64,000 bases of DNA from NCBI GenBank assembly GCA_965232515.1, contig CBDDPY010000002.1:4736001-4800000 (forward strand), read 5' to 3'. The position numbers and the translations under genes are program-made. Positions 1-64,000 of the stretch are shown here, one piece after another. How positions within the stretch are numbered: the stretch's first letter is position 1; each line of letters opens with the position of its first letter. Under the pieces are notes generated by a model. That model saw nothing but the letters and a program-made list of their open reading frames with translations. It had not been told where the DNA came from and did no database searches. This DNA comes from Alphaproteobacteria bacterium. GTDB taxonomy: Bacteria; Pseudomonadota; Alphaproteobacteria; GCA-2731375.

Positions 1-318
1 GCCATTGCCTGCCCACCCGCCGTCGCCCATGCCGCGACGCTCGACGACGAAGGCCTGCGTCAGCAGATCATCGGCCGCACGCTGAAGGCCTCGATGGGAC
101 CGGTGACCATGCGCGTGCAGCACAAGCCGGATGGCAGCTCGACCTTGCGGAGTTCACGGCGCAACGATGATGGCAGCTGGCAGATCCGCGAAGGTCAACT
201 CTGCGTCCGCTGGCAGAACGTGAACGGCGGAGAGGAATCCTGCTCGACCCTGACCCCGCTCGGCGATGGCCGCTACCGGTCGTCGCGGCGCGGCATTGTG
301 CTCGAAGTCGAGAACTGA
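1..318 (+). CDS. 5'-truncated small secreted protein (DUF995-like)
   Basis: Frame is open from base 1: ...AVAHA-ATLDDEGLRQQIIGRT...GSWQIREGQLCVRW...C. It shows a signal-peptide tail and a G-x-W...LC-x-x-W pattern. Confidence 0.55.
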   Translation, partial: AIACPPAVAHAATLDDEGLRQQIIGRTLKASMGPVTMRVQHKPDGSSTLRSSRRNDDGSWQIREGQLCVRWQNVNGGEESCSTLTPLGDGRYRSSRRGIVLEVEN

Positions 319-325
319 CGGCGCC

Positions 326-1138
326 TCAGAACGTAAACCTGTAGCTGATGCCAATCAGGGCGGTGACCTGGTTCTCGGACCCGCCCGGTCCCTCGACGAT
401 CGGGCTGTCCGCCGCGTCGCCGACAAGGCGCGTGTAGGCGATCCGCGCGGTCGCCGACCAGTTGCCGGCGATGGCGTAGCTGACATTCAGGTTCACGCCG
501 ACGTCCTTGAACCCGGCCTCGGGCGAAAACGGCGCATAGATGCTGTTGGCCGCCTGTACGCCGGTGATGCCGAAATAGCTCTGCATGTAGTCCTCGCTCG
601 CCCAGGTGGCGGACATGCCGGGCGTCAGGCGCAGCCGCTGGCCCAACGGCACCATCACGCTCAGCCGCAGGCCGATTAGCGTGCCGTCATGGCCGTCAGC
701 GACGTCCTGGCCGCCAGTGACGTTCAATATCACGGGGCCATAGCGCGCCCGCAGGAAGCCGCCGGCGCGCAGGCTGGTGTCGACGTCGCCCAGTCCGTTG
801 AGAAACGGGCTGTCGTCCTCCTCCCGACCTAGGTCGAGCGAGAGCGACGGACCGACGGTGATCTCCCAGCGCCGATCGGCGCTCCGCTTGCGCAACAGAT
901 CGTAGGTCAGGCCCGTGCCGGCGAGGTTGAAGCCGAACAGGTTCCGGACGCTGATCAGCGGAAACGGGACGGTTTCGTTTTCGTCGGCGCCCTGGAACTC
1001 CGGCCTGTAGACGGCCGCGCCGCCAAGTGAAATTGTCGTCGCGTCGGGGTCCGGCGATATCGGCTCGGCATCGGCCGGTACCGAACCACCGGCAACGGCG
1101 ATACCGATGGCGGCGGCCATTTTCGTTCTGGATGGCAT
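326..1138 (-). CDS. MipA/OmpV family outer membrane scaffold protein
   Basis: Signal peptide, P-x-F-x-G-A-D, YMQSYFGI and ADSPIV motifs, C-terminal YRFTF. Confidence 0.85.
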   Translation of the reverse strand: MPSRTKMAAAIGIAVAGGSVPADAEPISPDPDATTISLGGAAVYRPEFQGADENETVPFPLISVRNLFGFNLAGTGLTYDLLRKRSADRRWEITVGPSLSLDLGREEDDSPFLNGLGDVDTSLRAGGFLRARYGPVILNVTGGQDVADGHDGTLIGLRLSVMVPLGQRLRLTPGMSATWASEDYMQSYFGITGVQAANSIYAPFSPEAGFKDVGVNLNVSYAIAGNWSATARIAYTRLVGDAADSPIVEGPGGSENQVTALIGISYRFTF

Positions 1139-1243
1139 GGCGGGACAACTCGCTCGACGGATCGACGGGGAATCCGGCCTTAAACGCGCCGGACGACGAA
1201 TATCCGTCGCCGCGATCGTTACGCCGCCTGTTCGCGGCGCGGG

Positions 1244-2383
1244 TCAGTCGTTCAGTGCTTCGCCGAGCGCCGTCAGTGCCGCGTCGGTGTCTTCCGGCAA
1301 TCCCACCGTGATGCGGATGTGGTTCTCGAAGCCCGGCGTCGGCGTGCGAATGCCGCCGATCATCAGGCCGCGGTCGGCCAGCGCCTTGATCACCGGCGGC
1401 GCCGGCCGGTCGAGCTTGGCGATCACGAAGTTGCCGACGCTCGGCATGATCTCCAGACCCAGCTCGCTCAAGCCGCCGGCCAGGCGGTCGCGCTCGGCTG
1501 AGAGCGTCTCGACCAGCCAGTCGCCGTAGGCCTGATCGTCCAGCGCCGCCGCGGCCGCCGCCTGCGCCATGGCGTTCACGTGAAAGGTCTGGCGGATCTT
1601 GTTCAGACTGTCGGCGATCTCGGCCGAGCCGCAGAGCGCGTAACCGACCCTGAGCCCCGCCATGCCATAGGACTTCGAGAAGGTCCGCAGCACCACCCAC
1701 GGCCCGGTGCGGTGCTTGATCGTCGCCAGCCCGTCGGGGCCGCCGGCATGGCGCGCGAACTCGAAATAGGCTTCGTCCAAGGCCAGCAGGCAGTGGTCCG
1801 GCGTCTCGTCGGCCAGCCGCCGGACCTCGGCTTCGGTCAGCATGGCGCCGGTCGGGTTGTTCGGCGTGCAGGCATACATCAGCCGGGTGTCGGGCCGCAC
1901 GGCCGCCAGCATGGCCTCGACGTCGTTGCCGCCGTCGGCCTTGGTCGGCACCGGAATGACTTGCGCGCCGTGAATGCGGGCGGCCAGCGTGTAACGGCCG
2001 AACGACGGGTCCGGCACGATCGCCGACCGGCTCTCGTCCAGCGTGATCTCGGCCAGCGCCTGCAGGATCTGGTCGCTGCCGTTGCCCATGATGATCAGGT
2101 CTTGGGGATGGCCGGTGCGCGCCGCCAGCCGCCTGGTCACCTCCCGCCATTGCGAATCCGGATAGCGGTTGACGCCGGCCGCGGCCTCTTGGATCGCCTC
2201 GACCACCTTGGGCGACGGCGGATAGGGGCATTCGTTCAGGTGCATGCGCCGGACATGCCCCTCGAAGCCTGCGGCCCGCAGGTCCTGCTCGACCGGCGGG
2301 CCCTGGAACGGCGGCAGGTTGCGGACATGCGGCCGGATCGGACTATTCTCGGCCGCGGCGATGTCTTTGCGCGTGTCGTTCAT
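1244..2383 (-). CDS. hisC: Histidinol-phosphate aminotransferase (class II PLP aminotransferase)
   Basis: LNECPY, NRYPD, GNGSDQ, PNNPTG, DEAY.EF and RTFSKSYGMAGLRVGY motifs. Confidence 0.85.
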   Translation of the reverse strand: MNDTRKDIAAAENSPIRPHVRNLPPFQGPPVEQDLRAAGFEGHVRRMHLNECPYPPSPKVVEAIQEAAAGVNRYPDSQWREVTRRLAARTGHPQDLIIMGNGSDQILQALAEITLDESRSAIVPDPSFGRYTLAARIHGAQVIPVPTKADGGNDVEAMLAAVRPDTRLMYACTPNNPTGAMLTEAEVRRLADETPDHCLLALDEAYFEFARHAGGPDGLATIKHRTGPWVVLRTFSKSYGMAGLRVGYALCGSAEIADSLNKIRQTFHVNAMAQAAAAAALDDQAYGDWLVETLSAERDRLAGGLSELGLEIMPSVGNFVIAKLDRPAPPVIKALADRGLMIGGIRTPTPGFENHIRITVGLPEDTDAALTALGEALND

Positions 2384-2457
2384 CGGTCTGACGCTCTACT
2401 GTTTTGTCCGTTGTCGCGGATCGTACCGGCGTGGGTCAACCGGAATCCGAAGCGGCT

Positions 2458-3702
2458 TCAGGCGTGGGCCACCACAATTCTGGGGTCCTCATCGCGGTGT
2501 CGCCAGACCAGGGTGCCGATCAGGACCAGGTTCAGCAGGTTGAAGGCGACGCCGGTCAGGAACGCCCGCTCGTAGCTGCCGGTCAGGTCGAAGATCAGGC
2601 CGCCGACATAGCCGCCAAGGCCCATGCCAATGGTGCCGAAGAAATAGACCACGCCGATGCGCCAGCCGGCCTGGCTGACATGGAACAATTCCCGCACGGC
2701 CAGCGCGTAGGACGGCACGATGCCGCCGAAGGCGAGGCCGAACAGGGCCGAGACCACGTAGAGGCTGGCCAGGCTGTCGACCCAGGCGAAGGCCGACAGG
2801 AACACCGCCTGCAGGCTGGCGCCGATCAGGATCGTGCGCAGGCCGCCGATACGGTCGGCGACCCAGCCGAAGGCCAGCCGGCTCATGAAGGCGCAGCCCA
2901 GCAGCAGCGACAGCATCTCGGCGCCGCGCGCCGTGGCGAAGCCCAGGTCGCTGCAATAGGCGACGACATGCACCATGGGCATGGCCATGGCGATGCAGCA
3001 GCCGACGATCGCCACGCCCAGCATTGCCAGCACCACATTCGGCCGTAGGCCCAGGACCTTCTCGTCGTCGTCGGCCACCAGGCCGGCCGCGCCCGGGCGC
3101 GGCCCGCTTTCCGGCGCCGGCCGCCGCAGACACAGGCTCAGCGGCACCATGATGCAGATCGCGGTAATGCCGAAGCCGATCATCGTCGCGCGCCAGCCCC
3201 ATTCGTCCATGGTGTAGCGGAAGATCGGCGGCCAGATCGCGCCGGCCAGGCTCTGGCCGCCGGCAACAATGGCGACGGCGATGCCGCGCCGGCGGTCGAA
3301 CCACTTCGTCGCGTTGGTCATCAGCGGCGAGAACATGGTGCCGTTGCCGAGTATGCCCAACAGCAGGAAATGCGGCAGGAACAGCGACCAGATGCCGGTG
3401 GCATAGCCCGACAGGATGGCGCCGGTACCGACCATGACGGCGCCGATTAGCGCCGGCCCGCCCATACCGCGCCGGTCCGCCCACAATCCCATCAGGATGC
3501 CGCCGATGCCCGCGCCCACCATGACCAGCGAATAGGCCAGCGACGGGATCTGCCGCGGCCAGTCGAACTCGGCCGCGATCGGCTTCAGGCCGACCACGAC
3601 CAGGTACGAGCCGCCGAACCCCGTCGCCATCAGCAACAGCGAGGCGACGACGACGACCCAGCCATAGGGCGTCTCGACACTGCGAACGGAAGGGGCGTGC
3701 AT
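2458..3702 (-). CDS. MFS transporter (monocarboxylate-porter-like)
   Basis: About 12 hydrophobic segments; YGWVVV, G.WADRRG and WFDRRRGIA motifs. Confidence 0.85.
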   Translation of the reverse strand: MHAPSVRSVETPYGWVVVVASLLLMATGFGGSYLVVVGLKPIAAEFDWPRQIPSLAYSLVMVGAGIGGILMGLWADRRGMGGPALIGAVMVGTGAILSGYATGIWSLFLPHFLLLGILGNGTMFSPLMTNATKWFDRRRGIAVAIVAGGQSLAGAIWPPIFRYTMDEWGWRATMIGFGITAICIMVPLSLCLRRPAPESGPRPGAAGLVADDDEKVLGLRPNVVLAMLGVAIVGCCIAMAMPMVHVVAYCSDLGFATARGAEMLSLLLGCAFMSRLAFGWVADRIGGLRTILIGASLQAVFLSAFAWVDSLASLYVVSALFGLAFGGIVPSYALAVRELFHVSQAGWRIGVVYFFGTIGMGLGGYVGGLIFDLTGSYERAFLTGVAFNLLNLVLIGTLVWRHRDEDPRIVVAHA

Positions 3703-3846
3703 GCGCGGGTGGTTCGGTTGATGGCGTTGTATTTATGAACGGTTGTGGCAGCCTAGCGAACGGCCTTGTCGTGCGCCACCCGCGCGCGGCGCATGGCAGG
3801 TTTGCGCGCCGGCGGCGACCAACCGCCGATCAGGGGAGAAACGACC

Positions 3847-4743
3847 ATGACCGAAGCCAAACCGTTCAGCGGCATCTATCCCATGCTCTACGCCTTCTTC
3901 GGCGCCGACGGGCGGCTCGACCGGCAGGCGATGTTGCGCCAGGTCGACGCTTGCGTCGGGGCCGGCGTGCATGGATTGGCGGTGGGCGGCCTTGCCAGCG
4001 AGTGCAACAAGCTGTCGACATCGGAGCGGCGGACAATGCTGGATTGGGTCGCGAACGACCTTGCCGGCCGCGTCCCGCTCAGTGTCACCATTGCCGAGAA
4101 CACCATCGCGGGCCAGATCGACATGGCCCATGCCGCGGCGGCGGCGGGCGCGCAATGGCTGGTGCTGCAGCCGCCGCCGGTGAAGTCGGCCTCGGAGGAG
4201 GAATTGATCCGGTTCTTCGGCGCCGTGGCCGATGCCGCGGAGGTGCCGGTCGGAATCCAGAACGCGCCGGAATATATCGGCATTGGTCTCACGAATGCCG
4301 GCCTGATCGAACTCAACCGCCGGCATCCCAACGTTTCGATCCTGAAGGCCGAGGGCTCGGCCGTCTACATCGCGCGGCTGGCCCAGCAGTCGGGCGGCGT
4401 CTTCACGTTGTTCAATGGCCGCAACGGCATCGAGCTCGTCGACAGCCTGCGCGCCGGCTGCAGCGGTTTGATTCCGGGTGTCGAGACCTGCGATGTGCAG
4501 TCGCGCATTTTCGAGCTCTACCGCAACGGCGACGAGGCCGAGGCCGATCGGTTGTTCGCCGGCCTGCTGCCGCTCTTGATGTTCATGATGGAATCCATCG
4601 ACCACCTGCTCTGCTACGGCAAGCGCCTGGCCGCGCGCCGCCTCGACCTCGGCGAGGTGCATGACCGCACGCCGGCCCAGGCGCCGATCCCCTTCGGTCT
4701 CGAGGTCATGGACCGCTGGTCCCGCGACCTGGTGCCCCTTTAG
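3847..4743 (+). CDS. Dihydrodipicolinate synthase (DapA)/aldolase family protein
   Basis: FSGIYP, GGLASECNKLS, IQNAP, Schiff-base Lys in ILKAE. GGGGAG Shine-Dalgarno lies before ATG 3847. Confidence 0.85.
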   Translation: MTEAKPFSGIYPMLYAFFGADGRLDRQAMLRQVDACVGAGVHGLAVGGLASECNKLSTSERRTMLDWVANDLAGRVPLSVTIAENTIAGQIDMAHAAAAAGAQWLVLQPPPVKSASEEELIRFFGAVADAAEVPVGIQNAPEYIGIGLTNAGLIELNRRHPNVSILKAEGSAVYIARLAQQSGGVFTLFNGRNGIELVDSLRAGCSGLIPGVETCDVQSRIFELYRNGDEAEADRLFAGLLPLLMFMMESIDHLLCYGKRLAARRLDLGEVHDRTPAQAPIPFGLEVMDRWSRDLVPL

Positions 4744-4895
4744 CTCGGATTTCTCAAACGCTGCAGTGTCCGCGCCGCGCGCGGGTCTCGGGCCCGAGCG
4801 GTCGCCTGAACTGTTAAAATTCGTTAATCCTGGGACGTTATGATCGCCGCTTGCGGATTTGTCATCGCTGCGGCTAGGGACTATCTTCTACCCCA

Positions 4896-5639
4896 ATGAC
4901 CGGCAAAGTTCTGATCATCGTTCATCAGGAGCATTCGACGCCCGGCCGCATCGGCCAGGCGCTGGAAGCGCGCGGTTGCGAGCTGGATATCCGCCGCACC
5001 TGTATGGGCCACGAACTGCCCGAGACGCTGGACGGCCATGTCGGCGCCATCGTCTTCGGCGGCCCGATGAGCGCCAATGACGACGTCACCCTGCCGTTTA
5101 TCCGCCAGGAACTGGAATGGCTGCAGGTGCCGCTGCGCGAGAACAGGCCGTTCCTCGGCGTTTGCCTCGGCGGCCAGATGCTGGCCCGCGTGCTCGGCGC
5201 GCCGGTTTGTTGCAGTGAAAATGGCTGGCACGAGATCGGCTACTACCCCATCCGCGCCACGGCGGCAGGTCGGAAGCTGTTCGAGGCCGAGCAGTACTTC
5301 TATCAGTGGCACGGCGAGGGCTTCGGGCTGGCCGATACGGCCGAGCTTCTGGCCGAAGGGGACTATTTTCCCAATCAGGCCTTTCGCTACGGCCGCGCCT
5401 ACGGCATCCAGTTCCATCCCGAGGTGACGCGCGAGATGATGCTGCGCTGGTCATCCAAGGCCGCGCACCGCATGGTTATGCCCGGCGCCCAGTCGCGCGA
5501 CATGCATATTGCCGGCAACGATCGGCACGATGCCGATATCGCCGCCTGGCTCGACCGGTTCCTCGATCACTGGCTCGATGCGGCGCGGCCGGCAGGCGCC
5601 GAACGTGTCGTCGCTGCCGCCGCCGCCGCAAAACCCTAG
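4896..5639 (+). CDS. Class I glutamine amidotransferase (GMP-synthase-like)
   Basis: GGPMSAND, GVCLGGQ (catalytic Cys), QFHPE (His-Glu). Confidence 0.9.
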   Translation: MTGKVLIIVHQEHSTPGRIGQALEARGCELDIRRTCMGHELPETLDGHVGAIVFGGPMSANDDVTLPFIRQELEWLQVPLRENRPFLGVCLGGQMLARVLGAPVCCSENGWHEIGYYPIRATAAGRKLFEAEQYFYQWHGEGFGLADTAELLAEGDYFPNQAFRYGRAYGIQFHPEVTREMMLRWSSKAAHRMVMPGAQSRDMHIAGNDRHDADIAAWLDRFLDHWLDAARPAGAERVVAAAAAAKP

Positions 5640-5827
5640 CTCTTCCGACGTTTCGACGATTCGGGGCGGTCGCGCCGCGATCACGCGGTGTTTATCGTCC
5701 GCGACTGGATGCCCACTTCCCGGCGGTCCCGGCCGTACAAATATCTTTACAGATGCGATGGCCGGGCGGTTCGCGATATGCCACCGGCCCCGCGCAACGG
5801 GCGCCGCGTCGCGTAGTGCGGCGACCC

Positions 5828-5885
5828 GGGATCCGCCGCCGCGGTTGCCAATGCCCCCTCTCCTCGCGTCGCGGCGGCGGATCCC
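5828..5885. repeat. Perfect 16-bp inverted repeat (hairpin) with C-rich loop
   Basis: GGGATCCGCCGCCGCG (5828-5843) pairs with CGCGGCGGCGGATCCC (5870-5885); the loop contains CCCCCTCTCCT. Confidence 0.8.
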
Positions 5886-5935
5886 AGCGCCCGAGCAATA
5901 TCCCGATCTCTATCCGATCATCTGGTGTTGTCGGA

Positions 5936-5949
5936 TTGATGCGCTTGAA
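5936..5949. promoter_or_regulatory. Degenerate FNR box upstream of fnr-like gene
   Basis: TTGAT-GCGC-TTGAA versus consensus TTGAT-N4-ATCAA (2 mismatches). Confidence 0.35.
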
Positions 5950-6050
5950 TGCCGAGTTACGGTATGATGGCGATCGAGGGGAATCGCCTTTGTTGGGGAA
6001 ATGGGGTTGAAGCCGGAGTCCGCGCCGTGAGAGATGAGCGACTAGCCGCC

Positions 6051-6779
6051 ATGTGCGGCGCCGCCGTACCCTGCGCGGCCATGCGTCGCGATACGGGCAG
6101 CGTCTGCGAAAGCTGCGATATTCGGCATCTGTCGTTCTGCGCCGGTTTGGATGACGCGCACACCGACGGGCTGGAGCGAATTCGGGCCACGGTCTCGCTG
6201 TCGGCCGGCGACGGCTTGTTCATGGAGGGCGATGCGGCGACCACGGTCTACAACCTGACCGAGGGCGCTCTGCGGGTCTACAAGCTGCTGCCCGACGGTC
6301 GCCGACAGATCACCGGTTTCGCCTTACCGGGCGATTTCGTCGGCCTCAGCGCCGACGGTGCCTACGCGTACGGCGCCGAGGCGATTGCCGAAGCAAAGCT
6401 TTGCCGGTTTGCCCGGCCGCAGCTCGAGACCCTGTTTCGCAATCATCCCGAGGTCGAACGCCGCCTGCTGGCGATCACCGGCGATGCCCTGGTCGCGGCG
6501 CAGGACCACATGCTGCTGCTCGGCCGTATGACGCCGGTCGAGAAGGTGGCCGCATTTCTGTTGCGGCTGGCCGAGCGCGCCGGCCGGCTCGGCCGCGCCG
6601 AGGATCCGTTGATCCTGCCGATGAGTCGCGGCGATATCGCCGACTTCCTCGGTCTGACGGTCGAGACCGTCAGCCGCACCTTCACCCGTCTGCGGACCGA
6701 CGGCGTGATCGCCCTGCCGCAACCCGACGAGGTGCATATCGGCGATCTCGACAGCCTGCGCGATCTGCTGCCGAGCTAA
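6051..6779 (+). CDS. FnrL/FnrN-type Crp/Fnr regulator (Fe-S O2 sensor)
   Basis: N-terminal C-x2-C-x7-C (CESCDIRHLSFC), internal Cys (KLCRF), HTH LGLTVETVSR. Start is uncertain. Confidence 0.85.
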   Translation: MCGAAVPCAAMRRDTGSVCESCDIRHLSFCAGLDDAHTDGLERIRATVSLSAGDGLFMEGDAATTVYNLTEGALRVYKLLPDGRRQITGFALPGDFVGLSADGAYAYGAEAIAEAKLCRFARPQLETLFRNHPEVERRLLAITGDALVAAQDHMLLLGRMTPVEKVAAFLLRLAERAGRLGRAEDPLILPMSRGDIADFLGLTVETVSRTFTRLRTDGVIALPQPDEVHIGDLDSLRDLLPS

Positions 6780-9463
6780 TCGCCGGCTGCGGCGTTCAGC
6801 GGCCGCCGTACCTCGACGACATCGTCCATGGCGACACCGTCGGCCTTGAAGCCGAGCGCTTTGGCCAAGGCGCGCATGCCGGCGTTCTCGCGTTTGATCT
6901 GGCCGACCATCTCGGTGGTGCCGCGGTCCCGGCAATAGTCGATCATCTTGGTCAGCAGCTTGCGGCCCAGGCCCTGGCGCTTCTGATCCGACCGGACGAC
7001 GATGGCGAACTCGGTCTGCCGGTTGTCCGGGTCGGTCACGCTGCGCACCACGCCCAGCGTCTCGGCGCTGCCGTCCGCCGTCGGCGCGGTTGCGATGAAC
7101 GCCATCTCGCGGTCGTAGTCGATCTGTGTCAGGCGGGCGATCTGGCTGTGCTCGAAGCTGCGGATCAGGCCGAAGAAACGCATGCGGACGTCCTGCTCGT
7201 CGAGCCGATTGAGAAACGCCGCGTGCGCCGGCTCGTCCTCCGGCCGGATCGGCCGCAGCAGGACCTCGCCGCCGTCGCTCAGCTTGAACGGTTCTTCCAG
7301 CTCCTTGGGATAGGGTTTGATCGCCAGCCTGTCGCCGCCGTCGGCCGCGGCGATGCCGATCCGCGCGTCCAGCGCCAGCACGCCGTCGGCGTCGGCGAAC
7401 AGCGGGTTGATGTCCAGCTCGACGATCTCCGGAATGTCGCAGATCAATTGCGCGATCTGCACCAGGGTCAATTGCAGGGCGGGCATGTCGATGGCCGGCT
7501 CGTCGCGATAGCCCGACAGCAGGCGGGAAATCCGGGTCTGGTCGATCAGGTCGGCCGCCAGCGCCATGTTCAGCGGCGGCAACGCCAGCGCCCGGTCGCC
7601 GATCACCTCGACCGCCTTGCCGCCCTCGCCGAACAGCACCACCGGCCCGAAGATCGGATCGGTCGCGCCGCCGACGATCAGCTCGTGCGCGCCCGGCCGG
7701 CGGGCCATCGTCTGCACCGTGAAGCCGTCGATCCGTGCGCCGGGTTGCAGCGCGTCGACCCGGGCCAGCATACCGTCGGCCGCCGTCCGCAGCGCCGCGG
7801 CGTCGCCAAGGTCGAGCGCCACGCCGCCGACATCCGACTTGTGGCTGATATCGGGCGACAGGATCTTCAGGGCGACCGGATAGCCCAGCCCGTCGGCGCG
7901 CGAGACGGCCTCGTCGGCGTTCTGCGCAACGGCCGTCGCCACCACGGGCACGCCGTAGGCGGCCAGCACCTGCTTGGCGTCGGGTTCCGTCAGCATGCGC
8001 TCGCCACGCTCCAGCGCCGCGGCGATCACCGCGCGGGCCTCGTCCGTCGCCGGCCTGAACCTTGTCGGCAGCGATGCTGGCGTCTGCATCAGGGCGTCCT
8101 GACGATGCCGGTAGGCCGTCATATGCAGGAAGGCCCGCACCGCGGCGCGCGGCGTGTCGTAGGTCGGCATGCCGGCCTCCGCGAACCGCTGTCGGGCCGT
8201 GGCGACGCCGTCGCGGCCGAGCCAGCAGGTCAGCACGTTCTTTCGCGTGTCCGCCGCCGCCTCGATCGTCGCTGCCGCGGCCGCTTCGGCCGAGGCGATG
8301 GCGGTCGGCGCATGCATGACCAGCAGGGCGTCGTTCTGCTTGTCGGCGAGCAGCGCGTCGACGGCCGCCGCGTAGCGTTCGCCGGGCGCGTCGCCGATGA
8401 TGTCGATGGGGTTTGCGCGCGACCAGTTGGCGGGCAGCGCCGCGTCGAGCGTGGCCAGCGTGTCCGGCGAGATATCGGCAAGCTTGCCGCCACCCTCGAT
8501 CAGCGCATCCGTCGCCAGGACGCCCGGACCGCCGCCATTGGTGGCGATGGCCAGTCGCTCGCCCCGCAATGGGCGCATCTTGGCCAGCGTCTCGGCCGCG
8601 TCGAACAACTCGTCGGTGCTGTAGACCCGAACGATGCCCGCCCGACGGAAAGCCGCGTCGTAGGCGGCATCGTTGCCGGCAAGCGCGCCGGTATGCGAGG
8701 CCGCGGCCGAGGCGCCTTCCTTCACGCGGCCGGCGCGGATCGCCAGGATCGGCTTGTTGCGGGCGGCCGCGCGCGCGGCCGACAGGAATTTCCGCGCGTG
8801 CTTCACCGACTCGATGTAGAGCAGGATCGCCCGCGTGGCGCCGTCGGCGCCGAGATAGTCGATGATGTCGCCGAAATCCACATCGGCGCTGTCGCCGAGC
8901 GAGATGAAATGCGAGAAGCCGACGCTTTGAGAGCGGGCCCAGTCCAGCACCGCCGTGCACAGCGCGCCCGACTGCGAGACGAAGGCGATCGGTCCCGGCG
9001 TCGCGGCGGCGTGGCTGAAGCTGGCGTTGAGGCCAATGCCGGGGCTCAGCAGACCGACGCAGTTCGGGCCGAGGATCCGGAACGTATATGGCCGGGCGGC
9101 GTCCAGCATCGCCTGTTGCAGCGTGCGGCCGTCCTCGGCCGTGAGGCGCGACAGGCCGGCCGTCAGCACGACGGCGGCGCGGCCACCGCGCGCGCCCAGG
9201 TCGGCGATCAGGCCCGGGACCGTTGCCGGCGGCGTGCAGATCACGCCCAGATCGGGCGCGTCCGGCAGGCTGGCGACGTCACGATGGGCCTTGACCCCGG
9301 CAACCTCGCGATGCTTCGGATTGACCGGCCAGACCGGGCCTGCGAATCCGCCCGACAGCAGGTTGCGCATAACGACCGCGCCGACGCTTTGCGGCCGGTC
9401 CGACGCGCCGATCACGGCGACCGAGGACGGCCGGAGCAGTTTGTCGAGGTGGCGGACGGTCAT
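6776..9463 (-). CDS. Bifunctional acyl-CoA-ligase-like/GNAT protein lysine acetyltransferase (Pat/PatZ/YfiQ family)
   Basis: VAVIGAS, GPNCVG, SQSGAL, SHTGALAG, SHKSDVGGV, ELDINPL, and C-terminal GNAT (LRPIRPED, QIDYDREMAF, QGLG). Confidence 0.9.
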   Translation of the reverse strand: MTVRHLDKLLRPSSVAVIGASDRPQSVGAVVMRNLLSGGFAGPVWPVNPKHREVAGVKAHRDVASLPDAPDLGVICTPPATVPGLIADLGARGGRAAVVLTAGLSRLTAEDGRTLQQAMLDAARPYTFRILGPNCVGLLSPGIGLNASFSHAAATPGPIAFVSQSGALCTAVLDWARSQSVGFSHFISLGDSADVDFGDIIDYLGADGATRAILLYIESVKHARKFLSAARAAARNKPILAIRAGRVKEGASAAASHTGALAGNDAAYDAAFRRAGIVRVYSTDELFDAAETLAKMRPLRGERLAIATNGGGPGVLATDALIEGGGKLADISPDTLATLDAALPANWSRANPIDIIGDAPGERYAAAVDALLADKQNDALLVMHAPTAIASAEAAAAATIEAAADTRKNVLTCWLGRDGVATARQRFAEAGMPTYDTPRAAVRAFLHMTAYRHRQDALMQTPASLPTRFRPATDEARAVIAAALERGERMLTEPDAKQVLAAYGVPVVATAVAQNADEAVSRADGLGYPVALKILSPDISHKSDVGGVALDLGDAAALRTAADGMLARVDALQPGARIDGFTVQTMARRPGAHELIVGGATDPIFGPVVLFGEGGKAVEVIGDRALALPPLNMALAADLIDQTRISRLLSGYRDEPAIDMPALQLTLVQIAQLICDIPEIVELDINPLFADADGVLALDARIGIAAADGGDRLAIKPYPKELEEPFKLSDGGEVLLRPIRPEDEPAHAAFLNRLDEQDVRMRFFGLIRSFEHSQIARLTQIDYDREMAFIATAPTADGSAETLGVVRSVTDPDNRQTEFAIVVRSDQKRQGLGRKLLTKMIDYCRDRGTTEMVGQIKRENAGMRALAKALGFKADGVAMDDVVEVRRPLNAAAGD

Positions 9464-9507
9464 CGGGCAGGCTCCGGCGGATCAGCGGCGGGATAGCGAT
9501 CTTCTGC

Positions 9508-9534
9508 ATTTTGTGCGTTGCAGCATGATGTCAA
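9508..9534 (-). promoter_or_regulatory. Putative promoter of pat with PhaR-like TGC-N3-GCA box
   Basis: The minus strand reads TTGACA-TCATGC-TGCAACGCACAA-AAT, 45-70 nt upstream of the ATG. Confidence 0.4.
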
Positions 9535-9621
9535 TGATCCCAATCCGTCGGGACCTGCCCATTGCGCCAGGCCATCGCCGCTCCTAGATTGCTGATGGAG
9601 GGATCGGAGCATCTGCACGAT

Positions 9622-10338
9622 ATGTCGTTGACATCCGTACGGCCGGTAGACCTGCCGGTCTGGGCGTGGCTGTGGTTTCCGCCGGTCATGCTGCTGGCGG
9701 AACTGGGCACGCGTCTCTACGACGAGCCGCTCTACCGCCAGGTCTGGGACAGCGAACTGGGTCCGCTCGAGAACGGCACCGTTATCATCCTGCTGCCGGG
9801 CATCGTCGCCGGTCTGCTGGCGTTGCGCTACCGGTCGCTGCTGCCGATGCCGTGGCTGTCGGGGTGGATCCTGCTATTCGTGCTGGGATCGATCTATCTC
9901 GGCGGCGAGGAGGCGAGCTGGGGCCAGCATTGGTTCGGCTGGCAGACGCCCGAGGGCGTGCAGGCGCTGAACGATCAGCAGGAAACCAACCTGCACAACA
10001 TGTCCAGCTGGCTCGATCAGAAACCGCGCTTTCTGCTCGAGATGTGGGTGCTGTTTGCTGGGATCGTCTATCCGCTGTGGCGGGGTCGTGTCGGTGGCTG
10101 GCCAACGCCGGATCGCTGGAGCTACTGGATCTTGCCATCTCCCATCGTCCTGCCCACGGCCTTGCTGGCGATCCTCATCAAGCTGCCGGAACGTTTCAAA
10201 GACTGGTTCGGCTTCGAGCCGCCGCCGCCGCTGGACATCCGCCTCAGCGAGACCCAGGAATACTACTTCGCCCTGTTCCTCTGTCTTTATCTCTGCTCGA
10301 TCTTTGTTCGCCTCCGCCAGCTTGCCCGCGCTGGCTGA
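9622..10338 (+). CDS. Conserved hypothetical polytopic membrane protein (EExSWGQ family)
   Basis: About 6 TM segments with E.GPLEN, GEEASWGQH, NDQQETNLHN and ETQEY motifs. Confidence 0.7.
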   Translation: MSLTSVRPVDLPVWAWLWFPPVMLLAELGTRLYDEPLYRQVWDSELGPLENGTVIILLPGIVAGLLALRYRSLLPMPWLSGWILLFVLGSIYLGGEEASWGQHWFGWQTPEGVQALNDQQETNLHNMSSWLDQKPRFLLEMWVLFAGIVYPLWRGRVGGWPTPDRWSYWILPSPIVLPTALLAILIKLPERFKDWFGFEPPPPLDIRLSETQEYYFALFLCLYLCSIFVRLRQLARAG

Positions 10339-10400
10339 TTGCAATTTGCAAATCCCATGCATGTCGGTCATTCATTTTCAATACGCGTCGCATTTTGCAA
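10339..10400. promoter_or_regulatory. Two TTGCA-W3-TGCAA enhancer-like boxes
   Basis: TTGCAATTTGCAA (10339-10351) and TCGCATTTTGCAA (10388-10400). Confidence 0.55.
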
Positions 10401-10422
10401 CGAAATAGCTCGAAAAAGAAGA

Positions 10423-10437
10423 TTAATAGATAATTAA
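10423..10437. promoter_or_regulatory. Perfect CtrA box
   Basis: TTAA-TAGATAA-TTAA matches TTAA-N7-TTAA. Confidence 0.55.
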
Positions 10438-10483
10438 TACATACCTCGGTTGCAAAACCGGCCCTGATTTGGGTTTTTGCTGT

Positions 10484-10499
10484 TGGCCCGCCTTTTGCT
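10484..10499 (+). promoter_or_regulatory. Sigma54 (-24/-12) promoter
   Basis: TGGCCCGCCTTTTGCT has exact GG-N10-GC spacing; predicted +1 is about 10510. Confidence 0.7.
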
Positions 10500-10509
10500 C
10501 TTTACCAAG

Positions 10510-10593
10510 ACAGTCCCCTTGGGGACACAGTGCGGGATCGTCGCTGGATTAAGCGACCCCCTATGAAGGTGGCGATCCCGCTCTTTTCTTTTT
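10510..10593 (+). ncRNA. Candidate sigma54-dependent small RNA (~84 nt)
   Basis: Lies between convergent genes. 5' hairpin GTCCCC/GGGGAC, then stem GCGGGATCG/CGATCCCGC followed by TCTTTTCTTTTT. Confidence 0.6.
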
Positions 10594-10610
10594 CCGACAA
10601 TCAGATGCTT

Positions 10611-10628
10611 GGCCGGTCTTGACCGGCC
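10611..10628 (-). terminator. Hairpin downstream of DUF3047 gene
   Basis: GGCCGGTC-TT-GACCGGCC, 11 nt past the stop; no strong U-tract. Confidence 0.35.
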
Positions 10629-10639
10629 CGTCGTGGATG

Positions 10640-11386
10640 TCAATTCGGCCCTGGCGCGGCCCCGAACATCAGCTCGATGATTGACGCCCGGCTCTGGCCG
10701 CCGGTGTCATCGCTGTCAGCCGAGATCGCCAGCTGTCGGATCGGTGGCGGCGGACCCCCGAAGATGCGCTCATAGTCGGCCGCAACGTCGACGTTTTCGC
10801 TGATCCATTCGCCGGTCGGCGCGCTGCCGTTGCGCAGGATCACCTGCATGCCCGCGCCGCCGAAATAGGCGCTTTTGATCAGGCTGCCGGTCGGATGGTC
10901 GCCGCCCCAGGTGTAGCTCAACAGCCGGCCCGGCGCGTCCCGTCCTTTCCAGGCCTCGACCAGCGGCCGCATCATCCGCTCTTTCAGGCTGGCGGTGTCC
11001 GGATCCCACTCGAAGAACACGAAGATCGCCGCCGGCCGGTCATCGCCACCGCGCCGGGACAGATCGGTCGCTGGCAGGTTTTCGTCGACCCGCCAGCGCC
11101 AGGACAGGCGGGGCGTATCGGCCGGATCGACGTCGATCGGCAGATAGATCAGCGACGCGCTCCCGTCGGTGTTGATCTCGATGCTGCCGTCGGCGCCGCC
11201 GACGAAATTGTTGCGGCGCTTGCCGTCGAACTCGAACTCCTGCCAGCCGGCCATGGCCAGATCGGACTTGACCGGCAGCCGGAAGCCGTCCGCCAGGACT
11301 GGCGTGGCGCCCAAGCCGATGGCGAGTGCAATCGCCGTACACCGCGATGTTCGCTTCGACGTACTATACCGACTGACTAAACGCAT
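10640..11386 (-). CDS. DUF3047 domain-containing periplasmic protein
   Basis: Signal peptide, LSWRWRV, GGDDRPAAIFV, LSYTWG and SADSDDTG motifs. Start is uncertain. Confidence 0.8.
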   Translation of the reverse strand: MRLVSRYSTSKRTSRCTAIALAIGLGATPVLADGFRLPVKSDLAMAGWQEFEFDGKRRNNFVGGADGSIEINTDGSASLIYLPIDVDPADTPRLSWRWRVDENLPATDLSRRGGDDRPAAIFVFFEWDPDTASLKERMMRPLVEAWKGRDAPGRLLSYTWGGDHPTGSLIKSAYFGGAGMQVILRNGSAPTGEWISENVDVAADYERIFGGPPPPIRQLAISADSDDTGGQSRASIIELMFGAAPGPN

Positions 11387-11396
11387 ACCCTCTAAT

Positions 11397-12671
11397 ATGG
11401 ATGGATACCGGTTGAGGTCACGTTACTCAGCAAAATTTGTATTCGGCGCTCATTTCGTGATGGTGGGCCTGCTTTGCCTATGGTCGGCGATCAGTGCTGC
11501 CGAGCCGAATGAGCCGGTTGGGCGCGATTTCCATCTGACGCCCGATGACCTGCCGCCGCCATTCGCGACGCCGAGCGTCGGCAACGGCTCGCAATATATC
11601 GGCCGGCCGGCTGATGCGACGCTGCAGGTGCCGACCGGTTTCCGGGCCGATCTGTTTCGCGCCGGTCTACGCGGGCCGCGCTGGATGGCCGTCGCCGCGA
11701 ACGGCGACGTGGTGCTGGCTGAGACCTTTCAAGGCCGGATCAGCGTTCTGCGCGACGCCGATGGCGACGGCGCGGCCGAACTGATGGAAACCTTCAGCGA
11801 CGAAATCGAAGGCCCGCACGGCCTGGCGATCCACGATGGCCACCTCTACGTCAGCGATCCGACTACCGTCTGGCGCTACGCCTACGAACCCGGCCAGCTG
11901 CGGCGGCGCGGCCGGGCCGAGCGCGTGACGCCAACCGGCGGTCTCGGCGACGGCGGCGGCCACTGGACCCGCAACCTCGCCGTCTCCCCCGACGGCCGGC
12001 GGCTGTTCGTCGCCATCGGCAGCCGCGGCAACATCGCCGAGGAACCGCCGCCGCGCGCCACGGTCAAAGGCTATGATCTGGACGGCGGCAACGGCCGAAT
12101 CCTCGCCTATGGTCTGCGCAATCCGGTCGGCATCGCTTTCCACCCCACGACGGCCGACCTCTATGTCGTGGTCAACGAGCGCGACGGCCTGGGCGACGGG
12201 CTGGTGCCGGATTATCTGACCCGCATCACCGAGGGCGATTTTTTCGGCTGGCCCTATGCCTATATCGGCGCCAACCCCGACCCCACCATGAACGGCCGGC
12301 GGTCCGATCTCGTTGCGGCGACCAAGGTGCCGGACGTCCTGTTCCAGTCGCATTCGGCGCCGATCGGCCTGGTGTTCTACGACGGCCCCCAGTTTCCGGC
12401 TGACTACCGGGGCGATGCCTTCGTCGCCCTGCGCGGGTCCTGGAACGCGGCCCAGCCGACCGGCTACAAAGTCGTGCATGTGCCGTTCGCGGACGGCCGT
12501 CCGGTTGGCAGCTACCGCAACTTCGTCACCGGGTTCTGGACCGCCGGCGCCAACACGGCCCAGGTCATCGGCCGTCCTGCCGGGCTCGCGGTGGCGCGCG
12601 ACGGCAGCTTGCTGATTGCCGACGACACGGGCGGCGCCATCTGGCGCGTCAGTTATGTCGGCTCGAATTAG
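11397..12671 (+). CDS. Sorbosone dehydrogenase / PQQ-dependent sugar dehydrogenase family beta-propeller
   Basis: GHWTRNL, GLRNPVG, NERDGLGD.LVPDY, GWPY, HSAPIG, GSWN, GRPAGL. The ORF-track start 11169 overlaps the divergent gene and is rejected. Confidence 0.85.
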   Translation: MDGYRLRSRYSAKFVFGAHFVMVGLLCLWSAISAAEPNEPVGRDFHLTPDDLPPPFATPSVGNGSQYIGRPADATLQVPTGFRADLFRAGLRGPRWMAVAANGDVVLAETFQGRISVLRDADGDGAAELMETFSDEIEGPHGLAIHDGHLYVSDPTTVWRYAYEPGQLRRRGRAERVTPTGGLGDGGGHWTRNLAVSPDGRRLFVAIGSRGNIAEEPPPRATVKGYDLDGGNGRILAYGLRNPVGIAFHPTTADLYVVVNERDGLGDGLVPDYLTRITEGDFFGWPYAYIGANPDPTMNGRRSDLVAATKVPDVLFQSHSAPIGLVFYDGPQFPADYRGDAFVALRGSWNAAQPTGYKVVHVPFADGRPVGSYRNFVTGFWTAGANTAQVIGRPAGLAVARDGSLLIADDTGGAIWRVSYVGSN

Positions 12672-12674
12672 GGA

Positions 12675-13271
12675 ATGACAGTGGCGACCGAGTTCAGCTT
12701 GCCGGCCAACGCGGCCCTGCTGATCGTCGACGTGCAACGGGCCATCGACGACCCCAGCTGGGGCGTCCGCAACAACCCGGAAGCCGAGGCGAACATCGCG
12801 CCATTGCTGGCGGCCTGGCGCGCCGCCGGCCGGCCGGTCTTTCACGTCAAGCACAACTCCACCGAGCCGCAATCGACCTACCGTCCGGGCCAGCCGGGCA
12901 ACGATTTCAAGCCCGAGGTCGCGCCGCTGCCGGGCGAGGTCGTGATCGAAAAGCAGACGAACGCGGCCTTCATCGGCACGGACCTCGAGTCCCGGCTGCG
13001 TCGCGCCGGCATCTCGACGCTCGTCGTCACCGGCGTCATCACCAACAATTCCGTCGAGGCCACGGTGCGCATGGCCGGCAACCTGGGCTTCGATACCGTC
13101 GTGGTCTCGGACGCCACCGCCACGTTCGGCAGGACCGACCTGCGCGGCAAGAACTGGTCGGCCGACGATGTGCATTGGCTGGCGCTGTCGAACATGGACG
13201 GCGAATACGCCCGAGTGGTCTCGACGCCCCAGCTTCTCGCCCTTGTTGACCCGCCGGGCGGAACTGGCTAG
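12675..13271 (+). CDS. Isochorismatase/cysteine hydrolase family protein
   Basis: ALLIVDVQ, K...AF.GT.L, GVITNNSVEATVR (Ser at the nucleophile site), DATATF. Confidence 0.85.
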   Translation: MTVATEFSLPANAALLIVDVQRAIDDPSWGVRNNPEAEANIAPLLAAWRAAGRPVFHVKHNSTEPQSTYRPGQPGNDFKPEVAPLPGEVVIEKQTNAAFIGTDLESRLRRAGISTLVVTGVITNNSVEATVRMAGNLGFDTVVVSDATATFGRTDLRGKNWSADDVHWLALSNMDGEYARVVSTPQLLALVDPPGGTG

Positions 13272-13367
13272 GGTCCCGGCCATGCAGACGCGGTTTCACA
13301 CGCTGTCGCTCCGTCGACTTATCTGCCCGGCTCTCCCTTGGGGCCGGGACGTCGACGTTTGTTTTGA

Positions 13368-15194
<1,827 letters not shown>

Positions 15195-15214
15195 CCGAAG
15201 CCGGTTACAATAGC

Positions 15215-15250
15215 CGGGCGGGTTCGCGCCTTCGCGACCCGCCCGTTTTT
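15215..15250 (+). terminator. Rho-independent terminator of leuA
   Basis: CGGGCGGG..TCGCG-loop-CGCGA-CCCGCCCG followed by TTTTT. Confidence 0.75.
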
Positions 15251-15281
15251 CATGTCCAACCGAGCCAGAGGGAGGGGTCGC

Positions 15282-15833
15282 ATGACCCGCGTTCGCCAGC
15301 TTTCCCCCGACGAGATGACGCCGGCCCAGCGCGCGGTCTACGACGCGATCCTCGCCGGACCGCGCGCCGCCATCGGCGGCCCGTTCATGCCCTGGCTGCA
15401 AAGTCCGGAGCTGGCCGACCGGGCCCAGAACCTCGGCGCTTTCGTCCGCTTCGAGACCTCGTTGCCGCCGCGCCTGTCCGAGCTAGCGATCCTGGTCACG
15501 GCCCGGCACTGGACGGCGCAATACGAATGGTGGGCGCACGAGCCAATCGCCCTCAAGGCCGGCCTGAACGCCGGCATCGTCGCCGCCATCAAGTCGTGCC
15601 AGCGGCCGCGCTTCACGGCCGAGGACGAGGAACTGGTCTACGACTTCGCCAGCACGCTGCATGCCGAACACAGGATCGATGACGAACTCCATGCGCGGGC
15701 GCAAACGCTTCTCGGCGAGCCGGCCGTCGTCGAGCTGGTCGGCATCCTCGGCTACTACACGCTCGTCGCCATGACCCTCAATGTCTATGAGATGCCGTTG
15801 CCGGAAGGCGAGTCGCCGCCGCTGCCCGACTGA
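15282..15833 (+). CDS. Carboxymuconolactone decarboxylase family protein
   Basis: GPF..WL.SPELA, ELAILVTARHW.AQYEW.AH, LVGILGYY. Confidence 0.85.
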   Translation: MTRVRQLSPDEMTPAQRAVYDAILAGPRAAIGGPFMPWLQSPELADRAQNLGAFVRFETSLPPRLSELAILVTARHWTAQYEWWAHEPIALKAGLNAGIVAAIKSCQRPRFTAEDEELVYDFASTLHAEHRIDDELHARAQTLLGEPAVVELVGILGYYTLVAMTLNVYEMPLPEGESPPLPD

Positions 15834-15844
15834 CGCGAAGCAGG

Positions 15845-18076
15845 TTAGCGCCCGGCCGCCATCGCCGCCGGCCGCCGGCTGCCGCGCGTCGCCGGGAAAC
15901 GGGCGGTGACCGTCGTGCCCTCTCCCACGGCGCTGTCGATGATCAGTTCGCCGCCATGCAGCTCGGTAAAGGCCTTGGCCAGCGTCAGGCCCAGGCCCGC
16001 GCCCTCGAACTTCCGCGTCAGCCGGCTGTCCACCTGACCGAATACCGACATCGCCTTCGGCATGTCCTGTTCGGCCATGCCGATGCCGGTATCCCAGACA
16101 ACCAGATCCACGCGTCCGTCGATGCGCCGGCGGGCGCGGATCCCGATACGCCCCTCGGCGGGCGTGAATTTCATCGCATTGGCCGCCAGCTTCAGCAGGA
16201 TCTGCTGCAGCAACCTGGGATCGGCCCAAAGACAGCCGATCTCGGGATCAATGGTCAGATCGAACGTGAGCGCTTCGGCGGCCGGGTCCCGCCTGATGGT
16301 CTCGCAAACCTCGCCGATCGCCGCTTCGAGATCGCATTCTGCCTCTTCCAAGACCAGACGACCGGCCTCGATATTGGTGATGTCGAGGATGTCGTTGATG
16401 GTCGCCAGCAGCGCACGACCGCGCGTGCCGATGTCGCCGATGGCTTCCCGCTGCTTGGCGCGCAGGTCGCCGTAGATGCCCAGCTCCAGCATCTCCGAGA
16501 AGCCGATCACGGCGTTCAGCGGGGTGCGCAGCTCGTGGCTCATGTTGGCGAAGAATTCCGACTTCATCCTGTCGGCCTGCTCCGCCGCTTCCTTTGCCTG
16601 CGTCAGCTCCCTCTGGACCTGCTTTTGCTCGGTGATGTCATGCACGAGCTTAAAGCAGCCGCGCACCATGCCGTTACCATCGACATGGGGAATGTAGGTT
16701 CCGGCGACGTCGCGGATGCGACCGTCGGGATAGACGATCTGATCCTCGTAGACGACGGGCTTGCCGGAAAGGGCCTTGTCCAGCCGTCGGGCAATGCGTT
16801 CGCCGCCGGGGCCGGCAACCACCTCGGTGACATGCCGGCCCAGGACCCTCGCGCGTGTCGTCGCATTCCACTCGACGCAGGTTTTGTTGGCGAAGACGAA
16901 CCGCTTGCCCCGATCGAGATAGGCGATCGTCGCCGGCACGGAATCGGTGATCAATCGAAGCTGGTCATGGCTCTCCTGCAGCGCCCGTGTCCGATCCTCG
17001 ACCCGTCGTTCCAGCTCGTCGCGCGCGCGGCGCAGTTCTTTCTCGATGGCCTTCTTTTCCGTGATGTCGGTCCGGATGCCGACATAGTCGCCGCGCGCCG
17101 TACGCCGATCGCTGGCCAGAAGCCAACGGCCGTCGCCCAGCTGGAATTCGACGTTGCTGTCGCCAGCCTTGTGGTGGGCCACACGCTGAGAGACCCAGTC
17201 TTCCACGGCGTCCGACGGAATGTTGACGGCCTTTCGCTCGGCGACGGCGCGTACGAGATCCTCGAAGCGGGCGCCCGGCACGAACAGATCCGCCGTGTCG
17301 GGATTGGTGTCTTTGAATTTTTTGTTGCAGAACACCAGACGGTCGTCGGCATCGAACCAGACAAAGCCGTCCGAAATGTTCTCCAGCACCTCGTTGAGCA
17401 CGTCGGCCGACTTGGCCAGCTTGTCGTTCAGCTCACTGATCTCACGCTCTGCCTTAACGCGTTCGACAAAGGACCGATAGTTGCTGCGGACGATGAAGGT
17501 CAGAAAGGCCATGTACAGCGCCAACAGCGCGATAAAGGCGTACTGATCCGGCCCGCCCGCGACCGCCATGCGCAGCGCCAGCGGTGCCAGATGCGCGGCC
17601 GAAAATCCCAATGCCGCGGCCGGGATGATCGACATGGCGCCGACCGCGGCGGCCGGATTGCCGCCGGCCACGCCGATCAGCACCAGCTGATGCGCGCTGA
17701 GTTCGGGGCTGTAGAACAGAAATCCGGACAGGCCCCAGATAAGCCCGCCGATCATGCTGGTCACGACCAGTTTTCGGATCTGCGTCGGGCGGACGGCGGC
17801 CGCCGGCGGACGATGGCGGTTTCGCAGCCAGCGCCGCAGGCTGACGATCGGCAGCAACCAGGTCAGCATCAGCCAGGGCAGCACGACCCAGGCCGGTGCG
17901 GTGTGAAGGCAGGTCGCCGCGACCAGCGCTGACGCCGCCATCTGCGCCAGGCAAAGACTGGGCAGCATGCGGCGATAGTGCCGCATCTGCTCGACGCGGA
18001 TTTCCGCCTGAAGCGTCGGTTCCGCCGATGCCGTGGACTCACCGTTGTGACGACGGGAGGTGCGACCTTGCCTCAT
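15845..18076 (-). CDS. Membrane PAS-PAS sensor histidine kinase (PleC/DivJ-like H-box)
   Basis: 5-6 TM segments, two PAS domains, ANMSHELRTPLNAVIGFSE, NAMKFT, DTGIG, GAGLGL. Confidence 0.9.
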   Translation of the reverse strand: MRQGRTSRRHNGESTASAEPTLQAEIRVEQMRHYRRMLPSLCLAQMAASALVAATCLHTAPAWVVLPWLMLTWLLPIVSLRRWLRNRHRPPAAAVRPTQIRKLVVTSMIGGLIWGLSGFLFYSPELSAHQLVLIGVAGGNPAAAVGAMSIIPAAALGFSAAHLAPLALRMAVAGGPDQYAFIALLALYMAFLTFIVRSNYRSFVERVKAEREISELNDKLAKSADVLNEVLENISDGFVWFDADDRLVFCNKKFKDTNPDTADLFVPGARFEDLVRAVAERKAVNIPSDAVEDWVSQRVAHHKAGDSNVEFQLGDGRWLLASDRRTARGDYVGIRTDITEKKAIEKELRRARDELERRVEDRTRALQESHDQLRLITDSVPATIAYLDRGKRFVFANKTCVEWNATTRARVLGRHVTEVVAGPGGERIARRLDKALSGKPVVYEDQIVYPDGRIRDVAGTYIPHVDGNGMVRGCFKLVHDITEQKQVQRELTQAKEAAEQADRMKSEFFANMSHELRTPLNAVIGFSEMLELGIYGDLRAKQREAIGDIGTRGRALLATINDILDITNIEAGRLVLEEAECDLEAAIGEVCETIRRDPAAEALTFDLTIDPEIGCLWADPRLLQQILLKLAANAMKFTPAEGRIGIRARRRIDGRVDLVVWDTGIGMAEQDMPKAMSVFGQVDSRLTRKFEGAGLGLTLAKAFTELHGGELIIDSAVGEGTTVTARFPATRGSRRPAAMAAGR

Positions 18077-18165
18077 GCCAATCTAGACCGTGGACTGGCC
18101 GATCGACGACCCCAGCCCGGCGGCGCGGCGGAAACGTCGCGCGCGGGCTCGAACGACTTGCTGTT

Positions 18166-18181
18166 GGGCGCCGATCTTGCC
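18166..18181 (+). promoter_or_regulatory. Possible sigma54 promoter for flagellin transcript
   Basis: GGGCGCCGATCTTGCC has GG-N10-GC spacing, but the -24 context is imperfect. Confidence 0.3.
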
Positions 18182-18324
18182 CACGGCGGCTTAAAAAGCG
18201 CCTAATCGGAGGTTGCTGATCTGGTAATTTTTTCCTAGATGCCGACGCGGCCGCCAAGCATGGATTAACCGGTCGTCAATGAATTTCCGCCACCCTGCAG
18301 GCCGGTTATGGACCCACTGGGAGT

Positions 18325-18413
18325 CCTCGAAACGGCAAACCGTCGGCAACGGCGGGACGCAAAACCTCCGGTCCGCGCGGGTTTCCGGCGTGGATAGCGG
18401 GGCTGTCGAAAGG
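18325..18413 (+). ncRNA. GEMM-I (c-di-GMP-I class) riboswitch, G20/U92 variant
   Basis: GGCAAA-CCGTCG-GCAA-CGGCGG-GACGCAAAA-CCTCCGG-TCC...GGA-TAGCGGGG-CTGTCG. P2 has a GNRA tetraloop, the GACGCAAA junction is present, and P1 is CCTCG/CGAAAGG. Confidence 0.88.
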
Positions 18414-18420
18414 CGTACGC

Positions 18421-19233
18421 ATGGTCAATTCCATCAATACCAACCCCGGCAGCAATATCGGGCTGCAATCTCTCAACAAGACGAATAACGGCCTCGACGC
18501 TCTGCGCGAGCGGCTGGCCACGGGCAAGAAAATCAACGGGCCGACGCCCGATCCCTCGACCTTCGCCATCGCCCAGAAGCTGCTTGGCGAAATCGGCGGC
18601 ACCGTGGCCGTGAAAGAGGGCCTGAACGCGGCCGAAGCCACCACCGGCGTCGCCATCTCCGCCGGCCAGGCCGTCTCCGACCTGCTCGTCGACCTCAAGG
18701 GCATCGCCATCAAGGCCAGTCAGGACGGCCTCGACGACACCTCGCGCCAGGCGCTGGAGACCGAGTTCAACGCGCTGCGCGATCAGATCGGCACGGTCGT
18801 CGACTCGGCGAATTTCAATGGCACCAATCTGATCGAAGCCGGCGGCGCCGGCCTTGACGTGCTGGCGTCCGAGAAAGGCGAGCGCTTCAACGTCGCCGCC
18901 CAGGACCTCAGTGCCGGCGGCCTCGGCATTGCCGGCCTGACGCTTGGCACGGCCGCCGACGCCGCCAACGCGGTCAATGCGCTCGACGCTGCGGTTTCTG
19001 ACGCCTCGGCGAAGCTCGCCGATCTCGGCTCGTCGGCCAAGCGCATCGAGACCCAGTCCGAAGCGACGACAAAGCTCGCCGACAGTCTGCGCCAGGGCGT
19101 CGGCAACCTGGTCGACGCCGATCTCGGCGCCGATGCCGCGGCGCTCGCCGCCGGTCAGGTCAAGCAGTCGCTGGGCATCCAGGCGCTCAACATCGCAAAC
19201 TCCGCGCCGCGCTACCTGACCGAGCTGTTCTAG
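18421..19233 (+). CDS. Flagellin (short, Caulobacter Flj-like, divergent)
   Basis: SINTN..., RLATGKKIN, ANFNGTNL, GVGNLVDADL, QALNIAN..P..L..LF; 270 aa. Confidence 0.88.
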   Translation: MVNSINTNPGSNIGLQSLNKTNNGLDALRERLATGKKINGPTPDPSTFAIAQKLLGEIGGTVAVKEGLNAAEATTGVAISAGQAVSDLLVDLKGIAIKASQDGLDDTSRQALETEFNALRDQIGTVVDSANFNGTNLIEAGGAGLDVLASEKGERFNVAAQDLSAGGLGIAGLTLGTAADAANAVNALDAAVSDASAKLADLGSSAKRIETQSEATTKLADSLRQGVGNLVDADLGADAAALAAGQVKQSLGIQALNIANSAPRYLTELF

Positions 19234-19322
19234 GAGAGACATGCGCGGTGCGGTCGACCGACGTCGCCGCGCCGCAAATGGCCACATGACATCGGCCGGG
19301 CGGACGGGTATGCCTGCGCGCC

Positions 19323-20312
19323 ATGCGCGCGTTCGTCCGAGTTCTTCATCTGTCGCTATGCCTCGCCGTGCTGCCCACGGCGGCGTGGCCGCAGACCGAC
19401 CACGGCACCTTCAGCCTGCAGATCGAAAACGACCGGGTTGCCGCCACCGACCGGCACTATACGCATGGCACGCGGCTCGGCTGGGTCTCGCCCCGCGGCC
19501 AGCCGCCGGCCTGGTCGCAAACGCTGTTCGACGAGATCTTCGTTGATGTTAAGGGCGAACGGCGGCTGGGCTTCAGCCTGGGCCAGAGCATCTTCACGCC
19601 CGACGACACCGAATCCATCGCCGTGGTGGACGACGACCGGCCCTATGCCGGCTGGCTCTACGGCGGCATGGAGCTGATTGTCGAGGACGCCGACGATTTC
19701 CGCCGCGTCGCGCTGGACCTCGGCATCGTCGGCCCTTCCGCCAAGGCCGAGCAGACGCAGAACGAATTCCACGAGCTGATCGGCGTCAGCCGCTCGAACG
19801 GCTGGGACAACCAGCTCAATGACGAGCTCGGTTTCGCGCTCTTCGCCGAGCGCAAGTGGCGCGACGCCTCGCGCTTCCCCTTCGCCGGCGTCAACGGCGA
19901 CGTGACCTGGAACCTCGGCGGCAGCCTGGGCAACGTGCTGACCTACGCGGCCGCCGGCGTCGCCCTGCGTGTCGGCAACCAGCTCGACAGCGACTTCGGC
20001 CCGCCGCGCATCCGGCCCAGCCTGTCCGGCTCGGCCTTCTTCGACCCCGTGCCGTTCCGCAAATTCGGCTGGTACCTGTTCGCCGGCGTTGAGCTGCGCG
20101 CCGTCGGCCGCAACATTTTCCTCGACGGCAACACCATTTCCGACAGCCACGACGTTTCGAAAAAGCCCGTTGTCGGCGACTTCCAGGCCGGCCTGGCGTT
20201 GTTCTACGGCCGCGCCCGCCTCACCTATACCGGCGTCTTCCGCACCAAGGAGTTCGACGGCCAGCCCGAGGCCGACCGTTTCGGCGCCATCAGCCTGTCC
20301 TTCACGTTCTAG
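19323..20312 (+). CDS. lpxR: Lipid A 3'-O-deacylase LpxR family (DUF2219)
   Basis: END...DRHYTHG, GQSIFTP, DRPYAGWLY, GWDNQL, NIFLDGN, C-terminal Phe. Confidence 0.85.
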   Translation: MRAFVRVLHLSLCLAVLPTAAWPQTDHGTFSLQIENDRVAATDRHYTHGTRLGWVSPRGQPPAWSQTLFDEIFVDVKGERRLGFSLGQSIFTPDDTESIAVVDDDRPYAGWLYGGMELIVEDADDFRRVALDLGIVGPSAKAEQTQNEFHELIGVSRSNGWDNQLNDELGFALFAERKWRDASRFPFAGVNGDVTWNLGGSLGNVLTYAAAGVALRVGNQLDSDFGPPRIRPSLSGSAFFDPVPFRKFGWYLFAGVELRAVGRNIFLDGNTISDSHDVSKKPVVGDFQAGLALFYGRARLTYTGVFRTKEFDGQPEADRFGAISLSFTF

Positions 20313-20331
20313 TGACCGCGCCGCCGATCCG

Positions 20332-20396
20332 TTAAGCACGAAATTCCGCCATTTCGACACGGAACCGGTCTAATATCGTTGCCAATTCGTTAACGG
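20332..20396 (+). promoter_or_regulatory. Conserved upstream element of FecR-domain gene 1
   Basis: Aligns with 23185-23250 and shares ATTCGTTAACGG. Confidence 0.5.
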
Positions 20397-20465
20397 TTGG
20401 GGTTCGGGCGTTGCGAATGTGGCGCTTGCCTCGACCTTGGCGGGAAAAACAGGGGCGGCGCGGCC

Positions 20466-23144
20466 ATGCGGACCAATCGGCAATCGCGAATTCCATCCGG
20501 CCTTTCCGGGCTGGCAATCCTGACGGCCCTGGCGCTGACGGCGTCGGCGGCATCGGCCGAGACCATCGGCATCACGTCTGCGGTGAACCTGAACGCGGTC
20601 GGCACGCCGCCGCAGCAGGACACCCGCGTGCTGCAGGTCGGCCTCGATGTCTTTGCCGCGGAAAAGGTCGATACCGGCAAGGTCGGCCAGACGCATCTGA
20701 TCTTCGACGACGGCTCGGCGCTGACCATCGGTCCGTCGTCGACCGTGGTGCTGGACGAGTTCGTCTACGATCCCGACGCCCAGGCCGGCAAGATCGCGGC
20801 CTCGGTCGGCAAGGGTCTGATGCGCTTCGTCGGCGGCAAGATCAGCAAGAAGACCCCGGTGTTGTTCAAGACCCCGAACTCGCTGATCGGCATTCGCGGC
20901 GGCATCGCGCTCGTCGAATCCAACACGCCGGCCGAGGTCCAGGCGGCGCAGGCCGCCGGCCGCGACCTGCCGCTGTCGGCGGTGACGCTGATCTTCGGCA
21001 TCGAGGCCTTCATGCAGGTCGGCGACCGCACCGAGACCATGACCCGGCCTGGCTCGCGCATTGTCCAGCGGGCCGACGGCACCGTGCTGCCGGCCGCCCC
21101 GGTCTCGCAAGACACGCTCGACAGCGCGCTGACGCTGCTCGAGGACCGCGGACAGGCCGACGTCGCCGAGTTGGTGGACACGCTCGGCGCCGGGCCGCAG
21201 GCCGTGGCCCAGATCGCGCCAGCGGCCGGCGGCGCCTTCGGCGTCGGCGACGACGACGTCGCCGCCACCCAGCTCGCCGACCTCAGCTCAGGCAACAACC
21301 CCGACGCGCTCGTCCCGCCGGGACCGCCGGGCATCGATCCCGTCGATTTCGAGGATCCCACCGAGATCCGCATCCCCGACCAGGCCGGCTCCGGCAGCAG
21401 CATCATCGACAGCACCAGCAGCGGCATATCGATCGCCGGGCTTTTCTCCGGCCGGGTCAAGCACGCCTTCGACCCGGAACTGGGCACCGACGACCTCGAT
21501 CCGGACTTCAATCTCGCCTTCGCCAACGCCGTGGTGGAGAGCGGCATTTTCGACGCGCCGACGTCGCCATCGCTGACCCTGAACATTGCCCCGGGCGACT
21601 TCTCCGCGACCTCGACGTCACAACCCTTCGTCAACGACACGCTGATCGGCACCGGCGTGCTGAACGACGCCCAGGACTTCGTCTTCTACGAGCTCGATGA
21701 AACGAGCTTCGATCACAAGGTGCTGGCCTGGGCCGGTTTGCCGACACCCCTCAGCGAGTTTCCGACATCGGGCACTACGTCCTATGCCTTGCGGGACGAT
21801 TTCGTGCTCGGCGGCGTGCAGATCCCGTTCGTGGTCTCGGACACCGGCGGCTTGATCGATGCCGGCCAAACGCCAACGGCCTTCATCACCTGGGACGATC
21901 AGGGTGTCACCAACCCGTCCTTCTATGGATCGACGATCGTGATCTCGGGGCTTGGCCCCCTCGCAGGCCAGGGTCAGATTTCGGTCGCCAGCGTGTTTGC
22001 CGGCAGCGTTTTCGACGTTACGTCGACCCCGAGGATCTTTGCTGATTTCCGTGGCAGCGCCAGCGACACGTTTGAAAACGCCGCATTGGTCGGCACGGCA
22101 AGTTCGTCGACCGACGACCTCCTCAACAGCTTCTACGGCAATTCGGGGCCGAACAACTTCGTGCTCGAAGCGCTGCCGGGCACACAAATCCAGGCATTCA
22201 GCGATTCGCTTGGATCGATCCTCTACAACCCCAATGCCATCGCCACCAACACCGATGTGCCTGACGCCGGTGTGCAACAGTCGGGCGACCCCTTGACCGG
22301 CTTCTACAGCGGCTTCACCAAGGAGTTCGACGCCGGTGGTGTTTTCGATGCGCATCTGGCCGTCTCGGGCGGCATCACCATCAACAAGGACACGACGGCG
22401 AACCAGGTGGACGTCGCGATCGGCGTGGACAACCTGGCGGGCGGCGGCAGCTTCACCCTGAACTTCGGCGGCGCCAGCCGCAGCGCCTATATCGACGATG
22501 ATCGCTTCGCCGCCATCGAGCCGTTCACGCCGAACACCTATGGCAGCAGCGGACAGCCGGTCACCGAACTGGCCTACATCGTTACCGGCGACCAGGTCAG
22601 CTTCGACGGCGCCCTGCCGGCCGGCGTAACGATCTGCGACTGTGAATTCACCACCTGGGGATTCGCGGGCCTTTTGGCCGAGTTCAACGACGGCTCAAGC
22701 TCGGAAACGCACTTGTTGCCATGGGTCGCGGGCGAGATCCCGGATGCCGCGCAATTCGCCACGACAGCGACGGGCGTGCTCTACGAAGGCACCGTCGTCG
22801 GCACGACCGTGATCGGCGGCACCGGGAACGTGGGCGCCTCGGTGCACAAGGCCTTCGGCAGCATATCCATTGAGTTCGACTTCACGCCGGGTTTCGTCAG
22901 CGTCAATGGCGGCAGCATCACGAATTACGATGGCGGCACTTTTGCGATCTCGGCCGCCGGCTCACCGATCGGGACCACGTATATCTTCGATGTAACCGGC
23001 AACATCCCGGGTATCGGAAACGTGGACGGCAACGGCAATGGCGGTTTCGTCGGCACCGGCACGCCGCCGCAGAACACCATCGGACAGGGCGGGCTGACCG
23101 GGTCGAGCTACGATTCGCAGTTTGTCTTCTTCGCCGAGAACTGA
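20466..23144 (+). CDS. Large secreted FecR-domain protein, paralog 1
   Basis: Signal peptide ASA-ETIG, FecR-like domain (F.DGS.LTIGP.S.VVLDEFVYDP, G..RFV.G, TP...IGIRGG), then a long acidic beta-rich region with TICDCEFTTWGF. Confidence 0.8.
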   Translation: MRTNRQSRIPSGLSGLAILTALALTASAASAETIGITSAVNLNAVGTPPQQDTRVLQVGLDVFAAEKVDTGKVGQTHLIFDDGSALTIGPSSTVVLDEFVYDPDAQAGKIAASVGKGLMRFVGGKISKKTPVLFKTPNSLIGIRGGIALVESNTPAEVQAAQAAGRDLPLSAVTLIFGIEAFMQVGDRTETMTRPGSRIVQRADGTVLPAAPVSQDTLDSALTLLEDRGQADVAELVDTLGAGPQAVAQIAPAAGGAFGVGDDDVAATQLADLSSGNNPDALVPPGPPGIDPVDFEDPTEIRIPDQAGSGSSIIDSTSSGISIAGLFSGRVKHAFDPELGTDDLDPDFNLAFANAVVESGIFDAPTSPSLTLNIAPGDFSATSTSQPFVNDTLIGTGVLNDAQDFVFYELDETSFDHKVLAWAGLPTPLSEFPTSGTTSYALRDDFVLGGVQIPFVVSDTGGLIDAGQTPTAFITWDDQGVTNPSFYGSTIVISGLGPLAGQGQISVASVFAGSVFDVTSTPRIFADFRGSASDTFENAALVGTASSSTDDLLNSFYGNSGPNNFVLEALPGTQIQAFSDSLGSILYNPNAIATNTDVPDAGVQQSGDPLTGFYSGFTKEFDAGGVFDAHLAVSGGITINKDTTANQVDVAIGVDNLAGGGSFTLNFGGASRSAYIDDDRFAAIEPFTPNTYGSSGQPVTELAYIVTGDQVSFDGALPAGVTICDCEFTTWGFAGLLAEFNDGSSSETHLLPWVAGEIPDAAQFATTATGVLYEGTVVGTTVIGGTGNVGASVHKAFGSISIEFDFTPGFVSVNGGSITNYDGGTFAISAAGSPIGTTYIFDVTGNIPGIGNVDGNGNGGFVGTGTPPQNTIGQGGLTGSSYDSQFVFFAEN
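20554..20916 (+). repeat. Direct repeat copy 1 (FecR domain coding region)
   Basis: Highly similar to 23404-23766 (offset 2850). Confidence 0.85.
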
Positions 23145-23184
23145 TGCGGCCTGATTTCTGTCGGTAACCCTTTAAGGGGAGCCA

Positions 23185-23250
23185 TTAACGACGAATGTAT
23201 GCCGCCTTTCGGTGCGAAAGGCATTATTATGGTTTGAGATTCGTTAACGG
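23185..23250 (+). promoter_or_regulatory. Conserved upstream element of FecR-domain gene 2
   Basis: Aligns with 20332-20396 and shares ATTCGTTAACGG. Confidence 0.5.
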
Positions 23251-23312
23251 GCGGATTCGGTAGATTTCCCCACCACAATTTGGCGTAAACGTAAGTCAGG
23301 GGCGCGTTAGTC

Positions 23313-26141
23313 ATGTCGACGTTTCGGGCACGTCGCGGTTTCTGCGGCATCCTCACCTTAACCATCCTCGCGGCCACCACGGCGTTGACGGCTGTGCCGG
23401 CGGCGGCCGAGACCATCGGCATCACCTCGGCGGTGAACCTGAACGCCGTCGGCACGCCGCCGGCCCAGGACACCCGCGTGCTGCAGGTCGGCCTCGACAT
23501 GTTCGCGAACGAGAAGGTGGATACCGGCCAGGTCGGCCAGACCCACCTGATCTTCGAGGACGGCTCGGCGCTGACCATCGGTCCGAACTCGTCGGTCGTG
23601 CTGGACGAGTTCGTCTACGACCCCGAGGCCCAGTCCGGCAAGCTCGTGGTCTCGGTCGGCAAGGGCCTGATGCGCTATGTCGGCGGCAAGATCAGCAAGA
23701 AGACGCCCGTCCTGTTCAAGACGCCGAGCTCGGTCATTGGCATCCGCGGCGGCATCGCGCTGATCGAGGCGAACGCGCCCGCCCAAGCAGGCGCTGCCCA
23801 GGGCCAGGGCGGCGACGCCCCGCTGTCGTCGGTGACCCTGATTTACGGCAAGGACGCCTTCCTGCAGTCCGGCGACCGCGTCGAACGCATGACGCGTCCC
23901 GGCTCGCAGATCGTCCAGCAGCTCGACCGCACGGTGATGCCGCCGGTCGTCGTGCCGCCGAGCGTACTGCAGGGCGCGTTGGGCCGGCTGGAGGAGACCG
24001 GCAATGCCGACGCCGGCGAACTGGTCAATGCGCTGGGCGCCTCGCCGCAGGCGCTCGCCGAACTGGCGCCGGCCGCCGGCCCCGATGTCGGCGACGAAGA
24101 CATCGCCGACTCGCAGCTCGCCGCCCTCAGCTCGAACAACGATCCGAATATCCTGATCCCCATTGCGCCCAATCTCAGCCCGGTCGCCTTCGAAGACCCG
24201 CAAGAAGTACTGGTCCCCGATCAGGCCGGCTCGGGCAGCAACATCATTCCGTCGACGGCAAGCTCCACGACCAGCATATCCCTTGAGACGACTGGCGCCA
24301 TCAAGCGGGCCGTCAACCCGGAGTTCGGCGCCAGCTTCGCCGACCCCAATAGTTTCTTTCCATTTATCAGTGTCTCCGCGCTCGACGGCGGCACGTTCAG
24401 CGCGACGTCGATTAACGGCGGCGATCTGGTGCTGCCGATCGGTACCGGCACGTTTCCGGCGACGTCGACAGCACAACCGTTCGGCGCGACGCCACTGGAC
24501 GGCATCGGCGTCCTGTCCGACACAGGCGATTTCCTGTTCTACGAGCTCGAGGACCCGAGCGACGGTAGCCGCGTCCTCGCTTATGCCGGCAACCCGACGC
24601 CGCTCGACGCCTTCCCAACGTCGGGCGTGACCGCTTATGAATTGCGCGACGATTTCGCCCTCGGCGGCGTGCAGATCCCCTTCGTCAGCCCGTTTCAGGA
24701 GTTCGGCCTGATCGACGCCGGCCAGACGCCGGTGGCCTACATCAATTGGAACGGTGACGTCAGCTCGACGTCCGATCCGGTCCTCCCGGCATTCTATTCG
24801 TCGACCATCGTCATCTCCGGCTCAGGACAGGGACAGAATTCGGTGGCCAGTGTGATTGTCGGCAACCTGCTCAACGACGGACTGAGCGAGACACAGCCGT
24901 TCCTGATCGGCAACTTTCGCGGCAGCGCCAGCGACACGGTCGAGACCACGGGCTATACCGGCTTCGCGATTGCCGGCCTGGAGGAAGTTAGCAGTTCTTT
25001 CTACGGCCAGACTGGCGCGCCCGGTATCGACGATACCGGTCCGGAAAACTTCGTACTGCAGTCGGTTGCCAACGTCGTGTTGCCGCCGGATGGCGACGAC
25101 ATCCCGTATGGCGCCAACGCGGTCGCCACGGCGATCGATCCCGGCGATGCCGGCGCCCAGAATGAAATGCGGGTGATGAACGGCTTCTTCAACGGTTTCA
25201 GCACCGAGTTCGATGAAAACGGGAACTTTGTCGAGATATTCGCCCAGTCCAATGTCGAGGACGACGAGGGGGGGCTTTTGATCACGACAATGCCCGAGAC
25301 AAACCAGGTCTCGGTGCAGGTGGAGACCGGACGCATCGGTCCCAACCCAGGTCTGACGACGCTGTTGTTCGGCGACTCGTCGACCGGCAGCATCAACCGC
25401 AGCGCCTTCATCGACAACAGGCGTTTCGCCGCGATCGAGCCGATCGTCAACAACACCTACAACACGCCGCTCGATACGTCTGAGGAAAATCCGGAGATCG
25501 CTTACTTCGTGACGGGCGATCAGGTCAGCTTCGCCAACGGCGCCGCCGACGGCGTGACGATCTGCGAGTGCGAGTTCACGACCTGGGGCTTCATGGCCCT
25601 CGGCGTGGACTTCGCGAGCGGCGAAAGCAGCGAAATTCACCTGATGCCCTGGGTCGCGGGCGAGATCGCCGAGGCGAGTCGGTTCGCCAACCTGTCCGGA
25701 CAGGCGACCTACCAGGGCACCGTCGTCGGCACGGTCTTGCGGGGGCTGCCGACGGATCCGAGTGCGACGCTGCACAAGACCTTCGGCAACATCGATCTGC
25801 AGTTTACCTTCGCGCCAAATACCGTGGTGGTGAACGGCGGCACCATCACCAATTTCGACAATGGCGGCACGATTAATCTGGTGACCGGCGGCACCTCCAG
25901 CGCACCGTTCTTCAGTTTCGGTGTCGATACGGGCAGCAGCACGATCCCCAACGTTTTCGCGCTCACCGACGGACGCGGGGTCGGCTATCTGACAGGGCCG
26001 GGCGAGGTGCCGGCAAACGCCATCGGCAACGGGAGCGTTGTCGGCAGCCTTACCGACAACTTGAGCAATCAGGACTACCAGGCGAATTTTGTGATCTTTG
26101 CCGAAACGGACGGGTTGGAACCGCCGCTGCTGCTTCCCTGA
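23313..26141 (+). CDS. Large secreted FecR-domain protein, paralog 2
   Basis: Same architecture as paralog 1: AAA-ETIG, TICECEFTTWGF, PWVAGEI. Confidence 0.8.
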   Translation: MSTFRARRGFCGILTLTILAATTALTAVPAAAETIGITSAVNLNAVGTPPAQDTRVLQVGLDMFANEKVDTGQVGQTHLIFEDGSALTIGPNSSVVLDEFVYDPEAQSGKLVVSVGKGLMRYVGGKISKKTPVLFKTPSSVIGIRGGIALIEANAPAQAGAAQGQGGDAPLSSVTLIYGKDAFLQSGDRVERMTRPGSQIVQQLDRTVMPPVVVPPSVLQGALGRLEETGNADAGELVNALGASPQALAELAPAAGPDVGDEDIADSQLAALSSNNDPNILIPIAPNLSPVAFEDPQEVLVPDQAGSGSNIIPSTASSTTSISLETTGAIKRAVNPEFGASFADPNSFFPFISVSALDGGTFSATSINGGDLVLPIGTGTFPATSTAQPFGATPLDGIGVLSDTGDFLFYELEDPSDGSRVLAYAGNPTPLDAFPTSGVTAYELRDDFALGGVQIPFVSPFQEFGLIDAGQTPVAYINWNGDVSSTSDPVLPAFYSSTIVISGSGQGQNSVASVIVGNLLNDGLSETQPFLIGNFRGSASDTVETTGYTGFAIAGLEEVSSSFYGQTGAPGIDDTGPENFVLQSVANVVLPPDGDDIPYGANAVATAIDPGDAGAQNEMRVMNGFFNGFSTEFDENGNFVEIFAQSNVEDDEGGLLITTMPETNQVSVQVETGRIGPNPGLTTLLFGDSSTGSINRSAFIDNRRFAAIEPIVNNTYNTPLDTSEENPEIAYFVTGDQVSFANGAADGVTICECEFTTWGFMALGVDFASGESSEIHLMPWVAGEIAEASRFANLSGQATYQGTVVGTVLRGLPTDPSATLHKTFGNIDLQFTFAPNTVVVNGGTITNFDNGGTINLVTGGTSSAPFFSFGVDTGSSTIPNVFALTDGRGVGYLTGPGEVPANAIGNGSVVGSLTDNLSNQDYQANFVIFAETDGLEPPLLLP
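23404..23766 (+). repeat. Direct repeat copy 2 (FecR domain coding region)
   Basis: Highly similar to 20554-20916. Confidence 0.85.
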
Positions 26142-26247
26142 ACGATCCGCCGGTCGCGGAACCCGGCATCCCGTTCATCGACGGCGCCTCCGACATCTGA
26201 CGGCGGCACGGCCCCGCGCGGACCACGGGCGGGGCGAGAAAGGCGGA

Positions 26248-27003
26248 TCAAGCGCGTCGTTCGCGCCGGCCCGCTTTCGCCCTGTGCGGGAAGCGGCTGA
26301 AGAAGCCCAGCCCGGCCAGGCCGGCGAGGAAGACGCCGAGGCTCGCGGGCTCGGGGACGGCGATCGAGACCTGGGAAAATCGCTGGTCGAACTGCGTGAG
26401 GCGGCCGAAGTCCTCCGCGCCTTCCACCACGCCGAACAGGATCGTCGAGACGCCGATGCTCTGCTGCGGCGCGAAGGTTGCCTCGGCCAGTGGGTCGTCG
26501 ATGACCGGCTCGCCCTGCGAGGTCACGATCTTCGTCGCCAGGATCGTGTCCTCCGTCCCGTCATCGACGCCCTCGAGGATTTGCACCAGCGCAAAGCCCT
26601 CGGTAGCGGCATCCACGAGCTCGAGAGTGTTGCCGCTGATCCGCTGCGTCGGATCGAGCACCGTGACGGTGAACCTGAAGCTGATCTGGAACTCCTCGCC
26701 GAGGGTGTCCAGCGTCAGGGCGCCGCCCGTGTCCGTGTAGCGCAGGCCCGGGTTGCTGGCAGGATCGTCGAGCGGCGTGACGTCGATCTGGGACAGATCG
26801 GTCCCCGCGGCGTTGGTGACCAGTTGCCAGTTGGAGAACAGCTTGTCGCCGGCGACGATGGTCTCCGGCGTTTCGCCGCCGAACAGGTCGGCGAGCGGGA
26901 TCGCATGGGCGCTGTTCGCCGCGGGCCCGAAAAAGCCGGCGACGAGCGCGCAACGCGCGAACATGCCCAGGTATCGCCGAAGCACTCCACTGGATCGGAT
27001 CAT
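26248..27003 (-). CDS. PEP-CTERM sorting domain protein
   Basis: Signal peptide AHA-IPL; C-terminal VPEPASL, TM helix and basic tail; GAGGAG Shine-Dalgarno before ATG 27003. Confidence 0.88.
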   Translation of the reverse strand: MIRSSGVLRRYLGMFARCALVAGFFGPAANSAHAIPLADLFGGETPETIVAGDKLFSNWQLVTNAAGTDLSQIDVTPLDDPASNPGLRYTDTGGALTLDTLGEEFQISFRFTVTVLDPTQRISGNTLELVDAATEGFALVQILEGVDDGTEDTILATKIVTSQGEPVIDDPLAEATFAPQQSIGVSTILFGVVEGAEDFGRLTQFDQRFSQVSIAVPEPASLGVFLAGLAGLGFFSRFPHRAKAGRRERRA

Positions 27004-27126
27004 GACGTTATCGCTCCTCAAGACGGCGTCGAAGTTCGGTCAATGATCCGGGCGGCCCGCGCCGCTGTCGATGAAAGCCTCTGAATAGGGGTATGCGAAT
27101 TCTTTGCCGCGCCGCGCGATACCTTT

Positions 27127-28020
27127 CTAGCGTCCCATGAAAAGCCGTTGGTCGCGGCGCGCCGACGCGCAGAGGTGTTCGATCACGGCGCGCACGCGCG
27201 CCGTCGCCTTGTGGTCGCGGTGGGTGAGCAGCCAGAGATCGACCTCGACGTCGAAACTGTCCGCCAGCACGCGCCTGATTCCCGGCGCCGCCGCGGCCAT
27301 GTAGAGGGGCAGGGCGAGAAGCCCGCAGCCGGCGATCATGGCCGCGAACTGAGTCAGCAGGTTGTCGCAGGCGAGGCGGACGGTCCGGCCGCCGGCCGCG
27401 TGGTCGCGCAGGAGCCTGACCTGGGGCAGGTTCGCGATCTCGCCGGTGGATTCGATGATGTCATGGCCGGCCAGATCCTCGAGGCCGTGCGGCGCGCCAT
27501 GCCGCTCGATGTAGCTGGCGGCCGCGAACAGGCCGAAGCAGGCCTTGGCCACGCGGTGGCCGATCAGGTTGTCGTCGCCGGGGTCGCCCAGGCGGATGGC
27601 GATATCGGCCCGATGGCGGGCGAGGTCGAGAGCCGGGACGCAGACGGAGAGCTCGATCTCGATGTCCGGATAGCGCGCCGCCAGATGGTGGATCTGATCC
27701 GGCAGCCAGTAGGTGCCGATGCCCTGCGCGGCGGTGATGCGGACCATGCCGGCGAGCCGGCTGTTCTCGCCGCCGACCTGCCGCTCGATGACCGTCATGG
27801 TGCCGTCGATGTCCCGCACCAGATCGAGGATTCTCAGGCCCGCGTCGGTCACGGTGTAGCCGTCCGGCCGGCGGTCGAACAGCCGCGCGTTGAGCGCCTG
27901 CTCCAGCATCTGGATCTGGCGGCCCACGGTCGGCTGGCTGACCGCCATGGCGCGGGCGGCCGCCGAGAGGCTGCCCGTGTCGGCCACCGCCAGGAAGTAT
28001 CGATAGGCGTCCCAGTCCAC
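27127..28020 (-). CDS. LysR family transcriptional regulator
   Basis: DWDAYRYFLAVA..GSLSAAAR..SQPTVGR HTH; ADIAIR; ARVRAV. Confidence 0.92.
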   Translation of the reverse strand: MDWDAYRYFLAVADTGSLSAAARAMAVSQPTVGRQIQMLEQALNARLFDRRPDGYTVTDAGLRILDLVRDIDGTMTVIERQVGGENSRLAGMVRITAAQGIGTYWLPDQIHHLAARYPDIEIELSVCVPALDLARHRADIAIRLGDPGDDNLIGHRVAKACFGLFAAASYIERHGAPHGLEDLAGHDIIESTGEIANLPQVRLLRDHAAGGRTVRLACDNLLTQFAAMIAGCGLLALPLYMAAAAPGIRRVLADSFDVEVDLWLLTHRDHKATARVRAVIEHLCASARRDQRLFMGR

Positions 28021-28086
28021 GATGCGGCTCTTAGGTTAGAATTGTTCAAATTTAGGGTATGTCACGCCAAGGTCCATGGCGCCAGA

Positions 28087-28102
28087 TGTGACAATCGTCA
28101 CA
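28087..28102. promoter_or_regulatory. Perfect CRP-type box
   Basis: TGTGA-CAATCG-TCACA matches TGTGA-N6-TCACA, in a divergent intergenic region. Confidence 0.6.
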
Positions 28103-28357
28103 CTTTTCCCGCCCGTCCGGTAAAACCACCGTGAGGCGAGCGTCTGCGCGCGAACATCCCCCCTCTGGTCGACGGCCGCACTCAAGAGAATTTTAGGATC
28201 TCTAAACAAAATCATTTAGTTGTTTCGGGATAGAGACGTATACACTTTATTGGAATCGTTATAAAAATTCGGCGCGCTTGCCGAAGCACGGCCGTCGGCC
28301 GGGCCATGGGCGAGCGCCGTTCGAAGGATGCCACGGAGATTGGTCTGGGAGGCTCGG

Positions 28358-28951
28358 ATGGGCGAGATGACCTCGGGCGCCAGCGGCAAGGGATGGCATG
28401 CCGCCGGCAACTATCCGCCGTCATCGGCGGTCATTCATCGATCGAGCTGGTTCTCGCTCAAGGTCAATGGTCCGGGCTTCCACCTGATTCCCTGCTCGGC
28501 CGATCTGCGCATGCTGCTCTCCCGTTGGGAAGAGCGGCGCGGCGACCGGCTGATACCGTCGCTGGACAGTATGGATCCGGACGCCGCCGGCGCGCTCCGA
28601 CCGTTCGTCTATCTGGTCGACGTGAGCCTCGAGCCCTTCGACCTCGCCTATCGCTTCCTCGGCGCGGACATCGTCAGCCGCAGCCGAGGCGACTATACCG
28701 GTCAGCGCCTGCGCGACCTGCCGAGCCAGGCGCCGCCAAGCCAGATCTGGCGCCTTTACGAATCGGCGGTGGTTCACCAGAGCCCCCATGCGCTCTTCGT
28801 GCCCCTGATCGACCATCCGGCCTTGCACGTCGAAGTGCTGGCGATGCCGCTCTCCGGCAAGGATCACCGTGTCGGCAGGCTGATCGGCGCAATCTCCTTC
28901 GATCTGGTCCATCGGCCCTATGTTCAGGATCGCGCCACCGCCGCGCACTGA
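28358..28951 (+). CDS. Stand-alone PAS-domain protein (PAS_5-like)
   Basis: W...RG.R..P....DP, YRFLG......G.DYTG, MPLS motifs; GGAGG Shine-Dalgarno. Confidence 0.75.
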   Translation: MGEMTSGASGKGWHAAGNYPPSSAVIHRSSWFSLKVNGPGFHLIPCSADLRMLLSRWEERRGDRLIPSLDSMDPDAAGALRPFVYLVDVSLEPFDLAYRFLGADIVSRSRGDYTGQRLRDLPSQAPPSQIWRLYESAVVHQSPHALFVPLIDHPALHVEVLAMPLSGKDHRVGRLIGAISFDLVHRPYVQDRATAAH

Positions 28952-29019
28952 TGCCAATGGTCGGGGGCCGGACGGCAAAGCCGCGAACGCGGGTCGGCAG
29001 GCCCATTGTCGAACGGTCG

Positions 29020-29955
29020 CTAACGCGCTTGCGCGAGCGGGGCCGGGGCCGAAGCCGACGTTTCGGCGCTGAGCAGGCTGCCCGTTTCGCGCCTGACCAG
29101 CTCGCCGAGATGGGACATGACGGCGCGGACCTTTGCCGTCTTGGTCAGGTCCTTGTGGGTCAGAAGCCAGAGATCCTCGGCATGGCTGACGACGTCGGGC
29201 AGGATATGTTCGAGGTCGCTCTGCGTCCTGGCCACGTAAGCGGGCAGGACGACCAGACCCAGTCCGCTCCGCCCCGCGGCCAGCAGCGCGGTCATGCTGT
29301 TGCAGAGCATGTTGATGTGCGCGACGCTGGCCAGTGGCTTGATGAGCTGACCGATACAGACGTCCTGGTCGGCGCCGGCCCAGGCGATGACCGAGTGGTC
29401 CTTCAGATCCGCGAGCCGTCCGGGCGTGCCGTTGGCGGCAAGGTAGGCGCTGCTGGCGAAGAGGCCGAAGTGAACCTTGCCGAAGCACTGGCCGATGGCG
29501 TCCTCCGACTCCGGATCCCCCACGTGCAGCGCGATGTCGCAATGCCCGCTCATGACGTCGAGCGCGTTGTTGCTCAGGATGATCTCGAGCTCGATGCGAG
29601 GGAACTCGCGCTTGAAGCCATTCAGACGCGGCACCAGCCAGTAGGTGCCCAGGCACTCGGCGGTCGAGAGCCGGACGCGCCCGCAGCGGCGCCCGTCGTG
29701 ACCGTTGACGCGGCGGACGATGTCGCCGACCGTCTTGTCCAGACCATGCGCCAGCTCGACGATGGTCTCCCCGGCGGGGGTCAGGCTGTAGCCCGCGTTC
29801 TCACGGTCGAACAGTCGGGCGTCCAGCCAGGTCTCGAGATCGCGGATGCGCCGTCCCACGGTCGGTTGCGTCACGCCAAGCTCCCGCGCGGCCGCGGAGA
29901 GTGATTTGCGTTCGACGACCGCCAGGAAATAACGGAAGCAGTCCCAATCCATCAT
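29020..29955 (-). CDS. LysR family transcriptional regulator (paralog of 27127-28020)
   Basis: DWDCFRYFLAV...SLSAAAR..TQPTVGR; GTYWL; DLWLLTH; AKVRAV. Confidence 0.92.
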   Translation of the reverse strand: MMDWDCFRYFLAVVERKSLSAAARELGVTQPTVGRRIRDLETWLDARLFDRENAGYSLTPAGETIVELAHGLDKTVGDIVRRVNGHDGRRCGRVRLSTAECLGTYWLVPRLNGFKREFPRIELEIILSNNALDVMSGHCDIALHVGDPESEDAIGQCFGKVHFGLFASSAYLAANGTPGRLADLKDHSVIAWAGADQDVCIGQLIKPLASVAHINMLCNSMTALLAAGRSGLGLVVLPAYVARTQSDLEHILPDVVSHAEDLWLLTHKDLTKTAKVRAVMSHLGELVRRETGSLLSAETSASAPAPLAQAR

Positions 29956-30075
29956 CCTCGAAATCTTCGATGTACTCGCCCTCGAATTGAACAGCAAAGA
30001 GTGTACGGGCTTGCTCCGCGTCCCGCCCTGAAAACTATTGAATAACGACCCTTCAGATTATTGGAGGAAACAGGC

Positions 30076-30129
30076 ATGGCGCCACGATCTTTCCTTATCC
30101 GTTTTCTGTTGAGGCCTAACAGGAAATAG
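30076..30129 (+). CDS. Candidate 17-aa leader peptide MAPRSFLIRFLLRPNRK
   Basis: GGAGG at 30063-30067, ATG at 30076, TAG ending 30129; lies upstream of the globin gene. Confidence 0.3.
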   Translation: MAPRSFLIRFLLRPNRK

Positions 30130-30204
30130 AGAATTCACGCGGTTTCTTGCCGGCCGTAGTCTTCCGGGCGATGGCTCCGATCGGAGTTCGGTCAGGGGGA
30201 TGCG

Positions 30205-30753
30205 ATGACCCGGAACGGATCAAAGGCGCTGCGCTGCGCCGCCGGCGGCATGGCGGTGGGATCGGCGGCGATGACGCCCGCCCAGATCGGCCTTGTCCAG
30301 GACAGCTTCGCCAGGCTCCGGCCCATTCAGGAGGCCACGGCGCAGCTCTTCTACCTGCGTCTGCTCGAGTGCGATCCGGGCCTGCAGAACCTCTTCCCCC
30401 GCGATCTCGAAACGCCGCACGGCGCCTTCATGGCGGCGCTCAGCGCCGCGGTCGACGGCTTGAACGACCTGGATTCGCTGCGTCCCGCGCTCCGCGACCT
30501 GGCGCTGCGCCACGTTCGTTATGGCGTCAGGCATGCGCACTACGCGAGCTTCGGCGAAGCAATGCTATGGACCCTCGAGATCGCCCTCGGCGACGGTTTC
30601 AACGCCCCGCTCAAGCAGGCCTGGACGGCGTTCCACCGGCTCTTGTTCTCCACCATGGTGGATGCCGCCGTCCGACATCAGGCCCGGACGCGGTCGCGGC
30701 CGTCTGGCCCGGTCCGCATCGTGTCCCGTGATGTGGCGAAAGAGCCTGTTTGA
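30205..30753 (+). CDS. Single-domain globin (flavohemoglobin/Vgb-like globin fold)
   Basis: MTPAQI.LVQ.SF, LFY.RL...DP....LF, LA.RHV.YGV...HY...GEA.LWTL, AW. Alternative start at 30271. Confidence 0.85.
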   Translation: MTRNGSKALRCAAGGMAVGSAAMTPAQIGLVQDSFARLRPIQEATAQLFYLRLLECDPGLQNLFPRDLETPHGAFMAALSAAVDGLNDLDSLRPALRDLALRHVRYGVRHAHYASFGEAMLWTLEIALGDGFNAPLKQAWTAFHRLLFSTMVDAAVRHQARTRSRPSGPVRIVSRDVAKEPV

Positions 30754-31043
30754 GGACACCGTCGCCGTTCCGCTCCCTTGCCCGGCCACCCGATAAATGT
30801 ACCTCCCAGTGGCTGGCCGGGTGGGGGAGCGGGCTCTATGCCGCTCTGGTCGTGGCGCCCGACCCCGACCGGAAACGTCTCGTCAAGGCTGGGCTGCTTG
30901 CGGTGACGGGTGGAAAAGGCGGCCGTGCCAAGATCCATGCGGCCAACGAGTATCGGCGGCGCGTCCGATCATGCCACCGGACGGCCCGCCTTCGTCCAAC
31001 GATCTCTGGGTGGCCCGCCGCCCGAAGCCCGCGGGGCGAAGGG

Positions 31044-31119
31044 TGGTGGAGCCGAGGGGAATCGAACCCCTGACCTCGACATTGCGAACGTCGCGCTCTC
31101 CCAACTGAGCTACGGCCCC
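31044..31119 (-). tRNA. tRNA-Ala(CGC)
   Basis: GGGGCCGTAGCTCAGTTGGGAGAGCG-CGACG-TT-CGC-AA-TGTCG-AGGTCAGGGGTTCGATTCCCCTCGGCTCCACCA; 76 nt with G3:U70. Confidence 0.97.
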
Positions 31120-31286
31120 ATACCGGGAAGTGCCGCGCCGGCGGCCTCGGCCGGCGCTGACCGGCAGCATGTACGGACTGCCGCGACGGCTGTCAAGCCC
31201 GGCCTCGCGGGCGCCGGGGTCGGTGCTTGCCATGCGCCGGCTTGGGCATTACATCTGAGCCCGCGCCGATTCTCGAAAGGGCCGCA

Positions 31287-31580
31287 ATGATCGCGTTGCT
31301 TGAACTGGTTGCCACCGTCATCCAACTCTATATGTGGCTGATCATCATCCAGGTGATCCTCAGCTGGTTGGTCGCCTTCAACGTGGTCAACACCTCGAAC
31401 CGCTTCATCTATCTGGTCGGCGATTTCCTCTATCGCGTGACCGAGCCGGCGCTGGGGCCGATCCGCCGCTTCCTGCCCAATCTCGGCGGCATCGACCTGT
31501 CGCCGCTGGTGCTGATCCTGCTGCTTGCGTTCGTCCAGAACCTGCTGCGCTACGATATTGGGCCGGCCCTTCTCAACTGA
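31287..31580 (+). CDS. yggT: YggT family membrane protein
   Basis: ILSWL.AFNVVN..N, TEP.L.PIRR.LP.LGGIDLSP. Confidence 0.92.
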   Translation: MIALLELVATVIQLYMWLIIIQVILSWLVAFNVVNTSNRFIYLVGDFLYRVTEPALGPIRRFLPNLGGIDLSPLVLILLLAFVQNLLRYDIGPALLN

Positions 31581-31893
31581 CCTGACACCATTCCGGGCCG
31601 TCGCCGACGGCCTCGAGGTCGCCATCCGGCTGCAGCCGAAGGCGTCGGCGAACCGCATCGACGGTCTCGACGCAGGGCGCGGCCGCCTGCGCGTACGCGT
31701 CACCGCGGCGCCGGAGAAGGGCAAGGCCAACGCCGCGCTGGTCCGGCTGCTGGCGAAACGGCTCGGCCTGCCGCGAACCGGCCTGGAACTGGTCGCCGGC
31801 GGCAAAGACCGGGACAAGACCGTGCTGATACGACACGACGATCCCGCCGACCTTGCCCTGCGGCTGCGGGCGGCGCTCGGCAATATGGCATGA
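31558..31893 (+). CDS. yggU: DUF167/YggU family protein
   Basis: RLQPKAS, RVTAAPEKGKANAAL..LLA, G.K.R.K. Start is uncertain (TTG). Confidence 0.85.
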   Translation: MGRPFSTDLTPFRAVADGLEVAIRLQPKASANRIDGLDAGRGRLRVRVTAAPEKGKANAALVRLLAKRLGLPRTGLELVAGGKDRDKTVLIRHDDPADLALRLRAALGNMA

Positions 31894-31905
31894 AGGGAGG
31901 ATGCG

Positions 31906-32790
31906 ATGACGGCTGACATTATCGACGGCAAGGCGTTTGCTGCCGGCCTGCGGGCCCGGGTCGCGGTCCAGGTTGGCGACTGCCAAGCCCGGCATGGCCT
32001 GACGCCGGGCCTGACCGTGGTGCTGGTCGGCGAAGATCCGGCCAGCCAGGTCTATGTCCGCAACAAGGGCAAGCAGGCGACCGAGGCCGGCATTGCCTCG
32101 AACGAGATCCGGCTCGACGCCGGCGCCAGCCAGGCCGCCCTGCTCGAGGTGGTGGCCGGCCTGAACGCCGATCCGGCCGTGCACGGCATCCTCGTGCAGC
32201 TGCCGCTGCCGCCGCAGATCGATTCCGCCGCCGTGATCGACGCCATCGATCCGGCGAAAGACGTCGACGGCTTCCACGTCCAGAACGCCGGCCGCCTCTC
32301 CGTTGGGCTGCCGGCCATGGTGCCCTGCACGCCGCGCGGCTGCCTGATGTTGCTGGAGGACCGGCTGGGCGATCTCTCGGGTCTCGATGCCGTCATCGTC
32401 GGCCGCTCCAACATCGTCGGTAAGCCCATGGCCCAGCTCCTGCTTGGCGCCAACTGCACCGTCACCACGGCGCATTCGCGCACCCGCGACCTCGACGCCC
32501 ATTGCCGCCGCGCCGACATCCTGGTCGCCGCCGTCGGCCGGCCCGAGATGATCCGTGGGCCCTGGATCAAGCCCGGCGCCACCATCATCGACGTCGGCAT
32601 GAACCGGCTCGACGCCGGCAACGGCAAGACGCGTCTGGTCGGCGATGTCTGCTTTCCGGAAGCCGTCGAGGTCGCCGGCGCCATTACGCCCGTCCCCGGT
32701 GGCGTCGGTCCCATGACCGTCGCCGTGCTGCTGTCCAACACCGTCACCGCCGCCTGCCGCCAGGCCGGCGTCGCGGTGCCGGCCGGCTGA
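31906..32790 (+). CDS. folD: Methylenetetrahydrofolate dehydrogenase/cyclohydrolase
   Basis: [49 protein letters not shown]. Confidence 0.97.
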
Positions 32791-32894
32791 CGGCCGTGCC
32801 ATTCCGGCGGTAATCCGTTATAAACGTCTGACCCACTTCGTTCCCGCGACCGTTCCAACCGGCACCGGTTCCCGTGCCGGGCGAGGAAAGACGT

Positions 32895-34139
32895 TTGAGC
32901 TATCTGCTGTTCATCCTGCGGCACTGGCGCCTGCTCGGGTTCGGCTTTCTGCTGACCATGTTTTCGAGCTTCGGCCAGACCTACTACGTCTCGCTGTTCA
33001 GCGCCGAGTTCCGCGACGCCTTCGGCCTCGGGCATGGCGGCTTCGGCCTGGTCTATTCGGCGGCGACGCTGGCCAGCGCCACCTGCCTGGTCTGGCTCGG
33101 CCGGAAGATCGACCATATGGACCTGCGCTGGTATGCCGGCCTCGCCTGCGCCGGCCTTGTGGTCGCCTGCTTCATCACGTCGGCCGTGGCCTCGGCGGTC
33201 TGGCTGACGCTGGCGATCTTCCTGCTGCGGCTCACCTGCCAGGGCCTGATGAGCCATACCGCCGTCACCACCATGGCGCGCTATTTCGAAGCCGAGCGCG
33301 GCCGCGCCGTCAGCGTCGCCCAGCTCGGCTATGCTATCGGCCGCGCCGCCTTTCCGGTCGGCGCGGTGCTGGTCGTGGCCGCGGTCGGCTGGCGTCAGAC
33401 CTGGATGCTGACCGGCGTCGTGCTGGCGGTTGTGCTGGTGCCGGCGGTGCTCTGGCTGCTTCGGGGGCAGGCCGAGCGCCACCGGGCTCACGTCGCCCGC
33501 CTGCAGCGCGTTTCCGCCGACGCCGGCGCGGCCGCGCGGCAATGGTCGCGCGCCGATGTGCTGCGCGATCCGCGCTTCTATCTGCTGATGCCGGTGACGC
33601 TGGCGTCGTCTTTCATCACCACCGGCTTGGTGTTCCATCAGGTGCATCTGGTCGCGGCCAAGGGCTGGGACCTGACCTGGTTTGTCGGCTCGTTCGTGTT
33701 GTTCTCGATCGCCACCACGGTCGCGGCGCTGATCGCCGGGCCGGTCATCGACCGCCACGGCGCCGCGCGCCTGCTGCCCTACTTCCTGCTGCCGATGGCG
33801 GCCTCGCTGGTGCTGCTGGCCTATGCCGACCACGCGCTCGTGGTGCCGGTCTACATGATCGCCACCGGCGTCTCCAGCGGCGCCGCCATGACCATCGCCG
33901 GCACGCTCTGGGCCGAGATTTACGGCGTCCGGCACATTGGCGCGATCCGTGCCGTGACCTCGGCGCTGACGGTGTTCGCCAGCGCCCTGTCGCCGGTGGC
34001 CATGGGCTGGCTGCTCGACGCCGGCGTCAGCATCGAGGCCATCGCGCTGATGTGCGTCGGCTATATCGGCGCGGCAACGGCGCTGCTGGCCGTGCCCGCG
34101 TTGCGTCCCGCCCGCATGGCTCGCCGCGAACCCGCCTGA
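32895..34139 (+). CDS. MFS transporter
   Basis: SSFGQTY, about 12 TM segments, G..IDR.G; TTG start after GAGGA. Confidence 0.85.
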   Translation: MSYLLFILRHWRLLGFGFLLTMFSSFGQTYYVSLFSAEFRDAFGLGHGGFGLVYSAATLASATCLVWLGRKIDHMDLRWYAGLACAGLVVACFITSAVASAVWLTLAIFLLRLTCQGLMSHTAVTTMARYFEAERGRAVSVAQLGYAIGRAAFPVGAVLVVAAVGWRQTWMLTGVVLAVVLVPAVLWLLRGQAERHRAHVARLQRVSADAGAAARQWSRADVLRDPRFYLLMPVTLASSFITTGLVFHQVHLVAAKGWDLTWFVGSFVLFSIATTVAALIAGPVIDRHGAARLLPYFLLPMAASLVLLAYADHALVVPVYMIATGVSSGAAMTIAGTLWAEIYGVRHIGAIRAVTSALTVFASALSPVAMGWLLDAGVSIEAIALMCVGYIGAATALLAVPALRPARMARREPA

Positions 34140-34158
34140 CGCTCCCGGCCAAAGCCGG

Positions 34159-37100
34159 TCAGGCTTGTTTCGCGCGAGCTCGCTTCGGTGTGGTTGAGAT
34201 ATCGGCCACGCTGGGTCCGGCCGATCGCTTGGCGATCACCGACCGCAGCCGCTGGGGGTCGTGGTTCTGCACGAAGGCGGCCAGCTCTTCGGCCGGCAGC
34301 GGCCGGCTCAGATAATAACCCTGGATCTCGTCGCAGCCCTGCTCGACCAGGAATTCAAGCTGCTCCAGGGTCTCGACGCCCTCGGCGATGACCTTGATGT
34401 TCAGGCTGTGGCCGATGCGGATGACGGCCGAGTTGATCGCCGCGTCGTCCCAGTCGGACGCGATGTCGCGGACGAAGGACTGGTCGATCTTCAACCGGTC
34501 GACCGGGAACTCCTTCAGGCGGTTCAACGACGAATAGCCGGTGCCGAAGTCGTCGATCGCGAGATTGATGCCCAGATCCTTCAGGCCGTTCAAAATGCCG
34601 ATACAGTCGACGCGCTCGTCCATGGCCATGCCTTCGGTGATCTCGAGCTCGAGCAGGTCAGGCGGCAGGTCCGCCATCTTCAGCGCCGCGCGGACCTGGT
34701 CGATCAGGTTTTGCTGCCTGAAATGCAGCGGCGAGATGTTCACAGAGACGCAGACGTCGGCCATGCCGGCCCGTGACCACTCGGTCATCTGTCGGCAGGC
34801 GGTCAGCAGCACCCAGTCGCTGATCGGGATGATCAGGCGCGAGGCCTCCGCGACCGGAATGAACTCGCCCGGCGAGATCGGACCGCGTTCCGGATGGGTC
34901 CAGCGGATCAGCGCCTCGACGCCGACAATACGGCCGGACTGGATGTCGAGCTGCGGCTGATAGACCAGATGGAACTCGCCGCGCTCCATGGCCAGCCGCA
35001 GGTCGGCCTCCATCTGCTGGCGCGCCTGCACTTGCGTGTGCATGTCCTGGTCGTAAAGCTGAAAGGTGCCGCGGCCCTCGGCCTTGGCGCGATAGAGCGC
35101 CAGGTCCGCGTTGCGCAGCAGTTGGTTGGGATCGCCGGGGTCGTTCGGATAGATGGTGATGCCGATACTGGTGCCGGTGCGCACCTCGTTGCCGACGACG
35201 TGGAACGGCTCGCCGATCGATTCCGTGATTCGTTCCGCCAGCACCGTGATGCCGTCGGGCTCCGTCGTATTGGTGACGATCACCGCGAACTCGTCGCCGC
35301 CCAGCCGGGCGACGGTGTCGGTGTTGCGGACGCAGGCGGTCAACCGCTCGGCCACCTGCGACAACAGCGAGTCGCCGGCCTGGTGGCCGAGCGTGTCGTT
35401 GACATTCTTGAAGTGGTCGAGGTCCAGCATCATCACGCCGACCAGACGGCCGGTCCGCGCCGCGTTGGCCAGCGCGTCGCTGAGGCGGTCGCGGAACGAC
35501 GTGCGGTTCGGCAGGCCGGTCAGCGCATCCTCCAGCGCCATGCGTTGAATGGTCGCTTCCGACGACTTCCGGTCCGAAACGTCGGTCAGGATGCCGACGA
35601 TACGGCCGGACTTGGTCTTGCGCTTGCTGACCCGCACCCAGCGTTCGTCGCACAGCTCCTGCTCGAAGACGCCGACCGAGCGGTGGTGTCGCTCGACCTG
35701 CTCGCGCACCAGCTCCTCGTGGTTCCGCTCGCCGGCCCGGAACACGCCGCGCTCATAGCCGGCGCGCAGGAAGTTCTCGTAAGTGACGCCGGGTTGGATC
35801 ACGTCCATCAGGCTGGGATACATGCCGCGATAGCGGCGGTTGCACATGATCAGCCGGTCGTCGGTGCCCCACAGCGCGAAGCCCTCTGAAATACTCTCGA
35901 CCGCTTCCGACAGCTGCGCCTCGGCCTCGCTCAGGGCATCGGCCATGGTGACGCTTTCGGTCTTTTTCTTCTTCAGTTCCTGCTGCAGCCGTTCCAGCTC
36001 GTCGACCCTGTCCTGCAGCTCCTGCTTCGAGCGCGACAACTCTTCCTGCTCGCGCTTGCGTTCCGAGATGTCGCGGATCGCGCCGGTAACCAGCAGGCCG
36101 TCCTCGGTCTCGATCGGGCTCAGGCTCAGCTCGATGGGGATCTCCTGGCCGAACTTGGTGACGCCGTGGAGGTCCACGCCCTTGCCCACCGGCCGGGCCT
36201 TCGGATCGGTGTGGAACCGGGCGCGGTTCTCGGGATGATCTTTCCGGTAGCGCTCGGGCACCAGCATCTCGACCTTCTCGCCCAGCAGCTCCTCGCGCGG
36301 ATAGCCGAACAGCCGCTCGACCTGGGCGTTGACCAGAACGATCTCGCCGTCCTGGTTCACCACGACCATGGCGTCGGGCGCCGATTCCAGGAACTGGCGC
36401 GACCGCATCTCGGCGGCCGCGCGGCCGGCGATCTGCTTGCGGAACACGTCCAGCGCCCGCGACATGGCGCCGAACTCGCCGGTGCGCACGCCCAGATCGG
36501 TCGGGATATTCAGGTTTCCGGTGGCCAGCAGTTCCATGCTGCTGGTCAGCTTGGCCAGTGGGCGATTGATCCCGCGCGACAGAAACACGCCCAGCGCAAC
36601 GGTTATCAGCAGGCCCACGATGAATACGGTCGCCGTGTGCCGGATGCCGGACTGCTCCAACCGCAGCGCGCTCTTCGCCTGATTGATCGCGAGTTGTTCG
36701 GCCGTGTCCATCAGCTGACGCTGGGTCTTGTCGATCGGTGCCTCGATGCTGCGCAGTTCGGCCAGCAACGCCGCCGGTTCGTCCGATATGTCGTCCTTCA
36801 CCTGCAGCAGCATTTCCTCAGCCCGGTTGAGGTACGCCCCATGCTGCAGGTCCAGTGTTTCCAACAGGCTCAGGATGTCGGCATAGATCTCGCTCTCGCC
36901 GGTCATGTGGTCGTGATCCGGGCTGCTGCGCAGACGCCGTTCGAGCTGCGTTAACGTTGCCCGCAGGCGGCCCTGCAACAGGTAGAAGCGTTTTTCCTCC
37001 GCCCGGGCCATATCGGCATGCAGGGCGTCCTGGAATCCGTTCAGTTCGATCGCCCGCTCCAGATGCTTGGTCTGAAGCGTCCGCGTCACGATCGCCTCGT

Positions 37101-37251
37101 GCAGCTGATGCGACAGCGGCAGGTCGTCGTGAACGATGGTCTGCAGCTTGTCGCCGATCGCGATCAGCCGCGACAGGCCGACACCCGCCAGAATCAGCGC
37201 GATCAAAAAGCAGACCGTCGGAACGAGATAGACGCGGGCCCCGATGCTCAT
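34159..37251 (-). CDS. Membrane HAMP-PAS-PAS-GGDEF-EAL diguanylate cyclase/phosphodiesterase
   Basis: 2 TM segments flanking a periplasmic helical domain; DLDHFKNVND.LGHQAGD; RxxD I-site (RNTD); GGDEF; EAL; DDFGTGYSSL; EGVE. Confidence 0.93.
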   Translation of the reverse strand: MSIGARVYLVPTVCFLIALILAGVGLSRLIAIGDKLQTIVHDDLPLSHQLHEAIVTRTLQTKHLERAIELNGFQDALHADMARAEEKRFYLLQGRLRATLTQLERRLRSSPDHDHMTGESEIYADILSLLETLDLQHGAYLNRAEEMLLQVKDDISDEPAALLAELRSIEAPIDKTQRQLMDTAEQLAINQAKSALRLEQSGIRHTATVFIVGLLITVALGVFLSRGINRPLAKLTSSMELLATGNLNIPTDLGVRTGEFGAMSRALDVFRKQIAGRAAAEMRSRQFLESAPDAMVVVNQDGEIVLVNAQVERLFGYPREELLGEKVEMLVPERYRKDHPENRARFHTDPKARPVGKGVDLHGVTKFGQEIPIELSLSPIETEDGLLVTGAIRDISERKREQEELSRSKQELQDRVDELERLQQELKKKKTESVTMADALSEAEAQLSEAVESISEGFALWGTDDRLIMCNRRYRGMYPSLMDVIQPGVTYENFLRAGYERGVFRAGERNHEELVREQVERHHRSVGVFEQELCDERWVRVSKRKTKSGRIVGILTDVSDRKSSEATIQRMALEDALTGLPNRTSFRDRLSDALANAARTGRLVGVMMLDLDHFKNVNDTLGHQAGDSLLSQVAERLTACVRNTDTVARLGGDEFAVIVTNTTEPDGITVLAERITESIGEPFHVVGNEVRTGTSIGITIYPNDPGDPNQLLRNADLALYRAKAEGRGTFQLYDQDMHTQVQARQQMEADLRLAMERGEFHLVYQPQLDIQSGRIVGVEALIRWTHPERGPISPGEFIPVAEASRLIIPISDWVLLTACRQMTEWSRAGMADVCVSVNISPLHFRQQNLIDQVRAALKMADLPPDLLELEITEGMAMDERVDCIGILNGLKDLGINLAIDDFGTGYSSLNRLKEFPVDRLKIDQSFVRDIASDWDDAAINSAVIRIGHSLNIKVIAEGVETLEQLEFLVEQGCDEIQGYYLSRPLPAEELAAFVQNHDPQRLRSVIAKRSAGPSVADISTTPKRARAKQA

Positions 37252-37365
37252 CGCCTGTCCCCCGGCTTGAACACAGACCCCCGTCAAAGCACAGGGTTAA
37301 ATCAACCGACCTAATTATTTGCTAAGGCCGCTACACCCAGGTGTCGAGCTGGATGTGACACATGA

Positions 37366-38448
37366 CTACACGCGCAGGCGGTTCAACGTGGCTTGGAGTT
37401 CGCGCATCAGCTCGTCGATCAGTTCCGCGGCCGGTCTGCGACGGGACAGGCCGACGCCCTGACCGGCCCAGAGCGACAGGAATTCGGCCCGGTCCTGCTG
37501 CGCCGCGGCGGCGCGCAGCGGCCGGGTCAGCGCGTTCTGATAAGGAAACGGCAGGATGCCGTCGCTGTCGTCGTCGGCGGCCTCGAACTCGACCTCGGTC
37601 ATGAACCGGTTGACCACGCCGCGCGCCGGCTTGCCCGAGAATGCCGAGGTCAGGCGGGTATCGGACGCCCCGGCCGCCAGCAGCGCCGCCTTGTAGGAAT
37701 CGGGAACGCCCGCCTCGTCGCAGGTCAGGAAGGCCGTGCCCATCTGCACCGCCTCGGCGCCCAGCGTCAATGCCGCGGCGATACCACGGCCGTCCATGAT
37801 GCCGCCCGAGGCCACCACCGGCACCGAGACCGCGTCGACCACCTGCGGCACCAGCGCCATCGTGCCGATCAGGCCGGTGTCGATCTCGCCGTCGAACGTG
37901 CTGCGGTGGCCGCCGGCCTCGGCGCCCTGCGTCACGATGGCGTCGCAGCCGGCCGCCTCCAGCGCCACGGCCTCGGCCGGCGTTGTCGCCGTGCCCATCA
38001 GGAACATGCCCCGCTGCTTGATGGCCGCGACGGCATCGCGCGGCGGGATGCCCGACGTGAAGCTGAAGCTCGCCGCGCCGCTGTCCAGCGCCGCCGCCAG
38101 CAACGCATCGAAGGCATCGGCCGGCGGGGTTGGCGGTGTCGGCGCCGGCAGGCCCAGCGCGTCGTGATAGGGCGCCAGCCGCGCCAGCGCCGGTCCGGTC
38201 TCGGCCGGTGGTGGCGGCGCCGGCTGCGGCGCGAACAGGTTGATGCCGAAGGCCCGGTTGCTGCGGTCGCGCACGGCCTGCGACGCCTCGGCGATCTGCG
38301 CCGGCGTCGAATAGTTGGCGCCGATAAAGCCCATGCCGCCGGCTTCCGCGACCGCGGCGACCAGCGCCGGTGTATCGCCGCCGCCCGCCATCGGCGCCTG
38401 GATGATCGGACAGGACAGATTGAAGCGTTTCATCAGGCTGGTCTGCAT
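37366..38448 (-). CDS. Nitronate monooxygenase family flavoprotein
   Basis: PIIQAPMAGG, QGAEAGGHR, ASGGIMDG, QMGTAF, LWAGQ. Confidence 0.9.
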   Translation of the reverse strand: MQTSLMKRFNLSCPIIQAPMAGGGDTPALVAAVAEAGGMGFIGANYSTPAQIAEASQAVRDRSNRAFGINLFAPQPAPPPPAETGPALARLAPYHDALGLPAPTPPTPPADAFDALLAAALDSGAASFSFTSGIPPRDAVAAIKQRGMFLMGTATTPAEAVALEAAGCDAIVTQGAEAGGHRSTFDGEIDTGLIGTMALVPQVVDAVSVPVVASGGIMDGRGIAAALTLGAEAVQMGTAFLTCDEAGVPDSYKAALLAAGASDTRLTSAFSGKPARGVVNRFMTEVEFEAADDDSDGILPFPYQNALTRPLRAAAAQQDRAEFLSLWAGQGVGLSRRRPAAELIDELMRELQATLNRLRV

Positions 38449-38456
38449 GTCTCACC

Positions 38457-39674
38457 TCATCTGCGGGGTATTGCGGCCGCGACCAGGTCGATCGACAGCG
38501 CCAGCAGCAACATGGCCGCCCCGATCGCGAACAGGATGTCATAGCCGCCACCGGCGGCGAACAGGAATGACAGGCCATAGGCGGCGCCTGCTTGGCCGAT
38601 GGCGAAGGCGGTCGTGGCCAGGCTCCAGGCGGCCTGCTGCCGGTCGCGGTCCGGCGGCGCCAGCTCCCGCACGCGGCCCAGCACCAGCGGCACGATGCCG
38701 GGCACGAAGGCGCCGATGACCAGACTGGAGACGACCAGGCCGGCGGCTGCGTCGGAGACGGCCAGCCAGCCGACGCCGGCGGCCTGCACCAGAAAGGCCA
38801 GGCGCAGCGTCGCCCGGAAGCCGATCCGGTCGGCGGCCTGTCCCGCCAGCACCGGTCCGGCCATGGCGCCGATGCCGAACAGCACCCAGTAGCCGCCGCC
38901 GGCGACCAGTCCTTGGCCCAGCCCGCGGGCAACGTAGTCGACCAGGAATACCATGTGCGGCACCAGGCCGGCGGCGTTCAGGCCGTACTCCAGATAGACC
39001 GCCCGCAGCGTGCCGCTCGACCGTGTCGGCGCCCGCTGGACGGATGCCGACCGCGGGGATTGCCGGTCCGGCCAGCCGCGCCATGCTAGAGCGGTCAACA
39101 GCAGGGACAGCAGGCCCAGCCCGATCCAGGTCTCGGTCAGGCCGTGGCCCAACAGGGCCGGCACCAGCGTGCCGGACGCCGCGATGCCCAGGCCGACGCC
39201 GGTAAAGATGACGCCGCCGGCCAGACCCTGGCGATGGGTCGGCACTTGCGGCAGCACCGTGGCGGCGGCCAGCACCATCAACGTCCCGCCGGCGATGCCC
39301 GCGGCCAGGCGCCAGACGAAGAACCAGGAAAACGACAGCGGCGTCGCACAGGCGACGAAGGCCAGGCTCGCCAGCAGCATCATGCCGCGCAGCGTGGCCG
39401 GCGCACCGGCCCGGTTCGCCAGTGGTCGGGCCAGCAGGGCGCCGGCCAGATACCCCACCAGATTGGCCGCGCCGAGATAGGCCGCCTGGCCCGGCGTGAA
39501 CCAATCGGCGTCGATCAGCGCCGGGATCAACGGCGTATAGGCGAAGCGCGACAGGCCGATCCCGACCAGCGTGGCGCACAGCGCGGCGAGTGTCGCTCGC
39601 CTGGCGCGGGCCCGGTCACCCGGCGCGTCGCCGATAGCCGGTGCCCGCTGCGCCGCCGTCTCCGCTTCCGTCAT
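38457..39674 (-). CDS. YbfB/YjiJ family MFS transporter
   Basis: GIGLSRFAYTPLIP, GAANL.GYL.GA. Confidence 0.88.
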   Translation of the reverse strand: MTEAETAAQRAPAIGDAPGDRARARRATLAALCATLVGIGLSRFAYTPLIPALIDADWFTPGQAAYLGAANLVGYLAGALLARPLANRAGAPATLRGMMLLASLAFVACATPLSFSWFFVWRLAAGIAGGTLMVLAAATVLPQVPTHRQGLAGGVIFTGVGLGIAASGTLVPALLGHGLTETWIGLGLLSLLLTALAWRGWPDRQSPRSASVQRAPTRSSGTLRAVYLEYGLNAAGLVPHMVFLVDYVARGLGQGLVAGGGYWVLFGIGAMAGPVLAGQAADRIGFRATLRLAFLVQAAGVGWLAVSDAAAGLVVSSLVIGAFVPGIVPLVLGRVRELAPPDRDRQQAAWSLATTAFAIGQAGAAYGLSFLFAAGGGYDILFAIGAAMLLLALSIDLVAAAIPRR

Positions 39675-39729
39675 CCCGGCAGACTAGATGGCCATCATAG
39701 CCAGGAAAAGCGATTGAAACTGATATCTA

Positions 39730-39748
39730 TTATCTGGTTCAGAGATAG
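39730..39748. promoter_or_regulatory. LysR box upstream of MFS-NMO operon
   Basis: TTATCTG-N5-GAGATAG (T-N11-A), matching the box at 40647. Confidence 0.6.
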
Positions 39749-39754
39749 TTTGGC

Positions 39755-40636
39755 CTATTCGGCCGCGACCCGCGCGGCCGGGCGGACATGGTCGATGAAG
39801 CCGGCCAGCGCGCTCGAGACATAGCCGTCGCGGCGGCGGATGAACAGGGTCGCGACGTCGGCCTCGGCGCCGGCCAGGTCGTGTGTGGCGATCCGGCCCT
39901 CGCGCGCGGCCGCCGTCAGCACGCTCCGCGGCAACAGGGTTACGCCGAGGCCGGCGGCGGCGCAGCCGATAATGGAATCGATGGTGCCGAATTCCAGCTG
40001 CCGCAACCCGACGATGCCGCGCCGGGCCAGGATTTCCTCCAGCCGCTGGCGATATGAGCAGCCGGACCGCAGCACCACGATCTTCAGGTCCGGGATGTCG
40101 CTGAGATCGCCCAATGCCTGCACCGACGGCGCCGTGGCAACGGTCAGCGTTTCATGGAATACCGTCTCGGTCGCCAGCGCCGGATGGTCCACCGGACCGC
40201 AAACCAGGGCGCCTTCCAGCGCATGCGTCAGCACGGCATCGATCAGCTCCGCCGTGGTGCCGGTCCGCAGCACCAGGTCGACATGGGGAAATGCCGCCGC
40301 ATAGCTCGCCAGCACCGGCGACAGGCGGATCGCGGCCGTGGTTTCCAGGGCCCCGACCGCCAACGGACCCTTAGGATGGCCGTCGTCGCCCGCGGCGCGG
40401 CGCGCGTCAGCCAGCAGGCGGCCAATGCGCTCGGCATAGGGCAGCAATCGCCGGCCCGCGGCGGTCAGCGTGACGCCGCGGTTGTGCCGCTCGAACAGCG
40501 TCGTGTCGAGCTCCGCCTCCAGCTGCCGGATACGGCCGGTCACGTTCGATTGCACCGTGTTCAGCTCGGCCGCGGCCCGGTTCATGCCGCCCAGCCGCGC
40601 CACGGCCTCAAAGACCTTCAGTGCGCTCGAATCCAT
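39755..40636 (-). CDS. LysR family regulator (YneJ/GltR-like)
   Basis: AA.ELNTVQSNVT.RI, G.LETTAAIRL, GCSYRQRLE, EFGT. Confidence 0.92.
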   Translation of the reverse strand: MDSSALKVFEAVARLGGMNRAAAELNTVQSNVTGRIRQLEAELDTTLFERHNRGVTLTAAGRRLLPYAERIGRLLADARRAAGDDGHPKGPLAVGALETTAAIRLSPVLASYAAAFPHVDLVLRTGTTAELIDAVLTHALEGALVCGPVDHPALATETVFHETLTVATAPSVQALGDLSDIPDLKIVVLRSGCSYRQRLEEILARRGIVGLRQLEFGTIDSIIGCAAAGLGVTLLPRSVLTAAAREGRIATHDLAGAEADVATLFIRRRDGYVSSALAGFIDHVRPAARVAAE

Positions 40637-40646
40637 CCCGGATTCC

Positions 40647-40665
40647 CTATCTGTTTTTCAGATAG
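40647..40665. promoter_or_regulatory. Palindromic LysR autoregulatory box
   Basis: CTATCTG-TTTTT-CAGATAG, 10 nt upstream of the ATG. Confidence 0.65.
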
Positions 40666-40739
40666 CGATCTTAGCCGATCGTCGGTCTTTCGGATAGAAC
40701 GGATGAGACGGGCTTGGGCTTTCCCGTCGCAAGCCGGCG

Positions 40740-41498
40740 TCAGGTCTGGCCGTTTGGCTCGCTGGAGCCGGCGGGGCGCGCGACTTGCCGGTGTCCGGCG
40801 ATCGAGGCCAGGCGCGCGAAGCTCTGAATGCGGAGCATGCTGTGCTCGATGCTCAACAGGTTGTCGTCGCGCATGGACCGGAGTGTCCGGCTCACATGTA
40901 CCGGCGTCATGCCCAGGGCGTCGGCAAGATGCTCCTGCCGCACCGGCAGATGAAAGGCCTGCTCGTCGGCCAGGCCGCGTCCGTGCAGCCGCTCGTAGAG
41001 TTCGAGAACCAATCCGGCGATGCGTTCTTCGGCGAAGCGCCGTCCGAGGTCGACCAACCGGGATTCCAGCCGCATGACCTCGGAAATCTGATGTTGCATG
41101 ATATCCGCGAGCAGTGTGCTGTCCGATTGCACCGCTTCGGCGGCGGCTTCGCCGTTGAATTCCTGCAGCGAGCATTCGGTGATGGTCTGCACGATGTCGT
41201 CGCTCGACTCGGCGAACATCCGGTGGGCGTTGATAAGGTCGCCCGGGATGAGAAATTGCAGGATCTGCCTTCGGCCGTCGGGCAGCAGCCGGTAGCGGAT
41301 CGCCCAGCCGTCATCCAGTACGATGATCCAGAATCCGCCCTCCGGATCGTCATTGGAGATCAGCTGGCGCGGCTTGACCGTTCTGGTGCGGCTAACGACC
41401 GGCCAACGGTCGTCGTCCTGCGCCTCCAGTCGTGCAAGTCCCGCGCGCAGCCCGATTACTGCGCGTTCCGTGGGATCCGATTCGCCGGAAAGAGACAT
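40740..41498 (-). CDS. Crp/Fnr family transcriptional regulator
   Basis: GWAIRY..LPDGRRQI..F.IPGD, LGRR.AEERIA, LADALGMTPVHVSRTL. Confidence 0.88.
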   Translation of the reverse strand: MSLSGESDPTERAVIGLRAGLARLEAQDDDRWPVVSRTRTVKPRQLISNDDPEGGFWIIVLDDGWAIRYRLLPDGRRQILQFLIPGDLINAHRMFAESSDDIVQTITECSLQEFNGEAAAEAVQSDSTLLADIMQHQISEVMRLESRLVDLGRRFAEERIAGLVLELYERLHGRGLADEQAFHLPVRQEHLADALGMTPVHVSRTLRSMRDDNLLSIEHSMLRIQSFARLASIAGHRQVARPAGSSEPNGQT

Positions 41499-41655
41499 AC
41501 GCTTGCTGGCGTTGATGTTGGATGCCGGATTCAATCCCGCGGTCAAGGCGTGACGCCTCGACCGATCGACTGACGTCGTTGGCCGGCGCGTCGGAGCCGC
41601 GGTTCAGAGATTGGGCATGAAATCCGGCTGGCGGCGGAAACGTTGACGGTATCGA

Positions 41656-42036
41656 TCAGGATACTAATCGCGTCGAGCCGATATGGTTCGCGACGCATCG
41701 GGAAACCTCCTCAAGCTTGTGGCTGATCTCCGCAAGCTTGCTCGCGGCCAGCGGTGACTGGCAGTCGACAGCGGCAAGTTCGTCGACGATCGATTCGTAA
41801 ACCGGCAACAGCGGCAATAACGCTCCGTGGCCGGACTGCTGTGACAATCGGTGAAGACTGGCTAGCGAGCGCTTGCTGCTTTCGACGGCTTCGGTCTGGT
41901 GACGTTGAAAGCGAGGCGCCAGACGCTGCCGCACGTCTTGCTCGGTACCCCGGATAGCGGGATGTTTGACAACATTCTTCACGACAACATTTCCTTGCGA
42001 CGATTCATCACGCGGCGGAACGACAGGTGCGCTCAC
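41656..42036 (-). CDS. Hypothetical protein
   Basis: 126-aa GTG-start ORF filling the gap, same strand as its neighbours; no family recognised. Confidence 0.4.
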   Translation of the reverse strand: MSAPVVPPRDESSQGNVVVKNVVKHPAIRGTEQDVRQRLAPRFQRHQTEAVESSKRSLASLHRLSQQSGHGALLPLLPVYESIVDELAAVDCQSPLAASKLAEISHKLEEVSRCVANHIGSTRLVS

Positions 42037-42143
42037 GATGCCAAATGGGCGTTAGCCGCTTCGGCATCGGACAAATATCGACGCCGGCAACGAACAAAAT
42101 CGTCAGGAAGCGAAATTTTTGCATGCCGGTAAATGGTGCGGCA

Positions 42144-42157
42144 TTGTTTACGATCAA
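42144..42157. promoter_or_regulatory. FNR/FixK-type box
   Basis: Minus strand TTGAT-CGTA-AACAA, 1 mismatch to TTGAT-N4-ATCAA. Confidence 0.45.
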
Positions 42158-42213
42158 CACTCCTTGACCCCCTATGCATAGGCGGGATCGCCCGCCGGCC
42201 AAAAAAACTCCTC

Positions 42214-45200
42214 CTAGAACTCCTGCCAGTCCTGGTCTTCTTCGGCCTTCGCCGCCGCGGCGGATGCAGCGCGTCCGCGGCCGACGGTCTCGACCTTTCG
42301 CTGCAGCACGTCCTGCTGTTCGTGCACCGGATTGGCGGGCGCCGCCGGTGCAGCCTCGGCAATGGCCAGATCCGGAGCCGCTTCCGCTTCTTCGCCGGTC
42401 TTGAAGAAGCCGACCAGACGCTGCAGGTCGGTGGTCTGCGTCTCCATCGATTGCAGCGCCGCCGTGGTCTCTTCCACCAGGGCCGCGTTCTGCTGCGTCA
42501 TCTCGTCCATGTTCGACACCGCCGTGCCGACCTCGTCGATGCCCGAGGCCTGCTCCTTGCTGGCCGCGGCAATGTCCGAGATGATGTCCGCTACCTTCTT
42601 CACCGAGGTGACGATCTCCTCCAGCGAGGTGCCGGCCTTCTGCACCAGCCCGACGCCGTCGCGAACCTGGCTGTCCGAGTTGCTGATCAGGTCCTTGATC
42701 TCCTTGGACGCCCGACCCGACCGCTGGGCCAGCGCCCGGACTTCCGTCGCCACCACGGCGAAGCCCTTGCCGGCTTCGCCGGCGCGCGCCGCCTCGACCG
42801 CCGCGTTCAAGGCCAAGAGGTTGGTCTGGAAGGCGATCTCGTCGATCATGCCGACGATCTCGGTGATCTGCTTGGACGAGCCCTCGATCTTGCTCATGGC
42901 GTCCACGGCCGAGGCCACGACGTTGCCGCCGTTCGACGCCGCGTCGCGGGCCGCGACGGCCAGCTGATTGGCCTGCTGGGCGTTGTCGGCGTTCTGGCGC
43001 ACCGTGGCCGACAGCTCCTCCATCGAGGCGGCGGTCTCTTCCAGCGACGAGGCCTGCTGCTCGGTGCGCGACGACAGGTCGCCGGCGCCGGCGGCGATCT
43101 CGGCGGCGCCGCTGTTGACGCTGGCGGTCGCCGCGATGATGCGCTTGGCGATGTCGCCGATGGTCTCGGCCATCTGATTCGAATCGTCCTTCAGCTTCAG
43201 GAAGGTGCCTTCATAATCGCCTTCGATGCGTTGCGTAAGGTCACCCTTCGACATGGCCGACATCACCGAGACGGTCTCGTTCAACCCCCGGTCGACGGTG
43301 CCGACCAGCTCGTTCATACCCTTCGCCAGCTCAAGCATGAAGCCCTGCTTGCCGGATTCCTCCAACCGCTGGCTGAAATCGCCGTGTCCGGCCGCCGCCA
43401 CCAGGTCCGCGACTTCCGCCTCGATCGCGAGCTGTGCCGTCATGTCCGTCCATTCGACGGATGTGCCCAGACGTTCGCCGTCGGCGTCGAAGACCGGTGT
43501 CAGGTTCAGATCGAACGTCAATCCGCCGACCGTGACCCGACTGCGTTCGGGCGACCGCAGACCGTCCAGCAGGTTGCGCTGGTGCGACGGGTTCTTGTGG
43601 AACACGTCGATGTTGGTGCCGATCAGCTTGCTCACATCGAATGCCGGCAGTTGCTGACGGATTTCCGTCTCGCGGCTCGCCAGCAGGTCCAGGAAGGATT
43701 TGTTGACGTAGACGATGTTGCAGTCGGCGTCGGCGACCATGAAGTTCGTCGACGTGCCGTCCAGCGTCGCCTTGGCGCGCGCCATCTCCGCGTCGCTGAT
43801 CAGCTTGTCGGTAACGTCCGTCCACTGGATCGCCGTGCCGATCCGTTCGCCCTGCTGGTTGAAGGCGGGCGTCACGACCAGATCGAATGTCAGGCCCGCA
43901 AGCGCGACCCGGGTTTCGTGCGGCGCCCGCAGCCCGTCCAGCAGCGTGCGCTGATGCGCGGGGTTCGTGTGGAAGACATCGATGTTTGTGCCGATCAGGT
44001 TGTTCACGTCGAAGGCCGGCAGTTGCTTGCGGATCGCCGCCTCGCGTGTCGCCAGCAGGTCCAGGAAGGACTTGTTGACATAGACGATGTTGAAATCGGC
44101 GTCGGCGATCATGAAGTTCGCCGTCGCGCTGTCCAGCGCCGATTGCGCCCGGGCCGACGACGTGCCGAGGGTCCGGATCTGTTCCAGCGAGCGGACCAGA
44201 TCGCCCAGTTCGTCCCTGTTGTTCATGCCGGGCAGTTCGACGGTCATATCGCCGCCAGCCAGCTGGCCGACGCTGTCGGCGATGCGGACGACGGGCCGGC
44301 TGATGCTCCGCGAAATGATCTGCATCAGCACGAGCACCAGCACCAGCGCCACGCCATAGCCGACGCTCATCGCGATCAGCGTGTTGTTGGCGCTGCCTTG
44401 GTTTGCGTCCGTCAACGCCAGCAGTTCCGCGGCGATACTGTCCTCGACGCCCTTCAGGACGTTGATCTTCCTGGTGATGGCGTCGAACCAGAAGCTCCCG
44501 TCGACGCCTTCGGTATCGAAGCTTTCGATGCTGCGCGTGGCGACATCCCGCAGTCGGTTCACTTCCTTTGCGTCGGGGCCGTTCATCGCCGCGCTCAGGC
44601 GCTCGCGCGCCGCCGGCGTCGCGAAGCGCATGAAGCTGTCGAAATAGGCGTTCTGCTCCGCGATCAGGCTCGTGAAACGCCGATAAACCGCCAGCTCGAA
44701 CCGGCCGGCGGTGAAACCGGCCGCGCCCATCGCCCGTTCGACGCCGGCGCGTTCCTTGCCCTGCAGCAGGCTGACATAGGCGTTGATCTTTGACGTCACC
44801 TCGGGGTTCGTGCTCAACGCCGCCATGGCGCCGACGATATCCAGCATGCCGGCGATGGTGCCGGTATAGTAGCTCGCCATCTGCGGCACGGTTGCGGTCA
44901 GGCCATCGACCCGGCCGCGCATGTCCGACAGCCCGGCAAGCTGCGCGTTGGCCTTGCGCACCAGCGACGCGAACTCCTCGCCATAGGCCTCGACGTCGAA
45001 CTTCTGCAGCGAACCCTCGTAGGTGCTCAGCGCGCGGTCGCCGTTGACCCGCTGGCTGTTGATGCGGTCGGCGAATTTCTCGCCGCCGCTCGACACGAAG
45101 CCGGCCGACATGCCGCGTTCTTTTTGCAGTTCATGGACGACGGCGCTGATCTCGGTGCCCAGGGCGGCGAGTGCGCCGATCCGCTTTGCCTCGCTCGAGG

Positions 45201-45330
45201 CACGCCAGGTGTCGAGAAGCGCCTGCCCCAGCAGAAACACCAGCATGATGATCGGCAGTGCGGCGACCAGCGTCAGGCGGGTCGCGATCTTCAGATTGGA
45301 AACGCTATTGGCGAGTGACGGGAACGTCAT
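42214..45330 (-). CDS. Methyl-accepting chemotaxis protein: TM-NIT-TM-HAMP-PAS-PAS-HAMP-MA with C-terminal pentapeptide
   Basis: VHELQKERG and KERAGVERA (NIT); two copies of NIDVFH.NP.HQR...W.D (Aer2-like PAS); IAFQTNLLALNAAVEAARAGEAGKGFAVVA; ends in DWQEF. Confidence 0.93.
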   Translation of the reverse strand: MTFPSLANSVSNLKIATRLTLVAALPIIMLVFLLGQALLDTWRASSEAKRIGALAALGTEISAVVHELQKERGMSAGFVSSGGEKFADRINSQRVNGDRALSTYEGSLQKFDVEAYGEEFASLVRKANAQLAGLSDMRGRVDGLTATVPQMASYYTGTIAGMLDIVGAMAALSTNPEVTSKINAYVSLLQGKERAGVERAMGAAGFTAGRFELAVYRRFTSLIAEQNAYFDSFMRFATPAARERLSAAMNGPDAKEVNRLRDVATRSIESFDTEGVDGSFWFDAITRKINVLKGVEDSIAAELLALTDANQGSANNTLIAMSVGYGVALVLVLVLMQIISRSISRPVVRIADSVGQLAGGDMTVELPGMNNRDELGDLVRSLEQIRTLGTSSARAQSALDSATANFMIADADFNIVYVNKSFLDLLATREAAIRKQLPAFDVNNLIGTNIDVFHTNPAHQRTLLDGLRAPHETRVALAGLTFDLVVTPAFNQQGERIGTAIQWTDVTDKLISDAEMARAKATLDGTSTNFMVADADCNIVYVNKSFLDLLASRETEIRQQLPAFDVSKLIGTNIDVFHKNPSHQRNLLDGLRSPERSRVTVGGLTFDLNLTPVFDADGERLGTSVEWTDMTAQLAIEAEVADLVAAAGHGDFSQRLEESGKQGFMLELAKGMNELVGTVDRGLNETVSVMSAMSKGDLTQRIEGDYEGTFLKLKDDSNQMAETIGDIAKRIIAATASVNSGAAEIAAGAGDLSSRTEQQASSLEETAASMEELSATVRQNADNAQQANQLAVAARDAASNGGNVVASAVDAMSKIEGSSKQITEIVGMIDEIAFQTNLLALNAAVEAARAGEAGKGFAVVATEVRALAQRSGRASKEIKDLISNSDSQVRDGVGLVQKAGTSLEEIVTSVKKVADIISDIAAASKEQASGIDEVGTAVSNMDEMTQQNAALVEETTAALQSMETQTTDLQRLVGFFKTGEEAEAAPDLAIAEAAPAAPANPVHEQQDVLQRKVETVGRGRAASAAAAKAEEDQDWQEF
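43441..44142 (-). repeat. Internal tandem duplication of PAS domain (372-nt period)
   Basis: CATGAAGTTCG at 43738 and 44110; CAGCAGGTCCAGGAAGGA is present in both copies. Confidence 0.8.
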
Positions 45331-45407
45331 TTTGCAAACCCCCATATCGAACGCCACAAAATGACGGCGTCTGTCGATATACACTCGTCGCAATTGCACT
45401 CCCGCTA

Positions 45408-45515
45408 GTTAAGTAAATCCTAAATCAGAGAATAAAACTGATAAAATTCAACCTATTTGACATATATTGAAAACATAAATTAACAATTACAACTCAAGTT
45501 ATTAACATAAATTAA
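45408..45515. promoter_or_regulatory. AT-rich MCP promoter with CtrA-like box and 12-bp direct repeat
   Basis: Minus strand TTAG-N7-TTAAC (45408-45423); AACATAAATTAA at 45472-45483 and 45504-45515. Confidence 0.5.
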
Positions 45516-45761
45516 GGTCATATCTGGCGGTCAGTCGACTTGAACTTAGCGCCCAGCGCCGAAATCAAGTACCGAATTAACCTTCTGTTCATTTTCGTGA
45601 ATTGATTCGACTGTTTTTGATTTCGCTTTCGGGTGGTTGGCGGCATCGATTTACTGTCCGCGCCGCGTCGACGTGAAAGAAGATCGTTCCGACCTACATC
45701 GACTGTTGTACCTGTTGTCTCCGCTGCGCGTCGGCGGCGAGCGCGGAAGGGTGAGGTCGGC

Positions 45762-46496
45762 ATGGAGAGTTTCGGCGAGAAGCTGCGGATCGCCGTGATC
45801 GGCGCGTCGGGCGGCATTGGCGGGGCGTTGGTGCGGCATTTGTCCGGCGACGATCGCGTCGCCGAGGTCTTTGCGTTCGCCCGCTCGGAACCGGGTTCGG
45901 CTATCGCGGGGCCGCGCGTGACGCTGGGTCAAATCGATATCGAGCGCGAAGACAGCATCGCCACGGCGGCCGAGGTCGCGGGTCCGGTGCATGTCGTTCT
46001 GGTCGCGACAGGCATCCTCCACGATTCCGACGGCCTGCAGCCGGAGAAGAACTGGCGGGCGCTCGATGCCGAGGCGCTGCTGCGCGCCTACCGGATCAAC
46101 GCCGTCGGCCCGGCCCTGATTGCGAAACACTTCCTGCCCCGGCTGCCGCGCGAACGCCGAACCGCCTTCGCGGCGCTGTCCGCGCGGGTCGGCAGCATCG
46201 GCGACAACCGGTTGGGCGGTTGGCACGCCTATCGCGCCTCGAAGGCGGCGCTCAACATGCTGATCAGGACGCTGGCCATCGAGCTGGCGCGAAACCGGCC
46301 GCGGGCGCTCTGCGTCGGCCTGCATCCCGGCACCGTCGATACCGCCCTGTCGCTGCCGTTTCAACGGGGCGTGCCGCCGGAGAAGCTGTTCGCGCCGGAC
46401 GCCGCCGCCGCCCGCCTGCTGTCGGTGCTCGACGGGCTCGAACCGGCCGACAGCGGCCATCTCTTCGCCTGGGACGGCGCCCGCATCCCGTTCTGA
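45762..46496 (+). CDS. SDR family oxidoreductase (CsgA/C-factor-like)
   Basis: GASGGIG, SARVGSIGDNRLGGW..YRASKAALN, LHPGTVDT. Confidence 0.9.
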   Translation: MESFGEKLRIAVIGASGGIGGALVRHLSGDDRVAEVFAFARSEPGSAIAGPRVTLGQIDIEREDSIATAAEVAGPVHVVLVATGILHDSDGLQPEKNWRALDAEALLRAYRINAVGPALIAKHFLPRLPRERRTAFAALSARVGSIGDNRLGGWHAYRASKAALNMLIRTLAIELARNRPRALCVGLHPGTVDTALSLPFQRGVPPEKLFAPDAAAARLLSVLDGLEPADSGHLFAWDGARIPF

Positions 46497-46546
46497 ATTT
46501 GCGCTAAACTGTCGCCTCGACGGTTCGTGGCCAGGCGGGCGAAAGC

Positions 46547-47395
46547 ATGCATCAGCAGGCGCATCGCTGCGAGGAAGACGGTTGGGAGATCGTGCATGCC
46601 TATCCGCGGCGCGATCTCGAAGACTATGTCGTCCGTTATACGGGCTACTGGGAAAGCCGGCCGCAGCTCGTCCGCTGGCGTGAGCCGGCGACGGCCGTCG
46701 TCCCGTTCATCGTCAACCTCGGACCGGCCTTTCGCATCCGCCTCGGCGATGACGTCGATGGCGAGCGGGACTACCGCAGCTTCGTCGCCGGCATCAACGA
46801 CGACTTCGCCATGGTCGAGGCCGTCGGCGCCACCTATTGCGTACAGATGGATCTGACGCCGCTCGGCGCCTACCGCCTGCTGCATCTGCCCATGTCCGAG
46901 CTCGCCAGCCGGATCGTCACGCTGCCCGATGTGATCGGCGTCGATGTCGATGATCTGGCGGGCCGGCTTTACGATGCGTCCGACTGGACGGCCCGTTTCG
47001 CGTTGCTCGACGGCTTCGCCCGCCGCCGGCTGGCGAGCGGCCGTCCGCCCACGGCGGCCGTCGCCTGGGCCTGGCGGCAATTGGTGGCGAGCCGGGGCCA
47101 GGTTCGCATCGAGCGGCTGACCGATACCTTGGGTTGCAGTCGCAAGCACCTGTCGCAGCGCTTCGCCGTCGAGGTCGGCAAGCCGCCGAAAACAGTCGCC
47201 CGCATTCTGCGCTTCGAGCACGCCTGCGCGCGGATGCGGCATGCCGCCGATCGGAGCTGGACCGGCATTGCCGTCGACTGCGGCTATGCCGATCAGGCGC
47301 ATATGATCCGCGAGTTCCGGTCGTTCGCGGGCCTGACGCCGGTCGAGTTGGCCGGTCGCGACACGGGCGAGGGCGGCGTCCGCGAGCTCGGCTAG
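46547..47395 (+). CDS. AraC family transcriptional regulator
   Basis: F...VG..PK..ARI.RF and A..CGYADQAHM.REF..FAG.TP. Confidence 0.9.
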   Translation: MHQQAHRCEEDGWEIVHAYPRRDLEDYVVRYTGYWESRPQLVRWREPATAVVPFIVNLGPAFRIRLGDDVDGERDYRSFVAGINDDFAMVEAVGATYCVQMDLTPLGAYRLLHLPMSELASRIVTLPDVIGVDVDDLAGRLYDASDWTARFALLDGFARRRLASGRPPTAAVAWAWRQLVASRGQVRIERLTDTLGCSRKHLSQRFAVEVGKPPKTVARILRFEHACARMRHAADRSWTGIAVDCGYADQAHMIREFRSFAGLTPVELAGRDTGEGGVRELG

Positions 47396-47481
47396 CACTG
47401 GGCGGTAACATTCGTTCAAGACCGCCAGGCCATCAGGGCGTAGGTGTTGGGCACTAATTCCGAACCATGAGAGGCCAAGCC

Positions 47482-47928
47482 ATGCCAACCGACCTCGTCG
47501 AACCGACCCGAATCTATCCCACCCTGCGCTATCGCGACGCGTTGACCATGATCGACTGGCTGATCGGCGCCTTCGGCTTCGAAAAGCATGTTCTGTACCC
47601 CGGACCGGACGATACCGTCGCGCACGCCCAGCTCTGCCTGGGCTCGGGCATGATCATGGTCGGCACGGCGCGCGCTGACGATTTCGACAAGCTGGTCGGC
47701 AGCATCGACGGCCCGAAGATGTCGGGCCAGGCCGTCTACATTGCCGTCGACGATACCGACGCGATGCACGATCGTGCGAGGGACGCCGGCGCTGAGATCG
47801 TCATGCCGCTGACCGATACCGACTACGGCAGCCGCGATTTCGTCTGCCGCGACCCCGAAGGCTATCTCTGGTGCTTCGGCACCTACTGGCCCAAGGCCCA
47901 CGAGCCGGCGATGCCGTCAGGCGAGTAG
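47482..47928 (+). CDS. VOC/glyoxalase family protein
   Basis: P.LRY.DA...IDWL..AFGF, HAQL, DYGSRDF.CRDPEG.LW.FGTY. Confidence 0.9.
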   Translation: MPTDLVEPTRIYPTLRYRDALTMIDWLIGAFGFEKHVLYPGPDDTVAHAQLCLGSGMIMVGTARADDFDKLVGSIDGPKMSGQAVYIAVDDTDAMHDRARDAGAEIVMPLTDTDYGSRDFVCRDPEGYLWCFGTYWPKAHEPAMPSGE

Positions 47929-48537
47929 CGCCCCCAGATAGGTCCGCACCGGTTCGTGGTCTAACAGTCGGTCGAAGTCGGCGGCGTGCGTCAGTGTGCC
48001 GTTCTGCACAAAGATGAAGCGCTCGCAGATCTCGCGCAGGATATCGAGGTGGAAGGCCTCGTTCGGGTGCAGGCACAGGAACACCAGCCGGCCCTCGCGC
48101 CGCAGCCTGGCGAAGAAGTCCAGCATGAAGCCGATATAGCCGTCCTGGGTGTTGAACTGCGGTTCGTCGAACAGATGCACCAGCGGATAGTCGCTGCCCG
48201 CGCGCTGCATCAGAAACGCCGGCCGGGTCTTGGCGAAGTGCCGCACCTGATAGGACTGGTGATAGTGGATCGCCAGCCGGTCGCGCTCGTCATAGCGCAC
48301 CCGGTGGATATCGCGGCCGGCGCACAGCACGTGGCCGGCGGTGGGGCGGTTCGAGCCGGTGATCAGCTCGAACAGCGTCGTCTTGCCCGAGCCGTTCGGA
48401 CCCATGACGCCGACGATCTGCGGCGCCGCCACGGTGAAGTCGGCCCGCAACCGAAACGTTTCGCGCCGGTCGAACAGGCCCTGGCGGTAGACCTTGGTCA
48501 GGCCCTCGACGGCCAGCAGCGGCGGGTCGCTTGTCAT
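47917..48537 (-). CDS. Atypical ABC ATP-binding protein lacking signature motif
   Basis: Walker A GPNGSGKTT, Walker B VHLFDEP and H-loop LCLH are present; no LSGGQ. The start overlaps the upstream stop (ATGA). Confidence 0.7.
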   Translation of the reverse strand: MTSDPPLLAVEGLTKVYRQGLFDRRETFRLRADFTVAAPQIVGVMGPNGSGKTTLFELITGSNRPTAGHVLCAGRDIHRVRYDERDRLAIHYHQSYQVRHFAKTRPAFLMQRAGSDYPLVHLFDEPQFNTQDGYIGFMLDFFARLRREGRLVFLCLHPNEAFHLDILREICERFIFVQNGTLTHAADFDRLLDHEPVRTYLGALLA

Positions 48538-49232
48538 ATGCCCAACAGCCGTTCGCGTGCGGCCGCGTCGTTCAGCAGGTCGCGCGCGGCGCCGCCGTGA
48601 ACGATGCGGCCCTGGTCCATGACATAGACCCGGTCAGCCACCTCCAGCGCGCTGACCGCGTTCTGCTCGACCACCAGGACCGAGATGCCCTCGGCCTTGA
48701 GGCGTTCGATCGCCGCCATCACGTCCTGCACGATCTTTGGCGCCAGGCCCTGGGACGGCTCGTCGAACAGCACCAGGCCGGGCGCGCCCAAGAGCGCCCG
48801 GGCGATCGCCACCATCTGCATCTCGCCGCCCGACAGGTTCTCGGCGTCGCGCCGGGTCAGATGCGCCAGCGCCGAGAACAGCTCGAACACCTCGCCCATC
48901 TCCCAGGCGCGAAACCGGGTCGTGCGCCGGCCGATGGCCAGGTTCTGCGCCACCGTCAGGGTCGGGAAGATCCGCCGGTCGTCCGGCACCCAGCCGATGC
49001 CGCGACGCGAGATCTCGTGCGTGGTGGTTCGTGTGATGTCGTCGCCGTCGAACCAGATCGTGCCGGCACGCGGCGGGTTCAGGCCCAGAATGGACCGCAG
49101 CGTCGTGGTCTTGCCGGCGCCGCTGGCGCCGAGCAATGCTACCACCTCGCCGACATCGACCTCCAGCGTGACGCCGAACAGCGCCTGCGTTTCGCCGTAG
49201 AGCGTTTCGATGTCGCGCAGCTGCAGCCTCAT
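48534..49232 (-). CDS. Branched-chain amino acid-type ABC ATPase (LivF-like)
   Basis: GASGAGKTT, LSGGE, FDEPSQGLAP, VEQN. Confidence 0.9.
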   Translation of the reverse strand: MRLQLRDIETLYGETQALFGVTLEVDVGEVVALLGASGAGKTTTLRSILGLNPPRAGTIWFDGDDITRTTTHEISRRGIGWVPDDRRIFPTLTVAQNLAIGRRTTRFRAWEMGEVFELFSALAHLTRRDAENLSGGEMQMVAIARALLGAPGLVLFDEPSQGLAPKIVQDVMAAIERLKAEGISVLVVEQNAVSALEVADRVYVMDQGRIVHGGAARDLLNDAAARERLLGI

Positions 49233-49972
49233 GCCAACGCTCCCAGGTTCGAGCGCTGCACCCAGGGGTTTTCCCGCAGGGCCTCGGGCGTGCCCTCGGC
49301 GATCACCTGGCCCCAGTGAATGACCGAGATCCGGTCGGCGAGCCCGAACAGGAACCGCATGTCGTGCTCGATGACGACGATGGTCGTCCGGCGTTTCAAC
49401 TCCGAAATCAGCTCGGCCAGGCGCGCGGTGGCGGACGCGCCCAGACCCGCCGTCGGCTCGTCGACGAACAGCAGGACCGGCTCGGTGGCCAGCGCGACGC
49501 CGATCTCCAGCGCCCGGCGCTCGCCATAGGACAAGCTTTTCGCGTTCTCGTGCTCGCGCCCGGCGAGGCCGACCCGCCGCAGCAGCTCGGCGGCGCGGTC
49601 GCGCGTTTCGGTGTCGGCGTCCAGCGCATGCAGCGCGTGAAAGCCGCGCCGCCGCACCTCGGGCAGGGCGATCACCACGTTGTCCAGCGCCGTGTAGTCG
49701 TCGAACAAGCTCATGATCTGGAACGACCGCGAGATGCCCTTCTCGACAATGGCGTGCGGCGACAGCCCCGTGATGTCGGCGCCGTCAAACAACACCCGAC
49801 CGCGGTCCGGCTTGTAGCGGCCCGTCAGCACGTTGAAGCAGGTGGTCTTGCCGGCGCCGTTCGGTCCCATGATGCCGGACAGCTGGCCAGACTCGAAACT
49901 GAGGCTGATGTCCTCCAGCACGACCTGCTGGCCGAACCGCTTGTGCAGATGATGGGCTTCGAACAGCGCCAT
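49229..49972 (-). CDS. Branched-chain amino acid-type ABC ATPase (LivG-like)
   Basis: MALFEA..., GPNGAGKTT, RSFQ, LSYGE, DEPTAG, IEHDM. It is the C-terminal part of the 558-aa ORF in the track. Confidence 0.9.
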   Translation of the reverse strand: MALFEAHHLHKRFGQQVVLEDISLSFESGQLSGIMGPNGAGKTTCFNVLTGRYKPDRGRVLFDGADITGLSPHAIVEKGISRSFQIMSLFDDYTALDNVVIALPEVRRRGFHALHALDADTETRDRAAELLRRVGLAGREHENAKSLSYGERRALEIGVALATEPVLLFVDEPTAGLGASATARLAELISELKRRTTIVVIEHDMRFLFGLADRISVIHWGQVIAEGTPEALRENPWVQRSNLGALA

Positions 49973-49974
49973 GC

Positions 49975-50988
49975 TCAATGCTCGGGCCGCACGGCCGGGG
50001 CGGGCGTGGTCGTTGGCTTTGGCCGCCGCCCCAGGTCGCGCCAGATACCGGCCAGACCGTCCGGCTTGAACATCACCAGCACCACGAACATAAGACCGAA
50101 CCACAACAGCCAGGTGTCGGTGTAGGCGCCCAACACGTCGCGGGCGACGAAGTACAGGATCACGCCGACGACCGGCCCCCAGAAGCTGACGAAGCCGCCG
50201 CCGATCAGGACGATCAGCACGATCGTGCCCGACCATTGCAGGCTCATGATGTTGATGTAGGCGCCTTCCTGGGCCATGGCGAACAGGCCGCCGGCGAGCC
50301 CGGTGATGGCGCAGGACAGCGTGAACACCGACCATTTGAACAGCGTCACCGGATAGCCGACGAACGCGACCCGCATCTGGTTCTGCTTGATCGCCCGCAA
50401 CACCCGGCCATAGGACGAATGCGTCAATCGCCACAGCAACGGCGTCAGCACGACATAGGCCGCGAAGCAGAGGTAGTAGAGCCCGACATTGTCCGTCGTC
50501 GGCAGCGCCGTTAGGCCGAGCTCGACAGGCAGCCGGGCGATGTTCAACAGGCCGTCCTCGCCGCCGGTGACGCTGGTCCATTTGCTGGCGATGAAATAGA
50601 AGATCTGCCCGAAGGCGATCGACATCAGCGCGAAATAAATCCCCCGCCGGTGCGACAAGAACGCCGCCGTAAGGCCGCCGAATACGGCCGTGGTCAGCAC
50701 CGCGGCAGCCAAGCAGAACCACAGATTCGGCCAGATGTTGAACTGCGCCAGGCCGAAGGCATAGGCGCCGATGCCGAGGAAGGCGCCGTGGCCGAACGAC
50801 GGCAGGCCGGTGTAGCCCAACAACAGGTTGAAGCCGAGCGCGAACAGAATCCAGATCAGAACCTCGACGCCGAGATAGTGATAGAGGCCGACCGCCTCGA
50901 TCCACAGCGGCAGCGTGCCGAAGGCCACGAACGACAGCAGCATCGGGCCGGTCACCCAGGCCTTGGTCTGCTTCAATGGATAGTCCAT
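49975..50988 (-). CDS. ABC permease (LivM-like)
   Basis: NLLLGYTGLPSFGH.AF.GIGAY, TGGEDG, GGF.SFWGP. Confidence 0.9.
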   Translation of the reverse strand: MDYPLKQTKAWVTGPMLLSFVAFGTLPLWIEAVGLYHYLGVEVLIWILFALGFNLLLGYTGLPSFGHGAFLGIGAYAFGLAQFNIWPNLWFCLAAAVLTTAVFGGLTAAFLSHRRGIYFALMSIAFGQIFYFIASKWTSVTGGEDGLLNIARLPVELGLTALPTTDNVGLYYLCFAAYVVLTPLLWRLTHSSYGRVLRAIKQNQMRVAFVGYPVTLFKWSVFTLSCAITGLAGGLFAMAQEGAYINIMSLQWSGTIVLIVLIGGGFVSFWGPVVGVILYFVARDVLGAYTDTWLLWFGLMFVVLVMFKPDGLAGIWRDLGRRPKPTTTPAPAVRPEH

Positions 50989-51001
50989 CGCCGCCGCCGC
51001 C

Positions 51002-51925
51002 TCAGGCTTCCAGCACGCTCGCCTTGCCGGCGAGCCCGCGGGCGCGGAACGTGACCACGGCCAGCAGCAGGAGGTACATCGACAGCAGCGACCAGTCGGT
51101 CAGGAAGGCGCCGGTCAGGCCGACCACCAGGCCGACCAGGATGCCGGCCGAGACCGCGCCCCAGAAGCTGCCGACGCCGCCCAGCACGATGACCACGAAG
51201 GCCGGGATCACCGCGTCGACGCCGACCACCGGGCGGATGCCCCAGATCGGCGCCATGACGATGCCGGCGATGCCGGCCAGCGCCGCGCCGAAGGCGAAGA
51301 CGTAGAGCCTGAGCCGTTTCAGGTTGTAGCCCAGCGCGCGCACCATCTCGCTGTCATGCGCGCCGGCCTTGATCACGGCGCCATAGGGCGTCTTGTTCAG
51401 GAACAGCCAGAGCACGCCGATCATCGCCGCCGCGAACAGGGCCGCGTAGATGCGATAGGTGGAATAGATCAGGTCGCCGAAGATGAAGCCGCCGGAGATG
51501 CCGCGCGGGATCGGCAGGTAGTATTCGCTGCTGCCCCAGATCTCGCGGATCGTCTCCTCCAGCACCAGCGCCGCGCCGAAGGTCAGCAGCAGGCCGTAGA
51601 GTGGGTCGCCGCCATAGGTCCGGCGCAGGCACAGCTCCAGGCCCATGCCGACGACGGCGACCACAGCCGGCCCGACGATCAGCGCGATGACATAGCGCGG
51701 CACCGCCGGCAGCGCGTAATAGGGCTCCATGAACGCGAACGGCAGGCCGCCGTCCGGCGCCATCACCGCCAGCGCAATGTAGGCGCCCAGTGTGAACAAC
51801 GCGCCGTGCGCCAGGTTGATCACTTCCATCACGCCGATGATCAGCATGAAGCCCAGCGCCAGCAGCGCGAACAGCAGCCCCAGCGCAACGCCGTTGATCA
51901 GGTGCGGTATCAGGTCGTACAGCAT
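51002..51925 (-). CDS. ABC permease (LivH-like)
   Basis: NG..LG....L.ALG..LI.GVM.VINLAHG, VLGGVGS. Confidence 0.9.
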   Translation of the reverse strand: MLYDLIPHLINGVALGLLFALLALGFMLIIGVMEVINLAHGALFTLGAYIALAVMAPDGGLPFAFMEPYYALPAVPRYVIALIVGPAVVAVVGMGLELCLRRTYGGDPLYGLLLTFGAALVLEETIREIWGSSEYYLPIPRGISGGFIFGDLIYSTYRIYAALFAAAMIGVLWLFLNKTPYGAVIKAGAHDSEMVRALGYNLKRLRLYVFAFGAALAGIAGIVMAPIWGIRPVVGVDAVIPAFVVIVLGGVGSFWGAVSAGILVGLVVGLTGAFLTDWSLLSMYLLLLAVVTFRARGLAGKASVLEA

Positions 51926-51943
51926 GTCCGTCGCGCAACAGGT

Positions 51944-51977
51944 TCCCCTCTCCCGCCGAATGCTGCGGGAGAGGGGA
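51944..51977. repeat. REP-like palindrome between substrate-binding protein and permease genes
   Basis: TCCCCTCTCCCGC / GCGGGAGAGGGGA form a 13-bp stem. Confidence 0.7.
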
Positions 51978-51997
51978 GCGTCAACAACTCGCCGACC

Positions 51998-53293
51998 TCA
52001 ACCCTGGTCGTAGTTCGGCGTCGCGTCGTAGGACTCGAGCGAACAGGTATCGTCCGCCGACGCCCGGATCGATTCCGGATCCGACCAGCTCAGGATCTTG
52101 AAATAGTCGCTGTCGTCGCGCGGCTTCTTGTTGCCGGTGGCCAGATAGATCGTCTGCTGCACGTGATGCGAGTTCGGATCGATGACGGCGTCATGGTGCT
52201 GCATCCGGTCGGCCGCCGCCATCGTCCGGCCCTCCAGCGCCTTGATGATCTTGATGTTGTCGGTTCCGCCGACTTCTTCGATCACGCGCAGCAGTTCGCG
52301 CACGGCGACGTAGCCGTTGTAGGTCACGTTGCCGGGTACGTTGATCCGGGTCTCGGGATAGGCGGCCTGATAGCGCTTGACGAAATCGCCGACGCCCGGC
52401 AGGTGCAGATAGTGGTACCAGGTCGTGCCGAACACGCCGAACGCGGCGTCCGCGCCCAGGCCGTAAACGTCCGGCCAGTCCTGCTGGTTGTTGATCCAGG
52501 CCGGCTTCTGATCCAGGTTCATGTCGCTCACCTGCTGACGCATGACCTTGAAGTCGTCGCCGCCGACCGCTGCCGCGACCACGTCGGGCTTGGCCTGCTG
52601 GATCTTCAACAGCACGCTCGACCAGTCGCGCGTGCCAACCGGGATCGCCACCTCGTCGATGACCTCGGCGCCATAGCCCGCCGCCACCTTCTTGGTCGCG
52701 GCGTTGGTGTTCTGGCCCCAGACATAGTCGTTGTACATCAGGAACCATTTGTCGCCGAAGGCGTTGATGGCGTTGCGGGCCGCGGCGCGCGAAAAGTTCT
52801 CGCCGTTGCCGTCCCAGACGAACTTCACCCGATGGCAGTTCTTGCCCGATTCCGTGGGCGAGCTGGAATTGGTGTTGAAGTAAATGCAGCCGTACTTCTG
52901 CGCCACCTGGCTGATCGCGTTCGCCGTGCCGGATTGGATGGCGCCGACCAGGAAGTGCACGTTCTCGCGGCTGATCAGCCGCTCGGCGACGCGGGTGCCG
53001 GTCTGCGGGTTGGTCTCGGTGTCCATCCACAGATATTCGACCTTACGCCCCAGCACGCCGCCGGCTGCGTTCGCTTCCTCGATCGCCATGATCGTGCCGC
53101 GCTTTTCGGCCTGGCCGGAGTTGGCGAACTGGCCGCTGGCGTCATGCGTCAGACCGATTCGGATCGGCTTGTCCGACTTCGCCGCATAGACGCGGGTATG
53201 CTTCCACGGCCCGAACAGCGTCGCACCCCCGGCCGTGCCCGACAACAACGCCGTCGCCAGAAAGCCGCGACGGGACATTCCCTTCTTCGACAT
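51998..53293 (-). CDS. ABC substrate-binding protein (Liv/periplasmic binding protein type 1), Tat-exported
   Basis: SRRGFL twin-arginine motif; PIRIG....SG, MAIEE.NA.GGVLGR, DYVWG. Confidence 0.9.
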   Translation of the reverse strand: MSKKGMSRRGFLATALLSGTAGGATLFGPWKHTRVYAAKSDKPIRIGLTHDASGQFANSGQAEKRGTIMAIEEANAAGGVLGRKVEYLWMDTETNPQTGTRVAERLISRENVHFLVGAIQSGTANAISQVAQKYGCIYFNTNSSSPTESGKNCHRVKFVWDGNGENFSRAAARNAINAFGDKWFLMYNDYVWGQNTNAATKKVAAGYGAEVIDEVAIPVGTRDWSSVLLKIQQAKPDVVAAAVGGDDFKVMRQQVSDMNLDQKPAWINNQQDWPDVYGLGADAAFGVFGTTWYHYLHLPGVGDFVKRYQAAYPETRINVPGNVTYNGYVAVRELLRVIEEVGGTDNIKIIKALEGRTMAAADRMQHHDAVIDPNSHHVQQTIYLATGNKKPRDDSDYFKILSWSDPESIRASADDTCSLESYDATPNYDQG

Positions 53294-53357
53294 CGATTCC
53301 TCCCCTGATGATGTTTCCGGCGCCTGCATGTGCGCCGTTGTTCTTTGCGATCTGAGA

Positions 53358-53455
53358 GAATGAATTTTCTATCTCACAAATTTGAACGAATTTTCTGTTT
53401 TTATGTCAAGGCCGAAAATTCTATTTTATGTGTGGAAATAGAAATTTCGTTCAAA
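53358..53455. promoter_or_regulatory. Operator array in the divergent SBP/RpiR promoter
   Basis: TTTGAACGAATTTTCTGTTT (53381-53400) and its 18/20 inverted copy (53436-53455), with partial copies at 53358 and 53414; minus-strand TTGACA at 53404-53409. Confidence 0.6.
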
Positions 53456-53517
53456 CCGGCTTGCCCGGTGGCAGGTGCGCCGCTATACGGCCTAGGGGTC
53501 CGACAACGGAGAAGTAC

Positions 53518-54399
53518 ATGGCAGCAGACGGTCCGGCGCCGGCGTCCTTCGACAGCCTCCGTCACGAATTGCAGGCGCGCTACGACGATCTCAGCCCGCA
53601 TCTTCAGCGGCTGGCCCGGCACGCGCTGGAGGATCCGAATGCCTTCGCGCTCGAGACCGTGGTGGTGCTGGCCGAACGCGCGGTGGTCCAGCCTTCGACG
53701 CTGATCCGCTTCGCCAAGGAGTTCGGCTATTCCGGCTTCTCCGACATGCAGAAGGTATTCAAGCTGCGGCTGATCGAGGGCGCGCCGGTCTACCGCGAGC
53801 AGATCTATCGGGCCCGCACCAACCTCGAAAACGCCGCCCGCGATAACCCGGTCGATATCCTGACCGAGTTCGCCGACGCCTCGATCCTCTGCCTCGAGCG
53901 CCTGAAGGAGACCGTGTCGCCGGACTCGCTCGCCGCCGCCATCGGGATGATGGCATCCGCCCGGCAGATCTTCGTCATCGGCGTGCGGCGGGCGTTCCCC
54001 GTTGCCTCCTACATTGCCTACGGCCTGACCCGCCTCGAATATCGCTGCCAGTTCCTGGATTTCGTCGGCGGCATGGTGCCGCAGCAGGCCGCGACCATGA
54101 CGCCGGACGATCTGTTGATCGCCGTGTCGTTCACAGAATATGCGCTGCCGGTGGTCGAGGTCGTGCGCGACGCCGACATTCGCGGCGTGCCGACGCTCAC
54201 CATCACCGACGTGCCCTCCAGCCCGCTCGCCAAGCACGGCCGCGTGTTCTTCTGCGTCGACGACGCCGACATCCACCGCTTCCGGCCGGTCGCCGGCTCC
54301 ATCGGTCTCGCCCAGTCGCTGATCATCGGTCTCAGCTATTACAACGACGCCGGCGCGGTCAAACCGGCATCCGGCAAACGCCGGCGCAAGACCAGGTGA
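53518..54399 (+). CDS. MurR/RpiR family transcriptional regulator
   Basis: LA....VQPSTLIRFA..FGYSGFS.MQ HTH plus SIS domain (IG.RRAFP, ITD..SSPL). Confidence 0.9.
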   Translation: MAADGPAPASFDSLRHELQARYDDLSPHLQRLARHALEDPNAFALETVVVLAERAVVQPSTLIRFAKEFGYSGFSDMQKVFKLRLIEGAPVYREQIYRARTNLENAARDNPVDILTEFADASILCLERLKETVSPDSLAAAIGMMASARQIFVIGVRRAFPVASYIAYGLTRLEYRCQFLDFVGGMVPQQAATMTPDDLLIAVSFTEYALPVVEVVRDADIRGVPTLTITDVPSSPLAKHGRVFFCVDDADIHRFRPVAGSIGLAQSLIIGLSYYNDAGAVKPASGKRRRKTR

Positions 54400-54408
54400 C
54401 CGCCGCTG

Positions 54409-54522
54409 TCAGATCAGCAACGCAACGATCAACCAGATATAGAGCGGCGCCGGCACGGCGACCCAGATCAGGAAGATCGGCAGCCAGCGCGACGGCCGCA
54501 GGTGTGTGCGGAAAACGGTCAT
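54409..54522 (-). CDS. 37-aa single-TM small protein (not in ORF track)
   Basis: MTVFRTHLRPSRWLPIFLIWVAVPAPLYIWLIVALLI; GGAG lies 7 nt before the ATG, which is 2 nt after the upstream stop. Confidence 0.5.
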   Translation of the reverse strand: MTVFRTHLRPSRWLPIFLIWVAVPAPLYIWLIVALLI

Positions 54523-54524
54523 CG

Positions 54525-54743
54525 TCAAGCTCCGAACCATTGATAGAGGGTGAGCAACGCCAGGATGCTCAATCCGACCGCGAAGGCGAGGCGCGCCGAC
54601 CCGGTCAGCCGCCGCGCCGCGGTGTCGGTCCGCGACGCCGGCAGGTGCCGGCTGTCGACGATCAGCCCATGCGCCAGCAGCCCGAACGCGACGAACCAGA
54701 CCAGGGTCAGAAACTCGGCGGCAAGCACGGCATAAACGGCCAT
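54525..54743 (-). CDS. 72-aa two-TM small membrane protein
   Basis: MAVYAVLAAEFLTLVWFVAFGLLAHGLIV...LAFAVGLSILALLTLYQWFGA; AGGGAAGGA Shine-Dalgarno. Confidence 0.55.
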   Translation of the reverse strand: MAVYAVLAAEFLTLVWFVAFGLLAHGLIVDSRHLPASRTDTAARRLTGSARLAFAVGLSILALLTLYQWFGA

Positions 54744-54853
54744 CGCTGATATCCTTCCCTCGGCTAAAATATGTATCTCATCTACATCTTTATATGGCAC
54801 TCCCGTCGCAGAAAGCAATATCCAATATGCATATTTAAAACGTGACCGTGCGG

Positions 54854-55768
54854 CTACCGGTAGGCGGGCGCCCGCGCGCCGGTCTGCTCGAACACCGCCT
54901 TCGCCGCCACCAGGCCGTTGTAGGCGGCGGGCATGCCGGCATGGAGTTGCAGCAGCATCATGATCTCGACGATCTCGTTACGGCTGACGCCGACATTCAT
55001 CGCCGCGGCGATGTGGAACCGCAGCTGCGGATCGGCGCCGCCCATTGCTGCCAACGCGGCGACGGTCGCAATCTGGCGCCTGCGCAGATCCAGGCCGGGC
55101 GGCCCGAACACGTCGCCGAAGATCCGAAACGTGGTGTCGGCAAGATCCGGGGCCATGTCGCCGAAGGCGCGGCGGATGTTCGCCAGCGCTTCGGCGTCTA
55201 GCGCCCCGTAAGCCTCGGCGCCGACGGCGTATCGCGACTCATCAGTCTCGGCCACGCTCGACCGGGCGTCGTCGGGCAGAAGGCCGCGCGCCGCCGCCAC
55301 CCGTTGCAGCACCGCCATGGCGTCGACGGACCGGTGGAAACCGCGATAGGCCACCAGCTGTGTGATAATCAGCTCCAGCTCCGCGACCGTAACGCCGGCA
55401 TTGATTGCCGCGTTGATCTGCACCTCCAACGCCTGTTCCGCGCCGCCCATGGCCGTCAGCGCGGCGACGCCGACCAGCGGCTCGTCCGTCGCGGCCAGAA
55501 CCCCCCGTCCGCGAAGGTCGCCATAGCCGCCGCGCACATAGGCCGTCGCCAGCGTCGGCGATACTGTGGCCACGAGATCAAGCAGCGCTTGCCCCTCGGC
55601 GCCCTCGATGGTCAAAAATCGCGCCGCCGCGTCGTCAGATGTATTGGCCGTCGCCATCCGTGCGTCCATCATGTTTGCTCCCGCAAGAACCGCGGCAACG
55701 ATGGCCGCCCGACTGGCCCGGGCAACGAGCTGACGCATCGCGTTCGGCTGGATAGCCGTCATGCACAT
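54854..55768 (-). CDS. Tandem carboxymuconolactone decarboxylase family protein
   Basis: Two repeats of (Y/F)GD...R/P..L....VAAL.AMGGA..L..H/QI.AA.N.GV; start uncertain. Confidence 0.8.
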   Translation of the reverse strand: MCMTAIQPNAMRQLVARASRAAIVAAVLAGANMMDARMATANTSDDAAARFLTIEGAEGQALLDLVATVSPTLATAYVRGGYGDLRGRGVLAATDEPLVGVAALTAMGGAEQALEVQINAAINAGVTVAELELIITQLVAYRGFHRSVDAMAVLQRVAAARGLLPDDARSSVAETDESRYAVGAEAYGALDAEALANIRRAFGDMAPDLADTTFRIFGDVFGPPGLDLRRRQIATVAALAAMGGADPQLRFHIAAAMNVGVSRNEIVEIMMLLQLHAGMPAAYNGLVAAKAVFEQTGARAPAYR

Positions 55769-55884
55769 GCCAATCTCCTATTGCACGGACTGAACTATTC
55801 ATTCGTTACATGCAATGATGTATATCCGATTGTTGCAGATGATAATGGCCGCAGACGCAACGCAATCGTTCGCGGAGCGAAAGA

Positions 55885-56799
55885 ATGACGGACCTGAGCC
55901 AGCCCGGCCTGGACCTGATCCAGGCCTTCGTCGCGGTCGCCGACCGGCTGAACTTCGCTGCCGCGGCAAAGTCGCTGAACGTCACGCCTTCGACGCTCAG
56001 TCGGCGCATCGGCGCGCTGGAAGGCCGTCTGGGCACCCGCCTCTTCAACCGCACGACGCGGCGGGTGGCGTTGACGGAGGCCGGGGCGCGGTTCCACCGG
56101 CGCTGTCAGCGGGCGCTCGACGAGCTGCAATTGGCCGAGGCCGAGCTCGCCTCGATGGCCGCCGCGCCGCAAGGCCTGCTGCGCGTGCATGCGCCAATGA
56201 GCTTCGGCCTGATGCGGGTGTCACCGGCCCTGCCGGCCTTCTTCGACCGCTATCCCGGCGTCGACATCGATTTGGTGCTGAGCGACGCCTTCGTCGATCT
56301 GGTGCAGGAACATGTGGACGTCGCGATCCGCATCGGCAATCTGCCGGATTCATCGCTCATTGCCCGCAAGCTGGCGCCCAACCGCCGCTTTCTCTGCGCC
56401 AGCCCGGATTACCTCGAGCGGCATGGCCGGCCGCGCCGGCCCGAGGATCTGGCCGCGCATAGCTGTCTCAACTTCACCTTCCTTCAGTCGGGCGACGTCT
56501 GGCGGCTGGTCGGCCGCGACCGGACGGCATCCGTGCGGGTCTCCGGCCGGCTGCGCGCCAACAACGCGCTCGCCGTGCGCGACGCGGCGCGGGGCGGACA
56601 CGGCATCGTGCTGCTGTCGGATTTCATTGCCGGCGATGACGTCGCCGCCGGCCGTCTGACGCCGGTTCTCAAGGCCTGGGCGCCGGAACCGAGCGATATC
56701 TATGCGATCTATCCCAGCACGGGCTTCATGCCGCCCAAGGCGCGCGTGTTCGTCGACTTCCTCGTTGCGCGTTTTGCCGACGGCGGCAAGGCGGGCTAA
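55885..56799 (+). CDS. LysR family regulator (CrgA/DmlR-like)
   Basis: LFNRTTRRVALTEAG, G.LRV.APMSFG, DVAIRIG.LPDSSL, PPKARVFVDFL. Confidence 0.93.
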   Translation: MTDLSQPGLDLIQAFVAVADRLNFAAAAKSLNVTPSTLSRRIGALEGRLGTRLFNRTTRRVALTEAGARFHRRCQRALDELQLAEAELASMAAAPQGLLRVHAPMSFGLMRVSPALPAFFDRYPGVDIDLVLSDAFVDLVQEHVDVAIRIGNLPDSSLIARKLAPNRRFLCASPDYLERHGRPRRPEDLAAHSCLNFTFLQSGDVWRLVGRDRTASVRVSGRLRANNALAVRDAARGGHGIVLLSDFIAGDDVAAGRLTPVLKAWAPEPSDIYAIYPSTGFMPPKARVFVDFLVARFADGGKAG

Positions 56800-58163
56800 A
56801 TGCCGGACATGGGCTGCGGGCGCGAGCCGTCGGTGAAACGGCCGTAGCGGAAGGGCGTTGGATCGACGATCGGCGTCCTGCCGGTCACCAGGTCGGCGAG
56901 CAAGCGGCCAGCGCCGGGCCCGATGCCGAAGCCGTGGCCGGAGAAGCCGGTGCCGATGTAGAGGCCCGGCAGCTTGTCGACATCGGAGATCACCGGCACC
57001 GCGTCCGGCGTGGCGTCGATCAGGCCGGCCCAGCGGTTGGCGTAAGCTTTGCCCTGAAACACCGGATACGCCTTCGGCAGGTTCCCGGCTGCCGCATCGA
57101 GAACGCCCGCCACCGGCTCCGGATCGAGCACCCGGATGCGCTCGAACGGCGAGACCCCGTCCAGCGCCCAGCGCTTGCCCAGCCGCGCCTCGGTGAAGAA
57201 CCGCTTGCCGAAGCGCAGCCGCAGGTCCTTCCACTCCATGCGCAGCACGGGCAGGAAGTCCAGCAGGTAGCGGAAGCTGTCCGGGACGATCTCGGCGACG
57301 GTGGTGGTGCCGTTTGCGATCGTGTAGCCGCCGTCCTGCCGCTTGCGGAAAGCGAACCCCGGCCCGATCGCCGCCGGTTCGGGACCGCCGTCGAACGGCT
57401 GCAGCCGCATCACCGAGGACAGCACTTTGAGTTGCGGCAGCCGCAAGCCGAGACTTCGGCAGAACATGCTCGACCAGGCGCCGCCAGCCAACACCACCGA
57501 CGAACAGCCGATGCGGCCCTTCTCGGTCACCACGCCCGAGATCCGGCCGCCCTCGGTCTCGACCCCGCGCACGGCGCATTCCGTCAGTATCGTGGCGCCG
57601 AGCTTGCGGGCGCCGGCGGCGATCGCCGGCGCCGCCAGCTGCGGCTCGGCCCGGCCGTCGCTTTCGGTATAGAGCGCGCCTTCGAACGGCATGGCCGCGC
57701 CCGGCAGCAGCTTGTCGAGCTCCTCGCCGCGGATAATGCGGCTGTCGAGCTGGAACGCGCGGACATGTTCCAGCCAGGCCTCGCGCCGGGCCATGTCGGC
57801 CTCGGTCTTGCAGAGATAGACGATGCCCGACGGCCGGAAGCCGGTCTCGCCGTCCACGATCTGGTCCATCTGCCGCCACAGGCCCATGCTTTCGATCATC
57901 AGCGGCACTTCGCGCGGGTCGCGGCCCATCTTGCGCACCCAGCCCCAGTTGCGGCTGGACTGCTCGGCGGCGATCCGGCCCTTCTCGCACAGCGCCACCG
58001 AGACGCCGTCCTGGGCCAGGAACAGCGCCGTGCTGACGCCGGCGATGCCGCCGCCGATCACCACCACGTCCACGCGTTCGGGCAGCGTCTCGTCGGCCTG
58101 AAACGGCGCCAGCGGCGGCGCCTGCCACGGCGCGCCGATACCGTTGGTGCGTTGTTCGTTCAT
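56796..58163 (-). CDS. FAD-dependent oxidoreductase (DadA/D-amino acid oxidase family)
   Basis: VIGGGIAG, EQSSRNWGW.R, WAG.ID.TPD..PVI, GFSGHGFGIGPG. Confidence 0.9.
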   Translation of the reverse strand: MNEQRTNGIGAPWQAPPLAPFQADETLPERVDVVVIGGGIAGVSTALFLAQDGVSVALCEKGRIAAEQSSRNWGWVRKMGRDPREVPLMIESMGLWRQMDQIVDGETGFRPSGIVYLCKTEADMARREAWLEHVRAFQLDSRIIRGEELDKLLPGAAMPFEGALYTESDGRAEPQLAAPAIAAGARKLGATILTECAVRGVETEGGRISGVVTEKGRIGCSSVVLAGGAWSSMFCRSLGLRLPQLKVLSSVMRLQPFDGGPEPAAIGPGFAFRKRQDGGYTIANGTTTVAEIVPDSFRYLLDFLPVLRMEWKDLRLRFGKRFFTEARLGKRWALDGVSPFERIRVLDPEPVAGVLDAAAGNLPKAYPVFQGKAYANRWAGLIDATPDAVPVISDVDKLPGLYIGTGFSGHGFGIGPGAGRLLADLVTGRTPIVDPTPFRYGRFTDGSRPQPMSGI

Positions 58164-58230
58164 GCCGCCATCGTTCCCGAAACGGCGGGCCGGCGCAACC
58201 GAAGCGATTGCTGACGCGTCGGCGTTGGCG

Positions 58231-58833
58231 CTATTTGACCTCGATATAGAACGTCGCCCAGGGCCAGCGCTGTTCGTCCTCGTCGGTCACGGGCTTGCCG
58301 TCGCGCCGCTGGTAGACGATCCAGAGCGGTCCGCGCTGGCCGATGTCGAGATAGCGGCCGTCGCGCTTGACGCCGACGATCCAGTCGAAGGCCGCGACGT
58401 CGGCGGCGGACAGCTCGGACCCGAAGCCGTCGAGCGCGAACAGGGTCACGTCCTTGCCCGTCGCGCCGGCGGCCGCCAGTACGTCCTTCAGCCACGGCCC
58501 CTCGAACCGGGCCGGTTTCGGCCAGGCGTCGATGTCGATCTCTGTCGTCTGCATGCCCAGCGCTTCCAGCATGGCCAAATCGAAGGCCACGGCCCGCGCG
58601 AAGCTCTTGTCGTGATACTTCAGAAAGCCGTCCTCGAAGTCGTCGAAGGCCGGCCGGTTGGACGCGGAGATATTACCGGCGATGGTCAGCACGACTTGGC
58701 CGGTCGGCGTCGCCGGCTCGGCCGCCCGCGACGGCCCGCTTGCGATCGATACGGCGAGCGCAACGACCGCCGCGCAGGCGAGGGCGCCGAGCCCCCGTCG
58801 GGTGTGTCGGGCCGTTGATGTGGCAATGGTCAT
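58231..58833 (-). CDS. Periplasmic SUOX-fold (molybdopterin-binding-domain-like) protein, PruR-like
   Basis: Signal peptide; VVLTI.GNI, FD..ML.AL, W....FEGP.L.DVL, ALDGF, RGPLWIVY, W.W; no Cys in the mature domain. Confidence 0.7.
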   Translation of the reverse strand: MTIATSTARHTRRGLGALACAAVVALAVSIASGPSRAAEPATPTGQVVLTIAGNISASNRPAFDDFEDGFLKYHDKSFARAVAFDLAMLEALGMQTTEIDIDAWPKPARFEGPWLKDVLAAAGATGKDVTLFALDGFGSELSAADVAAFDWIVGVKRDGRYLDIGQRGPLWIVYQRRDGKPVTDEDEQRWPWATFYIEVK

Positions 58834-59185
58834 GGCGATGCCCCCTGGTTGTCAGCGCCCCGATGTTGCCGCAGTTCGCCGCGTCGGTCGACCATGGCCG
58901 TCATTGACCGGTCAGACAATCGATCCAGTTTGGCTCACATGAACGACGACATGGACCGTCCCGAGATCGACCAATGCCCAGACGGCGCGGCGTTCCGGCG
59001 CTTGTCCTCAAGATTGCCTCTCTTTTGCCACAATCAAATGCTACTGCCCGACACTCCCGATTGCCGGAAACAGGCTTACCGACATCTCGAAAATCCGCCG
59101 ACCCGAACCGGGCAGTGATCCGGCATGTGCGCACTCATTCCCGAAACATCCGATCGACGCCGCGCTCGCGCGCGACTGGGCGCGA

Positions 59186-60205
59186 TTGCTTAAGCGGTAT
59201 GCGCGGCCGAGCACGGGGCGCAGTCTGTTCGAGCTGACGGTCACCCTGGTGCCGCTTGTGGCCATCTGGGTGCTGATGGTCTTGAGCCTCGACTATGGCT
59301 ACTGGATCGCGCTCATTCTGTCCCTGCCGGCGGCGGGACTGCTGGTGCGCCTGTTCATGATCCAGCACGACTGCGGCCACTACGCGTTTTTCAAATCGCG
59401 GCGCGCCAATGATCTGCTCGGGTCATTGATCGGTGTGCTCACGCTCACGCCGCATGGCTATTGGCGCGATGCGCATGCGATCCATCACGCAACGTCGGGC
59501 GATCTGGACCGCAGCGACATCGGCGAAGTCATCTTGATGACGGTGCGCGACTACGAGGCGTTGCCGCGTTGGCGCCGGCTGGCCTATCGCCTGTATCGCC
59601 ACCCGCTGGTGTTCTTCGGCCTGGGGCCGGTCTATGTGTTCGTTCTCAAATTTCGACTGCCGCTCGACATGTTGTGCCGCCGCTGGCGCCTGCTGCCCGG
59701 CGTCATGGTCACGAACCTGGCCATCGGCGGTGTCGTCGCCCTGATCGGCTTCGTCGTCGGCTACGCGGAATTCGCGATGGTTCAGGTACCGATCACCATG
59801 ATCGCCGCGTCAATCGGCGTCTGGCTGTTCTTCGTTCAGCATCAGTTCGAAGATACCTATTGGGGCCGGTCGGACGAGTGGGATTTCCATAGCGCCGCCG
59901 TTGCCGGCAGTTCGTACTACGATCTGCCGGGGGTGTTGCGCTGGTTCACCGCCAATATCGGCGTACATCACGTGCATCATCTGTGCAGCCGGATACCCAA
60001 CTATCGTCTGCAGGCTTGCCTGAAGCGAGTCCCGGAACTGCGCCTGATCAATCGTCTGACGCTACGCCAAAGCGTGGCCTGCGTGCCGCTGACCTTATGG
60101 GACGAGCAACGTCAACGGCTGGTGAGCTTTCGCACGTTGGCGCGAAACCGCGCGGCGGCGAAGCGTGCATCCGAAAAAGAAAGCGGCTCACGGACGGATC
60201 CGTAA
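59186..60205 (+). CDS. Membrane fatty acid desaturase (Des-like)
   Basis: His boxes HDCGH, HAIHH and HHVHH; FFVQHQFE; SRIPNYRL. The true start is probably further upstream. Confidence 0.9.
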   Translation: MLKRYARPSTGRSLFELTVTLVPLVAIWVLMVLSLDYGYWIALILSLPAAGLLVRLFMIQHDCGHYAFFKSRRANDLLGSLIGVLTLTPHGYWRDAHAIHHATSGDLDRSDIGEVILMTVRDYEALPRWRRLAYRLYRHPLVFFGLGPVYVFVLKFRLPLDMLCRRWRLLPGVMVTNLAIGGVVALIGFVVGYAEFAMVQVPITMIAASIGVWLFFVQHQFEDTYWGRSDEWDFHSAAVAGSSYYDLPGVLRWFTANIGVHHVHHLCSRIPNYRLQACLKRVPELRLINRLTLRQSVACVPLTLWDEQRQRLVSFRTLARNRAAAKRASEKESGSRTDP

Positions 60206-60245
60206 GCCGCATTTGTTGCACGAGATTCAATACGTGCGGGCCGGC

Positions 60246-61514
60246 TCAGGCCGCCCGTTTACGCCGCCGCCTTGCGCTGGGCGGCGTATTCGCGTTGGCC
60301 GCGGCCGGGCGCGGCCGGCCGCGTCGGCGGCGCGACTTGCCGTTGGGCTTCTTGCCCTTGGGCGGGCCTTCGGCGCCGTCGGCCGGCGCATCGCCGACCA
60401 CCGTCAGCCGCAGCCGGATCAGTCGCTCGATGTCGCGCAAATAGCCGCGCTCGCTGGCATCGCAGAACGAAAACGCGGCGCCGCCGGCGCCGGCGCGCGC
60501 CGTGCGTCCAATGCGGTGCACGTAGCTTTCGGGCACCTCGGGCAGCTCGTAGTTGATGACATGGCTCACCCCGTCGACGTCGATGCCGCGGGCGGCGATA
60601 TCGGTCGCTACCAGGACCCGCGCCTTGCCGTCGCGGAACCGCTTCAGCGCGCGCTGGCGGGCGCCCTGGCTCTTGTTGCCGTGGATTGCCTCGGCGGCAA
60701 TGCCGGTCTTGCCGAGCTGCTCGGCCACACGGTTGGCGCGGTGCTTGGTGCGGGCGAACACGATCACCCGCGACAGCGCCGGGTCGGCCAGGATCCGGAC
60801 CAGCAGGGCCCGTTTGCCGCCGGCGTCGACATGGTAGACGTGTTGATCGATACGCTCGACCGGGGTCGCCTGTGGCGTCACCTCGACACGTACGGGATCG
60901 GTCAGGATCTCGCTCGACAGCCGGCCGATCTCGCCCGGCATGGTGGCCGAGAACAGCAGCGACTGACGGCTTTGGGGCAGGGCCCGGACGATCTTCCGGA
61001 CGTCGCGGACGAAGCCCATGTCCAGCATCCGGTCGGCCTCGTCGAGCACGAAGAAGTCGACCGCCTCGAGCCCGACCCGGCCCTGGCCCATCAGGTCCAA
61101 CAGGCGGCCGGGCGTGGCGATCAGGATGTCGACGCCGCGGGCCAGCGCGTCGACCTGCGGCTTCTGGCCGACGCCGCCGAAAATCACGGTCTGGCGCAGG
61201 CGCAGGTTCTTGCCGTAGGCGCGGAAGTCGTCGCCGATCTGGATCGCCAGCTCACGGGTCGGCGCCAGGATCAGGGCGCGGGGGCTCCGCGGCACCCGGT
61301 TGCGGCGCGCCGTCAAAAGCTGGTGCAGGATCGGCAGGGCGAAGGCGGCGGTCTTGCCGGTGCCGGTCTGGGCGATGCCCAGCATGTTCCGACCGGCGAG
61401 AAGTTCGGGTATGGCCCGGGCCTGGATCGGCGTCGGGATCACATGATTTCGCGCATTCAACGCACGCAGCAGCGGATCGGCCAGGCCGAGCGCTGAAAAA
61501 CTGATATCGGTCAC
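60246..61514 (-). CDS. DEAD-box RNA helicase (RhlE-like)
   Basis: [44 protein letters not shown], basic tail; GTG start after AAGGA. Confidence 0.93.
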
Positions 61515-61792
61515 GCAAAGGTCCTTATGCGCCGGCGGGCGGCGTCGTTGACGCGGCCGGCTTCCGGCGTTTTGCCCGGCTCCGGGCGCGGCCGGAGGGG
61601 CTTGATGATGATCGATTGTTCCCGGGAAATGGCGCCGCATCGTGGCGGCGCTTCGCGCTATCGCGAGACAATGTACGCCGCAGACATGGCGCGGCCGGCT
61701 GAAAAAGTCAAGTAAATCAGGTTTTTATGTCTGATTGCGCGGATCGGCCGCGTGCCTTGATCCGAGGTTTCGGCCCCGGACCGGACTTCAGG

Positions 61793-61999
61793 CTACAGCA
61801 GGCCTTCACGCTGCGCGCGCTTGCGCTGCAGCTTGCGCTGCCTGCGGGCGGCCTCGGCCGCTTCGCGGGCGCGGCGCTCCGACGGCTTTTCGTAATGCCG
61901 GCGACGCTTCATCTCGCGGAACGTGCCCTCCCGCTGCATCTTCTTTTTCAGGACGCGCAGCGCCTGGTCAACGTTGTTGTCGCGCACGTAAACGATCAC
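61793..61999 (-). CDS. rpsU: 30S ribosomal protein S21
   Basis: [26 protein letters not shown]....YEKPSE. Confidence 0.96.
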
Positions 62000-62130
62000 G
62001 GTTGCGGTCTCCTTTCGCGGTGCAACTTCGGCCGCCGGATTGGATCGAGCCCGCGCTGGGCGGGCCCGTTCCGGCGAAATCCGTTCGGCTTGGACCAGTG
62101 GTCCAGCCCCGGCCGCGGTGGCCGGTGGGT

Positions 62131-62340
62131 TCAGTCTTCCAGCTTCAGGTTTTCCGCCGAAGACTTCCCGTCACGGCCCGGCTGCAGCTCGTAGGACACG
62201 CGCTGACCCTCATCCAAACCGGCGATGCCGGCCCGCTCGAGCGCCGAAATATGCACAAATGCATCCTTGCCGCCCTCGTCAGGGGTGATGAAGCCGAAGC
62301 CCTTTACGGCGTTGAACCATTTCACGGTTCCTGTCGTCAT
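62131..62340 (-). CDS. cspA: Cold-shock protein
   Basis: [24 protein letters not shown]. Confidence 0.93.
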
Positions 62341-62536
62341 TCGTCTTAGTCCTTCAAAAATTCGTGGACCGTCGGTGCCGCGTGCGCCGACGGGTCTCAG
62401 CCGATTAAGTTGCGAGGAGTAAGACGTCTAGGTCGGCGTGACGAAGCGAAATACGCCGCGTATCTCAAAGCGCTGATCCGCTGATATAGGCTGTTCCCGG
62501 CAAAAAGGCAATCGGGACGGACGGCATGCCGTGCCG

Positions 62537-63541
62537 TCAGCCGCCGAAGCGGCGGCGGTAGTCCTGGGGCGTCAGGCCGGTATGGCGCTTGAACAGGTTG
62601 CGGAAAAAGATCGGATCGTCATAGCCGACGGCATCGCAAACCGCCTGGATCCGCATGCCGCCGTTCTCCAGCAGGCGCTTGGCCCGGGCGATGCGCAGCT
62701 TTTGCAGGTAAGCGAGCGGCGTCAGGCCCGTTGCGGCCTTGAAGCGGCGGATGAAATTTCGCGGACTCATGCCGATTTCGCGCGCCAGCGGTTCCAGTTG
62801 CACCTCGCCCCGGTAGTCGCGGTGCAGCCGTTCCTGCGCCCGCTGGATCGCCTCGTCGTCATGGCGGGCGCCGATATCGAGGTGGGCGAAGGCGACCTGC
62901 CAGATCCGCGGCATCTCGATCAGCATGGCCTTGGCGCATTGCACCGCCACCTCGCGGCCGCAGAACTTCTCCACCAGATAGAGGCTCAGGTCCGAGGCCG
63001 AGTTGATGCCGCCGCCGCAATAGATGCCGCCGCTGTCGGTCACCAGATAGTCCGCCTGCCAGTCCACGTCCGGGAAACGCTCGGCGTAAAGCCGGGCGAA
63101 CGCCCAGTGCATGGTGCCCTGCCGGCCGGCCAACAACCCGGCCTCGGCGACCAGCGCAACGCCCGAACAGACCGCCGCGATCTCGGCGCCTTGATCGGCC
63201 TGCGTCCGCAGCCAGGGCACGATCTCGGCGTTCCGCGCGATCACGGTATCGATGTCGTAGCCGTCCGTCGCCAGCATTTCGAGATCGAAGCCGGCGGCCG
63301 GCACGAAGATCAGATCGCTGCGCTCGACGTCCTCCAGCGCCCGGTCCGGCGTCAGCCGCATCGGCCCGTCCGGCGTCACGGTCTTGCCGCCGGGCGAGGC
63401 CGTGGTGACGCGGAACCTCGGCGCCGGCGACCCGTTGCCGAGCGCGTTCCAGATCACGCCGGCGCCGCGGAAGATCTCGATGGCGTTGACGGCGGTCGAG
63501 ACATAGCCGCCGTTCAGGAACAGGACGGTGACGTCGATCAT
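62537..63541 (-). CDS. GlxA family regulator (DJ-1/PfpI + AraC)
   Basis: AVCSG..L.AEAGLL.GR..T.HW; MSPRNF.RRFK.ATG.TP; VGYDD..FF..LFKR.TG.TP..YR. Confidence 0.92.
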   Translation of the reverse strand: MIDVTVLFLNGGYVSTAVNAIEIFRGAGVIWNALGNGSPAPRFRVTTASPGGKTVTPDGPMRLTPDRALEDVERSDLIFVPAAGFDLEMLATDGYDIDTVIARNAEIVPWLRTQADQGAEIAAVCSGVALVAEAGLLAGRQGTMHWAFARLYAERFPDVDWQADYLVTDSGGIYCGGGINSASDLSLYLVEKFCGREVAVQCAKAMLIEMPRIWQVAFAHLDIGARHDDEAIQRAQERLHRDYRGEVQLEPLAREIGMSPRNFIRRFKAATGLTPLAYLQKLRIARAKRLLENGGMRIQAVCDAVGYDDPIFFRNLFKRHTGLTPQDYRRRFGG

Positions 63542-63554
63542 CCATCCATATGTT

Positions 63555-63590
63555 TGTCGGAAAAGACATTGTTCAATGGCATTTCCGCCA
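63555..63590. promoter_or_regulatory. Two short palindromes in the GlxA/tautomerase divergent promoter
   Basis: TGTC-N6-GACA (63555-63568) and TGGC-N6-GCCA (63577-63590), 22 bp apart. Confidence 0.5.
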
Positions 63591-63674
63591 TCTCACGTCA
63601 GACCGCTCGGTGCATAGATTTAGCCTGTCCGCCGGTGTTCGGCGGCCACCGCGAAACCGCACAGGAGCACAGAC

Positions 63675-63902
63675 ATGCCGTTCGTCAACGTTCGCACCGT
63701 CAAGGGCCTGCTGACCGAGGCCCAGCGCCAGGAGATGCAGGACCGCATCAGCCAGGTGATGCTGGAGATCGAGGGCCGGGGCAATCCCGATTTCCGGAAA
63801 TACATCATGGTCCTGATCGAGGAGCATGACGCCACGGCCTGGGCCGTGCACGGCAATAAGCTCACGCCCGAAATCGTCGACGGCCTCGTCGCCGGTCTTT
63901 GA
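63675..63902 (+). CDS. 4-oxalocrotonate tautomerase family protein
   Basis: N-terminal MP (catalytic Pro1), V.IEE.....W...G; AGGAG Shine-Dalgarno. Confidence 0.85.
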   Translation: MPFVNVRTVKGLLTEAQRQEMQDRISQVMLEIEGRGNPDFRKYIMVLIEEHDATAWAVHGNKLTPEIVDGLVAGL

Positions 63903-63912
63903 TTCCTTGGGC

Positions 63913-64000
63913 TCAGGCCGGGGCCGGCACGTCCGGTCCCGCGCCCTTGCGCAATCCCTCCACCAGGCCGTCGACCACGGCGCGGACCCGGGCCGAGGTC
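63913..64000 (-). CDS. C-terminus of probable LysR regulator (truncated by window)
   Basis: ...TSARVRAVVDGLVEGLRKGAGPDVPAPA*; ARVRAV matches the C-termini of other LysRs in this window. Confidence 0.55.
   Translation of the reverse strand, partial: TSARVRAVVDGLVEGLRKGAGPDVPAPA

Follow-up and report, generated by a model that had tools for sequence, protein, structure and literature searches.

The leader of a flagellin gene in an alphaproteobacterial genome contains a GEMM-I aptamer whose ligand pocket has U in place of the canonical C92. The leader lies in the window, the 64-kb stretch of DNA that was analysed. The P1 helix of the aptamer includes the ribosome-binding site of the flagellin gene. 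The U is retained in orthologous leaders of several genera and is concentrated upstream of flagellin genes. From these features we consider it probable that the leader is a class I c-di-GMP riboswitch that would turn off the translation of one flagellin paralog, with a raised c-di-GMP threshold.

An Rfam scan of the whole window gave two matches above the gathering score. One of them is RF01051 (c-di-GMP-I) at 18324-18410 on the forward strand, full-length over model positions 1-87, and it scores 60.6 bits (cut-off 35, E-value 2.2e-09). Clan competition at this locus retained RF01051. An earlier reading of the DNA, made without database searches (the sequence-only reading), had called this leader a GEMM-I aptamer and had suggested a covariance-model search, and the strong match bears it out. 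The P2 hairpin, the G at 18397 and the P1 strands CCUCG and CGAAAGG that it described are all present (Table 1). P1 is formed by CCUCG (18325-18329) and CG..AGG (18407-18408 and 18411-18413), with A18409 and A18410 bulged. Its pairs are C18325-G18413, C18326-G18412, U18327-A18411, C18328-G18408 and G18329-C18407. P2 is capped by a GNRA tetraloop, GCAA at 18346-18349.

Table 1. Features of the flagellin leader and gene, in window coordinates.
Feature	Position	Strand	Basis
CtrA-type box TTAA-N7-TCAA, differing at one base from TTAA-N7-TTAA; probably the promoter -35 region	18265-18279	+	sequence; function inferred
Hairpin GGACCC-ACUG-GG(A)GUCC, sharing UCC with the P1 5' strand; candidate anti-sequestor of the ON state	18310-18326	+	minimum-free-energy fold
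GEMM-I (c-di-GMP-I) aptamer including full P1	18324-18413	+	RF01051, 60.6 bits over 18324-18410; own model R1, 94.8 bits
P1 5' strand CCUCG, anti-Shine-Dalgarno CC and inner CG	18325-18329	+	listed pairs
G at the G20 position	18334	+	Rfam alignment: unpaired G preceding the GC-AAA junction
P2 hairpin CCGUCG-GCAA-CGGCGG, GCAA tetraloop at 18346-18349	18340-18355	+	sequence, Rfam alignment, family pairing
A at the A47 position	18361	+	Rfam alignment: first base after GACGC
P3 with AG bulge (G18397) and A18364/C18403 mismatch	18363-18404	+	Rfam alignment, family pairing
U at the C92 position	18406	+	Rfam alignment: under consensus C, model position 83
P1 3' strand CGAAAGG with Shine-Dalgarno AAAGG (18409-18413)	18407-18413	+	sequence, listed pairs
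Flagellin gene, 270 aa	18421-19233	+	Pfam Flagellin_N 2.3e-21, Flagellin_C 5.2e-08

The pocket of this aptamer is that of a natural G-A-U GEMM-I. G18334 and A18361 fall at conserved ligand-contact columns of RF01051 and correspond to G20 and A47, the positions assigned to them in the sequence-only reading. U18406 aligns to the consensus C at position 92, also as proposed there, so two bases of a c-di-GMP-specific pocket are present and the third is replaced. The numbering of G20, A47, G83 and C92 is what we take to be that of the Vibrio cholerae Vc2 aptamer, and it agrees with the spacing counted on a Vibrio-like aptamer (L123). Compared to Vc2, which is located in the tfoY leader, the three-helix architecture, G20, A47, the GNRA-capped P2 and the AG bulge are shared, and there are no insertions or deletions in positions 20-47 and 83-92. 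The two differ at position 92 (U here, C in Vc2) and at the 50-89 pair (A/C here, G-U in Vc2). In addition, P1 here overlaps the ribosome-binding site directly, before a flagellin.

Other GEMM-I pocket variants have different bases. Like the present aptamer, c-di-GMP-I-GGC (RF03167) is a pocket variant; it is named by its three ligand-contact bases, and the equivalent name here would be 'GAU'. RF03167 has G in its consensus at position 47, where the flagellin leader has A18361, and it was not the best clan model at this locus. Weinberg and colleagues are said to have described GEMM-I variant classes in 2017 that include c-di-GMP-I-UAU. The GEMM-Ib aptamers of Geobacter, which sense 3',3'-cGAMP, have the same fold, and their specificity is changed by one pocket base (PMC6140456). 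They carry A20 and C92, whereas the flagellin leader carries G20 (G18334) and U92.

To examine the structure comparatively, we built our own covariance model, R1, from the six aptamer copies in the genome. It was used to align 80 family aptamers found in 22 genomes; all but one of the sequences are distinct. Among the 79 distinct sequences, 92.8% of the cells are paired and 12 of the 23 pairs change on both sides, in an alignment that was fitted to R1 and leans somewhat towards the structure. None of 500 shuffles reached the observed pairing values, and slid controls were 31-47% paired. The three-way junction of P1, P2 and P3 is borne out by covariation in the family. P2 (helix 4) is 98.5% paired, with changes on both sides in three pairs. 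The inner part of P1 is 97.5% paired and contains G-C to A-U changes. The outer part, formed by CC and the GG that belongs to the ribosome-binding site, is 71.4% paired. These outer pairs are not free to covary, because ribosome binding constrains the GG as well. A nearest-neighbour fold alone does not favour the aptamer (z-score -0.98), and P1 adds about 0 kcal/mol.

One pair next to the pocket is irregular. The sequence-only reading had pointed to an A-C mismatch at the position of the G50-U89 pair, and A18364/C18403 is indeed marked as a non-standard pair in the RF01051 alignment. Among the 79 distinct aptamers, this pair is GC in 56, GU in 15, AU in seven and otherwise in one, and the sole exception is A18364/C18403. 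The same-genus ortholog has A-U. The mismatch could further weaken the aptamer.

The position of the ribosome-binding site indicates how the aptamer may act. AAAGG (18409-18413) forms part of the P1 3' strand, and 7 nt separate it from the flagellin start codon (ATG at 18421), as had been noted before. The gap between the end of the Rfam match and the ATG is 10 nt. A terminator scan found no terminator-like site between the aptamer and the ATG, and its sole match falls within the coding region, on the minus strand (18550-18537). A transcription-termination switch was therefore rejected. Because the 10-nt gap contains no terminator-like site, control is likely exerted at translation, or possibly at stability. 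A ribosome-binding site in the P1 helix and no terminator make up the anatomy of a translational OFF riboswitch, which supports the OFF switch proposed for this flagellin. The same platform recurs in the other copies. In 6/6 copies of this genome and throughout the 80 copies of the family, the P1 3' strand contains the ribosome-binding site, 6-12 nt ahead of the start codon.

Five flagellins above the Pfam cut-off are encoded in the genome. The riboswitch-led flagellin is 49-51% identical to the other four paralogs. Those four are preceded by TGGCAC-N5-TTGC-like promoters, which are of the sigma-54 type, and by no aptamer. Since they have no aptamer, one divergent paralog would be governed by the riboswitch, not motility overall.

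A second structure is predicted upstream of the aptamer. The 5' hairpin at 18310-18326 uses part of the P1 5' strand, and energy evaluation gave about -7.7 kcal/mol for it versus about 0 for P1 alone. Because the hairpin outcompetes P1 in energy, the ribosome-binding site should be open without ligand. We infer from this that the hairpin is a candidate anti-sequestor. It is kept in the same-genus ortholog, where changes are found at unpaired positions only and none is compensatory.

Further upstream is a CtrA-type box. TTAA-N7-TTAA is what we take to be the CtrA consensus. The block conserved between the flagellin leader and its same-genus ortholog starts at the TTAA-N7-TCAA box (18265-18279), and in the ortholog of G001 the opposite strand reads TTGA-N7-TTAAC. 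An exact match to the consensus is found 40-65 nt upstream of the aptamer in 9/15 flagellin leaders and 9/65 other leaders, among them the copies L001, L003 and L004 of this genome. Judging from these motifs, the promoter contains the CtrA-type box, and the transcription start is likely to be 20-30 nt ahead of the aptamer. A sigma-70 scan of 18050-19400 gave no sites, and the sigma-70 model says little for this organism. A contig from a public RNA library covers the region from upstream of 18150 to 18541. It may derive from DNA or read-through and was unusable as evidence of transcription or of its start.

These elements suggest a mechanism. The transcript would begin with the 5' hairpin. Without ligand, the hairpin would hold the UCC of the anti-Shine-Dalgarno, AAAGG would be free, and the flagellin would be made. 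Binding of c-di-GMP in the three-helix junction would allow P1 to form, with CCUCG (18325-18329) paired to CG..AGG (18407-18413). The ribosome-binding site would then be buried and flagellin translation would stop. With U18406 in place of C, the ligand guanine would most likely be contacted by a G-U wobble, and binding would be weaker but not lost. The flagellin would be turned off only at higher c-di-GMP levels than those acting on the C92 riboswitches of the same cell.

We examined whether the U is real. Four public runs belonging to three studies (X1 and X4 of study P1, X3, an RNA library, of P2, and X5 of P3) have contigs over positions 18403 and 18406, and no other letter is listed at either position, although contigs can hide rare variants. 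The RNA-library contig has four differences, all upstream of the aptamer. Contigs of a multi-strain run have 11-14 differences in 156-184 nt, all at or after 18417. U92 is also present in the same-genus ortholog and in orthologs of genera g2, g4 and g6, which together make at least four genera. A sequencing error or a mutation private to this strain was therefore rejected as the source of U92. U92 is real and old.

The aptamer could nevertheless have decayed. U92 and the A18364/C18403 mismatch would then disable ligand binding, and the leader would serve as a constitutive ribosome-binding site only. Both deviations are beside the pocket, the mismatch is unique among the 79 distinct aptamers, and the Rfam score is the second-lowest of the six copies in the genome. 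However, no other conserved position is altered, and the score exceeds the cut-off by 25 bits. No difference is listed for 18387-18416, which is the 3' half of the aptamer, in the strain contigs whose adjacent flagellin coding sequence has 11-14. U92 copies in other genera are full-length and score 64-96 bits with R1. Decay is the least probable of the readings that we considered, and we give it very little weight.

The distribution of U92 in the family is uneven. Of the 80 family aptamers, 67 have C at position 92 and 13 have U; a purine never occurs there. Position 47 is A in 80/80, and position 20 is G in 79/80 with A in one (L107). The open reading frames after each of the 80 aptamers were clustered, which gave a flagellin cluster of 15. 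U92 is found in 10/15 flagellin leaders, the other five having C, versus 3/65 other leaders; this enrichment is partly due to shared ancestry, as related genomes are not independent. The three non-flagellin leaders with U92 are L002 of this genome, the ortholog of L002 in the same genus and a copy from G010. A flagellin-leader aptamer is present in 15/22 genomes, and ten of those 15 have U92. In eight of these ten, C92 is found in all the remaining copies of the genome. Aptamers outside the family have C92 in 15/15 cases from nine genomes.

In the flagellin tree, U92 occurs in both deep clades, one consisting of the genus of the present genome and the other of the 14 rows left. In this larger clade, whose resolution is poor, C and U are interleaved. 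The tree implies at least four changes between C and U. No aptamer column besides 92 differs between the U and C sets in the family alignment.

These data bear on the possibility that U92 is neutral, with C and U giving similar responses to c-di-GMP and U drifting in and out of flagellin leaders. The repeated changes among close flagellin leaders, the missing second-site change and the three U92 copies outside flagellin leaders would all be expected in that case. Yet position 92 is normally C, as shown by its rarity as U in non-flagellin leaders and its absence outside the family. The C92U substitution in Vc2 also has a large effect in vivo (see below). We regard neutrality as unlikely, although it is the strongest competitor of a raised threshold, which we favour. 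Control of a flagellin does not depend on such a threshold, because 5/15 orthologous flagellin leaders have C92.

Published work on Vc2 and related aptamers helps in assessing the ligand. Of the two guanines of c-di-GMP, one pairs with G20 and the other forms a Watson-Crick pair with C92 (PMC5888326). A47 stacks between the ligand bases and is more conserved than either G20 or C92 (PMC9049102). The values given for c-di-GMP are 0.011 nM for the wild type versus 4900 nM for G20A/C92U (PMC9049102). In Vc2, C92U lowers riboswitch-dependent RNA 30-fold, and over-expression of a diguanylate cyclase partly restores it (bioRxiv 10.1101/617340). The double mutant G20A/C92U of Vc2 binds c-di-AMP (PMC7288161), and wild-type Vc2 binds cGAMP at about 10 uM (PMC6140456).

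Position 92 is C or U and alternates between them among orthologs. Because both can pair with G, whereas A would pair with U only, the ligand base at this position is probably guanine. Smith and colleagues reportedly described U92 in 2010 as a G-U wobble with the ligand, together with the size of the affinity loss caused by C92U. We infer that the ligand is c-di-GMP and that its affinity is lowered by U92.

We also searched the genome for enzymes that could make other dinucleotides, as the sequence-only reading had suggested for Hypr GGDEF, CD-NTase and DAC proteins. There are 13 GGDEF domains. Twelve have a GHxxG-type motif, and all 12 then have Asp at the base-selecting site; the 13th is degenerate and has no such motif. 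Ser or Thr at this site is presumably the mark of cGAMP-making Hypr enzymes, and neither is found among the 12. Pfam searches gave no matches for SMODS (CD-NTase) or DAC in the genome, which is 96% complete, and their positive controls worked. A DncV-like Pfam search gave no match, but its control was silent in every genome, so this result carries no information. SMODS is found in 3/31 family genomes, of which only G004 is among the ten genomes with a U92 flagellin leader. The genome has ten PilZ matches.

The sequence-only reading had offered two explanations of U92, an aptamer detuned to high c-di-GMP levels or one re-specified to an adenine-containing dinucleotide. The first is favoured by our results and the second is disfavoured. 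In a re-specified aptamer, a ligand such as 3',3'-cGAMP would bind flipped, with guanine at G20 and adenine on U92, and its synthase would have gone unrecognised by our searches. U and A form a Watson-Crick pair, the c-di-AMP binding of Vc2 G20A/C92U (PMC7288161) is a precedent, U is conserved and gene-specific, and the A20 of L107 shows that the pocket does vary in the family. If so, one flagellin paralog would respond to a second nucleotide signal and the C92 copies of the cell to c-di-GMP. But orthologous leaders switch between U and C, which would not be tolerable for a ligand adenine. No column co-varies with position 92, and no synthase of cGAMP or c-di-AMP was found in the genome by the searches above; the single SMODS-bearing genome among the ten with a U92 flagellin leader also argues against it. 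We consider an adenine-containing ligand highly improbable, and a c-di-GMP riboswitch with a raised threshold remains our preferred reading.

The aptamer belongs to a larger set. RF01051 has six matches in the 7.39-Mb genome, with 41-69 bits. The six copies begin with (U)CC...CG. At their 3' end CGAA precedes GG(A), and the start codon is a few bases on. These shared ends place the ribosome-binding site in P1 in all six. We searched 41 genomes, this one (G000) and 40 relatives. RF01051 is found in 21/24 other genomes of the family, with 2-5 matches each, so a family genome with the aptamer has 2-6 copies when this genome is included. Sixteen genomes, each representing a different other family of the class, gave no match. 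When the phylum was sampled evenly, 9/150 other genomes had matches, none of them labelled as belonging to the same class. GEMM-I is thus expanded in this family, and the searches found none in other Alphaproteobacteria, which agrees with the earlier statement that GEMM-I is mainly known outside the class. We also searched 46 flagellin loci with R1. Matches were found in nine, all family-like; a weak match, L075 (E 0.0079), was not counted. No aptamer was found upstream of the flagellin homologs outside the family, which include those of Kordiimonas, Phenylobacterium and others.

In the literature searched, we found nothing on natural U92 variants or on alphaproteobacterial GEMM-I, although Table S2 of PMC5041473, with 52 natural sequences, may contain U92. 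The variant as such is not unheard of, as natural variation of C92 is in print (PMC9049102). The tie between U92 and flagellin, the presence of C92 paralogs in the same cell and the alphaproteobacterial expansion appear to be undescribed in the literature searched. A known system with a similar output is the flgB switch of Clostridioides difficile, which is also a class I OFF switch in which high c-di-GMP lowers flagellar genes (PMC11477304). That switch acts by termination on an early flagellar operon of 29 genes, whereas the present one has no terminator and would cover the ribosome-binding site of only one flagellin paralog.

Should c-di-GMP be bound less tightly by the U92 copies than by the C92 copies of the same cell, one messenger would naturally have several thresholds. 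These would be set by paralogous riboswitches that are one pocket base apart, and the abundant flagellin would be the last to be turned off. The family also provides an alphaproteobacterial lineage with 2-6 GEMM-I per genome, all with a P1 that includes the ribosome-binding site. The CtrA-type boxes before many copies would link transcription control by the cell cycle and translation control by c-di-GMP on the same genes. The U and C pairs that occur naturally among orthologs are ready-made controls.

Boxes of the CtrA type precede many GEMM-I leaders in the family. In a pattern search of these leaders, a strict TTAA-N7-TTAA box, which we take to be the CtrA consensus, was found 40-65 nt 5' of the aptamer in 9 of the 15 flagellin leaders and 9 of the 65 other leaders. 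The leaders with a box at this distance include L001, L003 and L004, three loci in the window's own genome (G000). The frequent occurrence of these boxes suggests that, in leaders carrying one, CtrA (transcription) and c-di-GMP (translation) may act jointly on the same genes.

The genome encodes four other flagellins, which show identities of 49-51% to the window's copy. Their promoters are sigma-54-like (TGGCAC-N5-TTGC), and no riboswitch was found at any of the four. Judged from sequence, riboswitch control among the flagellin paralogs of G000 is predicted to be limited to the window's copy. Positions of these and other features are listed below.

Locations of features in the window, its genome and a family locus
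Feature	Location	Strand	Remark
CtrA-type box	window 18265-18279		5' of flagellin-leader aptamer
PAS-PAS histidine kinase gene	window 15845-18076	minus	immediately upstream of riboswitch
tRNA gene	window 31047-31119	minus	Rfam scan, 66 bits
GGDEF domain	window 35068-35535	minus	175.7 bits; inside 1045-aa open frame
Four further flagellin paralogs	G000:C2:1183046, 1889556, 1890734, 1894225		outside window
L002, second U92 aptamer of G000	G000:C2:5417810-5417906	minus
Two GEMM-I aptamers	L115:1235-1344 and 1376-1473 (genome G013)	same strand	about 30 nt apart

Between the L002 aptamer and the gene for a ParA/MinD-like ATPase (251 aa) lies a very small ORF that is poorly conserved. A homologous ATPase is located directly 3' of the aptamer in genomes G008 and G012 of genus g8. 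Elsewhere in the family (loci L007-L121), genes 3' of GEMM-I include a CheY-like receiver (136 aa), a PilZ protein (110 aa), MlaC and Sel1-repeat proteins, as well as several very small ORFs for which Pfam gave no match, among them a hydrophobic one of 56 aa and an acidic one of 76 aa. At L029, L033 and L094, all in genus g6, a flagellin gene and a Sel1-repeat gene form a tandem in which a separate aptamer precedes each gene. The aptamer pair at L115 is possibly a tandem riboswitch.

Position 20 is A, as is diagnostic of the cGAMP-type GEMM-Ib, in only one of the 80 family aptamers, L107:1210-1310 in genome G024. It is located 5' of a Sel1-repeat protein gene. The cyclase search of G024, which covered SMODS, returned no matches. 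Rfam clan competition assigned the L001 and L003 aptamers to c-di-GMP-I-GGC (62.1 and 61.6 bits, respectively; cut-off 59). Both contain A at the position where the consensus of that model has its diagnostic G, and the label seems to be driven by the P1 columns of the model.
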